64,000 bases of DNA from an uncultured Trueperaceae bacterium (GTDB lineage Bacteria; Deinococcota; Deinococci; Deinococcales; Trueperaceae): contig CAWFFU010000003.1 of NCBI GenBank assembly GCA_963815215.1, forward strand, positions 288,001 to 352,000, in the 5' to 3' direction. Every line of letters starts with the position of its first letter. The stretch's first letter is position 1. The translations under genes were made by a program, and so were the position numbers. This document shows, one piece after another, positions 1 to 64,000 of this stretch. The notes under the pieces were generated by a model that had not been told where the DNA came from, ran no database searches, and was given only the letters and a program-made list of their open reading frames with translations.

Positions 1-286
1 TGATGCGGGCGTTCAACGTCGCCTGTTGGCCGGGCCGGCCCTCGCGTCGCAGGAACGAGCCGGGGATCTTGCCGATGGCGTAGTGGCGCTCCTCGTACTC
101 GACCGTGAGCGGAAGGAACGGCAGCGGCGAGCCGCTGTCGTTCATGTGGGCGGTCACCAGCACCAGGGTGTCGCCGTAGCGGACGGTGACGCTGCCGGAG
201 ACCTGCTTGGCGTACTTGCCGGTCTCGATGACGAGCTCACGCCCTCCGAGTTGTGTGGCGTAGCGTCGGTAGCTGGGTAGATTCAC
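1..286 (-). CDS. pnp: Polyribonucleotide nucleotidyltransferase, N-terminal part (runs off the window)
   Basis: Manual translation [40 protein letters not shown]...[39 protein letters not shown]; follows rpsO. Confidence 0.96.
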
Positions 287-454
287 GATCTCTCCTTCAC
301 GGTCACGGTGCGGCACGGTCGCGGCCGCGACCCGCGCACGGGCTCACAGCCGACCGGCGAGGCAAACGTGGCCTCGCCGGAAGCGTCCTTCGACGTGGTG
401 TGTGTTGCGGCTTGAACGGGGCAGTCGGGGGTCACGCTCGTCCGTTGCGACCCC

Positions 455-724
455 TCAGCGGCGCAGGCCGAGACTCGCGATGAGTTCCTTGTATCCGTCG
501 TAGTTGGTGCGCTCCAGGTAGCCGAGCAGGCGCTTGCGCTGCCCGACCATCTTGAGCAGGCCGCGCCGGCTGTGGTGATCCTTGGTGTGGGTGCGCAGAT
601 GTTGGCTCAGCTCCTCGATGCGAGCGGTGAGCAGCGCCACCTGAACGGCCGTGGAGCCGGTGTCCTTCTCGTCGCGGCCGTACTTCCGGATGATCTCCAG
701 TTTGCCCGCGGGTTCCATCGTCAT
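455..724 (-). CDS. rpsO: 30S ribosomal protein S15
   Basis: [13 protein letters not shown]...[20 protein letters not shown]...LGLRR; 89 aa from ATG 724. Confidence 0.98.
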
Positions 725-879
725 AGATATCAGCCCTTTCAAGGCGTGGATCCGGCACGGATCGGAGGGATAGAGGCGATGCCGAGCCAGAACACTAACG
801 TGGAAGTGTAGCATACCCCTGCCTCGCGGCCCAAACCGGCGCCGTCACGACGTCGCGGGGCGGGGCCGCCACGCGACGT

Positions 880-2829
880 TCAGGGGTGTTGCTCGAACCA
901 CGTCACGATGGCGTCGAGGCGTGCCAGGCGCCGGTCCGGCCGGCCCGACCGCGACAGCTCGTGCCCTTCATCGGGAACGCGCAGGAAGGCCGTGTCGGCT
1001 TTGCCGAGCCGCTTCAAGGCGGTGTACCACTGCTCCGCCTGCTCCATGGGGCATCGGTGGTCCTGTTCGGAGTGGATCACCAGCGTCGGCGTGCTCACTC
1101 TGGCGACGTGTTTGAGCGGGCTCTGGTCCCACAGGCGCTCGAGGTCCTCCCAGGGCGTGCCGCCCTGCTGGCGCTCCACGAACCGGTAGCCGATGTCCGA
1201 GGTACCGTAGAAGCTCAGCCAGTTGCAGATGCTGCGCTGCGTCACGGCGCTTCGGAAGCGCTCGGTCTGCGTGACCAGCCAGTTGGTCATGAAGCCGCCG
1301 TAGCTGCCGCCGGTGAGATGGACCGGGGCCTCCGGCTGGCGGTGACGTTCCGCGGCGTGCTCGGCGATCGCCATCACGTCACGGGCGTCGCCGCCGCCGT
1401 AATCTCCGAGCACCGCCTGGTAGAAGTCGACGCCGTAGGAGCTGCCGCCGCGGGGGTTGCCGTAGACGACGCTGTAGCCACGCGCCGACAGCAGGTGGAA
1501 CTCGAAGCTGAAGCCGTAGCCGTAGTTGGTATGGGGGCCGCCGTGGACCTCGACCACCATGGCGCGGTCGCGCCGCGCGCGCACCGGCGGCAGCGTCCAG
1601 TAGGTCAGCTCCTGCCCGTCGTCGGCGGTGAAGGTCACGGCGTCGGAAGCGGGCTTCAGGCGAACCTCGTCGAGCCAGGCTCGATGGTAGGCGCTCACCT
1701 GGCGCTCCTGGCTGCCGGGTTCGCGCACCAGCAGCTCGGCGGGGGAGGAGGGCGTCTCCACCGTCGTCAGGGCGCGCCCGGCGGCATAGGCGAACGAGGT
1801 CACGGCGCGCTGCCCGTCCATCAGGGGCGTGACGCCGCCCTCCAGCGCCACCCGCGCGAGCCCGCTGGCGCCCTCCCGGTTGAGGTTGAACACGATGCTG
1901 GCGTCGTCGTCCCAGACCGGCTTCTGCGGGTACGCGCCGTAGCGGCAGTCGCCGCTGATGCTGGCCGCGGCCTCGAGTGCGCCGGTCAGCAGGTGCGGCC
2001 GGCCCCCGGCGGCATCGACCACCCACACTCCGAGCGGGCTGGCGATGTCGTCGGACACGGAGGGAGCCAGGAAGGCCAGATGGCGGCCGTCGGGCGAGGG
2101 CGCCGGAGCGCCGGGGGCCAGCAGGTCGGCGACGACCGTCCGCAGCTGGCGGCTGCGCACGTCGAGCGCGTACAGCCCCCCGCGCCAGATGTCCTCCTGC
2201 GCCTCGCTCTCGGCGCTCACGAAGTACAGGGTCTCGCCGTCGGGGGAGAAGACGGGCTGGGAGGCGCTCACCGGCAGGTCGGTGAGCTTCCGGGAGCGGC
2301 CGCTCCGCAGGCTGAAGAGGTGGATCTGGGCGGGTGTGTCCGGTTCGAAGCCCCCGCCGTCGGCCTTGTAGTGCAGCCGCTCGACACGGCGCGGGAGCCC
2401 ACGCTGCGCCGCCACGTCCTGCCAGTCGCCGCGCGTGACGAGTGCCAGTCGCCGGCCGTCGGGGTGCCAGGCGAAGGCCTCGACGCCCGCCGCGAAGCTC
2501 GTCACCACCTCGGCTTCGCCGCCGTCGAGCGGGATCAGCGCGAGTTGCGGCCGGTCCTTCTCGCCGGCGCGCCGCAGGAACGCCAGCAGGCCGCCAGCGG
2601 GCGCGAAGCGGGGCGAGGTGTCGCCGAAGTCACCGGCCGTGAGGGCGCGCTCCTCGCCGCCGTCGAGGTCGATCTGCACGATCCGGGGTCGGTAGCGCGG
2701 GGGCGCGTCGCCGTCGGCCGGCACGATGCGCGTCACGACGGCGGCAGCGAGCTGCGCGTCCGAGGAGAGCTGGGGGTCGGAGACGAAGGCGAGGCTCACG
2801 AGGTCACCGGTCTCGAGGCGACGGGGCAT
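880..2829 (-). CDS. S9 family (acylaminoacyl/prolyl oligo) peptidase
   Basis: Beta-propeller N-terminus, VHGGP, GGSYGG nucleophile, DHRC, EGH; start trimmed to MPRRLETG after a GGAGG RBS. Confidence 0.92.
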   Translation of the reverse strand: MPRRLETGDLVSLAFVSDPQLSSDAQLAAAVVTRIVPADGDAPPRYRPRIVQIDLDGGEERALTAGDFGDTSPRFAPAGGLLAFLRRAGEKDRPQLALIPLDGGEAEVVTSFAAGVEAFAWHPDGRRLALVTRGDWQDVAAQRGLPRRVERLHYKADGGGFEPDTPAQIHLFSLRSGRSRKLTDLPVSASQPVFSPDGETLYFVSAESEAQEDIWRGGLYALDVRSRQLRTVVADLLAPGAPAPSPDGRHLAFLAPSVSDDIASPLGVWVVDAAGGRPHLLTGALEAAASISGDCRYGAYPQKPVWDDDASIVFNLNREGASGLARVALEGGVTPLMDGQRAVTSFAYAAGRALTTVETPSSPAELLVREPGSQERQVSAYHRAWLDEVRLKPASDAVTFTADDGQELTYWTLPPVRARRDRAMVVEVHGGPHTNYGYGFSFEFHLLSARGYSVVYGNPRGGSSYGVDFYQAVLGDYGGGDARDVMAIAEHAAERHRQPEAPVHLTGGSYGGFMTNWLVTQTERFRSAVTQRSICNWLSFYGTSDIGYRFVERQQGGTPWEDLERLWDQSPLKHVARVSTPTLVIHSEQDHRCPMEQAEQWYTALKRLGKADTAFLRVPDEGHELSRSGRPDRRLARLDAIVTWFEQHP

Positions 2830-2839
2830 GGCGTTCCTC

Positions 2840-3580
2840 CTATCGGTCGAGCGGTGCGGAAGCACGCGCCCGCATGACGCTGTACACGAGGATCCCGGCC
2901 GCGACCGAGGCGTTGAGCGATCCGACCTTGCCGCGGACGGGGATTCGCACGGTGTCGTCGCAGCGTTCGCGTACCAGGCGCCGCAGACCGTCCCCTTCGG
3001 AGCCGATCACCAGGGCGGCGTCGCGGTCCCAGTCCACCTGCTCTGGGAGTTGCGCGCCGTCGGCGTCGCTGCCGTACACCCAGACGTTGCGCTCCTTGAG
3101 CTCGGCGATCGCCTGCGGAAGGTTGGGGACCGTCACCAATGGGAGGTGGCTGGTCGCGCCCGCCGCCGTCTTCACCACCACGGGGGACAGGGGGGCGCTG
3201 CGCCGGGTCTCCATCACCACGCCGTGCGCGCCGAGGACCTCGGCGCTGCGGATGATGGCGCCGACGTTGTGGGGGTCGGTGAGGTGGTCGAGCAGCACCA
3301 CCAGCAGGCGCTCGCCGCGCGTCGCGGCCAGCGCGAACACGTCGTCGAGGCTGCCGCTGCGCGGCTCCGGCAGCTCCGCCGCCACGCCCTGGTGCGCGGT
3401 GGTCTTGAGCGCCCGGTCGAGGTCGATGCGCGGGACCTCGTCGAGGGGGACGCCGGCGCGGTCGGACGCCGACCGCAGCTCGGAGAGCGTCTGCTGCTTC
3501 ACGCCGCGCGCGACCAGCACACGCTCCACGCCGCCCCCGCGGAGTGCTTCCAGCACGGCTCTTCGCCCGTAGATGAGCAT
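2840..3580 (-). CDS. rlmB: 23S rRNA G2251 2'-O-methyltransferase (TrmH/SpoU family)
   Basis: HQGV, DPHNVGAIIRSA, IGSEGDGL, SLNASVAAG motifs. Confidence 0.9.
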   Translation of the reverse strand: MLIYGRRAVLEALRGGGVERVLVARGVKQQTLSELRSASDRAGVPLDEVPRIDLDRALKTTAHQGVAAELPEPRSGSLDDVFALAATRGERLLVVLLDHLTDPHNVGAIIRSAEVLGAHGVVMETRRSAPLSPVVVKTAAGATSHLPLVTVPNLPQAIAELKERNVWVYGSDADGAQLPEQVDWDRDAALVIGSEGDGLRRLVRERCDDTVRIPVRGKVGSLNASVAAGILVYSVMRARASAPLDR

Positions 3581-3596
3581 GTCGCGAGTATACGGC

Positions 3597-4496
3597 TCAG
3601 GCGGCCGGCGGCCGGAGCGCCCGGCGGGCCGCATGGGCGTCGCGGGCGAGCTGCGCCTGGAGATCCGCCAGACCCTCGAAGCGCCGTTGCGCACGTAGGA
3701 AGGTATGGAATCGGGTGGTGATCACGGTGCCGTAGAGATCGTCGTCGAAGTCGAAGAGGTGGGCCTCGAGCGAGGGGACCTCGTCGGGGAAGCTGGGCCG
3801 CGGCCCGACGTTGGCCATGCCGTCGAAGGTGCCCTGCGGGGTCTCCACCCGCACCGCGTACACGCCCAGCGGCAGCGCCTTGCGCTCGTCGGTGTGGATG
3901 TTGGCGGTGGGGAAGCCGATGCTGGCGCCGCGTGCGTCGCCGTGGGCCACGCTGCCGCGCACCGGGTAAGGGGCGCCGAGCAGGGCGTTGGCGCGCGCGA
4001 TGTGTCCCTGCGCCAGGTGGTCGCGGACGTGCGACGACTTGACCACTTCCCCCTCGAGGGTCTTCAGGCCGAAGGCTTCGAGCCGATCCGCGATAGGGGA
4101 TAGATCGTTCAGTCCGCCTTCGCGATCGTGCCCGAAGCGGAAGTCTTCGCCCACGATGATGGCGTGCGGCGTCAGCGCGCGCAGCTGGTCCGTGAAGCTT
4201 CTCTTGTCGGTGCGCGCGTATTCGCGCGAGAAGGGGACCATGGCCACCACGTCGGGTCGGTAGGGCTGCAGCAGGTCGAGCTTCTCCTCGGCGCTGTTGA
4301 GGAACGTGGCATGGCCGAACACCACCTTGGCGGGAGGGAAGAAGGTCAGCACCATGGCCGGCCGCCCGCTGGCATCGGCGAGCTCGCGCATCCGGTCGAG
4401 CAGCATCCTGTGACCGAGATGGACCCCGTCGAAGTTGCCGATGGAGAGGACGACGCCCTCGAGCGCGGCGGCGTCCGGGCTGTCGACCACCCTCAC
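3597..4496 (-). CDS. ribF: Bifunctional riboflavin kinase/FAD synthetase
   Basis: IGNFDGVHLGH, GEDFRFG, GFPTAN, EAHLFDF; GTG start overlaps the NUDIX stop (GTGA). Confidence 0.95.
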   Translation of the reverse strand: MRVVDSPDAAALEGVVLSIGNFDGVHLGHRMLLDRMRELADASGRPAMVLTFFPPAKVVFGHATFLNSAEEKLDLLQPYRPDVVAMVPFSREYARTDKRSFTDQLRALTPHAIIVGEDFRFGHDREGGLNDLSPIADRLEAFGLKTLEGEVVKSSHVRDHLAQGHIARANALLGAPYPVRGSVAHGDARGASIGFPTANIHTDERKALPLGVYAVRVETPQGTFDGMANVGPRPSFPDEVPSLEAHLFDFDDDLYGTVITTRFHTFLRAQRRFEGLADLQAQLARDAHAARRALRPPAA

Positions 4497-4984
4497 GGCT
4501 GGATCCCGAGGCGGGCCAGCGCGTGACGCAGGCCGAGCAGCGTCACGCCGCTGGTGGAGAGTTCCCCGCTCTTCACGGCGTTCCACAGCTCGAGCGCGTC
4601 GCGCCACTCGACGTGCAGTTCCTCACCCTCGTCCGGAGTGCCGTGGACGCTGTGGACGTCATGGGCCTCGAACAGGTGGATGCACTCGTCGCTGAAGCCG
4701 GGGGAGGCGTACAGGCGGGTGAGCAGGGTCAGGCGCCCGCCGAGCTGCGTCTCCTCGGCGAGCTCGCGACGCGCCGCTTCCTCCGGGCGCTCGCCGGGAT
4801 CGATGAGGCCGGCCGGCAGCTCCCAGGTGACGGCGTGCACGGCCGGCCGCTGTTGCACCACGCCCAGCACGCTAGGCCCGCGCTGGACCAGTACGGCGAC
4901 GGCGTCCGGGTGCTCGACGACCTCCCAGCGCTCGTCGAGCACAGCGACCGTGATGATCCTGCCGCGGAAGACCTCGTTTCGCAC
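4493..4984 (-). CDS. NUDIX hydrolase (ADP-ribose pyrophosphatase-like)
   Basis: Nudix box ELPAGLIDPGERPEEAARRELAEETQ; SPGF motif. Confidence 0.88.
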   Translation of the reverse strand: MRNEVFRGRIITVAVLDERWEVVEHPDAVAVLVQRGPSVLGVVQQRPAVHAVTWELPAGLIDPGERPEEAARRELAEETQLGGRLTLLTRLYASPGFSDECIHLFEAHDVHSVHGTPDEGEELHVEWRDALELWNAVKSGELSTSGVTLLGLRHALARLGIQP

Positions 4985-5050
4985 GACCGCCAGCCTACCA
5001 GAACGGCCCCCGGCGCGCCTTCTCGCCGGGGGCCGCGATGGGACGTGGAC

Positions 5051-6121
5051 TCAGTTCTCGGGGCTGTCGGGGTTGTAGCGCAGGAACGCGGGGATGTCGT
5101 AGTTGCTCGGGTCGTAGCTACGCCCCCCGGCGGCCGCGCGCAGATGCGTGGGGCGGAGCACCTTCACCTGCGGCGACTGGTCGAACCCGGCAGCGATGAC
5201 GGTCACGCGCACCTCGTCGGCGGCGTCCTCGTCGTAGGTGACACCGAAGAGCACGTTGACGTCCTCGACCTCGGTGGCCTCGCTGATCTTCTCGACGATC
5301 TCGTGGGCGTCGAAGAGCGTCAGGTCCTCGGAGCCGGTGATGTTGATGAGCAGGTGCCGCGCGCCTTCCACCCCGCGGGCCAGCAGCGGGCTGTGGGTGG
5401 CGCTGTTCGACGCCTCGTCGGCGAGCTTCTCGCCGCGGCCGGCGCCGATGCCCATCAGCACCGTGCCTGCGCCCTGCAACAGCGTCTTGACGTCGGCGAA
5501 GTCGACGTTGATCAGGCCCGGGACGTTGATGACGTCGCTGATGCCGCGCACGCCGTGGTAGAGCACCCGGTCGGCGACGCGGAAGGCGTCAGTGAGCTTC
5601 ACCTTGCGGTCGAGGGCCGACAGCAGGCGCTGGTTCTCGACCACGATGAGCGCGTCGACCTTGTCCTCGAGCTTGCGCAGGCCTTCGTCGGCCTGGCGCA
5701 TGCGCTTGGGTCCCTCGAACATGAACGGGGTGGTGACCACGGCCACCGTCAGCGCCCCGAGCTCGCGGGCCACCTCGGCCACGACCGGAGCACTGCCCGT
5801 GCCGGTGCCGCCGCCCATGCCGGCGGTGATGAACACCAGGTCGCAGCCGCGGAGCGTCTCGGCGATGCGGTCGCGGTCCTCGAGCGCTGCCTGCTCGCCG
5901 ATCTCCGGGTTGGCGCCGGCGCCCAGGCCCTTGGTGATGTGATCGCCCATCTGGATGCGGGTGTCGGCCAGGCTGGTGGCGAGCACCTGCGCGTCCGTGT
6001 TGGCGGCGACGAACTCGACGCCCTTGAGACCGGTCTCGATCATGCGGTTGACGGCGTTGTTGCCGCCTCCACCCAGACCGATGACCCGAATGACCGCGTT
6101 CTCGCTCTGATTCATGCTCAC
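5051..6121 (-). CDS. ftsZ: Cell division protein FtsZ (alternative start at 6115)
   Basis: GGGGNNA, GMGGGTGTG tubulin signature, INVDFAD, C-terminal DIPAFLR. Confidence 0.99.
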   Translation of the reverse strand: MSMNQSENAVIRVIGLGGGGNNAVNRMIETGLKGVEFVAANTDAQVLATSLADTRIQMGDHITKGLGAGANPEIGEQAALEDRDRIAETLRGCDLVFITAGMGGGTGTGSAPVVAEVARELGALTVAVVTTPFMFEGPKRMRQADEGLRKLEDKVDALIVVENQRLLSALDRKVKLTDAFRVADRVLYHGVRGISDVINVPGLINVDFADVKTLLQGAGTVLMGIGAGRGEKLADEASNSATHSPLLARGVEGARHLLINITGSEDLTLFDAHEIVEKISEATEVEDVNVLFGVTYDEDAADEVRVTVIAAGFDQSPQVKVLRPTHLRAAAGGRSYDPSNYDIPAFLRYNPDSPEN

Positions 6122-6142
6122 GTCCTCACGCTCCCCACCGGC

Positions 6143-7381
6143 TCAGAAGAAATCCTTCAGGATATTCCGGATGCTCGAAAAGATGCCTCCCGCACGGTCG
6201 TCCTCTTTGGCGTGACGCTGCGGGCCAGGGGGCTGGCTCCCCAGCTGCGTCATCCCGTACCGCACCAGGCCGACGGCCGTGGCGTGGGCCGGGCTGGCGA
6301 CGACGTCCGCCAGGCCCGAGACCCCCTCGGGCTTGCCGATGCGCACCGGCAAGCGGAAGCGATCGGTCGCCACCTGCTCGATCCCCGGCATCAGGGAGGC
6401 GCCTCCCGTCACCACCACGTTGCCGGCCAGGAGCTCCAGCGCGCCCATGCGCTGCTCGATGTTGCGCTTCACGAGGTCGAGGATCTCGATGACGCGAGGT
6501 TTGATGACCTGCGCCAGCTCGAACGTCGAGATGCTGGCGGTGTAACTCGGGTTGGCTACTTCCAGCTCGACGTCGCGATCGGCCAGCTCGGGCAGCGCCA
6601 CGCCGTAGCGGCGCTTCACACGCTCGGCCTCGTCGGGCGGGATGCGCAGAAGCTGGCTGATGTCCTGCGTGATGTGGTCGCCGCCCAGCGGGATGACCGC
6701 CGAGTGGGCGAGGGTGCCCCGCCGGAACACGCCGACGTCGGTGGTGCCGCCGCCGATGTCGATGAGCAGCGTGGTGAGTTCCTGCTCGCCGTTGTTGAGC
6801 ACGGCCAGCCCGGAAGCCAGCGCCTGCACCACCAGGCCGTCGACGCCGACGCCGGCGTCGCCGGCGCAGCGCTTGAGGTTCTGGAGCGGCCCCTGCGCGC
6901 CGGCCACGATGTGGACGTCGACCTCGAGCCGCACACCGGACATGCCGACCGGGTCCTTGATGCCGTCGTTGCCGTCGACCACGTACTCCTGGGGGATGAC
7001 GTGGATCATCTCCATGTTGGCTTCCAGCGGCACCGCGCGGGCGTTCTCGATGGTTCGCTCGATGTCGGCGCGCGTCACCTGCTGGCCCCGGCGGATCGCC
7101 GCCATGCCGTGGCTGGTGAGCGCCTTCAGGTGGCTGCCCGCCACGCCGACCCAGGCCGAGGTGACGGGCACGCCCGCCACGCGTTGTGCCGCGGCCACCG
7201 ATTGACGCACGGAGGCGATGGTGCGCTCGAGGTTGACGACCACGCCCTTGCGCAGGCCGTCGCTCGGCACCGTTCCCTCGCCGATGATGTCGAGCACGCC
7301 GTCGGACGCCACCTCGCCGATCACGGTGCAGATCTTGGTGGTCCCGATGTCTAGCCCGACGATGATCCGTTCGTCACTCAT
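6143..7381 (-). CDS. ftsA: Cell division protein FtsA
   Basis: GLDIGTTK, DIGGGTTD, VTGGAS; amphipathic C-terminus. Confidence 0.98.
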   Translation of the reverse strand: MSDERIIVGLDIGTTKICTVIGEVASDGVLDIIGEGTVPSDGLRKGVVVNLERTIASVRQSVAAAQRVAGVPVTSAWVGVAGSHLKALTSHGMAAIRRGQQVTRADIERTIENARAVPLEANMEMIHVIPQEYVVDGNDGIKDPVGMSGVRLEVDVHIVAGAQGPLQNLKRCAGDAGVGVDGLVVQALASGLAVLNNGEQELTTLLIDIGGGTTDVGVFRRGTLAHSAVIPLGGDHITQDISQLLRIPPDEAERVKRRYGVALPELADRDVELEVANPSYTASISTFELAQVIKPRVIEILDLVKRNIEQRMGALELLAGNVVVTGGASLMPGIEQVATDRFRLPVRIGKPEGVSGLADVVASPAHATAVGLVRYGMTQLGSQPPGPQRHAKEDDRAGGIFSSIRNILKDFF

Positions 7382-7973
7382 GTGCCTTGCTCACTCCCCA
7401 CGGATACACTGCAACGCGCCCCCCGCGGTGACTCTCGAAGGCGGCCCACTGCTTCTCCAAGGCCTCCGCACTCGGTGTGAAAAGAGACGTCCCCGTCAAT
7501 TGAATCTCGAATCCTTCTGGCGAGTAGCTTATCACCTTGGGCCCGTAGGGATGCAGGAGGCGCAGCAGCGTCATGACCTCGTCGAACCGTGGCGGCCCCC
7601 AGCCTTCGAGTCTCGGCAGCGTGGCCCGAACGTCGGCGGGAACTCCCGGCAGCACGGTTCCGTCGCTGGCCCAGGTGGTGGTGCCGTCGGTGAGCGCGGG
7701 GTGGCGCTCCCAGATCATGATGGAGACGGTGTCGGGCCAGTGCCGGATGACCCGGACCCTGCGCACCCAGGGGGCGTGCGCCAGGTGCCGCAGCCGGTAG
7801 CTGGTCACCCACAGGATGGGATCGCCGGGCGCGACGTCGGCGAGCTTCAGGACCTGGGCGCGCGTCAGGTGCTCGGTGCCGCTCACCTCGACCCGCACGA
7901 TGGCGGGCACGAAGCGGCTGGTGATCAGGACGGCGGCCGCGACCAGGAGCAGCACGATCAACAGCGCGCGCAT
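7374..7973 (-). CDS. ftsQ: FtsQ/DivIB POTRA-domain protein
   Basis: N-terminal TM, VEVSG...PWVRRVRVIRHWPDTVSI; lies between murB and ftsA. Confidence 0.85.
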   Translation of the reverse strand: MRALLIVLLLVAAAVLITSRFVPAIVRVEVSGTEHLTRAQVLKLADVAPGDPILWVTSYRLRHLAHAPWVRRVRVIRHWPDTVSIMIWERHPALTDGTTTWASDGTVLPGVPADVRATLPRLEGWGPPRFDEVMTLLRLLHPYGPKVISYSPEGFEIQLTGTSLFTPSAEALEKQWAAFESHRGGRVAVYPWGVSKAHE

Positions 7974-7988
7974 GCCGGACCTCCCACG

Positions 7989-8819
7989 TCAGAACCCCCA
8001 CCTGCGCCACTCCAGTTCCAGCGGGACCGGAGTGCGGCGGCGGATCTGCTCGAGCAGCTCGCACACGTCGCGGGCGGTGGCGGCGCCCAGGTTGACGATG
8101 AAGTTGCCGTGCTCGAGGGCCACCATGGCGTCGCCGACGCGCAGCCCCTTGAGGCCCGCGGCGTCGATCACCCGCCCGGCGCTGTCGCCGGGAGGGTTCT
8201 TGAATGCACATCCGGCCGACTTGATCTTGGGTTGGCCCTTGCGCGCTGCGTCCACCACGGTCATGCGCGCCTGCACCGCGTCGGGCTCCGAGGGGCTCAA
8301 CCGCAGGCGGGCGCGCGTAACCACCGCGCCGTCGGGCAGCTCGACGTGGCGGTACGCCAGCGCCAGGGCGTCCGCCGGCACGCGTTCGAGTCCGCCGTTG
8401 ACGAACAGCTCGACCTCCTGCAGGGTGTCGCCGATCTCGCCGAAACGGGTGCCGGCATTCATCGCCACCGCGCCGCCCAGCACCGCCGGAACGCCGAGCA
8501 GGCCCTCCAGGCCGGAGAGGCCGAGCCTCTGGGCGCGGCGGACCAGGCCCGGCAGCGGCGTGGCCGCTCCCAGCCACAACTCGCGACCGCCGTCGACCGC
8601 GCGCAGGTCGTTGAACGCCGGGCCGAGGCGGACGACCCGCTCCGGGATCCCGGCGTCGGCGACCAGCAGGTTGGATCCCGCGCCGATGACGCGGTAGGGC
8701 TCCCGGGTGGCCTCGGCCAGGCCCTCAGCGTCCTCGACTTCCCACAACTCGGCGGGCCCGCCGACCTTGAGGGTGGTGAGGTCGCGGAGCTCGACCGGAC
8801 GGACGCTAGCGTGCGGCAT
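7989..8819 (-). CDS. murB: UDP-N-acetylmuramate dehydrogenase
   Basis: TTLKVGGPA, GAGSNLL, MNAG, SAGCAFKNP, HGNFIVN. Confidence 0.96.
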   Translation of the reverse strand: MPHASVRPVELRDLTTLKVGGPAELWEVEDAEGLAEATREPYRVIGAGSNLLVADAGIPERVVRLGPAFNDLRAVDGGRELWLGAATPLPGLVRRAQRLGLSGLEGLLGVPAVLGGAVAMNAGTRFGEIGDTLQEVELFVNGGLERVPADALALAYRHVELPDGAVVTRARLRLSPSEPDAVQARMTVVDAARKGQPKIKSAGCAFKNPPGDSAGRVIDAAGLKGLRVGDAMVALEHGNFIVNLGAATARDVCELLEQIRRRTPVPLELEWRRWGF

Positions 8820-10242
8820 GCGGCACCCCGTCACCGTCGCTCGCGTCGCTGCTCGCCTCGTCGCCGTGCGCTCCGTCGGGCGGCTCGTGCGCGGCGAGCG
8901 CGCGCGCCACACGCCACACGTCGCCCGCTCCGAGCGTGACGATGAGGTCGCCTGCGCGCAAGGTGGCGGCCAGGTAGGCCTCGGCCGAGGCCAGGTCGTG
9001 ATGCGAGGCGGGCACGCCTTGCTCGCGTACCCGCGCCACGATGGCCTCCACCGAGACCCCTGCGATGGGAGCCTCCCCGGCGGCGTAGATGTCGAGAACG
9101 ATCACCTCGTCGGCCAGCGCGGCGGCGTCGGCCAGGGCCCGCCAGTGGCGTGCGGTGCGGACCCAGCGGTGCGGTTGCAGTACGGCACGCACGCGCCGAC
9201 CGGTGGCGCGGGCGGTACGCAGGGTGGCGGCGACCTCGGTCGGGTGGTGCGCGTAGTCGTCGACGATCAGGGCGCCGCCGGGCTCGCCCCAGCGCTCCCA
9301 GCGCCGCCCCACGCCGCCGTAGGCGGCGAGCGCGCTCAGCCCGCCGGTGGCGTCGTAGCCGGCCAGCTCGACGGCGGCCAGGGCGCCGGCGGCGTTGAGG
9401 GCGTTGTGTTGACCGGGCACGGCCAGGGACACCTCGAGCGGGGGCCGCTCGGGCCGGGTGAGCCGGAAGCGGCTGCGCGCTTCCGAGAGCTCGAGCCCTT
9501 CGAGCCGGAAGTCCGCTCCGTCGGCCTCGCCGTAGGTGACGGCGCAGGGGTGGCCTTCGAAGAGGCTGTCCAACCCGCGCCAGTCCGCGCAGTACAGCAG
9601 CGTCCGACCGTTGGCGGCGAAGCGTCGGGCCGCTTCCTGGAGGTCCTCCAGGCTGGCGTGGTAGTTGCGTCGCTCATCGTACGGGCCGGCGATGTGGTCG
9701 TCCTCGAGGTTGGTCATCACCGCGACCGAGGAACTCAGGAGCGCGAAGCCGGGGTCGGACTCGTCGACCTCGGCCACCAGATCGGGACCCTCCCCGAAGC
9801 GGACGTTGCCGTCGATCGTGGGCAGGCGAGCGCCGATCTGCACCGACGGGTCGACGCCCAGTCCCAGCAGGACGGTCGCGGCCATGCCGGTGGTCGTGCT
9901 CTTGCCGTGGGTGCCTGAGATCGCGATGGTCCGGCGCGCCGCGAACAGCTCGGCCAGCAACTCGATGCGCTTCATCACGCGGGCGCCGCGGCGTCGGGCG
10001 GCGACCAGCTCGGGGTGGTCCGCGGCGATGGCCATGCTGTGCACCACCACGTCGGCGTCGTCGGCGTGGGCGGGGTCGTGCCCCCGGTGCACCTCGATGC
10101 CGCGCGCGGCGAGCAACTCCAGCACCGGACCGTCCAGCGCGTCGCAGCCGCTCACGTGGTAGCCCTCGCGCGCGAACCACAGCGCGAGCGCGTGCATGCT
10201 CACGCCGCCGACGCCGACGAAGTGGAGGTGGCGCGCGTTCAC
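8806..10242 (-). CDS. murC: UDP-N-acetylmuramate--L-alanine ligase
   Basis: HFVGVGGVSM, GTHGKSTTT, EVDESD, DDYAHHPTE, QPHR. Confidence 0.96.
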   Translation of the reverse strand: MNARHLHFVGVGGVSMHALALWFAREGYHVSGCDALDGPVLELLAARGIEVHRGHDPAHADDADVVVHSMAIAADHPELVAARRRGARVMKRIELLAELFAARRTIAISGTHGKSTTTGMAATVLLGLGVDPSVQIGARLPTIDGNVRFGEGPDLVAEVDESDPGFALLSSSVAVMTNLEDDHIAGPYDERRNYHASLEDLQEAARRFAANGRTLLYCADWRGLDSLFEGHPCAVTYGEADGADFRLEGLELSEARSRFRLTRPERPPLEVSLAVPGQHNALNAAGALAAVELAGYDATGGLSALAAYGGVGRRWERWGEPGGALIVDDYAHHPTEVAATLRTARATGRRVRAVLQPHRWVRTARHWRALADAAALADEVIVLDIYAAGEAPIAGVSVEAIVARVREQGVPASHHDLASAEAYLAATLRAGDLIVTLGAGDVWRVARALAAHEPPDGAHGDEASSDASDGDGVPHAAR

Positions 10243-11354
10243 GCCGCCGTCCCCGTAGACGCGGCGGCGCTCTCGGTGTGGGGCGACAGGTAGGGCAGCA
10301 GCAGCCCCAGGATGCGCTCGGCCGCACCGGCCGGGCTGCGCCGGCGCGCGGCCTCGGACGCCGTGGCCCGCCGCGGCGGATCGAGCAGGGTCCGCCAGGC
10401 GCCGGGGAGATCGGCCATTTCGCTCTCCAGCACGGTGATGCCGGCTCCTGCGAGCTCGACGGCCCGGGCGTTGTGGCGTTGGTGGTCCTCGGCGGCGGTC
10501 GGTAGTGGCACCATCACCAGCGGCGTTCCGTGGAAGGCGGCCTCACTGAGCGTCCCGATCCCCGCCCGGGTGATGGCGAGATCGGCGGCGGAGAAGGCCT
10601 GCGCTGCGTCCAGGTAGGGGTGTACGTGGTACTCGGGTAGGTCGGTCACACTCCCGCGCAGCGTATCAGACCACCGCGGTCCGCTGGAGTGGAGCACCTG
10701 CAGGCCGGCCCGACGCACTGTGCGGTAGGCGTCGGGCACGGCACGGTTGAGCGTGACCGAGCCCTGTGACCCGCCCATCACGAGCGTGACGGTTGCGTCG
10801 GGATCGAGCCCCAGAGCGCGCCGCGCGGCCGCGCGCTCCACCCGGGTCTCCCGCACCGGGTAGGGGGCGACCGCCAGCGCGCGGGCCCGAAGGTGCTCGC
10901 CGGCCGCCTCCTGGGCCAGCACCACGATCCGGGCGCGCGCCGCGAACCAGCGGGTGACGCGGCTGGGGAAGGCGTTGCCTTCGTGCAGGGCCAGCGGCGT
11001 TCCGGTCAGCACGGCGGCGGCGCAGCCCGGGAAGGAGGCGAAGCCCCCGAATCCGACCACCAGGCGGGGCTTCACCGCGCGTACCGCGCGTACCGCGCTC
11101 AGGAAGCCGCCGACCGCGCGAACGGCCTGACGGGGGTCGGGACGCTGGCGGTCCCACTTGCCCGCCGCCACTCCCTGGAACGGGTAACCCGCCTCCGGCA
11201 CCAGCCGGGCCTCCATGCCGCCGGCCTGCCCCAGGAACGCCACCTCGAGACCGTGCGTCCGGGCGGCGCGCGCCACCGCCAGGGCGGGGTAGATGTGCCC
11301 ACCGGTGCCGCCGGTGGCGAACAGCAGGTCCACGCCGCGGGGAAGGACGGTCAC
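10239..11354 (-). CDS. murG: Lipid I N-acetylglucosaminyltransferase
   Basis: GGTGGHIYP, GFGGFAS, HEGN, GGSQGS, HQRHNA; GTG overlaps the ftsW stop. Confidence 0.96.
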   Translation of the reverse strand: MTVLPRGVDLLFATGGTGGHIYPALAVARAARTHGLEVAFLGQAGGMEARLVPEAGYPFQGVAAGKWDRQRPDPRQAVRAVGGFLSAVRAVRAVKPRLVVGFGGFASFPGCAAAVLTGTPLALHEGNAFPSRVTRWFAARARIVVLAQEAAGEHLRARALAVAPYPVRETRVERAAARRALGLDPDATVTLVMGGSQGSVTLNRAVPDAYRTVRRAGLQVLHSSGPRWSDTLRGSVTDLPEYHVHPYLDAAQAFSAADLAITRAGIGTLSEAAFHGTPLVMVPLPTAAEDHQRHNARAVELAGAGITVLESEMADLPGAWRTLLDPPRRATASEAARRRSPAGAAERILGLLLPYLSPHTESAAASTGTAA

Positions 11355-12403
11355 AGCACCGCCCCTTCGCTCCGCGCCTGGCGGTACGCGGTGTGGATGA
11401 AGCCCATGGCGATGGAGACCGATAACATGCTGTTGAGCCCGAAGCTGACGAACGGCAGCGGGACACCGGTGATCGGTAGCAGCCCAGCGGCCACCAACAG
11501 GTTGAGACAGGCCTGCCCGCCGATGTAGGCGCTGGCTCCCGCCGCCAGCAGGCTCCCGGGACCGCTCAGGGAAGCGGCCACCCGCAGCCCCCGGCCGACC
11601 AGGACGATGTACAGCGTGACCAGGGCGAGGATGCCCATGATGCCGAGCGATTGCCCCACCGCCACCGCCACCATGTCGGTCTCGGCCTCGGGTACCCGCA
11701 CCGGCTCGCCTGCACCGAGACCGGTGACGCCGGCGCGCGCCAGGGCCAGCCGAGCGGCGTAGGCCTGGTAGCTGGCGTTGGAAGTCTGGTGCTGCCCGCC
11801 CCACAGATCGGCGAAGCCCTGGATGCGCCGTTGCAGGTAGTGGAACTGGCTGAGGTAGGGTCCGGCCACCAGGACCGCGATGATAGCGGCCGCCGTGCTG
11901 ATGGACATCAGCCGGACGATGGTGGTGCCTGCCGCCATCATGATGGCGAAGGCCAGCGCGAAGAGGAACAGCGCGGTGCTGACGTCCGGCTCGGCCACGA
12001 TCAGCCCGGCGGCCAACCCGATCACGACCATCGGCCGCCAGATCTGCCAGTTGCCCAGGTGGTTGTAGAAGAAGGCGGTGAGGTAGGCGATCACCGTGAC
12101 CTTCATGAACTCCGACGGTTGCAGGGCGATGGGGCCCAGCAGGATCCAGCGCCGACTGTCGGAGCCGGCGGGCGAGACGCCGATCACCAGTACCGCCAAC
12201 AGCAACGCCAACATGACGACATAGGCCAGCGGGCTGAGCCGCGTGATGCGGCGCGGTGACACGCGCGCCACCAGCACCGTGAGCAACAGCCCGGCGGCGA
12301 AGCGCAGAGCGTGCTCGATGGCGCTGCCGGGCGCAGCCGCGGTGACGCCAACGATGCCGAGCGCGCCGAGCAGCAGCTGCACGGTCAGCAGGAGGCGGTC
12401 CAC
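11351..12403 (-). CDS. ftsW: SEDS family peptidoglycan glycosyltransferase FtsW
   Basis: RRWI...QPSEFMK, EPD, PEAETD, LPITGVPLPFVSFG; GTG start at 12403 with GGGAG RBS. This is the C-terminal part of the 796-aa track ORF. Confidence 0.93.
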   Translation of the reverse strand: MDRLLLTVQLLLGALGIVGVTAAAPGSAIEHALRFAAGLLLTVLVARVSPRRITRLSPLAYVVMLALLLAVLVIGVSPAGSDSRRWILLGPIALQPSEFMKVTVIAYLTAFFYNHLGNWQIWRPMVVIGLAAGLIVAEPDVSTALFLFALAFAIMMAAGTTIVRLMSISTAAAIIAVLVAGPYLSQFHYLQRRIQGFADLWGGQHQTSNASYQAYAARLALARAGVTGLGAGEPVRVPEAETDMVAVAVGQSLGIMGILALVTLYIVLVGRGLRVAASLSGPGSLLAAGASAYIGGQACLNLLVAAGLLPITGVPLPFVSFGLNSMLSVSIAMGFIHTAYRQARSEGAVL

Positions 12404-13735
12404 GAGGGCTCCCTCCCGGTCGCGGCGACCACGTCCCGGAAGACGCGTGCCCGGTCCGTGTAGTCCCGGAACTGGTCGAAGGAGGCAGCCAGCGGAGCCA
12501 GCAGGACCTGACCGCTGCCACCATGGCGCTCGTGCAGGTACGCCAGGGCGCGATCGACCGCGCAGCGCAGCGCCGCGGGCCCATCGGACTCGGTGCAGAC
12601 GGTGGTATCGGTGTCCGACGCGAAGGCGCGCGCGAAGTCCGGGCCCGCCTCGCCGATGGCTACCAGCAACGAGACCCGCTCGCGCACGAGTGTGCGCAGC
12701 GCCTCCAGCGAAGCGCCCTTGGCGCGTCCCCCGGCGATCCACACCAGCGGCGCCGGCGTGGCGCGCAGCGCGGCGGCGACGGCCAGCGGACGGGTCGCGA
12801 TGGAATCCTCGATGAAGTGCACCCCGCCCACCGAGCCTGCCGGAGCGTAGCGTCCCGGCAGTCCAGCGAAGGCGCGCAGGCCTCGTGCGATGGCGTCGGG
12901 CTCGAGCCCGAGCGCGCGACAGGCGAGCGCCACGGCCAGCGCGTTGGCGATCTGGTGCTCGCCGCGCACCTGCAGCGCCTCGGCGTTCAGCAGGGGACGG
13001 CCCTCCAGCAGCAGCTGCCCGTTCTCGCGCCGGTAGCCGGCGGCGGCCTCGCCGTCCAGAGAGAAGGGGAGGCCGCGCGCCGGGGACGCGCTCTGCCCAC
13101 GCCTGCAGCAGTGGGTCGTCGGCGTTGTAGACGAAGTGGTCGGAGGCGTCCTGGTGGGCGATCATGTTGCGCTTGGCGGCGTGGTAGGCCTCCACGCTTC
13201 CGTGCCGGTCGATGTGGTCCTCGCCCAGGTTGAGGGCGACGGCGACGTGAGGCTTCAGCGTGGGGCAGCGCTCGAGCTGGAACGACGACAGCTCCACCAC
13301 CAGGGTGGCGCCGGGCCGGGCGACCGCGGCCAGGGCCGGGTCGATATTGCCGCCCGCGACGGCGTCGATGCCCGACAGGACGAGCGTGTCGGTGATCCAA
13401 CGGGTGACCGTACCCTTGCCGGCGGTGCCGGTGACGCCCACGACGGTGGCGGGCACGGTGCGGACCACCCACTCCACCTCGCCGATGACCTCCACCCCGC
13501 GCTCGCGCAGGCGGACCAGGTCGGGATGATCGATGGGGACACCCGGCGCCGCGATGCACAGCTCGGCGGTGCTGGCATCGATCGACGTCAGCCGCGGCCA
13601 GCCCTCGGCGCGCGCCGCCGCGATGTCTTCGCCACTGTCCCGGACCTCGTAGATCTCCACTCGGTGGCCCTGCCGGGCGACCAGCCGGGCGGCCGCCAGG
13701 CCGCTGCGCCCGAGGCCGTAGACGAGCACCGTCAC
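12385..13735 (-). CDS. murD: UDP-N-acetylmuramoyl-L-alanine--D-glutamate ligase, split by a frameshift near 13090
   Basis: The N-terminal half (GLGRSG, GTAGKGT, ELSSFQL, DHIDRH) and C-terminal half (HQIAN, EDSIAT, GGRAKG, LAPLAASFDQF) are in different frames. Confidence 0.9.
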
Positions 13736-14643
13736 GCCCACGCTCCCACCAGGACCGCTGTGAGCGCGGTGGTGGCGGCGGTCACCAGCCAGAAGCGCAT
13801 CACCACGCGCGTCTCACTCCAGCCGGAGAGCTCGAAGTGGTGGTGCAGCGGGCTCATGCGGAGCAGCCGCTTGCCGCCGGTGGCCCGGAAGAAGGCCACC
13901 TGCGCGATCACCGACAGGACCTCCAGCACGGGCACGAGCGCGAGCAGCGGCAGGTACCAGACCCAGCCGTGCTGGATCGCCAGGCCGGCGACGGCGGCGC
14001 CAAGCGCCTCGGAGCCGACGCCGCCCATGAACACTCGGGCGGGGTGACCGTTGTACCAGAGGAAGCCGAGCAGCGCTCCCAGCAGCGCGGCGGCCAGCGG
14101 CGAGCCCACGAACAGGAGCAGCATGATGCTCGCGACGCCGGCGGCGAGCCCGTCGAGGCCGTCGGTGAAGTTGAGGGCGTTGACGCTGCCCACTACCACG
14201 AAGGCCAGCGCGAAGACGTCGAGGATGGGGATCCCGAACATGACGGCGCCGGTACGCACGGCGTAGAGCGCGAAGGCGACGGCCACCAGTGCCTGTCCCA
14301 GCAGCCGGTAGCGGGCGAGCAGCCCGGTGCTGGGCTCGAGCCCACTGGCCTCGTCGGCCTTGCGCCGCAGCGACAGCACGTCGTCGTAGAGCCCCAGCGC
14401 GCCGCTCAGCGCGATCAGCGCCGCCAGGGGCAGGTCGCCGACCGGGTCGGGGCTGCTGAGCAGCCCGACGCTCAGCGCGGCGAGCAGGATCGCCAGGCCG
14501 CCCATGGTCGGGGTGCCGGCCTTGACGAGATGCGAGCCCGGGCCGTCGCTGCGCACGGCCTTGCCCCAGCCGTAGCGCTTGGCGAGCTGGATGAAGATGC
14601 CGGTGAGCACCAGCCCGACCGCGGCGGCGAGAAGCATCGTCAC
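13732..14643 (-). CDS. mraY: Phospho-N-acetylmuramoyl-pentapeptide transferase
   Basis: KAGTPTMGG, NFTDGLDGL, VFMG, MSPLHHHFEL. Confidence 0.97.
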   Translation of the reverse strand: MTMLLAAAVGLVLTGIFIQLAKRYGWGKAVRSDGPGSHLVKAGTPTMGGLAILLAALSVGLLSSPDPVGDLPLAALIALSGALGLYDDVLSLRRKADEASGLEPSTGLLARYRLLGQALVAVAFALYAVRTGAVMFGIPILDVFALAFVVVGSVNALNFTDGLDGLAAGVASIMLLLFVGSPLAAALLGALLGFLWYNGHPARVFMGGVGSEALGAAVAGLAIQHGWVWYLPLLALVPVLEVLSVIAQVAFFRATGGKRLLRMSPLHHHFELSGWSETRVVMRFWLVTAATTALTAVLVGAWA

Positions 14644-16016
14644 GAGGAACCGCCCTTGCCGGCACCGGCCTCGAGGCGCGCCTCGTAGCGCGCGAGCAGA
14701 CGCTCGAGCTGGACGCCGCGCGAGGCCTTGAACAGCACCGTGCCGTGTGACGGCAGCTCGGCCAGCAAACGCTCGGCGGCCGCCTCGTCGTCGGCGTAGC
14801 GGGCTCCGGGGTTGGCGGCCGCGATGGCCGCCGCCTCGGGGCCGACGGCCACTACCACGTCCAGGTCGCGCGTGGCGGCGCCCAGCGCGTGATGGTGGGC
14901 GGCGCTGGCCTCGCCCAGCTCGAGCATGGCGCCCAGCACCGCCGCCCTCGGTGGCTGCGAGCTGCGCAGCACCTCCAGCGCCAGGCTGGCCGACGCGGGG
15001 TTGCTGTTGTAGGTGTCGTCGATGATGGTGAGGCGACCGTGGACGCGGCGCTGTAGCCGGCCCGGTTCGAGGCGTGCGCCCGCGAGGCGCAGCGCGGCCG
15101 CTTCGATCTCGAACCCCAGCCGCTCCGCCATGGCCAGTGCGGCGAGCGCGTTGTCGGCCAGCGCCTTGCCGGGCCAGGGCAGCTGGATCTGCAGCCCCCG
15201 GTAGACGAGCTCCTGCCCCTCGGCGCTCGCCGACAGGCGCCGCGCGGGCACCAGATTGGGCGCGGTGGGACTCGGCTCGTCGGCGTCGAGCACGGCGTAG
15301 GGGTGGACAGCGTCACGCAAGGCGGGGGGAAGCTCGCGGTAGGCCTGCAGGCTCGCCAGTCGGTGGCCGGGCGCCGCCATCAGCAAGGCGCCCTTCTCGA
15401 GGGCAACGGCGTCGACGGTGCCGAGACCGGAGAGGTGGCTGGCGCCGATGGCCGTCACGATGGCGTGGTCCGGCCGGGTCAGGTCGAGCAGCCGGGCCAT
15501 CTCGCCCAGCTGGTCGATGCCGAGCTCGAGCACCAGAGGCTCGCCGGGCCCCTGCAGGCCCTGCGCCAGCGCGGCGTCGACGAGGGTCGCCGCCAGCGCC
15601 CAGGGGGTGTTGAGGTTGCCCTCGCTGCAGCGCCCCAGCAGGGCCGCGCACAGCATCGTCTTGGTGGTGGTCTTGCCGGCGGAGCCGGTGATCCCGACCA
15701 CCGGGCCGCGCAGGGCGGCCCGGGCGCGGCGGCCGAGGTCGAGCAGGCACTCGCCCGGGCTGTCGACGACCACGCCGCGCTCGTGCGGCAGGTCGGAGAC
15801 GATGAAGGCGGCGCCGCGGGCCAGGGCCTCGTCGGCGTGACTGATGCCGTGACCGTGCTGGCCGGGCAGCGCGAAGAAGACATCCCCGGGCCGCACGCGG
15901 CCGGAGTGGAAGGCCACGCCGCTGCCCTGGGGAAGCGGCGCTGCCGGCTCGGACACGGGGCCCAGCTCGCGCAGGAGGGTCACGTCGACGGCGTTCACGG
16001 GCGGGCGATCCTCCAT
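14640..16016 (-). CDS. murF: UDP-MurNAc-tripeptide--D-Ala-D-Ala ligase
   Basis: GITGSAGKTTTK, NLNT, DDTYNSNP, GAMLELG, KASRG. Confidence 0.95.
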   Translation of the reverse strand: MEDRPPVNAVDVTLLRELGPVSEPAAPLPQGSGVAFHSGRVRPGDVFFALPGQHGHGISHADEALARGAAFIVSDLPHERGVVVDSPGECLLDLGRRARAALRGPVVGITGSAGKTTTKTMLCAALLGRCSEGNLNTPWALAATLVDAALAQGLQGPGEPLVLELGIDQLGEMARLLDLTRPDHAIVTAIGASHLSGLGTVDAVALEKGALLMAAPGHRLASLQAYRELPPALRDAVHPYAVLDADEPSPTAPNLVPARRLSASAEGQELVYRGLQIQLPWPGKALADNALAALAMAERLGFEIEAAALRLAGARLEPGRLQRRVHGRLTIIDDTYNSNPASASLALEVLRSSQPPRAAVLGAMLELGEASAAHHHALGAATRDLDVVVAVGPEAAAIAAANPGARYADDEAAAERLLAELPSHGTVLFKASRGVQLERLLARYEARLEAGAGKGGSS

Positions 16017-16068
16017 ATCATGACCACTTTACACAACGCGCTCACGACCCCCCTCTTACGGCATTGGC

Positions 16069-17466
16069 TCATGGGCGACTGTCGGCGAGAGCGACGCTAC
16101 CCGGCGCAAGCCCCCAGTGCGCCACCACCTCGCTGCCGATGGCCCGGAACAGCGGGGCGGCCACCCAGGTGCTGGTCTTGCTGCCCACCTGCGGCTTCTG
16201 CAGGGTGACGATGGTGACGACGCGGGGGTGATCGGCGGGGAAGACCCCGGCGAAGGTGATGGAGTACTCGCCCTTGGGATAGGTGCCCAGGCGGCGATCG
16301 TAGATGTCGGCGGTGCCGGTCTTGCCGGCCACGCTGACGCCCGGGACCTTGGAGTACTTCAGGTCGCTGGCGTCCACCACGTGCACCAGCATCTTGAACA
16401 CGGTGTCGGCCACGTGCGCGTCGAGGACCCGATGGGGCGCGGGGAGGGTGGCGCCCTCCACCAGCCGCGGCGGGACGTAGACGCCGCGGTCGGCCAGGAT
16501 GCTGTAGGCCGCGGCCAGCTGGACCGCGGTCGTCGACACGTTCTGACCGATGGTATTGGAGGCCTGATCCTGCGGTACCCAGTTCTGCCACGGGTTGAGG
16601 ATGCCGGTAGTGGCGTAGATGCTGGTCAGGTCGAGGGGCTGGCCGAAGCCGTAACGCGCCAGCCAGCCGTGGAGCTGCTTCGGCGTGAACCGCCAGGTGA
16701 GGTGGATCATGCCGACGTTGCTGGAGAAGCGCAGGATGTCGGGGATCGACAGCTCCGGCTTGTGCCACTCGACGTCGTGGAAGGTCTTGTTGCCCACGTG
16801 CACGCTCATCGGCGCAGCGATGGTCTCGTTCGGGTTCAGCAGGCCGTCCTGGATGAGCCCCGCCACCACGAACGGCTTCATCACCGAGCCCGGCTCGTAC
16901 TCCTGGGCGAAGGGGCGGTCCATCATGTCGTTGCTGCTCGCCTGGCGCCAGTGGTTGGGGTCGAAGCTGGGGTAACTCGCCGCCGCCAGGATGCGACCGG
17001 TGCCGACCTCCAGGATGACCGCCATGCCGTCGGCCGCCTGATTCTTCTCGGCCACGCGCTTCAGGTTCGTCTCTGCCGCCGCCTGGAGGGTCGGGTCGAT
17101 GGTGAGGCGCACGTCCCGACCCGCCTGGAGCTTGCGGTCGAGGCTGTACTCGAGGCCTTCGAGCCCGTAGCGCCCGTCGGGCTGGATGGCGCCGGTGAAG
17201 CCCAGCAGGTTGGCGGCCAGCGTGCCCTGCGGATAGCGTCGATCGTTCGCCGGACCGTAGGCCAGCACGGTGCCGTCCGATGCCAGGATCCTGCCGCGCA
17301 CCGGCGTGTCGGCCGGTGGTGCCGGGAAGCTGGGGGCGCCGCGTTGCTGGCTGGCGAAGCCGAACAGTGCGGCCAACAGCGGAAGGACCAGCATCACGGA
17401 CATCAGGCCGCGGCGCGTGAAGCGCAGCTCCGTCGGGTCGCCCTTCTTCCTCGGGTTCAGTGCCAT
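16069..17466 (-). CDS. ftsI: Class B penicillin-binding protein (FtsI-like)
   Basis: RGRIL, RRYPQG, SxxK (SVMK), SxN (SSN), KTG; position in the dcw cluster. Confidence 0.88.
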   Translation of the reverse strand: MALNPRKKGDPTELRFTRRGLMSVMLVLPLLAALFGFASQQRGAPSFPAPPADTPVRGRILASDGTVLAYGPANDRRYPQGTLAANLLGFTGAIQPDGRYGLEGLEYSLDRKLQAGRDVRLTIDPTLQAAAETNLKRVAEKNQAADGMAVILEVGTGRILAAASYPSFDPNHWRQASSNDMMDRPFAQEYEPGSVMKPFVVAGLIQDGLLNPNETIAAPMSVHVGNKTFHDVEWHKPELSIPDILRFSSNVGMIHLTWRFTPKQLHGWLARYGFGQPLDLTSIYATTGILNPWQNWVPQDQASNTIGQNVSTTAVQLAAAYSILADRGVYVPPRLVEGATLPAPHRVLDAHVADTVFKMLVHVVDASDLKYSKVPGVSVAGKTGTADIYDRRLGTYPKGEYSITFAGVFPADHPRVVTIVTLQKPQVGSKTSTWVAAPLFRAIGSEVVAHWGLAPGSVALADSRP

Positions 17467-17777
17467 ACCGTGCGGATCTCCAGACCACTGGCGGGCAGCG
17501 TCGGCTGAGGGGCGGCGCCGGGCGCCACCGCACCGACGTTGGAGGCCTCCGGCGCAGGCACCATGCCGTGCGCGTCGGCCCACTGGGTGACCGCCAGCGG
17601 CCCGTCCACGCGGGCGGCCCTGAGCTGAAGGTTGGCGACGGAGTCGAGGAGCTTCTGGCGCTGGTCGATCAGCGTCATCTGATGGTGATAGAGCCCCTGG
17701 TTCACGAGCCCGACCGCGCTCAACAGCAGCAGCAAGCCGAAGTAGAGGGGCACGGCACGACGGGCGACGCGACTCAC
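17457..17777 (-). CDS. Putative FtsL-like divisome protein
   Basis: Small TM plus coiled-coil protein between rsmH and ftsI; A..HGM motif. Confidence 0.65.
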   Translation of the reverse strand: MSRVARRAVPLYFGLLLLLSAVGLVNQGLYHHQMTLIDQRQKLLDSVANLQLRAARVDGPLAVTQWADAHGMVPAPEASNVGAVAPGAAPQPTLPASGLEIRTVWH

Positions 17778-18682
17778 GACGCACTCCTCTCGCCTGCGCG
17801 GAGCTTGGCAGCACGGGCGCGCGGGTTGGCCTGCACCTCGTCCTCGCTCGCGGTCAGCGGCTTCTTCGTGACGGCGATCATGCGAGGTGAGTCGTTCAGG
17901 AAGCGTTTCACGATGCGGTCCTCCAGCGAGTGGTAGCTGATGGCCACCAGCCGGCCGCCGGGTTCGAGCAGCCGGGCGGCGGCCTCGAGGCCCTCCTGGA
18001 GGGCGCCGAGCTCATCGTTGACGTGGATGCGAAGGGCCTGGAAGGTGCGCCGGGCGGGGTGGGTGCGGCGGGGCCCGCCGGGGTAGGCCGACGCCACGAC
18101 CTCGGCCAGGCGGCCGGTGGTCCGGATCGGGGCGCGCTCCCGCGCCTCCACGACGCGGCGGGCGATCCGCCGACTGTGGCGCTCCTCGCCGTAGCGCCAC
18201 AGCAGCGCGGCGATCTCCTCCATGGGAGCTTCGTTCACGATGTCGGCGGCGCTCGGGCCGGTGGCGGCCATGCGCATGTCGAGCGGTCCGTCGGCCCGGA
18301 AGGCGAAGCCGCGCTCGCCTTCGTCGAGCTGCATCGACGAGACCCCCAGGTCGAGGAGGATGCCGGCCACGGTGGAGAGCTCGAACGACCGTGCCAGGCG
18401 CTCCATGTCGCGGAAGTTGCCGGCCGCGAACAGGAAGGTTCCCGACGCTCCGTGGGGCGCCGCGGCAGCGCCGGCGCTGCCGGCGAGCGCACCTACGTGG
18501 TCGGCGGCCCGAGGGTCCTGGTCGATACCGAGGACGTTGGCGCCCGCTTCCAGCAGGGCGCGGGTGTGGCCGCCGGCGCCGAAGGTGGCGTCGACCATCC
18601 AGACGCCGGCTTGGGGCCGGAGGTACGCGAGGGCTTCGCTCACCATGACGGGACGGTGTGCCTGGTCCGCCGGGGCGCTCAT
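17774..18682 (-). CDS. rsmH: 16S rRNA m4C1402 methyltransferase
   Basis: HRPVM, DATFGAGGH, DLGVSSMQLD, PLDMRM, ISYHSLEDR, NPRARAAKLR. Confidence 0.98.
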   Translation of the reverse strand: MSAPADQAHRPVMVSEALAYLRPQAGVWMVDATFGAGGHTRALLEAGANVLGIDQDPRAADHVGALAGSAGAAAAPHGASGTFLFAAGNFRDMERLARSFELSTVAGILLDLGVSSMQLDEGERGFAFRADGPLDMRMAATGPSAADIVNEAPMEEIAALLWRYGEERHSRRIARRVVEARERAPIRTTGRLAEVVASAYPGGPRRTHPARRTFQALRIHVNDELGALQEGLEAAARLLEPGGRLVAISYHSLEDRIVKRFLNDSPRMIAVTKKPLTASEDEVQANPRARAAKLRAGERSAS

Positions 18683-19107
18683 CCCACCAGCTCCCGCAGC
18701 AGATCGGGCGCGGGCGGCTGCGCCTGCACCGCGGTGAGGTTGCTCAGCCAGCGGTCCTCGTTCCAGATCTCCAGCCGGTTGGGCGCGCCGGCGACCACCA
18801 CGTTGCTCTCCACCTCGGCGAACGACCGCAGCGTGGAGGGGAGGGTGATGCGGCCGGCCGAGTCGAGTTTGGCTTTGGCAGCACCAGAGTAGAAGAAGCG
18901 CACGAAGTTGCGCGCTTCCGGGTCGGTCAGGGGGAGTTCAGTGAGGCGGGTCTCGATGCGTTGCCAGGCGGCCAGCGGGAAGATGTACAGGCACCCCTCC
19001 ATGCCGCGGGTGACGACCATGCCGTCCTCCACGAAATCGCGGAAGGCGGGCGGCACGATCACCCGTCCCTTGTCGTCGACCGCGTACTGGAATTCCCCGA
19101 ACGGCAT
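18679..19107 (-). CDS. mraZ: Transcriptional regulator MraZ
   Basis: DDKGR and DSAGR repeats, RLEIW; first gene of the dcw cluster. Confidence 0.97.
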   Translation of the reverse strand: MPFGEFQYAVDDKGRVIVPPAFRDFVEDGMVVTRGMEGCLYIFPLAAWQRIETRLTELPLTDPEARNFVRFFYSGAAKAKLDSAGRITLPSTLRSFAEVESNVVVAGAPNRLEIWNEDRWLSNLTAVQAQPPAPDLLRELVG

Positions 19108-19170
19108 GCCCTGGTCTCTCCTCGCCTTACGTGGATGGGGTGCATCCACCGCCTCGATCAGCGTTGGACG

Positions 19171-19200
19171 ATTCTACCACACTTTCCCACGTTCTCCCAC
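19171..19200 (-). promoter_or_regulatory. dcw promoter with three MraZ-type direct repeats and an extended -10
   Basis: Minus strand reads GTGGG-agaac-GTGGG-aaagt-GTGGT at a 10-bp period, overlapping TGgTAGAAT. Confidence 0.85.
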
Positions 19201-19391
19201 CATATTTCCCTGTTTCACCAAGATCGTGAAGACGCGTCCCACGCGGCCCCCACTCGGGCGTTGCGCCGGTCGGGCCCGCCCCCTGAACTCCCACCTCGCT
19301 GCGGTTCGGCGGGAGCGGGTCGGGGCGCGGTCGTAGCGTGGGGCGTGCGGGGGGAGGAGCGGGGCGGGATCGACACCGCAGGGAACGACGC

Positions 19392-19424
19392 AAGAAGTAA
19401 GGGGCGACCCCGAAAGGTCGCCCC
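19392..19424 (-). terminator. Intrinsic terminator downstream of rnpB
   Basis: GGGGCGACC/GGTCGCCCC stem followed by TTACTTCTT on the minus strand. Confidence 0.8.
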
Positions 19425-19427
19425 GTG

Positions 19428-19838
<411 letters not shown>

Positions 19839-20033
19839 GAAGGAGAATCTTAGCACGCCCGGGCCCGTCGGCGGGTGCGGAGCGCGCCCGTATACTCGCG
19901 ACGAGGAGGGCTACGTCATGACGCAGAGCTCGATGAGCGCGCGGGCCTTGTCCGTCGACCGGCGCCCGGCCGAACGCGGCGCGCTGCCCCGCGCGGGCGA
20001 GGGCCGGGGCCGTACCGACGACGGAGCCGGCGG

Positions 20034-21170
20034 GTGAGCGGGGTGGGTCACTTCCTGGCCAGCGTGTGGGAGCAGCTGCAGCTGAGCCTGCAGCACGCCC
20101 TGGGGCCGTTCGGCCCCCAGGGCGTGGCGAGCGGCGGTGCCCTGGCGTCGCTGGCCACCCGGCTCATCGTGGCGCTGCTCCTGCTGGCGCTCTTCGGAGC
20201 GGCCTACGCCGTCCTGGCGCGCGTGCTGGGATCGGCGGGACGGCGCCTACGGGTGCCCGCCGACCTGGTACGGATGCTGCGGCGTGCGCTGGCCTACGCC
20301 GTCATGCTGCTGGCATTGCTGGCGGTGATGGCCCAGTTCGGCGTCGACGCCGCCGTCCTCGGCCGCGTCGCCTCGGCCGCGCTCTTCGCGCTGGTCTACT
20401 ACGCCGCCTGGCTGGCGGCGCAGCGCCTGCTGGGCGACGCCACCGGCCGGGCGCGGCTCGATCCGTCGCTGGTCCAGTTGTTGCGCAACGTGGCGGGCGT
20501 GGTCATCGCGGCGCTGGCCGTGGTCACCGTGATGGACCAGTTCGGCGTCGACGTGCTGGGCGTGGTGACCGCACTGGGCGTCGTCGGGATCGCCGTGGGC
20601 TTCGCCGCGCAGGACACCCTGTCGAACTTCATCTCCGGCGTCACGCTGCTGGTCGAGCGCCCCTTCCAGATCGGGGACTGGGTCGAGCTGGCGGGGAAGG
20701 TGGGCCGGGTCGAGCGGATCACCTTGCGCACCACCCGGGTGGTGTCGCGCGACAACGTCCACAGCTTGATCCCGAACGCCAAGGTGGCATCGGCGGAGAT
20801 CGTGAACCTGTCTGCGGGGGGTCCGCTGCGGCTGCGCATTCCGGTGGGCATCGCCTACAAGGAGTCGGCACGGGCCGCGCGCGAGGTGCTGATGCCGGTG
20901 CTCGGACGGCACCCCCAGGTGCTCCACGATCCCCCGCACGCGCCGTCGGTGCTGGTCGAGGAGTTGGGCGCGTCGTCGGTGAACCTGGTGATGCGCGCCT
21001 GGATCGGGCCGGAGACGATCGAGGTGGAGCCGGTGGTGAGCGCGGGCCTGCTGGAGAGCGCCAAGGAAGCGCTCGACGCCGCCGGCATCCAGATCCCGTT
21101 CCCGCACCTGCAGCTCTTCATCGACGAAGCGCGGGGGCTCGAGCCGCTGGCCGAGCGCATGCGGAGCTGA
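20034..21170 (+). CDS. Small-conductance mechanosensitive channel (MscS family)
   Basis: GIAVGFAAQDTLSNFISG, RPFQIGDWV, GRVERITLRTT, IPN, GIQIPFP. Confidence 0.92.
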   Translation: MSGVGHFLASVWEQLQLSLQHALGPFGPQGVASGGALASLATRLIVALLLLALFGAAYAVLARVLGSAGRRLRVPADLVRMLRRALAYAVMLLALLAVMAQFGVDAAVLGRVASAALFALVYYAAWLAAQRLLGDATGRARLDPSLVQLLRNVAGVVIAALAVVTVMDQFGVDVLGVVTALGVVGIAVGFAAQDTLSNFISGVTLLVERPFQIGDWVELAGKVGRVERITLRTTRVVSRDNVHSLIPNAKVASAEIVNLSAGGPLRLRIPVGIAYKESARAAREVLMPVLGRHPQVLHDPPHAPSVLVEELGASSVNLVMRAWIGPETIEVEPVVSAGLLESAKEALDAAGIQIPFPHLQLFIDEARGLEPLAERMRS

Positions 21171-21237
21171 ACGTAGAGCGGGCCCGCCCCGCGATCCTCG
21201 TCGTTGCGGTCGTCGCCAACGGGCGACGGGCTCGTCG

Positions 21238-21852
21238 TCAGAACAGGATGCGGGTCCAGTCGAGGTCGTCGAGCGGTTGGAAGATGTCCACGTATTCGAG
21301 CAGGATGCCGGCCGACTGGTTCTTGAACATCGCGCATTCCACGTGCTTGCCGGTGCGCTTGATGCTCTCGACCAGTTCCACGTAGTCGCCGTCACCCGAG
21401 ACCAGCAGGGCCGAGTCGTAGGCGTCCTGGTAGGCGAGCGACAGCGCTTCTACGGCCAGCGCCACGTCGATCCCCTTCTCCACCAGCGAGCCGTCCTGCC
21501 TGCGGTGCAGCCGCCCCAGCCGCACGGTGACGTAGGGGATGCGCCGCAGCGACTCGAAGAAGCGTTGCTGGCCGTCCCGAAGGTCCTCGTCGTAGTCGTC
21601 GGTGAGGGTGGCGTTGTAGTAGTAGGTGCGGAACAGCGGCCGCTCGCGTCGCAGCTGCTCGATGAACTCGGTCATGTTGACGCGCGTGTTCTGCAGATTC
21701 TCGCGCATGCCGTTGTAGAGGTTGCTGCCGTCGATGAAGATGGCCACGCGCTCGTCGGTCGGCGTGATGCGATACGGCTCGTCGGTCCCCGCCGCCGCGC
21801 TTCCGCTGCGCCGGCCACCTTGATTCCGTCCCCTCGCGTAACGCGTGCTCAT
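21238..21852 (-). CDS. NYN (LabA/DUF88) domain protein
   Basis: IFIDGSN, EKGIDV, LVSGDGDY PIN-like motifs. Confidence 0.9.
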   Translation of the reverse strand: MSTRYARGRNQGGRRSGSAAAGTDEPYRITPTDERVAIFIDGSNLYNGMRENLQNTRVNMTEFIEQLRRERPLFRTYYYNATLTDDYDEDLRDGQQRFFESLRRIPYVTVRLGRLHRRQDGSLVEKGIDVALAVEALSLAYQDAYDSALLVSGDGDYVELVESIKRTGKHVECAMFKNQSAGILLEYVDIFQPLDDLDWTRILF

Positions 21853-21970
21853 GGTCGAGTCCAGGCCGCTGTCGTGCCGTGATCGGGCCGGGGCCCAGTG
21901 TAACCGGCGTCGTCGATTCTGGCTAGGGGCCGTCGCCGACTCGGTCGGAGCGGGCCCGTATACTGCCGGC

Positions 21971-22456
21971 ATGCAACCCGTCACCCATGTCGCCAGCTTC
22001 GATCTCGATCACACCCGTGTCCGTGCCCCGTACGTCCGCCATGCGGGTCGCTACCAGGGGCCGCGGGGCGACGTGGTCTCGAAGTTCGACCTGCGACTGG
22101 TGCAGCCCAATCGAGCCGAGGTCCCCACGGCCGCGCTGCACACCATGGAGCACCTGCTGGCCGGCTACCTCCGCGACCGGCTGAGTGCCACCATCGTCGA
22201 CGCCAGCCCGATGGGCTGCCGTACCGGCTTCTACCTCACGGTGATGGGGGAGCCCGACATCGAGCAGGTTCGGACGGCCTTCGAGGCGGCGCTCGGCGAT
22301 GTCACGCGCCACGACGGGCCGATCCCCGGCTGCAGCGCGAAGCGGTGCGGCAACTGGCGCGATCACTCGCTTCCGGGCGCGCAGGCGTGGGCGGAAAGCG
22401 TGCTCCAGACGGAGATCGTCGTTCAGGAGACGATCGCGCTGGAGGAGGACGGCTAG
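21971..22456 (+). CDS. luxS: S-ribosylhomocysteine lyase
   Basis: SFDLDHT...APYVR, HTMEH, SPMGCRTGFY, CGNW. Confidence 0.96.
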   Translation: MQPVTHVASFDLDHTRVRAPYVRHAGRYQGPRGDVVSKFDLRLVQPNRAEVPTAALHTMEHLLAGYLRDRLSATIVDASPMGCRTGFYLTVMGEPDIEQVRTAFEAALGDVTRHDGPIPGCSAKRCGNWRDHSLPGAQAWAESVLQTEIVVQETIALEEDG

Positions 22457-22534
22457 CGCGAGGTGAGGCCGGCGGGGGCCGGCAACGTAGCGCTCATCAA
22501 GACTCTCATGAGAACGGGTTGCATAATGCCCTCC

Positions 22535-23212
<678 letters not shown>

Positions 23213-23219
23213 GTTGAGC

Positions 23220-24722
23220 ATGTCTCTGCGCCTCCGGCTGACGCTGTTCTTCAGCGTGTTCATCGCGCTGATCCTGTCCGCGGTGGCGGTGTCGGTGTAC
23301 ATCCTCACCGAGCGCTCGTTGACCTCGGCGCTGGAGGATAGGGCCCAGCAGGCGCTCTCGGATCTCACCAGCGGTACGGTGCCGGTGCGCGAGGGGCTGC
23401 AGAAGCTGCCCAGTGACGCTTATTATCAAATCATCCTGTTGGGCTCGGCCAACACCGTCCCCGACACGCCGGCGGGCATCCGCGACGGCTTCCCCTACCG
23501 CCCCTCGGACTACCCCCGCCCCAATCCCACCGACGACTCGCTGGTCGGGTTGATGCCCGACACGGCGCTCGCCGATCTGCTGAGCAACGGACACGTCACC
23601 TCGGTGGTATCGCTCTCCGGCGGCGAGCAGCTGACGGTGCTGGCGGAGCTCGGGACGCTCTACTTCCCGGCGCAGTCCCGCACCTTCGAGGCGGTGACGT
23701 TCGTGGGCATCCCGTCGAGCACGGTGGCCCGTACCCTGGACCAGCTCGCACGCAACCTGGTCCTGACGGTGCTGCTGGCGTTCCTGGCCTTCGGGGCAGG
23801 GGTGTGGCTGCTGTCGAGCCGCGCGCTGCAGCCCCTGAAACGGGTCACGGCGGCCGCTGCGCGCGTGTCCGGGCGTGACCTGTCGCAGCGCGTCCCGACG
23901 CCCAGCAGCCGCGACGAGATCCGGGAGATGGCCGTCACCATCAACAAGATGCTCGACCGTCTACAGGAGTCGTTCGAGACGCAGCGGCGCTTCACCGCCG
24001 ATGCCAGCCACGAGCTCCGCACGCCCGTCACGGCCATCGTCGGTCACGCCAACTATCTGCTGCGGCGAACCCACCCGACCGAGGAACAGGGCGACTCGCT
24101 CACCGTAATCCGGCGCGAGGCGGAGCGCATGGCGAAGCTGGTGAACGATCTACTCGAGCTCGCCCGCGCCGACGCCGGCTTCTCCATCCAGCTCGAGCCC
24201 ATGAACCTGATCGAGGTGCTCGAGGCCGTTCACATGGAGGTGGCGCCGGTCGCCGGCGACACCGTGATCGAGGTCGATGCCGCGGTGCCGGTGCTGGAAG
24301 TGCGCGGCGACCAGGCCCGCCTCAAGCAGGTGGTGCTCAACCTCATCCACAACGCCATCAACGCCGGCGCCAAGCGCATCACCGTGGGCGTCGCGCGCTC
24401 CAACAAGGAGGTGTGCCTGGAGATCCTCGACGACGGCCCGGGCATCCCTCCGGACGCCATCCCGCACCTCTTCGAACGGTTCTACCGAGTGGACGGCGCG
24501 CGCAGCGGGCGCGGCAACGGCTCGGGCCTGGGGCTGGCCATCGTGCGCTGGATCGTCCAGCAGCACGGGGGCACGGTGAAGGTCGAGTCGCGCGTGGGGG
24601 AGGGCACGGTGTTCACGGTGACGCTTCCCGCCCTCGACCCGAAGCTCAGCGAAACGCCTCCGACGACGCGAGGCGAGCTCAGCGACGGCGCCGGCGTCGT
24701 GAACCGCCGCGACGTCAGCTGA
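23220..24722 (+). CDS. HAMP-domain sensor histidine kinase
   Basis: Two TM segments, HAMP, ASHELRTP, NLIHNA, DDGPGI, FERFYR, GSGLGL. Confidence 0.95.
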   Translation: MSLRLRLTLFFSVFIALILSAVAVSVYILTERSLTSALEDRAQQALSDLTSGTVPVREGLQKLPSDAYYQIILLGSANTVPDTPAGIRDGFPYRPSDYPRPNPTDDSLVGLMPDTALADLLSNGHVTSVVSLSGGEQLTVLAELGTLYFPAQSRTFEAVTFVGIPSSTVARTLDQLARNLVLTVLLAFLAFGAGVWLLSSRALQPLKRVTAAAARVSGRDLSQRVPTPSSRDEIREMAVTINKMLDRLQESFETQRRFTADASHELRTPVTAIVGHANYLLRRTHPTEEQGDSLTVIRREAERMAKLVNDLLELARADAGFSIQLEPMNLIEVLEAVHMEVAPVAGDTVIEVDAAVPVLEVRGDQARLKQVVLNLIHNAINAGAKRITVGVARSNKEVCLEILDDGPGIPPDAIPHLFERFYRVDGARSGRGNGSGLGLAIVRWIVQQHGGTVKVESRVGEGTVFTVTLPALDPKLSETPPTTRGELSDGAGVVNRRDVS

Positions 24723-24938
24723 CGCACCCGACCCGGCGCGGGCGCCTCGACGCGCCCTATCGCGATGCGCCCGCGCCGGGCGGGCTCGCCGGTGGTGTGG
24801 AGCCGCGCCCGGGGGCGCCGACGGCCGGCGCGACCGAAGCGGTGGCGCCCGATCCCGACGGTCGTGCGGTAAGAGTTCCGTTGGGGACACCCCCCTAGGC
24901 TAGGGGTCCCGCCGCCGGCGACCCCGAGGGGTCGAAGC

Positions 24939-25274
24939 GTGACGGAGCGCCCCATGCCCGTACCGAGCCCCACCACCCCCCCGCTCCCCATCGCCCACGG
25001 TCCGGCCGCGGTGAGGCGCTTCGAGCGCAGACCCGTCCCACCCTGGCGCGCTACGGCGCTGGTCTGGCTGCTGGTCGGAGCCGGAGCCGTGCTGCTGCAC
25101 GGCGTCCCGCGCTGGCAGGCGGCGACCCAGGTGGCGGGCCTGGCGTGGGCGGTCCGCTTGGCGACCCATCCCAGCCGTACCGCTCGTCTGCAGGCCGCTG
25201 CGCTTGTCGGCGCGGTGGTGCTGATCGACGTGCTCGGCGCGGTGGCGCCCGGCCTCTGGCCGCCGGGTTTCTAG
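24939..25274 (+). CDS. Small hypothetical membrane protein
   Basis: 2-3 hydrophobic segments; fills the gap before the convergent purM; start uncertain. Confidence 0.5.
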   Translation: MTERPMPVPSPTTPPLPIAHGPAAVRRFERRPVPPWRATALVWLLVGAGAVLLHGVPRWQAATQVAGLAWAVRLATHPSRTARLQAAALVGAVVLIDVLGAVAPGLWPPGF

Positions 25275-25330
25275 CTCTCGGGTTCGGCTCTCGGGCTCGT
25301 GGTTCCTCGGTCCCCGGCGTCGCCGCGACG

Positions 25331-26338
<1,008 letters not shown>

Positions 26339-26415
26339 GACCGACACTATACGTCCCGGGCCGGCGCGCCCGGAGCCGGGTCCGCAGGGGGTCCGGCGGC
26401 TGGGTAGACTGACCC

Positions 26416-28668
26416 GTGCCGACCGCCCTCGAGGTCCTCGTACCGCTGCCGCTGGGGCCGCTCAGCTACCTGCCGCCCTCGGCCGGGCCGACGCCGGCGA
26501 TCGGGGCGCGGGTGGCCGTGCCCTGGCAGGGAGGCGCCCGCATCGGGCTGGTGGTGGGCCGGCGCGAGGTGGCCGCGGGACGGGGCATCGAGCTCCGGGA
26601 GGCGATCGCCGGGCTCGACCCCAACCCCTTCGTGACGCCCGAGGCGGTGGACGCGCTGCTCCGCATCGCGCGCCGCGCCGCCGTGCCGGCGGGCGTGGCG
26701 CTCGCGACGCTGGTGCCGTGGGGGTTCCGGGATCGGCTGCGCCATCTGGTGCGGCCGCTGGCGGGCACCGACGTGCCCGGCCTGGAGCGGGACGGCGACT
26801 GGCTCGAGGCATCCACGATCTCGCTGGAGCACCTCGACTGGCTGCGCGCGCAGGGGCTCGTCGAGGAGCGGGTGGTGCGGGTCCGGCCCACCGTGCGGGT
26901 GCTGGTGCCGGTGGCGCTGGTGGACGGGGGGTTGAGTGGTGCCCGCCGGGCGAACCAGCGGGCCGCGCTCGAGCGGCTGTGGCAGCTCGAGATGGCCGAC
27001 AGCGCGGCCGCGCTCGCGCGCGACGCCGACGTGCCCGAGAGCGCCGTGCGGGCGCTGGTGGCCAAGGGTTACGTCGCCTACCGGGAGGTCGACGCGCCGC
27101 CGCCGGGGTTGCCGCGCCCGTCGCCCGACGCGCCGCTGCCGGCGCCTGCGCCCGTCGACGCGGTACCGCCGACCGGCGACGGCGGCATCCTCGGCGGGCT
27201 GCGGCGCCAGCGCCTGGCCGCGCTACTGCCTCGACTGCGCAACGATCTCGATGACGGACGCAGCGTGCTGGTGCTGGCGCCGGAGCAGGCGCGGCTCAGC
27301 GAGGCGGCCGAGGCGCTCGCCTCGTTGCCGCTGTTCCTGCTGTCGGGGGAGCTGGACGACGAGCAACGCCTGCGCCTGTTCGAGGAGCTGCCGGCGTCGG
27401 GCCCGGTGGTGGTGCTCGGAACCTACCTGGCGCTGCTGGCGCCGCTGCCGCGGCTGGGGCGGGTGGTGGTGACGGAGGCCGCCAGCGGCAGCTACAAGTT
27501 GCAGGCCGGCGCGCGCCTGTTCGTGCCGGACGCCGCGGCGCTGCTGGCTGATGCCAGCGGCGCCGCGCTCACCCTGAGCGATGTGGTGGCCGGCCCGGAC
27601 ACGCTCGTGCGGCTTCCGGAGGGAGCACGCCGGATGCTGCCGCTGCCGCGCCTCCGGCTGCACGCCGCCGATATGGGGGGCAGCGGGAACTGGCCGCTCC
27701 ATCCCGACCTCGTGAGATTGCTGAAGCAGGTGCGGGAGCGCGGTCGTCAGGCGGTGCTGATCGCGCCGCGCCGCGGCTTCTCTGCGGCGCTAGGCTGCGA
27801 GGCGTGCGGCTGGACGGCGCAGTGCCCCAACTGCGACTTGAGCCTGCGCTACCACCGCCAGGACGGGCGTCTGCGCTGTCACCAGTGCGGCCACGAGCAG
27901 GCGCCGCCGGCGGCCTGCCCCTCCTGCGGCGGAACGGCCCTGGCGCCGCTGAGGGGCGCGGGCACGCAGTGGGTGGCCGAGCGGCTCGTCGGTATGCTGG
28001 ACGGCTTCCCGGTGCTGCGGTTCGATCGTGATCGCCGTGACGATCCGGAGCCCCTGCTGCGGGGCGAGCCCGGCGTGGTGGTGGGTACCACCGCGGTTCT
28101 GCGACTGCCGCCCCTACCCGCGTTGTCGTTGGTCGCGCTGACGCTGTTCGACACCCACCTCGCGCTGGCCGACTTCCGGGCCGAGGAGGAGGCGTTGCGG
28201 ATGCTGCTGGAGCTGGGAGAGCTGTCGCGGCAGCGTCGGCCACTGGTGCTGGTGCAGACCTACCAGCCGGAGCACCCGGTGCTGAAGGCGCTCGCGACCG
28301 ATCCCCCCGACGCTGCCGTGGAGGTGCTGGTGGGGCGCCTGCTGGAACGCCGTCGGCGTTTCGCCTACCCGCCGTTCGGAGCGCTGGCCAAGCTCCAGCT
28401 CGCCGCTCGCGATCGTGGCGCGGCCTCCGAAGCGGCGTCGGCGCTCGCCGAGGAGCTGCGGCGGCGCGGGGCGAAGGAGGACGAGGTGCTCGGACCGGCG
28501 CCGGCCCCGGTCGCCCGTCTCAAGGGCCGCTACGCCTACCAGGTCTTGTTGCGGCTTCCGGCCGGCGACCGCTTGGAGCAGATCCTGGCGGGCCTGCCAC
28601 CCAGGATGGGGCGGGCTCGGTTGCGTGTCGACGTCGATCCCAGGGACGTGGGCGAGCTGCTGGAGTGA
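26416..28668 (+). CDS. priA: Primosomal protein N' (degenerate helicase motifs)
   Basis: GARVAVPW 3'-binding domain, RRGFS, four CxxC pairs, DFRAEE, LVQT, YPPF, GPAPAP, DVDP. Confidence 0.9.
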   Translation: MPTALEVLVPLPLGPLSYLPPSAGPTPAIGARVAVPWQGGARIGLVVGRREVAAGRGIELREAIAGLDPNPFVTPEAVDALLRIARRAAVPAGVALATLVPWGFRDRLRHLVRPLAGTDVPGLERDGDWLEASTISLEHLDWLRAQGLVEERVVRVRPTVRVLVPVALVDGGLSGARRANQRAALERLWQLEMADSAAALARDADVPESAVRALVAKGYVAYREVDAPPPGLPRPSPDAPLPAPAPVDAVPPTGDGGILGGLRRQRLAALLPRLRNDLDDGRSVLVLAPEQARLSEAAEALASLPLFLLSGELDDEQRLRLFEELPASGPVVVLGTYLALLAPLPRLGRVVVTEAASGSYKLQAGARLFVPDAAALLADASGAALTLSDVVAGPDTLVRLPEGARRMLPLPRLRLHAADMGGSGNWPLHPDLVRLLKQVRERGRQAVLIAPRRGFSAALGCEACGWTAQCPNCDLSLRYHRQDGRLRCHQCGHEQAPPAACPSCGGTALAPLRGAGTQWVAERLVGMLDGFPVLRFDRDRRDDPEPLLRGEPGVVVGTTAVLRLPPLPALSLVALTLFDTHLALADFRAEEEALRMLLELGELSRQRRPLVLVQTYQPEHPVLKALATDPPDAAVEVLVGRLLERRRRFAYPPFGALAKLQLAARDRGAASEAASALAEELRRRGAKEDEVLGPAPAPVARLKGRYAYQVLLRLPAGDRLEQILAGLPPRMGRARLRVDVDPRDVGELLE

Positions 28669-28808
28669 GGGGAGCGAAGTCGTCGCGCGTGAACGAGCGC
28701 ACATGGTCGAGGCTCGTGAACATGTGAACGCCCCTCGAGAGCCGATGCGGGAGCGGCGCGCTTTGCGTTTCTCACGCGCCCTGGCTATCATGTGCAGCGG
28801 ACTGGAAG

Positions 28809-29255
28809 ATGCTCAGAAACCGGCGCGCCACCCACGATTTCGAGATCCTCGAGCGCTTCGAGGCCGGCATGCAGCTCACCGGCAGCGAGGTCAAGGCGCT
28901 GCGGCAGGGGGGTGGCTCGATCGTCGAGGCGTTCGCACGGCTGCGCGGGGGAGAGGTGTTCCTGGAGGGCATGACGATCCCGGTTTACACCGAGGCGAGC
29001 TACAACAACCACGAACCGCTGCGGGCCCGCAGGCTGCTCCTGAACAGGCGCGAGATCGCCGAGATCGGTCGAGGGCTCGAGCGCAAGGGACTGACCCTGG
29101 TGCCCCTGAAGCTCTACTTCAAGGGCGGTTGGGCCAAGATCGAACTCGGCCTGGCGCGCGGCAAGAAGCTCCACGACAAGCGCCGGACCGAAGCGAAGAA
29201 GGACGCCCAGCGCGAGATCGATCGGGCCATGAGCCGCCGCGGGCGCGAGTCGTGA
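28809..29255 (+). CDS. smpB: SsrA-binding protein
   Basis: NRRATHDF, GSEVKALR, NHEPLR, ARGKKLHDKR. Confidence 0.97.
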   Translation: MLRNRRATHDFEILERFEAGMQLTGSEVKALRQGGGSIVEAFARLRGGEVFLEGMTIPVYTEASYNNHEPLRARRLLLNRREIAEIGRGLERKGLTLVPLKLYFKGGWAKIELGLARGKKLHDKRRTEAKKDAQREIDRAMSRRGRES

Positions 29256-30643
29256 GCGTCGGCTCGCGCGCCCGGCTCGGGCGCCTGATCCTCATCGTGC
29301 TGTGGGTGGCTGCGGCGTCCGCCGGCGCGCAGAACGCGCTGGTGGTCAACGGCGTGACGGTCGACGGCAACACCACCGAACTGGTCGCCGGGACCAGCTA
29401 CGCGCCCGCGGCTGCCCTGGCCAGCGCCCTCGGCGCCCGCTACTTCACCGATGCCGACACCACCATGGCCACGCTCCAGCTAGGTGGGCACCTGCTGTCC
29501 GTGGCGGTGGTGAGCGACCCCGCCCAGGCGAGCGCACAGGGTACGGCGCTGCACCTCGACGGGAGACCCGTCGCCGGGCCGGCGGGGGTCCTGAGCAACG
29601 GCGACGTGCTGGTGCCGGTGAAGCCGGTCGCCGAGGCGCTCGGCGGTCGCGTGGCCTACCTGCAGAAGGACCACACGGTCGTGGTGGTGCAACCGCGGGC
29701 GCAGGTCATCGCGCTCGCCGCTCAGGGCAGCAGCCCGCAGCAGCGGCTGACGATACGGGTGTCGGCCCCGGTCGGGTTCTCGCAGTTCTACAACGAGCCG
29801 GTGGGGACGTTGCAGCTCCACTTCGACCGCACCGACGTGGCGCCGGACGTGAGCGGCGTGGTGGGCGACGCATTCGTGCGCGCCGACGCCGGAGCGTCGG
29901 GCGGAGGCACCGACGTACGCGTGCAGCTCGCCCCCGGTACCAGCTATCGGGTGTACAGCCTCCCCGACGGCAACGGCTTCCGGGTCGTGGTGGCGTTCAC
30001 GCCCACGGGCGCGACCGTGCGGACCGGAGCGCACATCGTGATCGACCCCGGCCACGGCGGGGGGGACCCGGGCATTGCCTTCCCCGGCTACGGCAGCGAG
30101 GCGTCGCTCACGCTTGCGTTCGCCGATGAGCTCCAGAAGGCGCTGGAGCTGCGTGGCTTCGACGTGTCGTTGACACGCACCGGCGATTACGCCGTGAGCG
30201 CCGCCACACGTTCGCGTGACGGCGTCGGCGCCGATCTGTTCGTGTCGATCCATGGCGCGGTGCTGCCGGCCGGGCAGTTCCATGCCTACTACCTGGCCGA
30301 CGCCAGCGGCGTGAGCTCACTCGATGCCGCCATCCGCAAGAACGCTCAGAGCGCGGTGCAGAGCCAGGACGTGAACGCCCTGCGCCGCAAGATCCTGCTC
30401 GGACTGCTGCCGCAGCTCGACGTCGGCCGCAGCTTCGCGGAGGGACTGGGCACGCAGCTCTTCCAGAACGGGGGCTACCGGTCGAGCGACACCGCCGGAG
30501 CACCGCTGTACGTGCTCGGAGGGGCCGCCGGTCGGGGGATCCTGCTGGAGTTCAGCCCCCAGGACCTGGCCTCTAACGCGCTGCCCGGGGACCTGGCGAG
30601 CGCGCTGGCGGCGCTGCTCGGTTCTGGGGGCGCCACCCCATGA
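29252..30643 (+). CDS. Secreted N-acetylmuramoyl-L-alanine amidase (Amidase_3) with N-terminal accessory domains
   Basis: Signal peptide; IDPGHGG, E, LTR, FVSIH, ILLE; GTG overlaps the smpB stop. Confidence 0.82.
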   Translation: MSVGSRARLGRLILIVLWVAAASAGAQNALVVNGVTVDGNTTELVAGTSYAPAAALASALGARYFTDADTTMATLQLGGHLLSVAVVSDPAQASAQGTALHLDGRPVAGPAGVLSNGDVLVPVKPVAEALGGRVAYLQKDHTVVVVQPRAQVIALAAQGSSPQQRLTIRVSAPVGFSQFYNEPVGTLQLHFDRTDVAPDVSGVVGDAFVRADAGASGGGTDVRVQLAPGTSYRVYSLPDGNGFRVVVAFTPTGATVRTGAHIVIDPGHGGGDPGIAFPGYGSEASLTLAFADELQKALELRGFDVSLTRTGDYAVSAATRSRDGVGADLFVSIHGAVLPAGQFHAYYLADASGVSSLDAAIRKNAQSAVQSQDVNALRRKILLGLLPQLDVGRSFAEGLGTQLFQNGGYRSSDTAGAPLYVLGGAAGRGILLEFSPQDLASNALPGDLASALAALLGSGGATP

Positions 30644-31203
30644 GCGAGCCGAGGCGGCGCGGGCTCGCCCGCTTCAAGCACCTGGCGACCCCCTACGTCG
30701 CGGTGGCGGCGCTAGCGTTCCTGGCGAGCCTGGTGTTCTTCCTCGGTGGTCACGGTGCGCGCGTCGCCAAGCCCACGCCGGTCGACATCAAGCCCGTCCA
30801 ACAGCAGCTGCAGGGGTCCAGCCGGGAGGTCCGGCTGGAACTGGTCGACGCTGGCGGTCTGGCGCGCCCCGACTTCGTCACGCTGACGCTGCCGTCGGAT
30901 CCTGCGGCCCGGCTGAAGGTCATCCTGGGAGCCCTGCGCAAGGCCATGGACCAGGCAGGGAGCTGGCCGCAGGGTCTGCAGACGCCCGAGGTCTACGTCG
31001 AGCAGGTCAACCGCAAGCAGGTCGCGGTCCTCGATCTGCAGGAGAGCGCCCCGGTGGCCGTAGGGGTGGGTGAGGAGCTCCAACTCCTGCACTCCATCCG
31101 TCAGACGGTGCTCAACAACGGGGCCGACGAGGTGCGTTTCCTCCGCGATGGGCGGCCGGCGCACACGCTCCTCGGCCACGTGGCGGTGGACTCCGCCCTG
31201 TGA
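30640..31203 (+). CDS. Membrane-anchored GerMN-like domain protein
   Basis: TM anchor; AVLDL...ELQLLHSIRQT...VRFLRDG...TLLGHV; follows the amidase. Confidence 0.65.
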   Translation: MSEPRRRGLARFKHLATPYVAVAALAFLASLVFFLGGHGARVAKPTPVDIKPVQQQLQGSSREVRLELVDAGGLARPDFVTLTLPSDPAARLKVILGALRKAMDQAGSWPQGLQTPEVYVEQVNRKQVAVLDLQESAPVAVGVGEELQLLHSIRQTVLNNGADEVRFLRDGRPAHTLLGHVAVDSAL

Positions 31204-32502
31204 TCAGGGGTACATGCGGGTGAGCATGCGCGGGAAGGGCACCACCTCGCGTAGGTGCTTGGCGCCGACGATCCACGCCAGGGTACGTTCCAGCCCGAGG
31301 CCGAAGCCCGAGTGCGGCACGCTGCCGAAGCGGCGCAGATCGACGTACCAGCCGAACGCGGCGGCCGGCAGGCCGTGCGCTGCGATGCGCTCCTCGAGCA
31401 GGGCGAGGTCGTGGATGCGCTGCGATCCGCCGATGATCTCGCCGTAGCCCTCGGGAGCGATCATGTCGTCGCACAGAACCCGCGTCGGGTCACCCTCGAC
31501 CGGTTGCATGTAGAACGCCTTGGTCTCGGTGGGCCAACGCTCGATCAACACCGGCCGATCGAAGTGCTCGCCCAGCAACGTCTCGTGGGGGGCGCCGAAG
31601 TCCTCGCCCCAGGCCACGTTCTCGCCCTTGTCGGCCAGCAACGCCAGCGCTTCGTCGTAGCTCAGTCGTGGGAAGCCTCCGGTCGCGCTGGGCTCCAGCC
31701 GCTTGGGGTCGCGTCCGAGCATCTCCAGCTCGCGCGCGCGGTGCTCCAGCACGCGGCCTACCAGGTAGGCCACCAGCTCCTCCTGGAGCTGCATGTTCCC
31801 CTCGTGCTCGAGGTAGGCCACCTCGGGCTCGATCATCCAGAACTCGAGCAGGTGGCGCCGAGTCTTGCTCTTCTCCGCGCGGAAGGCGGGTCCGAAGGTG
31901 TACACCTTGCCGAAGGCCAGGGCACCCGCCTCGGCGTAGAGTTGGCCCGACTGCGACAGGTAGGCGTTGTCCTGCTCGAACAGCTCGATCTCGAAGAGGT
32001 TGGTGGTGCCCTCCACGGCCGTCGGCATGAAGAACGGAGCGTCGAAGCGAAGGAAGTCGCGCTCGGCGAAGAAGTCGTGGATGGCGCGCTCGAGCTCGTC
32101 ACGGACCCGTAGCATCGCCCACGGACCGCGGTGCCGCAGGTAGAGGTGGCGGTTCTCGAACAGGAAGTCCACGCCGTGCTCCTTGGGCGTGATGGGATAG
32201 TCGTGGGCAGGCGACACCACCGCCACGTCCTCGACCCCGAGCTCGACGCCGCTGGGCGCGCGCGCGTCCTCCCGCACCCGGCCGCGCACCACCACGCTGC
32301 TCTCCTGGGTCAGTGAGCGCGCCCTCTCGAACGCCTCGTCGCCGGCCTCATTGCGCGTGATGACCCCCTGCACGAAGCCGCTTCCGTCGCGCAGTTGGAG
32401 GAAGGCGATCTTGCCACTCGAGCGGAGGTTGGTGATCCAGCCCCGCACCTCGACGGCTTCGCCGACATGCTCGGGAAGCCGCAGGATCGATGTCGTAGCC
32501 AT
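31204..32502 (-). CDS. asnS: Asparagine--tRNA ligase
   Basis: [49 protein letters not shown]. Confidence 0.97.
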
Positions 32503-32543
32503 GCGTGCGAGTCTACCAGGGGGGGCGGACCGACGGTTCGGGC

Positions 32544-33353
32544 TCAGGCCCGGTCGAGCGTCAGCGCCTCGTCGAGCGCCTCCACCACGCCACACGACTC
32601 GACGTCACCGGCCACATCGGCGAAGCGCGCGAGCAACTCCGGGGCGCTGTTCGCCATGACCACCGGGTGGCCTACGACCTCGAGCATGGACAGGTCGCCC
32701 AAGCTGTCGCCGACCGCCATGACGTCCGCGAGCGGCACCCGCAGCACCTCGGCGACGTGCCGGATGGCGCTGGCCTTGGACACGCCCTCGCGTGTCACGC
32801 TCACGAAGGCGGTGTCCTGCAACGCCGGGCTGGTCGCGGTGGAGACCTGCACGCCGTCACCCGAGATGGCGGTCACCGCAGCGATCTCGTCGATCGGCAC
32901 GATCCACTGGGCCCGCACCACCGGTTCGTTCGCGACCACGTCCTCGAGGTCACGGACGATGGCGTTGACACCGATCATCTTGGCGTGCGCCTCGCTCATG
33001 TCGGTCCTACGCTCGATGAACAGGTTGCTCGGGGTGTAGAGCTCCAGCACGCTGCCGCGCTTCCGAGCCTGTTCGATGATGTGGCGTGCGGCCGCCTCCT
33101 TGAGCGCCGACGCCTTGAGCGTCTCGCCGTCCGGATAGGCGATGTGAGCGCCCGATTGGAACACGTGCGGTGACGTCGGCCCCAGCCGTTGCGCCACCCG
33201 CAGCGCGATGCCGAACGCCGGGCGACCGGTGCACACCACCAGCTTGACGCCCGCCTCGCGAACGCGCTCGGCGGCGTCCCACACGCAGGATTGCACCACA
33301 CCCTGGGACCCGATGACGGTGCCGTCGAGATCGAGGACGACGAGGGGGATCAT
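32544..33353 (-). CDS. Cof-type HAD-IIB hydrolase
   Basis: DLDGT, CTGR, SKA, GDSLGD. Confidence 0.9.
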
Positions 33354-35128
33354 GGTCGCTCGCCTGCCACGGCGAGTCCCAGCTCCTGGAGCTGGACGGG
33401 CTCCAACGGCGACGGGGCGCCCGTCAGCGGGTCGCCCCCCCGCTGGTTCTTGGGGAAGGCGATCACGTCGCGAAGGCTGGAGGCGCCGCTCAACAGCATG
33501 ACCAGGCGGTCGAGTCCCCAGGCGATGCCGCCGTGGGGCGGCGCGCCGTAGGACAGCGCCTCCAGAAAGAAGCCGAAGCGGCGTTCGGCTTCGTCGTCGC
33601 TGAATCCCAGCGCTCGGAACATGCGGCGCTGGAGGTCGAGGCGGTAGATCCTGAGGCTGCCGCCCCCGATCTCGTTGCCGTTCAGCACCAGATCGTAGGC
33701 GTACGCCTGGACCGAGCCAGGATCGCTCTCCAGCCGGTCCAGGTCCGCGTCGTTGGGGCGGGTGAAGGGGTGGTGCTTGAAGGTCCAACCCCCGCTCTCC
33801 TCGTCTTGCTCCAGCAGCGGGAAGTCCACCACCCACAGGAAGTCGAGCCTGTCGGGCAGGTCGATGCCGAGTACCTCGGGCAGCCGCGAACGCACCGCGC
33901 CGAGGGCCGTGCAGGCCACGTCCCAGCGGTCCGCGACGAGCAGCAGGACGTCGCCTTCGTCCTCGGACAGCTCCTGCAACCGCCCCCGCTCGTACTCGCC
34001 CAGGAACTTGGCGATGGGCCCGCTGAAGCCACCGTCGCCGCCGTACTTCAACCACGCCATGCCCTTGGCGCCGTGCCGCTTGGCGTGAGCCTCCAGCTCG
34101 TCGAGCGTACGTCTAGTCAACGGCGCGGCCTCGAAGGCGGGCACCCGCAGTGCCTTCACCACACCGCCGGCGTCGAGCACCGTAGCGAAGCCCCGGAAGG
34201 CGGTGCCTTCGAACGCCGACGAGGCGTCGGCGAGGGGGAGACCGAAGCGGGTGTCGGGTTTGTCGCTGCCGTAGCGGTCCATCGCCTCGCGGTAGCTCAG
34301 GCGTGGGAACGGAGTGACGATCTCGGCGCCCGTAGCCGCGGTGACGACCGCTTCCATCAGCCCTTCGCTGAGGTCCAGCACGTCGTCCTGATCGACGAAT
34401 GCCATCTCCAGGTCGAGCTGGGTGAAGTCGGGCTGGCGGTCGGCCCGGAGGTCCTCGTCGCGGAAACACCGCGCCACCTGGAAGTAGCGGTCCACGCCCG
34501 CCATCATCAACATCTGCTTGAAGAGCTGCGGGGACTGGGGCAGGGCGTAGAAGGAGCCCGGCCTGAGCCGCGCCGGTACCACGTAGTCGCGCGCGCCTTC
34601 GGGGGTCGACAGGGTGAGTAGCGGGGTCTCGACCTGCACGAAGTCGCGCGCATCGAGGTAGTCCCAGATGGCCTTGGTCACGCGGTGGCGCACGCGCAAC
34701 GGTGCCAGCGCCTGCGGGCGCCGCAGGTCGAGGTAGCGGTGCTTGAGGCGCAGGTCCTCGCTGACCTCGCCGGCGTCGACGCTGCCGTCGACCAGGAACG
34801 GCGGCGTGCGGGCCGATGAGAGCACCTCGAGCCGCCGGGCCACCACCTCGACCTCGCCGGTGGGATTGTGCGCGGCGCGCTGCTCGGGCGGGCGCAGACG
34901 CACCTCACCTTCGAGCTCGACCACGAACTCGCTCCGGATACTCTGGGCGGTGCTGAACGCCTCGCTGTCGTCGGGCTCCACCACGACCTGGGTGAGACCC
35001 TCGCGATCGCGTAGGTCGAAGAAGATGAGTCCGCCGAGGTCGCGCCTGCGGTTGACCCAACCTTGCAGCACGACGTCCTGGGCGGCGTGCGAGGCGCGCA
35101 ACGCCCCGCAGGAATGGCTTCGTCTCAT
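33350..35128 (-). CDS. aspS: Aspartate--tRNA ligase (bacterial type with GAD insert)
   Basis: [55 protein letters not shown]. Confidence 0.98.
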
Positions 35129-35216
35129 GCCCGTGAGCTTATCAGAGCGCGCCGTGCGCACCGCTGGGGTCGCCGGTGGGAGCCGGGGCCCATCCGGGGT
35201 CCGCCCGGCAGGCGGC

Positions 35217-36476
35217 TCACCGTCGCTCCAGCAGGTAGCGGAGCAGCTCGCTCTCGGCGACCGGTGCCTGCTCGCCACTGGCCAGGTGCTTGACCTGCAG
35301 CACCCCTTGCTCCCGTTCGCTGCCGCCGCGCAGGCCGGCGAACGCTGCGCCGCTGCGATCGGCCTCCTTCAGCCCCTTGCCGGGATTGCGCGGCTGGTAG
35401 CTGTGCTCGACCCGGACGTGGTCCCGCAGGGCGATGGCCAGCCGCGTGACCTCCAGCACGGCCGGTTCGTCGAGCGGCACCAGGAAGAGCGCGGGGCGGT
35501 CCTCGTCGACCGGCGCCACCCCTTCCTGGGCCAGGGCGTCGAACACCCGTTCGATGCCGACCGCCCAGCCCACGCCCGGGAGCGGCGGGCCTCCGAGTCT
35601 CTCGATCAGGCCGTCGTAACGGCCGCCGCCGCCCAGCGCCGACTGAGCGCCGATCCCCTCGAAGTGGACCTCGAAGGCCGTTCGGCGGTAGTAGTCGAGC
35701 CCGCGCACGATGGCGGGGTCGATCTCGTAGGGCACGTCCCACGCGTCCAGATAGCCGCGCACCTCGTCCAGGTGCGCGCGGGCGCCCTCGCCCAGGAAGT
35801 CGATGGGGCGCTTGAGCCCCTCGAGCAGGGCCTGGTCCTCCTCGGACTTGCTGTCGAGCACCCGCATGGGGTTGAGTTCCAGCCGCCGTCGGCTCGTCTC
35901 CGACAGCGCTTCCGCCCGTGGGGCGAGCTGTTCACGCAGGTAGGCGTTGTAGGCCGCGCGGTCTTGAGGATCGCCGACCGAGCCCAGCCGCATGTGGTGC
36001 CGGCGCAGCCCGCTGCGGTGCAGGACCCGGTACAGGAGCTGGACCGCCTCGGCGTCGGCGAGCGCCTGGGAAAGCCCCACGATCTCGAGGTTGATCTGGT
36101 GGAACTGGCGGTAGCGTCCGCGTTGCACGTTCTCGGCGCGGAACAGAGGACCGGCGCTCCACAGCTTCACGGGCCGTGGCAGCGTGTGCATGCCGTGCTC
36201 GATGAAGGCGCGCAGCACACCGGCGGTGAACTCCGGCCGCAGCGTCAGCTGCCGTCCACCGCGATCCTCGAAGCTGTACATCTCCTTCTGCACCACCAGG
36301 TCGGCGGAATCGCCCACGGACTTGTCGAAGACCTCGCTGTACTCGAACACCGGCGTCGTCAGCCGGCGGGCACCGGCGCGCGAGAGCTCGAGCTCGACCG
36401 CGGCCAGCAGATGCCGCCAGAGGGGCTGCTCGTCGGGGAGGACGTCGTGGGTGCCCTTCACGGCTTGCGGTTTCAT
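35217..36476 (-). CDS. hisS: Histidine--tRNA ligase
   Basis: KEMYSF, LRPEFTA, FRAE, RGLDYY, GGGRYD. Confidence 0.98.
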
Positions 36477-36582
36477 AGGGTCCGAGTCTACCGCGCTCCG
36501 GCGCGCGCGCCACGAGCAGCGGGGCCGCTCATGGCGGCCCCGCAGGTCGATGGGCGGCGTTGCGCCGCTCGCGAGATTCGGC

Positions 36583-36945
36583 TCAGGGGAAGTTAGCGGG
36601 GAGGCCGTTGCTGGCCTGGCCGTCTACGACGACGAAGACGAAGCCGTACCCCGCGTTCTGCGGTTCGGTGAACTCGATGCGGCTGGGGCTCCACGACGTC
36701 GGCTTCACCTTCATGCCGCCCTCGAGGTTCATGTTCGCCCCGATCAGGACGTAGCTGTTCGCCCCCGTACCACCATGGCCGTCGCCGAAGTAGCGGCCCT
36801 GGAGCACGACGGTGCCGCCCCTCGTCTGTGGGGACGTGACGGAGATCAGGGTCGGGGTCACGTTGGTCGCCACCGCGGTGGTGGGTGCGCACGCTGCTAG
36901 CGTGATGGCAAGCAACCCGAGCGCTATCCAGGCAAGACGCTTCAC
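36583..36945 (-). CDS. Small lipoprotein, IPT/TIG-like beta domain
   Basis: Lipobox LAAC; GAGGAGG RBS; SWSPSRIEFTEP; SNGLP end. Confidence 0.75.
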   Translation of the reverse strand: MKRLAWIALGLLAITLAACAPTTAVATNVTPTLISVTSPQTRGGTVVLQGRYFGDGHGGTGANSYVLIGANMNLEGGMKVKPTSWSPSRIEFTEPQNAGYGFVFVVVDGQASNGLPANFP

Positions 36946-36966
36946 GGTCTCCTCCTCGTTCACCAG

Positions 36967-36995
36967 AGCCTACGGAGCGCGGCGCCCTGCGTCAA
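36967..36995 (-). promoter_or_regulatory. Sigma70-type promoter of the lipoprotein gene
   Basis: TTGACG-17 bp-TAGGCT on the minus strand. Confidence 0.65.
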
Positions 36996-37053
36996 TGGGA
37001 TGTTTCATAGCCTGCGGGCGGGCCCCTCCGCTGCTCACGGTACGATATTCGGC

Positions 37054-37635
37054 GTGAGTAGCCACTACTTCGCCTACCTTGCGCGGCTGAAGTACATCCT
37101 GCGGTGGGGCCTGATGCGCAACACTCGCCCGGAGAACACGCAGGAGCACAGCCTGCAGGTGGCGATGGTGGCGCATGCCCTGGCGGTGATCCGCAACAGG
37201 GTCTACGGCGGCGCCGTCGATCCCGACCGCACCGCGTTGCTGGCGGTATTCCACGACGCCGAGGAGGTCATCACCGGCGACGTGCCGACCCCCATCAAGT
37301 ACTTCAACCCCAAGGTGGCCGAGGCGATGGACGGGATCCGGGACGTAGCCCGCGATCGTCTGTTGGCGATGCTGCCGGAGGAGCTCCGCGGCGCCTATCG
37401 GGATCTGTTGTTCCCGTCGAGCGCGGACGCCGCCGAGTGGCGGCTGGTCAAGCTCGCCGACAAGCTGACCGCCTACCTCAAGTGCGTGGAGGAAGCCAAG
37501 GCGGGCAACGAGGAGTTCGCTCGCGCGGAGCAGGTCATCCGCGCCGATCTCGCCGCGATCGAGGAGCCGGAGGTCGCGTACTTCCTGGAGACGTTCGCGC
37601 CGAGCTTCCAGTTGACGCTCGACGAATTGAACTGA
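37054..37635 (+). CDS. yfbR: HD-domain 5'-deoxynucleotidase
   Basis: RLKYILRWGLMRN...ENTQEHS, FHD, TGDVPTPIKY, ADKL, GNEEF. Confidence 0.92.
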   Translation: MSSHYFAYLARLKYILRWGLMRNTRPENTQEHSLQVAMVAHALAVIRNRVYGGAVDPDRTALLAVFHDAEEVITGDVPTPIKYFNPKVAEAMDGIRDVARDRLLAMLPEELRGAYRDLLFPSSADAAEWRLVKLADKLTAYLKCVEEAKAGNEEFARAEQVIRADLAAIEEPEVAYFLETFAPSFQLTLDELN

Positions 37636-37824
37636 ATCACGGCTGCGGAATTCACAAGCGCACGAGCAGATACCTTGTGACATCGTGCGCATGCTGGCAT
37701 GACGGGCGTGACCGTCGGCAACGGAGACCGGCGGGGAAGAGCGACGCCCGGCTGGTAGACTTCTCTGGCGCCGGACGCGACGGACACGCGGCAGACCGCC
37801 GGCGACGGGCGGAGGTGAGGCGAC

Positions 37825-39216
37825 ATGGTTCAGGCTCCCGACTTGGAGGCCCAGCGCGAGGAGCTCCTGGAGCTGGTCGAGGCGCGACGCTTCGAGGAGC
37901 TGCGTTTGCGGCTTCGCGACCGTGAGCCGCACGACCTCGCCGAGCTGATGGACGACCTGCCGCACGAGGCCGAGGCCGTGGTGTTCCGTATCCTGCCGCG
38001 CGACCTGGCCGCCGACACCTTCGAGTACCTGCGGGTAGACGCACAGGAGCGGTTGCTCAGGGCGATGGGCGAGCGCGAGGTGGCGCTCGTCCTCAACGAC
38101 ATGTCGCCGGACGATCGCACCGCACTGCTCGAGGAACTGCCCGGCAAGGTGACCAAGCGGCTGCTCAACCTGCTGTCGCCCGACGAGCGCAGCGTGGCCA
38201 CACGCCTGCTCGGTTACCCCGAAGACTCGGTCGGACGACTCATGACGCCCGACTATGTGGCCGTCAAGCCGCACTGGACGGTCGGCGACGCTCTGACGCA
38301 CATCCGCGAGTTCGGCAGTGACTCGGAGACCCTCAACATCCTGTACGTGACGGCCAAGGGTGGCCGGCTCATCGACGACCTTCGCATGCGCGAGCTGCTG
38401 CTGGTCGATCCGGACACCCGCATCGAGGCGCTCATGGACCGCCAGTTCGTGGCGCTGGAGGCGACGCAGGACCAGGAGGAGGCGGTCAGCGCCTTCCGGA
38501 GGCTGGACCGTACGGCGCTGCCGGTCACGGACACAGGCGGGATCCTGGTCGGCATCGTGACGGTGGATGACGTGCTGGACGTGGCCGAGGAGGAAGCCAC
38601 CGAGGACTTCCACAAGCTCGGCGGTGTCGAGGCGTTCGACGAGCCCTACCTCCGCATCGCGATCCCGGCCCTGGTCCGCAAGCGGGCGGTGTGGCTGGTG
38701 ATGCTGTTCATCGGCGAGATGCTCACCGCCACGGCGATGGGGTTCTTCCAGAACGAGATCGCCAAGGCGGTGGTGCTGTCGCTGTTCATCCCGCTCATCA
38801 TCTCCAGCGGCGGCAACTCCGGCTCGCAGGCGGCCACGCTGGTCACCCGGGCCATGGCGCTGGGCGAGGTCACGATGCGCGACTGGTGGCGCGTGACGCG
38901 GCGCGAGCTGGTCGCCGGGTTGTCGCTCGGCGTCATCCTTGGTGCCGTGGGCTTCGCACGCATCACCGTGTGGGCCCTCGCGTTCAACATGTACGGCCCG
39001 CACTGGCCCCTCATCGCCGCCACCATCTTCTTCTCGCTGATCGGTGTGGTGCTGTGGGGCTCGCTGGCGGGCTCGCTGCTGCCGATCGTGCTCAAGCGCG
39101 TCGGCGCCGACCCGGCGTCGTCGTCGGCGCCCTTCGTGGCGACCATCGTGGACGTGACGGGCATCATCATCTTCTTCACGGTGGCGGCGACGCTGCTGAC
39201 CGGCACACTGCTATAG
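37825..39216 (+). CDS. mgtE: Magnesium transporter MgtE
   Basis: N-domain, CBS pair, GIVTVDD, SGGNSGSQ, APFVATIVD. Confidence 0.96.
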   Translation: MVQAPDLEAQREELLELVEARRFEELRLRLRDREPHDLAELMDDLPHEAEAVVFRILPRDLAADTFEYLRVDAQERLLRAMGEREVALVLNDMSPDDRTALLEELPGKVTKRLLNLLSPDERSVATRLLGYPEDSVGRLMTPDYVAVKPHWTVGDALTHIREFGSDSETLNILYVTAKGGRLIDDLRMRELLLVDPDTRIEALMDRQFVALEATQDQEEAVSAFRRLDRTALPVTDTGGILVGIVTVDDVLDVAEEEATEDFHKLGGVEAFDEPYLRIAIPALVRKRAVWLVMLFIGEMLTATAMGFFQNEIAKAVVLSLFIPLIISSGGNSGSQAATLVTRAMALGEVTMRDWWRVTRRELVAGLSLGVILGAVGFARITVWALAFNMYGPHWPLIAATIFFSLIGVVLWGSLAGSLLPIVLKRVGADPASSSAPFVATIVDVTGIIIFFTVAATLLTGTLL

Positions 39217-39332
39217 ACACTCCGCTGTAGACGCCCTGCGGCGTAGTCGATGACGTCGGCGGCGCTCGGCCCTGGAGGGAGCCGAATGTCCCTGCAGCAC
39301 CGACGTATCGTGGGCTCGCACGGGAGGTGCCT

Positions 39333-41876
39333 ATGACACGGCCACGTGGAATCCCTCCGACTTCAGACGCTCAGACTCCTGTGAAGGATGCGGACCAGCT
39401 CGACGACGTGCTGCATTCCCTCGACACCACACTCGATGGCCTGAGCGGGGAAGAGGCGGCCGAGCGCCTGGAGCGCTACGGCCGCAACGCGCTGGCGGAG
39501 CGCACGCGCAACCCGCTGGGCCAGTTCCTGTCCTACCTGTGGGGCCCGATCCCCTGGATGATCGAGGTCGCGGCGATCCTTTCCGTCATCGACCGGCACT
39601 GGGCGGACCTCGTCATCATCGTGACGCTCCTGCTATTCAACGCAGCCGTGGGCTTCTTCCAGGAGTTCCAGGCCACCAACGCGGTGGACGCCTTGAAGAG
39701 GCAGCTCGCGCTGAAGGCCCGGGTGCGCCGAGACGGCAGCTGGCGGCAGATCGATGCTGCCGAGCTCGTACCGGGCGACGTGTTGCGCCTCCGGCTCGGG
39801 GACATCGTGCCCGGGGACGTCAAGCTGGCGGACGGCGACTTCCTCAGCGTCGACCAGTCGGCGTTGACGGGCGAGTCGTTGCCGGTCCAGAAGCGGGCGG
39901 GTGACGCCGCGTACTCGGGGTCCGTCGTGAAGCAGGGGGAGATGGTGGCCGTGGTGACGGCCACCGGGAGCAGCACCTTCTTCGGCAAGACGGCCAGGCT
40001 GGTGGGCGAGGCGAAGTCGGTGTCGCACTTCCAGCGTGCGGTGTTGCGCATCGGTGACTACCTGATCTACCTGAGCCTGGTGCTCGCCGCCGTGCTGGTG
40101 TTGGTGCAGGTCGGTCGTGGGGCGCCGCTGGTGACGCTGGCGCAGTTCACGCTGATCTTGGTGGTGGCGGCGATCCCCGTGGCGATGCCGGCGGTGCTGT
40201 CGGTCACCATGGCGATCGGGGCCAGGACTCTGGCCGGGATGAAGGCCATCGTCACGCGGCTCGAGTCGATCGAAGAGATGGCGGGCATGGACATCCTGTG
40301 CTCGGACAAGACGGGCACCCTGACGCAGAACAGCCTGACCCTGGGCGACCCTGTGCTGTTCGGGGCGGTCGACGCGCAGCAACTCATCCTGGCCGCGGCG
40401 CTGGCCTCGGTAGAGGAGGACCAGGACGCCATCGACCTTGCCGTGCTGGGCGGTTTGGAGGACGCATCCATGGCGGCAACGTTCCGGCGGCGGTCGTTCA
40501 CGCCGTTCGACCCCGTCGGCAAGCGCACGGAAGCGACGATCGACGACCCCGCGGGTGGCTCGTTCCGGGTCAGTAAGGGGGCGCCGCAGGTGATCCTCGA
40601 CCTGTGCCGGACCGCGCCGTCGGTCCGGGCCCGGGCCGAGCAGACGATCGACGACCTGGCCGCGAAGGGCTATCGCACCCTGGGTGTGGCCCGGTCGGAC
40701 GGTGGACAGGGGTGGACGTTCCTGGGGATCCTGCCGCTGTTCGATCCGCCACGGGAGGACTCGCCCGAGACCATCCGACGGGCGCGTGAGCACGGCGTCG
40801 AGGTCAAGATGGTCACCGGCGATAACGTGGCGATCGCACGCGAGATGAGCGGACGGCTCGGCCTGGGGCAGAACATCCGGGCGGTCGAGGACCTGTCCAC
40901 GGACGACGCGGACGACGCTTTCGACGATGGAGCGGTCGAGGACGCCGATGGCTTCGCGCAGGTGTTCCCGGAGCACAAGTACCGCATCGTGAAGCGCCTA
41001 CAGGCCTTGGGTCACATCGTCGGCATGACCGGTGACGGGGTGAACGATGCCCCGGCACTCAAGCAGGCGGACACCGGGGTCGCCGTGAGCGGGGCCACCG
41101 ATGCCGCCCGCGCGGCCTCCGACCTGGTGCTCGTCGCGCCGGGGCTGTCGGTCATCGTGCGCGCCATCGAAGAGGCCCGCAAGATCTTCGAGCGCATGAA
41201 CAGCTATGCCATCTACCGCATCACCGAGACGATCCGCATCATGGTGTTCGTGGTCCTGGCCATGACGGTGTTCAACGTCTATCCGATCACCGCCATCATG
41301 ATCATCCTGCTGGCGTTCTTCAACGACGTGCCCATCATGGCCATCGCCTACGACAACACCTGGCTCGACCCGAAGCCCGTGCGTTGGGACATGCGCCGGA
41401 TCCTTACCGTCTCGACCGTCCTGGGGCTGATCGGTGTGATCGAGACCTTCGGCCTGCTGGTCCTCGGGCGTGTGTGGCTCCAGCTCGACAACGCCCAGAT
41501 CCAGAGCTTCATCTTCCTGAAGCTGGCCGTGGCCGGCCACCTTACGCTGTTCGTGGCGCGCACCCGCAAGCCGTTCCTGAGCCGACCGCACCCGGCGCCG
41601 GTGGTGCTGTGGTCGGCCATCGTGACCAAGATCGCGGCCACGTTGCTGGTGGCCTTCGGGCTGGGCCTGGTCGCGCCCATCTCGTGGCTGGACATCGGCC
41701 TGATCTGGGGGTACTGCCTGGTCTGGATCTTCATCGAGGACTGGGCCAAGCTCGCGACCTACCACCACTTGGATCTCAGCGGACCTCGGCATCGCTCGTT
41801 CCTCGACCGCATCCAGACGCCTCTCCACGCTTACGGCAAGACGCATCGCGGGCGCTCGGCCTCCGGCGGCGACTAG
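39333..41876 (+). CDS. Plasma-membrane-type proton-efflux P-type ATPase (P3A)
   Basis: WGPIPWMIE, TGES, IPVAMP, DKTGTLT, KGAP, GDGVNDAPALK, YRITETIR, FFNDVPIM. Confidence 0.92.
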   Translation: MTRPRGIPPTSDAQTPVKDADQLDDVLHSLDTTLDGLSGEEAAERLERYGRNALAERTRNPLGQFLSYLWGPIPWMIEVAAILSVIDRHWADLVIIVTLLLFNAAVGFFQEFQATNAVDALKRQLALKARVRRDGSWRQIDAAELVPGDVLRLRLGDIVPGDVKLADGDFLSVDQSALTGESLPVQKRAGDAAYSGSVVKQGEMVAVVTATGSSTFFGKTARLVGEAKSVSHFQRAVLRIGDYLIYLSLVLAAVLVLVQVGRGAPLVTLAQFTLILVVAAIPVAMPAVLSVTMAIGARTLAGMKAIVTRLESIEEMAGMDILCSDKTGTLTQNSLTLGDPVLFGAVDAQQLILAAALASVEEDQDAIDLAVLGGLEDASMAATFRRRSFTPFDPVGKRTEATIDDPAGGSFRVSKGAPQVILDLCRTAPSVRARAEQTIDDLAAKGYRTLGVARSDGGQGWTFLGILPLFDPPREDSPETIRRAREHGVEVKMVTGDNVAIAREMSGRLGLGQNIRAVEDLSTDDADDAFDDGAVEDADGFAQVFPEHKYRIVKRLQALGHIVGMTGDGVNDAPALKQADTGVAVSGATDAARAASDLVLVAPGLSVIVRAIEEARKIFERMNSYAIYRITETIRIMVFVVLAMTVFNVYPITAIMIILLAFFNDVPIMAIAYDNTWLDPKPVRWDMRRILTVSTVLGLIGVIETFGLLVLGRVWLQLDNAQIQSFIFLKLAVAGHLTLFVARTRKPFLSRPHPAPVVLWSAIVTKIAATLLVAFGLGLVAPISWLDIGLIWGYCLVWIFIEDWAKLATYHHLDLSGPRHRSFLDRIQTPLHAYGKTHRGRSASGGD

Positions 41877-42581
41877 CGGTCGGAGAGGCGCGGCCATCGC
41901 GGCCCCCGGCCGGCCAGTGTGCGACCGCGGGAGACCGCGGTGGCCGCGGTGGCCGCGAGTAGTGGGGACGCATGTCGGCACCGCCCTCATCGCGCGCCTG
42001 CGGCGGCGCGACATACGGATCCGGCCTCGGACCGTAGTCAACAAGTGTTATCAAATCTTCTTGGACCTCAATCACCTCCGCGCACGGTCGGACGCTCCAC
42101 GCCGAACCCACCAACGCATGACTTGCGATGTCGTGTGGGACGCGCTGTCAGGCCTATACCGACCCGTCTGTATAGAACATGATCAACGAAACAGACGGAT
42201 CTCCATCCCGGCAGGTGCAGCCGAACAGGCCCCGCGCAGCGAGTGCGTGCGTTGCTGAAGCGCATGGGAGCGACCCTGCTGGCGTGGGCCGGCCGGCGCC
42301 GCATCGAGGGCGCCGAGCGCGTCTTCGGGATCGTGCCGGAGCGCCGGCCCGCGGGTAGCTGCGGGCGCCTGCGCCGGCGCGGGGCCTGCGCCGGCGTTGT
42401 CGTGCGCCGGCTTGGACCCGCCGCCGAGGGAACGAGGGGTCGAGTGGACTTCGGACGAGTGGACCCGCGGCCGAGCGCACGCCTCGGTCCGAGGCGGCAG
42501 CGATCGGCGTTCCTGGACCGTCCGCTGTCTGGTGGGAGCGCGGTGGCAGCCGGACGCTTCGGCGGAGTGCCGGAGTGTTAA

Positions 42582-42609
42582 AAACCTGATAACTCGTCTT
42601 ATCAGGGTT
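42582..42609. other. Putative dif-like tyrosine-recombinase site (11-6-11)
   Basis: AAACCTGATAA-CTCGTC-TTATCAGGGTT; arms are a 10/11 inverted repeat with ATAA/TTAT inner ends; 71 bp upstream of the recombinase. Confidence 0.7.
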
Positions 42610-42680
42610 TGATATCCTGCGTACATGAAGTGCTGCTGTACGCCATCGCGCCGCCCCGGGTCGGCCGCACGGGGTGCGCT

Positions 42681-43670
42681 GTGAGCGACCTCCAACGCTA
42701 CCAGGGCGACGCTCTCAACCGGGCCGAGGGTTGGGCCTCGCTGCCCGCCGACGAGCTCCGGCGCCGGGCCGCCCGCGCGGCCAACGCCCGCGACCTCGAC
42801 GAGTTGTGGGCGCTGACCGAAGCCTACCTGTTCCTGCATGGCTCCAAGGGCTCACGGGCCAGTCGGCACACGCTCCGCACCTATCGGCGCGGCATCGCAG
42901 ACCTTATCGAGGGCTGGCAGGACGAGAACCTGCTGAGGCCGACGCGCGACGCCGGGGTGCTCTACATCCGCCGGCTGGAGTCCACACCCGGCGTGGTGTC
43001 GGGCGAACGGCCGCAGCCGTCGACGCTTCAAGTGAAACTCGCCGCGGCCCGCACGCTCTTCCGAGCGCTGCGGTGGGCCGGCGCCACCGAGGCGCGCCCG
43101 TTCGAGAACGTGCGCGTCGCCAAGGACCCCACACCTCCGTGGGAGAAACGCCGCCCCTACGGCGATCGTGAGGTCGAACGGCTGATCGACCTGGCCGACG
43201 CGGCCGAGCGCGTGGTCGTCCTTCTGGGCGCGCACGCCGGGCTGCGCATCAGCGAGATGACGGCGTTGCGCTGGGGCGATCTCGATCTGGAGCGCGGCGA
43301 GCTGCTCGTCACGGCCGGCAAGGGCGGCAAGAGCGCGCGCGTCCACCTCACACGCCGGCTGCGCGAGGCGCTGGTGTCGCTCCGCCGGGGTGGATTGGCG
43401 GTCCGGCGTCAGCGCGACGCAGGCTACGTGCTGCCCTGGGGCACCGACCATACCCGCAAACACTTCCGCACCCTGTGCCAGCGGGCGGGCGTCGACTATG
43501 CCTCGGCGGGCGTGCACGGCCTGCGCCACGGGGCCGGGACCCGCTACTACCGGCAGACCCACGACCTGGGCCGGGTGGCGGCGCACCTGCGGCACGCCGA
43601 CATCCAGACCACCAGGATCTACGCCAAGATCGACCAGGACGCTATCGGCGAGGATATCGACGACTGGTGA
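42681..43670 (+). CDS. Xer-like tyrosine recombinase
   Basis: Complete catalytic set: GLRISE (R), GKGGK (K), HGLRH (HxxR), LRHAD (H), TRIY (Y); SRHTLRTY core-binding motif; 329 aa. Confidence 0.93.
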   Translation: MSDLQRYQGDALNRAEGWASLPADELRRRAARAANARDLDELWALTEAYLFLHGSKGSRASRHTLRTYRRGIADLIEGWQDENLLRPTRDAGVLYIRRLESTPGVVSGERPQPSTLQVKLAAARTLFRALRWAGATEARPFENVRVAKDPTPPWEKRRPYGDREVERLIDLADAAERVVVLLGAHAGLRISEMTALRWGDLDLERGELLVTAGKGGKSARVHLTRRLREALVSLRRGGLAVRRQRDAGYVLPWGTDHTRKHFRTLCQRAGVDYASAGVHGLRHGAGTRYYRQTHDLGRVAAHLRHADIQTTRIYAKIDQDAIGEDIDDW

Positions 43671-43745
43671 GCGGGAGCGGGATGGTGCGCCGAAGTGCAC
43701 GATCCGAGCCCGCGCTCTTCGTCCGGGGCCCCTCCCGCGCACCGC

Positions 43746-44234
43746 TCAGCCGCCTAGCGCGTACGGTCTCAGTTGGGCACGCATCTCGCCGGGCTTGTGA
43801 TTCTCGGAGTGGATCTGTATGTAGAGGTCGCCGGCCTTGAGCGACTTCACCTGGTCGGCGGTGAGCTGGAAGGTGCCGCGGATGCTGCCTGCGACGGTGC
43901 CGTCGACGTTGAGGCTGAAAAGGATCGGGCCGTTGTCGCTCGGGCCGCCCTGGTGGATGTGCGCTCCGCCGCGTAGCTCGCGGGCAACGGGGCTGGAGAG
44001 GGCCTGGAACGACCCCAGCACGTCGAGTTGGTTGCCGTCCAACACGGCCACCGCGAAGCCGCTGGCCCCTGTGTTCACCGGCGGAACGACGTTCCTGGGG
44101 CTCAGGTTGGCGCTGAAGACTTCGAGAGGGGCCGACTGGGCCGCGGCGGTCGCCACGATGCCCGGTATCGCCACTAGCGCAAGCGCGAAGATCGCGTTGC
44201 GGACCGTGCGCGGAAGCGAACGAGGACGGGTCAT
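43746..44234 (-). CDS. Secreted CHRD-domain protein
   Basis: Signal peptide; VVPPV...AHIH...NGPILF...LYIQIHS...PGEMRAQL. Confidence 0.88.
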   Translation of the reverse strand: MTRPRSLPRTVRNAIFALALVAIPGIVATAAAQSAPLEVFSANLSPRNVVPPVNTGASGFAVAVLDGNQLDVLGSFQALSSPVARELRGGAHIHQGGPSDNGPILFSLNVDGTVAGSIRGTFQLTADQVKSLKAGDLYIQIHSENHKPGEMRAQLRPYALGG

Positions 44235-44436
44235 ATGCCTCACCTCCACGCCCACGGTGGCATGACAGCGCGAGGGAATGCGTCGCACGCGAATGAGGTT
44301 CGCCTGAGGCCTACCTGAGCCTCCGTGCCCGGCCGATTCCCGCGTCGACCCGCTCACCAACGTCGACCCGCGTCGGCCTTCCCGAGGACCGGGCCAACGC
44401 AACGCTCCGAGCTATCGCATGCCGCTCCGCTGCGGC

Positions 44437-45123
44437 CTACTCTCGGCGTGCGGCTCGCGTAGCGGTTGCAGGTCCCTGTTCGATCGGCCCGACCTCGGGT
44501 CTTCTCCGACCGGTCGCACTCTCCCCTTCGTGAGTTGCGCTTCGACTCCACGGTGTGCTTAGGGCCGGAAGCAGCCAGCGATCGAACCCCCACCAACCGG
44601 CCGTCTTCCATGCCAGCACCAGTAGAGTGGCGATCGCCAACAGGATGGGATTCGTGCTCACCGCCCCCGCGAGCAGATAGCTGGTGTTCATGACACTCCC
44701 GAAGAAGGCGGCGATCCCGGTGAAGATGCCCAGGATCAACGCGACGCCCACCAGGAGCTCGCCCCAGGCCACCACGTAGCCCCACGGGACGGGGTAAGGC
44801 AAGACGATGTGCTGCAAGAACCAGCCGTACCAGGCCTGCACTGCGGGATGCGCCCCTCCCGTTTGCGCCAGGGCCCCTTTGACGAAACCCGTGAGCGCGG
44901 TGCCGGCCTGGCCGCCCGTCCAGGCCGCACTGGTGACCTTCTCCCACCCTGCGCTGGCCCACTGCCAGCCTACGTAGAGGCGCAGGATCAGCCAGATCCA
45001 GGCCCAGCGCACGTCCCCGAACAGCGCTCGGGCCAGAGGTGGATCGTGGATGGTCCTTCTCGCGTTTCTGGCGTTCCTGACGTTCTTCCGAGTCGGTTGC
45101 GTGCCATGTGGAAGGGTTGCCAT
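44437..45123 (-). CDS. DoxX/DoxD-family membrane protein
   Basis: LRLYVGWQWASAGWEK, WGELLVGVALILG, AGAVSTNP, AGWWGFDR. Confidence 0.88.
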   Translation of the reverse strand: MATLPHGTQPTRKNVRNARNARRTIHDPPLARALFGDVRWAWIWLILRLYVGWQWASAGWEKVTSAAWTGGQAGTALTGFVKGALAQTGGAHPAVQAWYGWFLQHIVLPYPVPWGYVVAWGELLVGVALILGIFTGIAAFFGSVMNTSYLLAGAVSTNPILLAIATLLVLAWKTAGWWGFDRWLLPALSTPWSRSATHEGESATGRRRPEVGPIEQGPATATRAARRE

Positions 45124-45287
45124 GGTGTCACATCCTTCGTTCTTTCAACGGGTGCATCGCAGGCTGCCAAGGCGTGGACTGCGAGACCATCCCATCTGCG
45201 GCTAGGTCGATGTGTGCGTACGGGATCTCCAGGCACCGTCTTCGAGGTCGAGCTGCGCACCCCTCCTCCCGCTCGACCTCCCGACGT

Positions 45288-46688
45288 TCACAAGGCTCTT
45301 GGATGCTTGCCCTGTTTCCAGTGCGCTTCGATCTGCTCGAGGCTTCGGCCCTTCGTTTCCGGCACCAGGGCGAAGGCGAAGACCCATGCCCCGATGCTGA
45401 TGAGCCCGAACAGCCAGAAGGTGATGGGTTTGCCGAGCGTCTGCGTGAGCGTCAGGAACGACACGGCCACGATCAGGTTGGCGGCCCAGTTGGCGAGCGT
45501 CCCGATGCTCATGGCCCGGCCGCGGATTCGCAGCGGGTAGATCTCCGAGAGCATGAGCCAGAAGACCGGTCCCAGCCCTACCGCGAAGGAGCCGACGTAC
45601 ACCATGAGACTGGCCAGCGCCAACCATCCCAGGCTGCCGGACAACTGCGGAAGCGAGAACGCCAGCCCCAACACGGCCAGACTCAGTGCCATTCCCGCGA
45701 GGCTGACCAGCAGCAGGGGCCGCCGTCCGACCCGGTCGATCAGTTGCATCGCCACCAGGGTCAGCGCGACGTTCACGACGCCTACGCCGACGCTGGCCAG
45801 GATCGCTACCGACGAGGACGACAGGCCGGCGAACTTGAAGATCGTAGGAGCGTAGTAGATGACGGTGTTGATGCCGGTGACCTGCTGCGCGATGGCCAGA
45901 CCGACGCCGACGATCATGGCCGGTCGCAGTAGGGGGCTGAGCAGTTCCGACCAGTGTCCCTTCTGTTGCGCCACACTCTGCCCGATGTCCTCGAGCTCAC
46001 CTTCGACCTGGGCAGGGGTGCGAAGGCGTGTCAGCGCAGCCCGGGCCCGGTCGGTGTGGCCGTGGCCGACAAGCCACCGCGGGCTGTTGGGAATGAACAT
46101 CAGTCCGATCCCGAAGGCTGCGGCCGGGATCACCGAGAGCGCGAACATCCAGCGCCAGGCCTGCGCCCCGGCGAAGGCATAGTCGATGATGTAAGAGATG
46201 ACGATGCCGCTCGTTAGAGCGACCTGGTTGATCGAAACCAGCTTCCCGCGGATGGCGACCGGGGCGATCTCGGAGATGTACAAGGGAGCGACGAACGAGG
46301 CGATGCCGATAGCGGCGCCGGCAAGGACGCGGGCGGCGATCAACCACGCCGTGCCCGGCGCCAGGGCCGCCGCGACGGCACCCACCGCGAAGACGGCGGC
46401 GGTGGCGATCAGGAGCCTCCGGCGCCCGAGGCGGTCGGCCAGCATCCCCCCGACGCCCGCACCGATCAGCGATCCCAACAGGACCGAGCTGACGACGATC
46501 TCCTCCATCCCGGACGATAGAGAGAAGTCCCGTTGGATGAAGAGGATGGCTCCGGAGATGACGCCGATGTCGTAGCCGAAGAGCATGCCGCCCAGCGCCG
46601 ATATGGCAGTTGCCACGTATACGAGACGCTTCACAGCTGGCGTGGTGCCGTCCGTCTTGGCCGCGGTCGCCTGGGCCTCAGTCGTCAT
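45288..46688 (-). CDS. Sugar porter family MFS transporter
   Basis: GGMLFGYD, DRLGRR, YISE, PNSPRW, QQVTGIN, PETKG. Confidence 0.95.
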   Translation of the reverse strand: MTTEAQATAAKTDGTTPAVKRLVYVATAISALGGMLFGYDIGVISGAILFIQRDFSLSSGMEEIVVSSVLLGSLIGAGVGGMLADRLGRRRLLIATAAVFAVGAVAAALAPGTAWLIAARVLAGAAIGIASFVAPLYISEIAPVAIRGKLVSINQVALTSGIVISYIIDYAFAGAQAWRWMFALSVIPAAAFGIGLMFIPNSPRWLVGHGHTDRARAALTRLRTPAQVEGELEDIGQSVAQQKGHWSELLSPLLRPAMIVGVGLAIAQQVTGINTVIYYAPTIFKFAGLSSSSVAILASVGVGVVNVALTLVAMQLIDRVGRRPLLLVSLAGMALSLAVLGLAFSLPQLSGSLGWLALASLMVYVGSFAVGLGPVFWLMLSEIYPLRIRGRAMSIGTLANWAANLIVAVSFLTLTQTLGKPITFWLFGLISIGAWVFAFALVPETKGRSLEQIEAHWKQGKHPRAL

Positions 46689-47662
46689 CGGCCTCCCCCT
46701 TCCGCTGGATGGCGGTTCGCCTGAACCCTCGGTCGGATGCTTCGGATCTCCGACGTTGCAGCGACCTCCACGAACTTCCAGGAGATCTCTATGCAGGCCA
46801 CGCGCCCGTCAGCCGCCGGGGCGGCGTTCGGCGCCAGCCAGAAGGCGTCCCCCGTGCCTGACCTGCGATCGCGATATGGGGCACGGGGGCTTACGGCTTC
46901 CGAAACACGCGTATGGTCTGAGTTCGCGACTCCGCCGTATCTTCCCGGGTCCGTCGCTGAACGCCGCGTAAGCGGCTCCCTAGTCCATCCCGAGCCGAGC
47001 CACGACCTCGATCGTGTTGTGGTGCGGTTCCGGCTGAGCACCCAGGGCAGCGTAGGACAGCTCAGACGCAGGGGGCCGCTGCTCGCAAGAGACCGACTCG
47101 CTCCGGTATGCCCGCAGCCTGAGCGGCCCTGCCAGACCGATGAGGACGCTCGGCGGATGGCGCTGTTCCATCTCGGCCAACACGAACGCGCGCTGTCTGG
47201 CTCTCCGTCTCCGTCCCCGATCTTCGGTAGCGGTGATGCCAGTGATGCGTGACTGCAGCGGCCTGAGATTCTGAAGCAATGACGTGATGGGACTCGCTCG
47301 TTTCATGAGACCACCGTCAATCCGGTGCCGGCCAATGTCAGTCGGTACCCGCCAATACTAGGGACCGCAACCGCCAGTGACGAGAGTTATCTGGACCCTG
47401 AGGTCTGGGTTCAATACCCCAGACGGTACGCGAGGGTCCCGCCCCTTGTCGGGCCTGCTGTCCGCTGGCGGCGTTTCGGTCCCCTCACGAAGGAGCTGTA
47501 CTGTGACCCGAGAAGGCCAGCGGGCGCGGCGGGCGCCGCTGGTGCAGGCGCCCCGTACGGCGGTCAACGCTCGGCCTGGGGGCGCCCGGGTTCTTGGCGG
47601 GCGGCGAGAGCGCCTCCGGCACCTCGCGGGGACTTCGCGGCTCACGAGAGGACTTCGGTGCA

Positions 47663-49765
47663 ATGACGACGGACTGGACCATGGGTGATGCTTGGGGTGC
47701 CCTCAACACGACCCCAGAGTTGGACCAGCGCTGCATCGACACCCTCCGCTTCCTATCGGTCGATATGGTGCAGAAAGCAGGCAGCGGGCATCCCGGCCTG
47801 CCGATGGGCGCTGCCGCGTTCACCTATGTGTTGTGGACGCGTTTCCTCCGGCACAATCCTGCGAATCCGCGGTGGGCGAATCGCGATCGGTTCGTGTTGT
47901 CGGCCGGACACGGCTCGGCGTTGCTGTACAGCCTGCTACACCTGACCGGCTACGATCTTCCTCTCGGGGAGATCGAGCGGTTCCGCCGCTGGGGCAGCGT
48001 CACCCCCGGGCACCCGGAGAGCGAGCTGACGCGGGGTGTGGAGGTCACCACCGGTCCTCTCGGACAGGGCTTGGCAAATTCTGTCGGGATGGCCATCGCG
48101 GAGCGCTACCTGTCATCACGATTCAACCGGCCCGGCCACGAGATCGTGGACCACCACACGTATACCCTCGTGGGTGACGGCGATCTGATGGAAGGCGTCG
48201 CGTCGGAAGCCGCCTCGTTGGCGGGCCATCTCAAGCTCGGCAAGCTCCTCGTTCTCTACGACGACAACCGCATCACGCTCTCCGCCGGCACGGCCATGAC
48301 CTTCACCGAGGATCGCGCGGGGCGCTTCGAGGCGTACGGCTGGCATGTCCGGACGGTGGAGGACGGCAACGACCTGGAGGCGGTCGACGCCGCACTGCGG
48401 GCGGCCCGCTCGGAGACGGAGCGACCGTCGTTGATCCTGCTGCGTACCCACATCGGCTACGGTTCCCCGAACAAGGAGGACACCTTCGAAGCGCACGGTT
48501 CGCCGCTCGGCGTCGATGAGGTCCAGCGGGCGAAGAAGGCCTCGGGATGGCCGGTGGAGCCCCCCTTCTACATCCCCGACGGCGCCCTCGCACACTTCCG
48601 TCAGGCCGTCGAGCGGGGCAAGCAGGCCGAGGCCACGTGGGACGAGGCGTTCGCCGCGTACGCCAGCGACCATCCCGAGCTCGCGCGAGCCTACCAACAG
48701 GCCGTTCGAGGAGACGTGCCGGCCGGCTGGGACGCCGACATCCCCGTCTTCGACGCCGATGGCCCCGGGATGGCCACGCGAGTCGCATCGGGAAAGGTCC
48801 TCGACGCCGTCCGTCGTCGGCTGCCGGGCCTGGTCGGCGGCTCGGCCGACCTCGACCCGTCGACGCACACGGCGCTGGCGGCCATGGGGGACTTCCAGAA
48901 CCCGGCGTACGCCAGCGGCGACTTGCAGGGTTCGGCGGGCGGTGGATGGAGCTACGCAGGACGCAACCTGCACTTCGGCGTCCGCGAGCATGCCATGGGG
49001 GCGATCGCCAACGGTCTCGCAGCTCACGGTGGCCTGCTCCCGTTCACGGCCACGTTCCTGGTGTTCTCCGACTACATGCGCCCGCCCATTCGGCTCGCCG
49101 CCCTCATGCGACTGGGCGTCATCTTCGTGTTCACCCACGACAGCGTCGCACTGGGCGAAGACGGCCCCACACACCAGCCGATCGAGCAGCTGGCGAACCT
49201 CCGTGCGGTCCCGAACCTCACCGTCCTGCGGCCGGCCGACGCCAACGAGGTGGCCGTCGCCTGGCGCGTGGCGGTCGAAACGCGCGATCGCCCGACCGTC
49301 CTGGTGCTCACGAGGCAGACCGTGCCTACCCTCGACCGGAGCCGGCTCGCGACCGCCGACGGGCTCCGGAAGGGGGCCTACGTCCTGGCCGACGTTCCGG
49401 ATGGGCGAGCCGACATCGTTCTCATCGCCAGCGGCTCGGAGGTGGGGCTGATCGAGGAGGCGCGCCGGCTGCTGGCGCAGCAAGGGGTCAAGGCCCGGAC
49501 GGTATCCATGCCGAGCTGGGAGTTGTTCGAAGCACAGCCCCCGGAGTACCGCGAGTCGGTGTTGCCGGCGTCCGTGCCCGCGCGTCTGGCCGTCGAGGCC
49601 GGCGCCACGCAGGGTTGGCACGCGTACGTCGGCGACGGCGGGGCCGTGATCGGAATCGACCACTTCGGGGCGTCTGCGCCTGGCGAGGTCGTGATGGAGG
49701 AGTTCGGGTTCACGCCCGCCAATGTCGTCCGGCGTGCTCTCGCCGTCTTGGAACGTCAGGGCTGA
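47663..49765 (+). CDS. tkt: Transketolase (start uncertain, 47663 or 47681)
   Basis: [43 protein letters not shown]. Confidence 0.97.
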
Positions 49766-49819
49766 CCGGTGCCGGTGCGCGCGTGGCAGGTAGGGAACGA
49801 AGGGACCGGGGGTGGTTGC

Positions 49820-50665
49820 ATGAAGCCGTACTCGCCCAACAAGGTGTCGTTGGTGCTCGCCGATGTGGATGGGACCCTGGTGACGGAGGACAAACTCCTG
49901 ACGCCGCGGGCGAAGGGGGCGGTCACGTCCTTGCGGGCGGCCGGCATCGCCTTCGCGATCACGAGCGGCCGGCCTCCGCGCGGCCTGAAGTCGATCATCG
50001 ATGATCTCGGTGTAGACACCGTCGTGGCCGGGTTCAACGGTGGCGTGTTCACGACGCCGGAGCTCGACGTGGTGCTGTCACGGTTCCTGGACAGGGCGAT
50101 CGCCCAGCACACGCTACGACTGCTTGGCGAGCACCAATTGACCGCCTGGCTCTACACCGATACGGACTGGTACGTGCCGGAAGCGGACGGGCCGCACGTC
50201 GCTCGGGAAACCGCGACGGTGGAATTCGAGGCCAAGGTGGCCCAGGACTTCGACCCGCTGCTGGAACGCGCCGTCAAGATCGTGGGCGTGAGCGACGATC
50301 TGGACGCGGTCGCCAGCTGCGAAGCGGCGATGCAGGCCGCGCTGAGCGGTGACGCTTCTGCCGAACGCTCGCAACCCTACTACCTGGACGTCACCCACAG
50401 CAAGGCGACGAAGGGCGCGGTCGTCGAGTACCTGTCCGAGCGCATGAGCATCCCGAGGGCGGAGATCGCGACCCTCGGCGACATGCCCAACGACGTGCCG
50501 ATGTTCGACAACAGCGGCATGAGCATCGCAATGGGGAACGCCAGCAGCGAGGTGCAGGCCCAGGCGAACTTCACCACGCTGGGGAATGACGAGGACGGTT
50601 TCGCACGCGGTATCGAGACGCACGTCCTGAGTGGGCGGCGAGCGACGGGCCACGGGGGGACGTAG
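49820..50665 (+). CDS. Cof-type HAD-IIB hydrolase
   Basis: DVDGTL, TSGR, SQPYYLDVT, GDMPND. Confidence 0.9.
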   Translation: MKPYSPNKVSLVLADVDGTLVTEDKLLTPRAKGAVTSLRAAGIAFAITSGRPPRGLKSIIDDLGVDTVVAGFNGGVFTTPELDVVLSRFLDRAIAQHTLRLLGEHQLTAWLYTDTDWYVPEADGPHVARETATVEFEAKVAQDFDPLLERAVKIVGVSDDLDAVASCEAAMQAALSGDASAERSQPYYLDVTHSKATKGAVVEYLSERMSIPRAEIATLGDMPNDVPMFDNSGMSIAMGNASSEVQAQANFTTLGNDEDGFARGIETHVLSGRRATGHGGT

Positions 50666-50882
50666 TCCGGCCGAGCCCCCAGGGCTTCGCCGGCTGGCCG
50701 TGGCTCCTCTGATACGGCCGTCGGTCGCGCGCCTCGGGGGCTTCGCGCGCGCGTCGAACCACCGAAGGAGAACGCTCGCACGCTGGCGTGATCCAGGTGC
50801 ATGCGAGCATGGCGACCGGCGATCGCGGAGGTACGCTTCGGCTAGGGTCGCCACGACGGGAAGGCCCGGGAAAGAGAGCGAC

Positions 50883-51361
50883 ATGGCCCACGAAGGCACG
50901 TCCGCGCCCCGTAGCTCAATGAATCCCATCTGACGGTGAAGGACTCATCCGAGGACGTTCGCGGGAGGAAGGTCTTCGACAGGGACGGCAAGCACATCGG
51001 TCACGTGGTGGACCTGATGGTCGACGAAGGTGAGTCGAAGGTCAGGTTCCTGCATGTCGCACAGGGCGGTGTCCTGGGTATCGGTGAGAAGCGCTACCTG
51101 GTCCCGGTCGATGCTGTCAGGGACGTCAACGACGACGAGGTTCACATCGACCGAACGCATCACCATGTGGCCGATGCGCCGGACTACGACCCGGCTCTGG
51201 CTGCCGTCGACCACGGAGCCTATTGGGGTCGCATCTACGACTATTGGGGCTACGCGCCGTACTGGTCGGGCGGCTCCTTGACCCCGAGCTTCCCGCGGTA
51301 CCCGACGCGATCCGAAGATGCGTCAAGGAAGCATGATCGGGATGAGCGGGACCACGACTGA
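50883..51361 (+). CDS. PRC-barrel domain protein, probable frameshift near 50912 (intact ORF 50936-51361)
   Basis: DVRGRKVFDRDGKHIGHVVDLMVD...GGVLGIGEK...VPVDAV...APDYDP. Confidence 0.85.
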
Positions 51362-51462
51362 CGGCCCGCGTCAGACCATCGCTACCGACGTGACGGTGCC
51401 CCGGTAGCGTTCGCGGCTCCGCGGCATCTCGGCGACGCGAAGGCGACACCCGGTGTGGCCGT

Positions 51463-52902
51463 TCAACGCTTCGCTTCGTCGACCTCCCAGCGCGTGTGGA
51501 ACGTGCCCTTCATGTCGACACGCTCGTAGCTGTGGGCGCCGAAGTAATCGCGCTGCGCCTGGATCAGGTTGGCCGGGAGCCAGTCGCTGGCGAAGGCGTC
51601 GAGGTAGGCCAGGGCCGTCATCAACCCCGGCGTTGGCACGCCGAGCTCCGCGGCCACGCAGACGATACGCCGGAGATCGCCATCATGAGCCTGGACCTTG
51701 GCTGCGATCGCCTCATCGAAGAGCGGGTTCGTCAGCTCGGGCTCGCTACGGTAGGCCGTCCGGATGTCCTGCAGCAGGGCCGCCCTGATGATGCATCCGC
51801 CGCGCCAGATGCGAGCGACCTCTTGCAGGTCCAGGTGGTAGGCGTAGGCCTCCGATGCCACCTTCAGGAGCGCCATCCCCTGGGCGTAGGTGATGACCAT
51901 GCCGGCGTACAGGGCGCCGCGCAGTCGTGCGAGCAGGCCGTCGCGATCGCCTTCGTAGGACCGCACCTCGCGCTCGAAGGCCCTGGCCGCCGAGTCGCGT
52001 TGGCTCTGGGCCGCCGATAGGTTGCGCATCGCCACCGCGACGTCGATCGTCGGCACCGGCGCCTGGAGCGTCATGGCGATCTGCGACGTCCACATGCCGG
52101 TGCCCTTCTGCTTGGCCGCATCGAGGATCTCGTCGATCAACCGCTTGCCGGTCTCGTCGTCGGCGCGGCTGAAGATGTCGCTGGTGATCTGCACCAGATA
52201 GCCGTCGAGCTCCCCGTCGTTGAAGGTGCCGTAGACGTCGTGCATGTCGTCGTCGGAGAGGCCGAGTCCGCGCTTCATGAGGTCGTACGATTCTGCGATG
52301 AGCTGCATGGCGCCGTATTCGATGCCGTTGTGGACCATCTTGACGAAGTGCCCGGCCGATCCGGGACCCAAGTAGGTGACGCACGGTCGGTCGTCGACCT
52401 TGGCCGCCGCCGCTTCCAGGATGGGCCGGACACGGTCGTAGGCGGCCCTGGGTCCGCCGGGCATGATGCTCGGCCCATGGCGCGCACCCTCCTCACCACC
52501 GGAGATGCCCACGCCCAGGTAGTGGATGCCCTTCTCGGCGAGGGCCCGTGCCCGGAGATCGGTGTCTTCGAAGTAGGAGTTGCCGGCGTCGATGATGACG
52601 TCGCCGGGGGTCAGGTGCGGCAGCAGGTCCTTGATGACCTGATCCACGACCTTTCCGGCCGGCACGAGCATCATCACGGCGCGCGGCTCATCGAGCAGCG
52701 CGACGAAGTCCGGCAGGCTGCCGACGGCTTCGATCGCCCTTCCCTGCGCGGCCTCGCGCAGGGCGTTGACCTTGGCCTCGTCGAGGTCGTAGCCCGCCAC
52801 CGAGAAACCGTTATCGGCCATGTTCAACACGAAATTGCGGCCCATCACGCCCAGGCCGACCATTCCGATGTCGCAGCGTTTGGCTGATCGCGAGTCCGTC
52901 AT
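51463..52902 (-). CDS. gndA: NADP-dependent 6-phosphogluconate dehydrogenase, decarboxylating
   Basis: GLGVMG, SGGEEGA, KMVHNGIEY, QKGTG, WRGGCIIRA, QAQRDYFGAH. Confidence 0.97.
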   Translation of the reverse strand: MTDSRSAKRCDIGMVGLGVMGRNFVLNMADNGFSVAGYDLDEAKVNALREAAQGRAIEAVGSLPDFVALLDEPRAVMMLVPAGKVVDQVIKDLLPHLTPGDVIIDAGNSYFEDTDLRARALAEKGIHYLGVGISGGEEGARHGPSIMPGGPRAAYDRVRPILEAAAAKVDDRPCVTYLGPGSAGHFVKMVHNGIEYGAMQLIAESYDLMKRGLGLSDDDMHDVYGTFNDGELDGYLVQITSDIFSRADDETGKRLIDEILDAAKQKGTGMWTSQIAMTLQAPVPTIDVAVAMRNLSAAQSQRDSAARAFEREVRSYEGDRDGLLARLRGALYAGMVITYAQGMALLKVASEAYAYHLDLQEVARIWRGGCIIRAALLQDIRTAYRSEPELTNPLFDEAIAAKVQAHDGDLRRIVCVAAELGVPTPGLMTALAYLDAFASDWLPANLIQAQRDYFGAHSYERVDMKGTFHTRWEVDEAKR

Positions 52903-52969
52903 GGACCATCCTACGTCCGCGCAAGATGAGCAGTAGCCCGATCCAGATCGTCAGAGCTGCGGGAATCGC

Positions 52970-53680
52970 TCAGTGATCGGGCGGAGCCGAGATGCCCCGT
53001 ACGCTGCCCGAGCAGACACACACGCGGCCTTCCGCCGTGGCGAGTAGCAGGCAACCGCGCGCGTCCACGCCGAGCGCCTCCCCCGTCACGACGGCTCCGC
53101 CTGACTCCACGCTCACGGTGCGGCCGAGCAGCGCGTCGTGGTGCGCGAACCGTTCGGGCAGGACCGAGCCGTCATCGCCCCAGGCGTCGAGGCCGCGCTG
53201 TATTCCGGCCAGCACGGCACCGTGAACGCCTTCGAGGTCCCAGCCGCGCAGGGCCGTCGCGCCCGGCGGAGGCTCGTTGCCGACGTTGACGCCGACCCCG
53301 ACCAGTAGGTGCCCTCGAAGGTACTCGGTCAGGATGCCGCCGAGCTTGCGCTCCCGGTAGTAGAGGTCGTTCGGCCACTTGACAGCGGCACGCACCCCAT
53401 AGCCGGCGAGCGTCTCCGCCAGCCCCACCCCCACCGCGATGGCGGCGCCGCCGCGTCCCAGGCTCGGTGGCGCCGGGTCGCGCACCACCAGCGTCTGATA
53501 GCTACCGCCGGGTGCGCTCTCCCAGTGTCGATCGCGGCGGCCTCTGCCCTGCGTCTGGCGCGCGGCGCGCACCACCAGACCGGCAACGTCTTCGCCACGC
53601 TCCAACCGACGACGGGCCTCGCTCTGGGTGGACGGCAGCGTCTCGTAGGTCTCGATGCGGAAGGCGATCGCGAGTGGCAT
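52970..53680 (-). CDS. birA: Biotin--protein ligase (no N-terminal HTH)
   Basis: STQ, QTQGRGRRDRHW, KWPND, KLGGIL, GVGVN. Confidence 0.93.
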   Translation of the reverse strand: MPLAIAFRIETYETLPSTQSEARRRLERGEDVAGLVVRAARQTQGRGRRDRHWESAPGGSYQTLVVRDPAPPSLGRGGAAIAVGVGLAETLAGYGVRAAVKWPNDLYYRERKLGGILTEYLRGHLLVGVGVNVGNEPPPGATALRGWDLEGVHGAVLAGIQRGLDAWGDDGSVLPERFAHHDALLGRTVSVESGGAVVTGEALGVDARGCLLLATAEGRVCVCSGSVRGISAPPDH

Positions 53681-53685
53681 GTGCT

Positions 53686-56600
53686 TCAGCCTACCGGCGC
53701 AACCTCGTCACGCCGGATGCTGAACACCCGGCTCACACCGTCCTCGGTGGTGACGCCCCAGAGCACGTCGGCGACCTCGAAGGTGGCCTTCTGATGGGTG
53801 ATCAGCACGAACTGTGTGCCGGCGAGAGCGAGCCGTTCCAGGAAAGCGCAGTAGCGCCGGATGTTGGCCTCGTCGAGGGGCGCGTCGACCTCGTCCAGCA
53901 CGGCGATCGGCAGGCCCGATCCGGCGCTGTCGTCGTCCATCAGGGCGAACAGGAAGGCCAGGGCGCCCATGGTGCGCTCCCCCACCGAGAGCAGATGGAG
54001 CGACTGCGTCTGCTTGCCCGGCGGTTGCAGCCGGATGCGTACGCCCACGGGCCGTCCCTCCACGTGCTCGACGTCGATGTCTCCCCGTCCCTCGGCGCCG
54101 AAGAGCTGCTGCACGTGACCCCGGAAACTGGCCCGGAGTCGCTCGAGCGAGGCGTGCAGGCGGGCCGTGGTCTCGCGGTCGATGCGCCCCAGCGTGCCCT
54201 CGAGCTCGGTCGCCGCCAGGGCCGCCTGGACGGCTTCCACCTCGAGCCCCTCTTTGCGTTCACGCGCCTCGTGCAGGTCGCGGGCCGCCCGGTGGTTGAC
54301 GGGACCCAGCGCCTCGAGCTCGGCCTCGACCTCGCGCAGCCGGCTCCGAGCGGCGCGCTCGCTGACATCGAGCGACACGACCCCTTCGGGGAAGCCGCCG
54401 AGCTCTTCGGTGGCGAGCTCCAGCGCCGCCTCGCGTCGAGCGAGCTGCACGTTGCAGCTCTCCAGCTCTTGACCGTGCGACGCCTGCCGCTCGGTGGTCT
54501 CGTTCAGCGCCGTTTCGAGCGCGTCGCTGCGTGCGCGGACCTCGGCCAGCGCCGCCTCGGCCTCCTCCAGGCCCGTCGGCAGCGCCGCCTCGGCCGCGGT
54601 GCGGGTCTGCTCGGCGGCGGCCAGCGCCTCCTCGAGTCCGGCCAGCGTCTGCTCCTGGCGGCCGATCGAGGAGCGCAGCTCGCCGGCCCGTGACCGTTCC
54701 TCCCGGTAGCGCTCCAGCGCCGATCCGTACGAGCGTAAGCGCTCCTCCAGCACCAGGCGCCGCTGGCGCACGTCGGCCAGCTCGCTGCGTCGTTCGGCGT
54801 CGCGGTCCCGCAACGCCTCGACGCGTAGGCCGGCGGCGGCGGCGTCCGCAGCGGCTTCCTCGAGGCGCGCCGGATCGGGTGGGTGGGCAGGTGGCTGAAG
54901 GGCTTCGCGCGCCCGGTCCACCTCGTCGGCGCGCTGCTGCAGGTCCTCGAGCAGGCCCTGCCGGCGCGAGCCGTGCTCGCGCGCCGCGGCCAGCCGTGCG
55001 CGCGCCTCCTCCCACGCCCCCGCCGACGCCGGGCCGCGCTGCTGCAGCCCCCGAACCTGCTGCTGCCGGCGCTCGAGCTCCTCCAGCGCAGCCTCGGCCT
55101 GCCGCCGGATCCGCTCCTCGGCCGCTTCGGCCTCCTCGAGCTCGGCGGCGGCGCCGAGCACGCTCGCTTGCGGGCCGCGCCGGCCGCCGCTCATGGCGCC
55201 GGAAGCTTCCAGGATGTCGCCGTCGAGCGCCACCATGCGGGCGCGCGGGCCGCGCGCCCGGGCCAGCTCGGTAGCCACCTCCATCGTCTTTACCAGCACG
55301 GTGCCGCCGAGCAGCTGCTCGGCGACCTTTCGGTAGGCCGCTCCGACCTCCACCACGTCGACCGCCGCACCGATCACGCCCTGCTGCGCGAGCAGCTCCC
55401 GCGGCGGCCTGCGGCCGTCGTCGCGCAGCAGATCGAGGGGCAGGACCGTGACGAAGCCACCGCGCTCCCGCACCCAGCGCAGCACCTTGCGGCCGGTATC
55501 GGCGTGGTCGACGACCACGTACTCGGCGCGCCGGCCGAGGGCGGCCGCCACCGCCGTACGGTAGTGCTCCGGTACGCCCAGCAGATCGCCAACAGACCCG
55601 ACGACGCCGTCGATGCCCGAGGTCAGGGCGTTGCGCGGACCCTGGGCGTACCCGCGCCGCGCTTCGAAGGCCGCCCGCTGGCGCTGCGCGGCTCGTCCCA
55701 GCGCCTGCCGCTCGGCCTCGAGATGAGCGTGCCGCGCGTGCGCTTCGGCGAGTTGCGTGCGGGCCGCCTCCAGCTCGGCGCCGAGCGCCGCGGATCGTTC
55801 ACGCGCGCCGGCCTCGGCGGCCTCGAGCGCCGCCAGATCTTCGTCCGGCGCCGCCTCCAGCGCCGTCAGCCGTTCCCGGAGCTCGCGGGCCTGGCGCGCG
55901 AGCCCGGCGCGCTGGGTCTCGAAGCTCGTCGCATCGCGCTCGGCCGTCGACTGCGCCTCGCGCAAGCGTTCGAGAGCGCCGCCGGCCTCTTCGAACGCGC
56001 GGCGTGCCGCGGAGACCTCGGCGTCCGCTCCCTGCAGGGCTTCGCTCAGCTCCGCCTCGCGTGCGATCAGGGGTGCTGGGTCGCCCTCGGGAGCGCTCGG
56101 CGGCACCGCCGCTTCCAGCCGGACGGCTTCCTCGCGCGTCGCCTCCAGGGCGTCCCCGGCCGCCTGGCGACGCTCTCGGGCACGATGGGCGCGCTCCTCG
56201 GCGACGCGTAGGTCGCCGCGCCTGAGCTCGGCTTCGGCCAGGGCGCTGCGGTAGGTCTCCTCGCGGGAGTCGCGCGTTCGGCGTGCCCCCTCCAGTTCGG
56301 TACGCAGCTCCTGGAGCCGCTCGCGCCCCTCCTGGATGGCGACGGACAGCTCCGCGCGACGCTTGAGGAGGCCGGCGATCTCCTGCTCGAGAGCGTCGAC
56401 GCGGCGCCTCGAGGCGGTGACCCGCAGTCGCAGAGCTTCGGCCGACAGCGCGGCGTGGCGCTCGGCATCGGCGGCTTCTTCGCCGAGGCGCACGCAGCGC
56501 TCGTCGAGCTCCACGAGCACGTCCTGAAGGCGATCGAGGTGGCCGCGGGCTGTCTCCAGACGGGCCTGCGTCTGCTCCCGCCGGGAGCTCATCCGCCCAA

Positions 56601-57078
56601 CTCCGGCGACCTCAGCGACGTACTGCAACAGCTTCGGGGGGTCCGCCATCAGCACCTGGCTGACCTCGCCCTGGCCGATGAGGGCGACCCCGGACCGACC
56701 CAGGCCACTGCCCGCCAGGGCCTCCTCGAGATCGAGGAAGCGTGCGTTGCGGCCGTTGAGCCTCAGCCGGGTGGTGCCGTCCCGGTCCAGGCTCCGGTAC
56801 ACCTTGAAGGCACGCTCGTCTCCGCGCAACTCGACCTCGACCTCGGCCAGGCTCAGCCCGCGTTTGCCGCTGGCGCCGTGGAAGATCAGATCCGTCTTGT
56901 CGCTGGCGCGGAAATCCCGGGCGCGACCGCCACCCGTGGTCCACTTCAGTGCGTCGATCAGGTTGGACTTGCCCGAGCCGTTCGGCCCGATGATGGCGGT
57001 GATGCCAGGTGCGAACTCGACCACCGTGCGGTTCCCGAAGCTCTTGAAGCCCTGGAGCGACAGGGAGGTGAGGCGCAC
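53686..57078 (-). CDS. smc: Chromosome segregation protein SMC
   Basis: GFKSF, GPNGSGKSN, coiled coils, hinge (GVVG...GAMSGG), LSVGE, LDEVDAPLD, ITH. Confidence 0.95.
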   Translation of the reverse strand: MRLTSLSLQGFKSFGNRTVVEFAPGITAIIGPNGSGKSNLIDALKWTTGGGRARDFRASDKTDLIFHGASGKRGLSLAEVEVELRGDERAFKVYRSLDRDGTTRLRLNGRNARFLDLEEALAGSGLGRSGVALIGQGEVSQVLMADPPKLLQYVAEVAGVGRMSSRREQTQARLETARGHLDRLQDVLVELDERCVRLGEEAADAERHAALSAEALRLRVTASRRRVDALEQEIAGLLKRRAELSVAIQEGRERLQELRTELEGARRTRDSREETYRSALAEAELRRGDLRVAEERAHRARERRQAAGDALEATREEAVRLEAAVPPSAPEGDPAPLIAREAELSEALQGADAEVSAARRAFEEAGGALERLREAQSTAERDATSFETQRAGLARQARELRERLTALEAAPDEDLAALEAAEAGARERSAALGAELEAARTQLAEAHARHAHLEAERQALGRAAQRQRAAFEARRGYAQGPRNALTSGIDGVVGSVGDLLGVPEHYRTAVAAALGRRAEYVVVDHADTGRKVLRWVRERGGFVTVLPLDLLRDDGRRPPRELLAQQGVIGAAVDVVEVGAAYRKVAEQLLGGTVLVKTMEVATELARARGPRARMVALDGDILEASGAMSGGRRGPQASVLGAAAELEEAEAAEERIRRQAEAALEELERRQQQVRGLQQRGPASAGAWEEARARLAAAREHGSRRQGLLEDLQQRADEVDRAREALQPPAHPPDPARLEEAAADAAAAGLRVEALRDRDAERRSELADVRQRRLVLEERLRSYGSALERYREERSRAGELRSSIGRQEQTLAGLEEALAAAEQTRTAAEAALPTGLEEAEAALAEVRARSDALETALNETTERQASHGQELESCNVQLARREAALELATEELGGFPEGVVSLDVSERAARSRLREVEAELEALGPVNHRAARDLHEARERKEGLEVEAVQAALAATELEGTLGRIDRETTARLHASLERLRASFRGHVQQLFGAEGRGDIDVEHVEGRPVGVRIRLQPPGKQTQSLHLLSVGERTMGALAFLFALMDDDSAGSGLPIAVLDEVDAPLDEANIRRYCAFLERLALAGTQFVLITHQKATFEVADVLWGVTTEDGVSRVFSIRRDEVAPVG

Positions 57079-57103
57079 GCGCCAGTCTACCTTGGCCCGC
57101 GGC

Positions 57104-58471
57104 TCATGCCGCACCCCGGGCGAGCGCCCGGAACAGCAGCGCGCTGGTGTGGATGCCTCTCAGGTAGTCGCGAACCGCGAACTTCTCGTTCGGCGCGTGG
57201 GCACGGTCGTCCTCCAGGCCCAGCCCGACCAGCACCACCTCGCTGCCGAGCAACTCCTGGAAGTCCGCCACCACCGGGATCGTGCCCCCGGTGCGGGCGA
57301 AGACCGGCTCGCGGCCGAAGGAGGCGCGCAACGCCTCGGCGGCGGCGCGCACGCTGGCCGCGTCGATGGGCGTCGCGGCGGGCCGGCCGCCGTGGAGCCG
57401 CTTCACCTCGACCTCGATCCCTTCGGGTGCGAGCGCCTCCAGCGCACGGGCGACCTTCTCGGTGATGTCGTCCGGGTCCTGCCCCGGCACCAGACGGCAG
57501 GACAGCTTGGCGGCGGCGGTAGCCGGGATGACGGTCTTGGCGCCGTCGCCCTGGAACCCGCCCCAGATGCCGTTGCAGTCGAGCGTGGGCCGGGCCCACA
57601 GCCGTTCGATGAGGCTGTAGCCGGCCTCGCCCGGCGTGGCACTCACCCCGGCGTCGGCGCGGAAAGCGGCCTCGTCGAAGGGGGCCGCCGCCATCCGGGC
57701 GCGCTCCTCGTCGCCGAGCGCCGTGACGGCGTCGTAGAAGCCGGGTACGGTGACGCGGCCGTCGCCATCCTTGAGCCCCGCGATCATGGCCGCCAGCGCG
57801 TTGATGGCGTTGGGGACGCCACCGCCGTAGGCGCCCGAGTGAAGGTCGCGGCCGGCGCCACGAACGTGGACCTCGAGGTAGGCGAGCCCCTTGAGGCCGT
57901 AGGTCAGGGTAGGGGTGTCGGGAGCCATCATGGCTCCGTCGGAGATGACCACCACGTCGGCCGCCAGCGCGGCGGCGTTGCGCTCGAGGAAGGGACGCAG
58001 GTTGGGGCTGCCGATCTCCTCCTCGCCTTCGACGACGAACAGCACGTTGAGGGGCAGGGCGCCGTCCACCTGCGCCAGCGCCTCGACGCCCTTGATGTGG
58101 GCGTACACCTGCCCCTTGTCGTCGCTCGCGCCGCGGGCGAGGATGTCGCCGTCGACAACGGTGGCCTCGAACGGCGGCGTGTTCCAGAGCTCGAGTGGCT
58201 CGGCGGGCTGCACGTCGTAGTGACCGTAGACGAGCACCGTCGGCGCCCCCGGGACTTCGGGCGAGCGTCCCACCACGACGCCGTGGCCGTCGGTAGGATG
58301 CACCTCCGCCTCGAAGCCGGCCCGGCGCAGCGCGTCGGCGACGAAGGCGGCGGCCTGCGCCACGTCCTCGGTGCGTTCCGGGTCGGTGGACACCGAGGGG
58401 ATGTGCAGGAACGCGAAGAGCTCGTCGAGGTGACGCTCGCGGTTGCTTTCCAGGTAGTCGGTCAGCGCCAT
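57104..58471 (-). CDS. M20 family dipeptidase
   Basis: YGHYDVQP, ARGASDDKGQ, EGEEE, DLHSG, HAPNE. Confidence 0.92.
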   Translation of the reverse strand: MALTDYLESNRERHLDELFAFLHIPSVSTDPERTEDVAQAAAFVADALRRAGFEAEVHPTDGHGVVVGRSPEVPGAPTVLVYGHYDVQPAEPLELWNTPPFEATVVDGDILARGASDDKGQVYAHIKGVEALAQVDGALPLNVLFVVEGEEEIGSPNLRPFLERNAAALAADVVVISDGAMMAPDTPTLTYGLKGLAYLEVHVRGAGRDLHSGAYGGGVPNAINALAAMIAGLKDGDGRVTVPGFYDAVTALGDEERARMAAAPFDEAAFRADAGVSATPGEAGYSLIERLWARPTLDCNGIWGGFQGDGAKTVIPATAAAKLSCRLVPGQDPDDITEKVARALEALAPEGIEVEVKRLHGGRPAATPIDAASVRAAAEALRASFGREPVFARTGGTIPVVADFQELLGSEVVLVGLGLEDDRAHAPNEKFAVRDYLRGIHTSALLFRALARGAA

Positions 58472-58494
58472 GCCGGCGAGTATACCGGGGGCGC

Positions 58495-58950
58495 TCAGCC
58501 CTCTTGCCCGTCCGGGTCCGGCTCGCCCGAGGGGAGCGCTTCCTGGCGCATGATGTCGAGATGGTCCTTGAGGCGGACCTGCAGGTTGGAGATGCGGTTC
58601 TCCATGCTGAACTGAAGCTCGTCGAGGCGCCGGCGCAGCTTGATGATCTCCTCGACGCCCGCCAGGTTCACGCCCAGCTCCTGGGTCAGCCGCCGGATCT
58701 CACGGAGCTGCTCGATGTTGCGCTGCGAGTACAGGCGCGTCTTCCCCGCGCTCCGACTCGGTTCGATGAGCCCCTTGCGCTCGTACAGGCGCAGCGTCTG
58801 GGGGTGCATGTCGACCAGCTCAGCGGCGACGCTGATCACGTACAGCGGCTTGTCCTTGTCGATGCCTTCGGCGCGCCCTTCGGGCGTCTCTGCCTCGGCT
58901 GCGTCCGCCGCCGCGGTCTTCTTCGGTTCGGGGTTGTGCTCCGCGCTCAT
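58495..58950 (-). CDS. hspR: MerR-family heat-shock repressor HspR
   Basis: [31 protein letters not shown]...RLYS...GVNLAGV; directly downstream of dnaJ. Confidence 0.92.
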
Positions 58951-59897
58951 GCCTCCGTCCCTCCGTCCGTCAGCTTACCCAGCCAGTCCGACGCGGCTCT
59001 GGCCGCGCCCCGCCAGAAGTCGTGGCGGACCGTGACGATGAGGTCGCCCTGTCCGAGCCCTCGGCCCGGGACCGTCACGCTGCCGCCGTCGGGCGTGCCC
59101 GCCGGAACGTTCACGGTCTGCCCGGCGAAGCGGGCGGTGACGCCGCGCGCGGCCTCGGCGGGCATCAGGTGGATATCGGCGTGCACGTCGTCGCCTTCGA
59201 AATGCGCGCCGGCGGGCAGCGTGACGCCGATCTTCACGAACAGGTCGCCGGGCGGGTTGCCCGGTCCACCGAGTCCGCGCAGACGCAAGCGCGTTCCGTC
59301 GCGAACGCCCGAGGGTACCTGCACGTCGACCTCGGCGCGACCGTTGCGCACCCCGGTACCGGCGCAATCGGGACACGTCGCGCCGGACACGGTGCGCTGC
59401 CCGTGACACGTCGAGCAGACGCTCGGTCCCGGCACGCGCACGCGCCGGGGGCCGCCCGAGCGCGCCAACGCGAGCGGCACCTGGACGCGGATCTCCCGTG
59501 TCTCCCCGGGCAGCAGGCCGGCGTTGCGGAACAACCCCGTCATCATGCCGAACAGTGCGTCGAACACCGCGTTCCCGGTGTGCGGAGCGCCCTGGCGCGC
59601 GTCCCAGTTGATGGGGATGTCGGCCTCGCGGAAGATCGTGCGCCAGTCCACGGTACTGAAATCGGGCGCGCCGGCCGCGCCGTTCCCGGTGGTCCCGTAG
59701 CGGTCGAAACGCCCACGTGCTTCGGGGTCGCGCAGCACGGCGTAGGCCTCGGAGATCTGCTTGAAGCGCTCCTCGGCCTCCTTGTTCCCGGGGTTGCGGT
59801 CCGGATGGTAGCGCATGGCCAGCTTGCGGAAGGCCGCCTTCACCTCGTCCGCGCCGGCCTCCGGCGTGACACCGAGAACCTCGTAGGGGTTGGTCAT
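58947..59897 (-). CDS. DnaJ-family co-chaperone (J domain, half zinc finger, C-terminal domain)
   Basis: YHPDRN J domain; only CSTCHG and CPDCAG; GDLFV. Confidence 0.9.
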
Positions 59898-59928
59898 GAC
59901 CGGACTCACTACGGCGTATAATACATAA

Positions 59929-59949
59929 CTTGAGTCTGACGTTGTTAAC
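59929..59949. promoter_or_regulatory. Degenerate HAIR (HspR operator) upstream of dnaJ-hspR
   Basis: CTTGAGT-N7-TGTTAAC; left half perfect, right half 3/7 versus ACTCAAG; next to TATTAT (59918-59923, minus strand). Confidence 0.5.
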
Positions 59950-60045
59950 CCGTTGGCCACTTCCGGGTGGCTCGACCGGAGGGGCCGAGGCGCCGATGCT
60001 ATCCTGGGGACCGTGCCTCGTGGCCACGGGGCACGGAGGTGTGCC

Positions 60046-60399
60046 TTGAAGAGGACGCTCGTCCTGGTAGTGCTCGCGGTCGCCCTGCTGGCCGGTCTCG
60101 CCGGCTGCCGCAACGAGACGCAGAACCGCATCCGCCGCAGCATCCAGGACTTCACCAACCAGCGCATGTACATCACGCTCTACTCGTACGACGGAAAGGT
60201 CGTCTTCGACGGTGTGGTGGACGGCAAGGTGACCCGCTCCAGTACGGCCTCGGAGGGGGGCGCGGCAGGCAACTCGCAGGGGTACTACATCTACTGGTAC
60301 GACGATCGCGGTCGCTACCACCAGTCCGATCTCCCCTACCTGCTGACGACCTACGATCGCAACAAGCCGGGTGCGCAGCAACCATCGACGACGCCCTGA
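60046..60399 (+). CDS. Hypothetical lipoprotein
   Basis: GGAGGT RBS, TTG start, lipobox LAGC, high GC3 by eye. Confidence 0.8.
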
Positions 60400-60520
60400 C
60401 CGGCGCCGCGGAGCCGCTGCGATTGTGGTGTGCGTTACGATTCCCTGAAGCCCCCATGAACGTGTCACGCACGGGCGGAGGGGTGGGCGCGCGTACCATG
60501 GGAAGCGAGGAGAACCGCTC

Positions 60521-61036
60521 ATGAGCCACCACAGACTCCTTCGGCTGGTCCCTTTCGTGCTCGTCCTGAGCGCGGCGTTGTCCGCCTGCAGTATCTACGT
60601 GCGGCCCGGCGGGCCCATCAGTGTCGGCGTTCCGCTCGACAACGTCATCACCTTCTTCGAGCCCACCCGCGGTGCCGGGGCCAACTACTACGTGGGCGAG
60701 GGAGTCGAGTTCCGCATCCGGACGCGGGACAGCGGCTACGTCACGCTCTCGGCCATGGACCCCGACGGACGGGTATATGTTTTCTCGCGAAACATCTACG
60801 TGCCCGCCAACCGGACCGTCGTCCTGCCCACACCGGAGATGCGCGTGAGCTTCAGCGCAGCTCCTCCGCGTGGCCTGCACCGGATCCGGGCTGCGTTCAC
60901 CTCGGCGCGAACCGATCCCACTCACGTGCACTACAGCGGCCGTCACGGCGAGGGAGACTGGACCAGCGCCATCGAGATCGACATCCGCGGCTATCCTGTG
61001 CGGGACGTGGCGCTGACCACGCTGTACATTCGCTGA
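60521..61036 (+). CDS. Lipoprotein, DUF4384-like domain
   Basis: Lipobox LSAC; YYVGEGVEFRIRT.DSGYVTL..MDPDGRV; PPRG. Confidence 0.72.
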   Translation: MSHHRLLRLVPFVLVLSAALSACSIYVRPGGPISVGVPLDNVITFFEPTRGAGANYYVGEGVEFRIRTRDSGYVTLSAMDPDGRVYVFSRNIYVPANRTVVLPTPEMRVSFSAAPPRGLHRIRAAFTSARTDPTHVHYSGRHGEGDWTSAIEIDIRGYPVRDVALTTLYIR

Positions 61037-61247
61037 GCTCGGAACACGTGTCCACGACGACCGATCCGCCGCCCTGCCCGGTGTGGGGCGGCGGATGTTC
61101 GTGGCTGCAGCACGGGGCTCGCGCGGCAGGCGCAGGCGACTCGGTCGGTAGCGGTTCCGCTCCCAGCGTGGCCGTGCGATACAATAGGAACTACGCCGTC
61201 CGGCGACATCGTCAGGCAGTCCGCACGCAGACCGGGAGGAAGCATCC

Positions 61248-61976
61248 TTGTCAGGCCATAACAAGTGGTCCCAGATCAAGCGCAAGAAGGCGGTCAACGA
61301 CCATCAACGCGGGAAGATCATCAGCAAGCACATCCGGGCCATCCAGTCCGCCGTGCGTGAGGGTGGTGGCGGTGACCCGTCGGCCAACTTGCCCCTGAAG
61401 AATTCCCTGGCGGCTGCCAAGACGGACGACGTACCGCAGGACAACATCGACCGCGCGATCGAACGGGCCCTCGGCGCCAGCGAGGGCGGGGACTTCGAGC
61501 CCGTCCACTACGAAGGCTACGGTCCGGCCGGAGTGGCTGTGCTGGTCGAGGCCCTGACCGACAATCGCAACCGCACGGCATCCGAAGTTCGTCATGTGTT
61601 CACCAAGCACGGCGGGAACATGTCGGGATCGACGGCCTGGCAGTTCGAGACCAAGGGTGTGATCGTGCTGGACATGGCCAACGACACGCTGCAAGAACTC
61701 GCCATCGATCTCGGCGCCGAGGATCTCGAGCCGGCCGACGGGAGCCTCACCATCTACACCTCGCCCACCGAGCTGTACGCCGTGGTGGACGGTCTCCAGA
61801 AGGCTGGGCACGCTCCGGAGGTATCGCAGCTCAGCAAGTTCGCCCAGACCGAGACGGAGCTGGACAGCAGCGACGCCGACAAGGTGGTCCGGTTCATCGA
61901 AGCGCTCGAAGACCTCGACGACGTGCAGAACGTCTACTCCACGGCCAACCTGGAGAACGCTGAGCTCGTCGGCTGA
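61248..61976 (+). CDS. yebC: YebC/PmpR family protein
   Basis: SGHNKWSQIK, YEGYGPAG, TDNRNRT, EDLDDVQNVY. Confidence 0.96.
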   Translation: MSGHNKWSQIKRKKAVNDHQRGKIISKHIRAIQSAVREGGGGDPSANLPLKNSLAAAKTDDVPQDNIDRAIERALGASEGGDFEPVHYEGYGPAGVAVLVEALTDNRNRTASEVRHVFTKHGGNMSGSTAWQFETKGVIVLDMANDTLQELAIDLGAEDLEPADGSLTIYTSPTELYAVVDGLQKAGHAPEVSQLSKFAQTETELDSSDADKVVRFIEALEDLDDVQNVYSTANLENAELVG

Positions 61977-61993
61977 CCCCACGAGGGAGGGGT

Positions 61994-62704
61994 ATGAGCT
62001 TTCCTGTCCTGCCCTGGGATGACCTCCCGGCGATCACGGCTGCCCAGATGCAGCAGCTCATCATGCTCGCCACCGGCAAGTACGGTCTGGACAACCGTGT
62101 GCTCGTAGAGCACACGGCCCGCAATCTCGTCACGCTGGTCGACACCTTCGCCGGGGACGGTCCCGTGCTGGTGGTCGCTGGTCGCGGCAACAACGGCAGC
62201 GGCGGTCTGGCCGCCGCGCGCCTGCTGGGCGCCCGCGGCCACCGGGTGTGGGTAGTCCCCACGCACGAGGCGGAGAACTACTCCGGAACGCCCAAGGAGC
62301 AGCTCGAGCACCTGCGCCACTTCGACAAGGTTCGGGTCCGCACCAGCCTCCCCAAGATGAAGTTCGCGTGCGTCATCGACGCGGCCATCGGCACCAACCT
62401 GGAAGGACCGCCGCGTGGCCGTACCCAGGACGTCATCACCGTGCTCAACAACATGGGCGACGGCAGCTGCGTGATCTCCTTGGACGCCCCCACCGGCATG
62501 ATGGTGGACGACGGCGAGGTGCCGGGCGATATCGTTCAGGCCACCATGACGCTGTCCGTGGCGCTCCCCAAGCGGGGCGTCAAGCCTGGCGGCACGGTGG
62601 GCCGGCTGTTCGTCGGCGATATCGGGCTGCCGCAGGGCGTGTTCGAGTCGATGGGGCTGCCGGGAGTGCAGCTCCCCGGCTTCATCTCCGAGATCGGCGG
62701 CTGA
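61994..62704 (+). CDS. nnrE: Stand-alone YjeF_N / NAD(P)H-hydrate epimerase-like protein
   Basis: GRGNNG, DAAIGT, SLDAPTG, DIGLP. Confidence 0.8.
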   Translation: MSFPVLPWDDLPAITAAQMQQLIMLATGKYGLDNRVLVEHTARNLVTLVDTFAGDGPVLVVAGRGNNGSGGLAAARLLGARGHRVWVVPTHEAENYSGTPKEQLEHLRHFDKVRVRTSLPKMKFACVIDAAIGTNLEGPPRGRTQDVITVLNNMGDGSCVISLDAPTGMMVDDGEVPGDIVQATMTLSVALPKRGVKPGGTVGRLFVGDIGLPQGVFESMGLPGVQLPGFISEIGG

Positions 62705-62739
62705 GCCGTGGGCCCGCGGGGGCCCACGGTAGGCCCACG

Positions 62740-62777
62740 GACGAGCGCCCCCTCCACCTTCGGAGGGGGCGCTCGTC
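62740..62777. terminator. GC-rich hairpin between the convergent nnrE and tRNA genes
   Basis: GACGAGCGCCCCCTCC-accttc-GGAGGGGGCGCTCGTC, a perfect 16-bp stem. Confidence 0.7.
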
Positions 62778-62780
62778 GTT

Positions 62781-62855
62781 TGGTAGGCGCGGGCGGGATT
62801 GAACCGCCGACCTCTACAGTGTCAATGTAGCGCTCTCCCACTGAGCTACGCGCCT
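62781..62855 (-). tRNA. tRNA-Val(GAC)
   Basis: Cloverleaf AGGCGCG...CTACA-TTGACAC-TGTAG...GGTTCAATCC...CGCGCCT-ACCA. Confidence 0.97.
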
Positions 62856-62869
62856 ATGGTCGGAAGAGG

Positions 62870-62944
62870 TGGAGGCGCCGACCGGATTCGAACCGGTGAA
62901 TCGAGGTTTTGCAGACCTCTGCCTTACCCCTTGGCTACGGCGCC
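62870..62944 (-). tRNA. tRNA-Cys(GCA)
   Basis: Cloverleaf GGCGCCG...GAGGT-CTGCAAA-ACCTC...GGTTCGAATCC...CGGCGCC-TCCA. Confidence 0.97.
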
Positions 62945-62989
62945 GCATGCCCGCGTGCCGACCCCCTGGCCGACCCACAGAGCTAGAGA

Positions 62990-63019
62990 AGCGTAGCATG
63001 GCCGATTTTCCGTTGTCAA
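62990..63019 (-). promoter_or_regulatory. Sigma70-type promoter of the tRNA pair
   Basis: TTGACA-18 bp-TACGCT with an extended TG. Confidence 0.7.
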
Positions 63020-63136
63020 CGCGCTCGCGGGGGATTTGGTCGACGCCCCGAGGGAGCGCGTGAGGGGCCGGCGGGCGCGGGGTCGGGCCGCTCGAGACGG
63101 CTCCGGTCCCGGGCGTCGAGCGCGTTAGCATGGGGC

Positions 63137-64000
63137 ATGTCGAGCGAGACGACCCCCGGCTTCGCCCACCTCCACCAACACACCGCCTACAGCCTCCTGG
63201 ACGGAGCTGCGCGCATCAAGGACCTGATGCGCTGGGTGCGCTCGGTCTCCCCCGACGATCCGGCGGTCGCCATGACCGACCACGGCAACATGCACGGCGC
63301 GGTGGAGTTCTACAAGGCGGCGCAGGCGGAGGGCGTCAAGCCCATCCTCGGCCTCGAGGCCTACGTCACCAGCGGCTCGCGCTTCGAGAAGCGGCGCATG
63401 TCCAGCACGCTCGACGGCGGCTACTTCCACCTGACCCTTCTCGCCAAGGACTACGCCGGCTACCAGAACCTCTGCAAGCTCTCGAGCCGCGCCTACCTCG
63501 AGGGCTTCTACATGAAGCCGCGCGTCGATCACGAGCTGCTGGCCGAGCACAGCGAGGGCATCATCGCGCTCTCGGGCTGCCTCGGTGCCCAGATCCCGCG
63601 GGCGGTGCTCGACATCGGCGTCGACGAGGGCGAGCGACTGCTGCAGGCCTACCTCGACATCTACGGCGACGACTTCTTCATCGAGCTGCAGAATCACGGC
63701 CTCGACGAGCAGGCCCGACTCAACCCCGTGTTGAAGGATTTCGCGGACCGCTACGGGCTCGGCATGGTGGCGACCAACGACGGCCACTACGTGCGCAAGG
63801 AGGATGCCCGCGCACACGAGGCGCTGCTGTCGATCCAGACCAAGACGGTGCTCTCCGACCCGAACCGGTTCCGCTTCCCGTGCGACGAGTTCTACGTCAA
63901 GACGCCCGACGAGATGGCGGTCGCGCTGCCCGACCGTGAGTATCCCGGCGCGCTGACCAACAGCCTCACCATCGCCGACATGTGCAACGTCGAGCTCCCC
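63137..64000 (+). CDS. dnaE: DNA polymerase III alpha subunit, N-terminal PHP domain (runs off the window)
   Basis: Manual translation MSSETTPGFAHLHQHTAYSLLDGAA...MTDHGNMHG...KPILGLEAY...FHLTLLAK...KPRVD...VATNDGHY. Confidence 0.97.
   Translation, partial: MSSETTPGFAHLHQHTAYSLLDGAARIKDLMRWVRSVSPDDPAVAMTDHGNMHGAVEFYKAAQAEGVKPILGLEAYVTSGSRFEKRRMSSTLDGGYFHLTLLAKDYAGYQNLCKLSSRAYLEGFYMKPRVDHELLAEHSEGIIALSGCLGAQIPRAVLDIGVDEGERLLQAYLDIYGDDFFIELQNHGLDEQARLNPVLKDFADRYGLGMVATNDGHYVRKEDARAHEALLSIQTKTVLSDPNRFRFPCDEFYVKTPDEMAVALPDREYPGALTNSLTIADMCNVELP

Follow-up and report, generated by a model that had tools for sequence, protein, structure and literature searches.

To our knowledge, dimer resolution is near-universal among bacteria with circular chromosomes. 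Deinococci repair massive DNA breakage via recombination, and many of them are polyploid and maintain several replicons. In a 64-kb stretch of an uncultured Trueperaceae genome (64,000 nucleotides; hereafter, the window), an AT-rich palindrome directly precedes the gene of an Xer-like tyrosine recombinase. An earlier note, made from the letters of the window, had read this arrangement as a candidate lineage-specific dimer-resolution module run by a single recombinase. The locus raises the question whether the palindrome is a site of recombination, and if so, of which kind. Based on the observations below, we suggest, with a probability of roughly 0.8, that the palindrome serves this Trueperaceae genome as its chromosomal dif site and that the adjoining gene encodes a dedicated Xer-type recombinase acting alone on it.

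The palindrome was found as the note had described it, i.e. as an AT-rich 28-mer ahead of the recombinase gene, with arms complementary at 10 of 11 positions and a non-palindromic spacer, CTCGTC (Table 1; positions 330582-330609 of contig C3). It has the geometry of a dif site, about 28 bp in length with two imperfectly inverted 11-bp arms around an asymmetric centre of 6-8 bp. Searches with the full 28-mer (up to three mismatches) and with the core CTGATAA-N6-TTATCAG (up to two mismatches) each returned a single match in the window and none in shuffled sequences. The note had reported no second full copy in the window; this holds for the whole genome (3,316,786 bases, ~3.3 Mb), in which the core occurs once. 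In addition, a repeat search of positions 36000-50000 revealed neither a second copy nor flanking repeats, and positions 41700-42800 gave no Rfam match. We also considered a transcription terminator, as the palindrome scores weakly terminator-like on both strands and its RNA hairpin has a predicted energy of -17 kcal/mol (z -3.2). This reading was rejected because the stem contains just three G-C pairs, because the + strand lacks a T-run and the DNA past the right arm varies among orthologues, and because no gene on the - strand ends close by, the end of the CHRD gene lying 1.1 kb off, past xer.

Table 1. Features of the candidate dif/recombinase module and its surroundings (positions in the window)
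Feature	Position	Strand	Details or basis
Nearest GGGGGAG left of the site	39935-39941	+	Motif count in the window
Extension of the left arm (G-T-n-A-A, running into an A-run)	42577-42581	+	Conserved columns in a 13-locus alignment and site listing
dif-like core site (28-mer)	42582-42609	+	Left arm AAACCTGATAA 42582-42592; asymmetric centre CTCGTC 42593-42598; right arm TTATCAGGGTT 42599-42609
-10-like hexamer TATCCT (TAnnnT in orthologues)	42613-42618	+	Conserved alignment columns; 6 nt ahead of the conserved ATG
Upstream reading frame, 19 aa	42625-42684	+	Conserved ATG 19 nt past TTATCAG; stop TGA shares bases with the GTG start of the recombinase (GTGA)
Xer-like tyrosine recombinase, 329 aa	42681-43670	+	Start GTG 42681, 71 bp past the site; catalytic R189, K214, H279, R282, H305, Y314
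Nearest GGGGGAG right of the site	46693-46699	-	Motif count in the window

The gene behind the site encodes, as the note had proposed, an intact 329-aa protein of the tyrosine recombinase superfamily, with a full reading frame and the Pfam domains Phage_integrase (PF00589; E 2.9e-23, 82.9 bits, cut-off 27.1) and Phage_int_SAM_1. Five of its catalytic residues (R189, K214, H279, R282 and Y314) are invariant among 41 aligned sequences, of which no fewer than 90% retain H305; an alignment of 14 sequences shows no variation at any of the six. An AlphaFold model (mean pLDDT 87) found its best fold matches in XerA, IntI4, Tn1549 integrase, lambda Int and XerH. The protein stays far below the cut-offs for equivalog membership in XerC (TIGR02224; 74.4 bits, cut-off 335.15) and XerD (TIGR02225; 53.9 bits, cut-off 329.6), and also below those of XerA (NF040815; 77.4 bits, E 1.2e-21, cut-off 220) and of XerS (NF003462; 48.1 bits, cut-off 267), from which it differs in addition by the 6-bp centre of its site, compared to 11 bp for XerS. 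An XerH family model was not among its NCBIfam matches.

Conservation sets the palindrome apart from its surroundings. It is kept, asymmetric spacer included, in all 31 orthologue loci with at least 63% identity, the outcome of an upstream-palindrome check that the note had suggested, and is present in 13/13 loci of relatives with at least 68% identity; roughly three in four of the distinct sites listed have CTCGTC as their spacer. The surrounding intergenic DNA is unalignable, leaving the site as the sole conserved island of the intergenic alignment. The arms, which the note had called near-identical, are so in this genome; across orthologues this description fails, as the outer four bases of the gene-proximal arm vary freely and the distal arm shows both strong conservation and an extension. 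This extension (Table 1) may enlarge the contact surface of the recombinase or act as an UP-like element of the promoter.

In less closely related members of the order, the recombinase gene is preceded by other 11-6-11 palindromes that have TAA/TTA at their inner ends, namely ATTTCCAATAA-CGGATG-TTATGGGAAAT, TGGAAACATAA-TGTGTA-TTATGATTCCA, ATTCCCGTTAA-TATCCC-TTAACAGGAAT and TCCGTTGATAA-TGCATG-TTATCATCGGA. The core of the last of these, GTTGATAA-N6-TTATCATC (up to one mismatch), occurs in 19/41 genomes of its genus, and once only in 17 of these 19. Judged by these sequences, the arms change along with the recombinase. Among 24 loci at 40-59% identity, four show a clear palindrome no more than 160 bp from the gene and three to four a weaker or more distant one, while in about 16 none was detected. 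In a sample of the family, 18 of 61 genomes match the site and the other 43 gave no match to this particular 18-mer. A dif site is expected once per chromosome, and the count of copies that the note had recommended gave one in this genome and in 15 of the 18 matching family genomes.

A dif site is also expected where GC skew shifts, across from the origin, with polar words converging on it. On contig C3 (1,211,766 bases, 10-kb bins), cumulative GC skew is highest in bin 330001-340000, which holds the site. The skew is flat between ~330 and 480 kb, so skew alone is insufficient to fix the terminus. The most strand-biased 7-mer and 8-mer, chosen from distant flanks (<230 kb and >600 kb), were GGGGGAG and GGGGGAGA. 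The interval that best splits the orientations of GGGGGAG on C3 spans 6.8 kb (327935-334693) and contains the site, with 192 of 240 copies oriented toward it; that of GGGGGAGA (327935-351246) likewise contains the site, with 62/65 copies oriented toward it. Within the window, all 15 copies of GGGGGAG point toward the site (11 on the left, all +; 4 on the right, all -). The control words GGGGGAA, GGGGGAC, GGGGGAT and GGGGGGG were 57-65% oriented, and E. coli-type GGGCAGGG and the B. subtilis SRS 54%.

A similar picture emerged in another genus, from the complete genome G020, whose orthologue is 70% identical. Its cumulative skew peaks in the bin ending at the site (400 kb surveyed), and the most biased 7-mer is GGGGGAG here too (34+/3- left of the site, 8+/31- right of it); the best split is shifted 7-17 kb rightward from the site, accommodating 66/76 copies compared to 65/76 at the site itself. 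Moreover, in eight of nine complete chromosomes from three families, the gene lies ~43-50% of the circle away from dnaA: 49.3% in G020, 49.1% in G033:C4, 49.7% in G043, 49.9% in G044 and 45.1% in G042, and, based on rounded genome sizes, about 50% in G026, 48% in G030 and 43-44% in G012. The outlier is G041, a complete metagenome-assembled chromosome, in which this distance amounts to just 25%. These counts, including that of G012, refer to the position of the gene; no palindrome was detected at the G042 copy. With the plateau on C3 and the G041 chromosome as caveats, the site thus coincides with the skew peak, a comparison that the note had called for, and with a strand switch of the polar motif GGGGGAG(A). 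All computational checks proposed in the note came out favourably.

The palindrome could instead serve purely as an operator or promoter element, bound by the recombinase or another dimeric regulator that controls xer, with no recombination taking place. The 71 bp between site and recombinase GTG contain, beyond what the note described, a -10-like box and the conserved ATG of a short upstream reading frame (Table 1). The palindrome spans the putative promoter from -43 to -16 and keeps a constant spacing of 19-20 nt to the conserved ATG. A consensus scan of positions 41800-43900 revealed no full sigma-70 promoter, so it is conservation that supports the -10-like hexamer. The upstream frame recurs in all 11 orthologue loci examined at 75% or higher identity, encoding peptides of 18-51 aa with a 4-nt overlap throughout; the peptide sequence is not conserved among them. 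In three more distant loci the conserved ATG is the recombinase start itself, and the xer transcript may have a leaderless start. Furthermore, G082 has a similar palindrome, TTTGATAA-GTCGTC-TTATCAAA, close to GntR, Fur-family and ZnuA genes, and G073 has it close to ZnuA, surroundings that resemble regulator territory.

However, an operator would not need a location at the terminus, yet the module adopts one in the complete chromosomes described above, and its palindrome sits at the reversal of the polar motif. A conserved asymmetric spacer would be useless to a symmetric dimer, and the 11-6-11 layout with TAA/TTA at the inner ends corresponds to that of core sites of tyrosine recombinases. 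We therefore regard a purely regulatory element as highly unlikely. Regulation and recombination are compatible with each other: autoregulation by the recombinase at its own putative promoter is plausible because of the position of the site across this putatively leaderless promoter, and site occupancy would then probably also repress xer. As a separate idea, we considered the second palindrome of G082 and G073 as the marker of an element integrated at dif, which proved unsupported because this palindrome lies on other contigs and in conserved chromosomal context.

The match of the 329-aa protein to the Pfam phage integrase family and the integron and transposon integrases among its best fold matches could also suggest that a mobile element has integrated here, with its own integrase and attachment site, or that the locus works as an invertible switch. 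We give this explanation next to no weight. The site has no second copy in the genome, and the genome's true element-type integrases adjoin tRNAs elsewhere. In agreement with the note, which had seen neither an adjacent tRNA nor a mobile-element context, no tRNA was found within about 12 kb on either side (30000-56000 searched), and the neighbours are housekeeping genes (MgtE, P-type ATPase, CHRD protein, DoxX, sugar transporter and transketolase). Orthologue identity declines from genus to family to order, as vertical descent predicts, and the downstream CHRD gene is syntenic in six loci of the genus.

If the palindrome is a dif site, the enzyme could act on it alone or as one of a pair. Besides the 329-aa protein, four proteins of the genome match PF00589 (five in total): 412-aa and 331-aa proteins that adjoin tRNA genes, a 519-aa protein without NCBIfam match, and a fragment. 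None of the other tyrosine recombinases matches the 329-aa protein at an E value of 0.001 or better, and canonical xerC/xerD were not found in this genome (97% complete, 14 contigs). Together with the absence of a second flanking site from the genome, these results uphold the lone recombinase of the note; no second Xer-type enzyme was found in this 97%-complete assembly.

A paralogue, Xer2 (44-50% identical), occurs in seven of nine same-genus relatives and is absent from this assembly, so that a single recombinase may not hold genus-wide. The enzyme might accordingly pair with Xer2 on the dif site in the manner of XerC and XerD, with Xer2 missing from the 97%-complete assembly. Xer2 is 72% identical between genera, hence maintained; the second matches in the seven genomes (45-50% identity) include that of the closest relative, G008, and unequal arm conservation, as seen here, is also described for XerCD dif sites in PMC3025954. 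Several observations nevertheless render such a pair improbable. The 20-kb contig of G008 that carries Xer2 has no blastn counterpart in this genome, giving weak paralogous hits only. G003 (97% complete) and the complete G020 each contain one homologue of the query, and in the complete G026 the orthologue is the one tyrosine recombinase in total. The same site with the same arm asymmetry is found in genomes with and without Xer2. Finally, Xer2 lacks such a palindrome within 500 bp upstream at 8/8 loci examined, and it has its own, different palindrome at a distance of 3-5 kb in two genomes.

We thus return to the single enzyme and read the module as a lineage-specific single-recombinase Xer/dif system, a dimer-resolution reading that the note had put forward and that conservation, terminus position, motif convergence and the lone homologue support in silico. 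Site anatomy, uniqueness, conservation, the co-change of arms and recombinase, terminus position, motif convergence, the catalytic residues and the lack of a second close homologue were computed here; the mechanism is modelled by analogy on XerS, XerH and XerCD, from which we infer binding, cleavage and FtsK dependence of the candidate module. Each 11-bp arm would take one recombinase monomer. Once a crossover has joined sister chromosomes into a dimer, the two dif sites of this dimer would meet at the septum, where a recombinase tetramer would cut at the edges of the 6-bp centre via Tyr314, with strand exchange proceeding by way of a Holliday junction. Because it is not palindromic, the spacer CTCGTC would force the sites into parallel alignment, and therefore resolution rather than inversion. 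The conserved, extended distal arm and the variable outer part of the proximal arm probably entail unequal affinities and ordered strand exchange. The genome encodes FtsK, including its gamma domain (86.9 bits, cut-off 30.6); FtsK would probably be guided to the site by GGGGGAG(A), a candidate guiding word, and would then trigger the reaction. A predicted complex of recombinase residues 140-329 with the FtsK gamma domain (77 aa) scored 0.01, uninformative either way.

More speculatively, and at less than even odds, the module could represent an unrecognised Xer lineage extending throughout Deinococcota. Its members would be self-contained cassettes, each with one recombinase and a private, co-evolving dif per replicon of the often multipartite genomes, the chromosomal cassette being pinned at the terminus. 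The dif would also act as operator for a leaderless promoter of xer (in this genus, via the translationally coupled upstream frame), tying enzyme level to occupancy, and FtsK would be steered by GGGGGAG(A).

Trueperaceae thereby gain a concrete candidate enzyme, a 28-bp candidate substrate and a candidate FtsK-guiding word, and matching cassettes are present in sister families; the question is therefore testable in cultivable Truepera, Deinococcus and Thermus. How recombined chromosomes are unlinked in organisms that undergo massive repair, many of them polyploid, is of real interest, and in metagenome-assembled genomes of the family the site can serve to mark the replication terminus. The note knew of no characterised equivalent in Deinococcota. 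A tyrosine recombinase survey reports the Xer subgroup as not found in Deinococci (10.1101/542381), and PMC9764985 lists six putative recombinases and "putative dif sites" in D. radiodurans, none of them characterised. The latter, the one experimental study we found on D. radiodurans FtsK, had to rely on XerCD and dif from E. coli, its native partners being unknown (PMC9764985). We found no described Xer/dif system in Deinococci in the literature; the dif predictions of PMC3025954 or the putative D. radiodurans sites of PMC9764985 may include a related site.

Among known systems, the module resembles XerS/difSL of streptococci and lactococci in combining one recombinase with a site beside its own gene (PMC5357621). 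Binding and strand exchange by XerS are described as asymmetric, and the reaction as FtsK-dependent (PMC2965235); the conservation of the arms is likewise unequal here. The candidate site has 28 bp and a 6-bp centre, whereas difSL is given as 31 bp with an 11-bp centre (PMC5357621). With XerCD/dif of E. coli and most bacteria, it shares the 28-bp 11-6-11 layout, the ATAA/TTAT inner ends, a single copy placed at the terminus, at the convergence of polar motifs and one arm that is better conserved than the other (for XerCD, as reported in PMC3025954). It differs in employing one enzyme instead of two paralogous ones, and in its polar motif, GGGGGAG(A) rather than GGGNAGGG (65% oriented in this genome). 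XerH/difH of Helicobacter and Campylobacter likewise comprises one recombinase with dif near xer, according to PMC9765430. The fold of XerH is similar (5jjv, Foldseek E 4.8e-8), but at the sequence level the relationship is remote (phmmer E 1.1e-7 to 5jjv), and XerH belongs to another phylum. Archaeal XerA/dif also relies on one recombinase, and XerA is the best match in both sequence and fold (NF040815; 4a8e, 5hxy); XerA is not known to need FtsK, whereas the present host is a bacterium with FtsK. Finally, XerL of Legionellales is portrayed in PMC9765430 as a divergent lone recombinase missed by homology searches in a lineage thought to be Xer-less, with a palindromic, low-GC, terminus-proximal dif, much as observed here. 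In contrast to xerL, which lies >400 kb from a dif with long uninterrupted repeat arms (PMC9765430), the Trueperaceae recombinase gene follows its candidate site at a distance of 71 bp, and one arm of this site is degenerate.

The 28-bp dif-like palindrome very probably serves as this genome's chromosomal dif site, and xer, which begins 71 bp after it, very probably encodes its dedicated recombinase. The earlier note, which proposed a single-recombinase dimer-resolution module, described the site as an AT-rich 11-6-11 palindrome with an asymmetric spacer; indeed, in this window of ~70% G+C, 10 of 11 arm positions are complementary and the 6-bp centre differs from its own reverse complement. 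The 28-mer (up to three mismatches) and its core (up to two) each matched once in the window and never in shuffles. The core also occurs once in the whole genome (3,316,786 bases in 14 contigs, 97% complete) and the tRNA search of the surrounding interval was negative (see the table), so that the statements that there is neither a second full copy nor an adjacent tRNA held as well. The genes around the site and xer are housekeeping genes. The ~700 bp between the P-type ATPase gene and the site could be aligned with the nearest relative only; the gene beyond the site on that side was the same in only one of nine same-genus loci examined, and a CHRD gene downstream of xer was common to six same-genus loci.

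Coordinates and sequences of the features discussed (positions in the window, C3:288001-352000, unless a contig is named; G000, own genome; other G numbers, relatives; C, contig; L, extracted locus)
Feature	Location	Description
Site	42582-42609; C3:330582-330609	AAACCTGATAA-CTCGTC-TTATCAGGGTT
Interval before site	41877-42576	No Pfam or Rfam match
tRNA search	30000-56000	None found
TAnnnT box	42613-42618	Fixed distance from site
Short frame	42625-42684	19 aa; ATG 19 nt after site, at fixed distance
xer	From GTG 42681	329 aa
GGGGGAG copies in window	1741-63253	15 copies; 11/11 on + left of site, 4/4 on - right
GC-skew maximum	C3:330001-340000	10-kb bin
GGGGGAG best split	C3:327935-334693	192/240 copies correctly oriented
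GGGGGAGA best split	C3:327935-351246	62/65 copies correctly oriented
412-aa recombinase	G000:C11:199162-202647 (L003)	Adjoins tRNA genes (tRNA-Arg, Ser, Ser)
331-aa recombinase	G000:C10:326419-329973 (L004)	Adjoins tRNA gene (tRNA-Ala)
Contig ends in G017	G017:C9:1-120, G017:C12:1-120 (L120, L020)	Both end at site
Variant site	L083	AAATACGATAA-GTGGCC-TTATCAAACTT
Palindrome near second paralogue	G082:C1:68644 (L118:4045)	TTTGATAA-GTCGTC-TTATCAAA; 5 kb away
Palindrome near second paralogue	G073:C134:124 (L119:124)	Same sequence; 2.9 kb away
Distant relative's palindrome		ATTTCCAATAA-CGGATG-TTATGGGAAAT; protein 50% identical to the window's
Distant relative's palindrome		TGGAAACATAA-TGTGTA-TTATGATTCCA; protein 37% identical
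Distant relative's palindrome		TTTTCACCTAA-GGCTGC-TTAGGTGAAAA
Family with 2.1-2.4-Mb genomes		ATTCCCGTTAA-TATCCC-TTAACAGGAAT, ATTCCCGTTAA-GGGAAA-TTAACGGGAAT
Three sister-family genomes		TCCGTTGATAA-TGCATG-TTATCATCGGA; before chromosomal copy
Extra symmetric sites	G088:C63:12881, G102:C15:63458	GTTGATAA-N6-TTATCAAC

The site is kept in all 13 loci of relatives with at least 68% identity and, in a collection of species-representative genomes, in all 31 loci with at least 63% identity (14 of them by a strict test; some genomes are shared with the 13-locus set), bearing out the expectation of a conserved palindrome upstream of orthologues. One of these 31 loci, L083, carries a variant. When 13 upstream regions were aligned, only the site stood out as a conserved island. 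Conservation covers the distal arm together with a few adjoining outer bases (G-T-n-A-A-A-A-R-Y-C-T-G-A-T-A-A), the spacer and part of the proximal arm, in which the inner seven bases are kept and the outer four vary freely; about three quarters of distinct sites have the CTCGTC spacer, the remainder differing from it by one or two changes (for example, CTAGTC). No match to the genus's 18-mer was seen in 43 of 61 sampled genomes of the family, and a reversed-pattern control gave three matches in the same 61. In the relative G017, the ends of two contigs overlap by ~55 bp as reverse complements, indicating that the assembly broke exactly at the site; the cause could lie in flanks that differ between members of the population or in an artefact of the assembler at this palindrome.

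The comparison with the terminus came out in favor of the proposed function. Cumulative GC skew on the 1.21-Mb contig C3 peaks in the bin that holds the site, but a plateau runs on to ~480 kb, so that skew alone is not sharp. On the right of the site, skew stays near zero over ~150 kb (G000:C3:330000-480000) and is clearly negative beyond; the flat stretch could stem from a recent inversion or insertion, or from weak skew near the terminus. In a search for strand-polar words restricted to parts of C3 remote from the site (below 230 kb and above 600 kb), GGGGGAG was the top 7-mer and GGGGGAGA the top 8-mer, and on the whole contig the best-split intervals of both contain the site. Orientation was just 57-65% for other neighbouring G-rich words, 65% for GGGNAGGG, 54% for GGGCAGGG and 54% for the B. 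subtilis word. As a replicate, we analyzed 400 kb centred on the site of G020, a complete genome of another genus with a 70% identical orthologue. Cumulative skew peaked in the bin ending at its site, and the most biased 7-mer of the outer flanks was again GGGGGAG, with 34 plus- and 3 minus-strand copies left of the site, 8 and 31 right of it, and a best split 7-17 kb to the right. From these strand biases, GGGGGAG and, more sharply, GGGGGAGA emerge as a candidate FtsK-orienting word for Trueperaceae, unlike the FtsK-orienting words of E. coli and B. subtilis. The own genome also encodes an FtsK with a gamma domain (86.9 bits).

Among nine complete chromosomes, we expressed the separation of xer and dnaA as a share of the circle, which amounted to 49.3% in G020, 49.1% in G033:C4, 49.7% in G043, 49.9% in G044, 45.1% in G042 and 25.1% in G041 and, with rounded genome sizes, ~50% in G026, ~48% in G030 and ~43-44% in G012. 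The gene thus lies near the antipode of dnaA in eight of nine chromosomes, from three families of the order. The outlier, G041 (CP070651.1, a MAG chromosome), is the genome with the variant site L083, and its orthologue is 63% identical; its position could be due to rearrangement or misassembly. No palindrome was found before the recombinase copy of G042.

The claim that the recombinase acts alone was supported for the own assembly, which is 97% complete. The own genome has five PF00589 matches including xer. The 412- and 331-aa proteins, its two other full-length tyrosine recombinases, lie within ~100 bp of tRNAs and are probably integrases of integrated elements; a 519-aa protein has no NCBIfam match, and the fifth match is a fragment. 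None of these four reached an Xer cut-off, and a comparison with the window's protein gave no hit among them at E<=0.001. Moreover, the complete genome G026 contains this tyrosine recombinase only; G003 and G019 have two each. Counting against a lone enzyme, however, seven of nine same-genus genomes encode a second paralogue 45-50% identical to the window's protein and 72% identical between genera. In the closest relative (G008:C29, L123), it lies on a ~20-21-kb contig without a counterpart in the own assembly. Both there and in G002:C2 (L124), it is surrounded by metabolic genes, encoding a peptide ABC transporter, formamidase, aldehyde dehydrogenase, glutamine synthetase, an MFS transporter and a GGDEF protein; this region could represent a second replicon or else an accessory island. 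No palindrome was present within 500 bp upstream of the second paralogue in any of eight loci examined. In two other genera, a perfect palindrome with conserved flanks, differing from the site, occurs near it (G082 and G073); ZnuA lies between in both, joined in G082 by Fur-family and GGDEF genes, and the palindrome's other side has a GntR-family gene. This palindrome might act as a second dif-like site or as the operator of a regulator, and the second paralogue may be part of an accessory system or of one that serves a second replicon.

More distant relatives bear different 11-6-11 palindromes with TAA/TTA inner ends directly before their own genes; judged from these sequences, the arms change along with the enzyme. 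Among 24 loci with 40-59% identity, a clear palindrome lies within 160 bp in four and a weaker or more distant one in three to four; none was detected in about 16. Of 41 genomes in the genus with the sister-family palindrome, 19 contain its core GTTGATAA-N6-TTATCATC (up to one mismatch), 17 of them as a single copy. In G088 and G102, from this genus, an extra, fully symmetric site lies on a separate contig from the chromosomal asymmetric site; these extra sites might be the dif of secondary replicons.

Between the site and xer, an ATG opens a frame of 18-51 aa in all 11 examined orthologue loci with at least 75% identity. The peptide sequence is unconserved, and in all 11 the frame's TGA and the recombinase start share 4 nt (RTGA). 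Three more distant loci have the equivalent ATG as the start of the recombinase itself. This arrangement looks like a leaderless transcript with an upstream frame and translational coupling; leaderless transcripts are common in Deinococcota. A consensus scan found no sigma-70 promoter. Were transcription to start at the ATG, the site would span positions -43 to -16, and bound recombinase should thus hinder RNA polymerase at the putative xer promoter.

As the earlier note had it, xer encodes an intact tyrosine recombinase, with matches to Phage_integrase (E 2.9e-23) and an N-terminal SAM-like domain. R189, K214, H279, R282 and Y314 are invariant in an alignment of 41 relatives, at least 90% of which share H305. 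An AlphaFold model (mean pLDDT 87.2) shows a two-domain tyrosine recombinase, the nearest solved structures being archaeal XerA, IntI4, Tn1549 integrase, lambda Int and XerH. The protein is outside every curated Xer family tested, scoring far under the cut-offs for XerA (77 vs 220), XerC (74 vs 335), XerD (54 vs 330) and XerS (48 vs 267).

No Xer/dif system described in Deinococcota was found in the literature searched, with subscription journals outside its coverage. In a preprint on tyrosine-recombinase classification, the Xer subgroup is reported as not found in Deinococci, where class-specific simple recombinases may stand in for Xer (10.1101/542381). For D. radiodurans, an FtsK study lists six putative recombinases (one of them encoded by chromosome I) and speaks of 'putative dif sites'; its assays used E. 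coli XerCD/dif only (PMC9764985). Deinococcus and Thermus go unmentioned in the main text of a large dif prediction study (PMC3025954) and in a review of single and double Xer systems (PMC5357621). The module is very probably a new lineage-specific variant of single-recombinase Xer systems; its layout is most like that of XerS/difSL and XerH/difH, and its protein most resembles XerA in sequence and fold.
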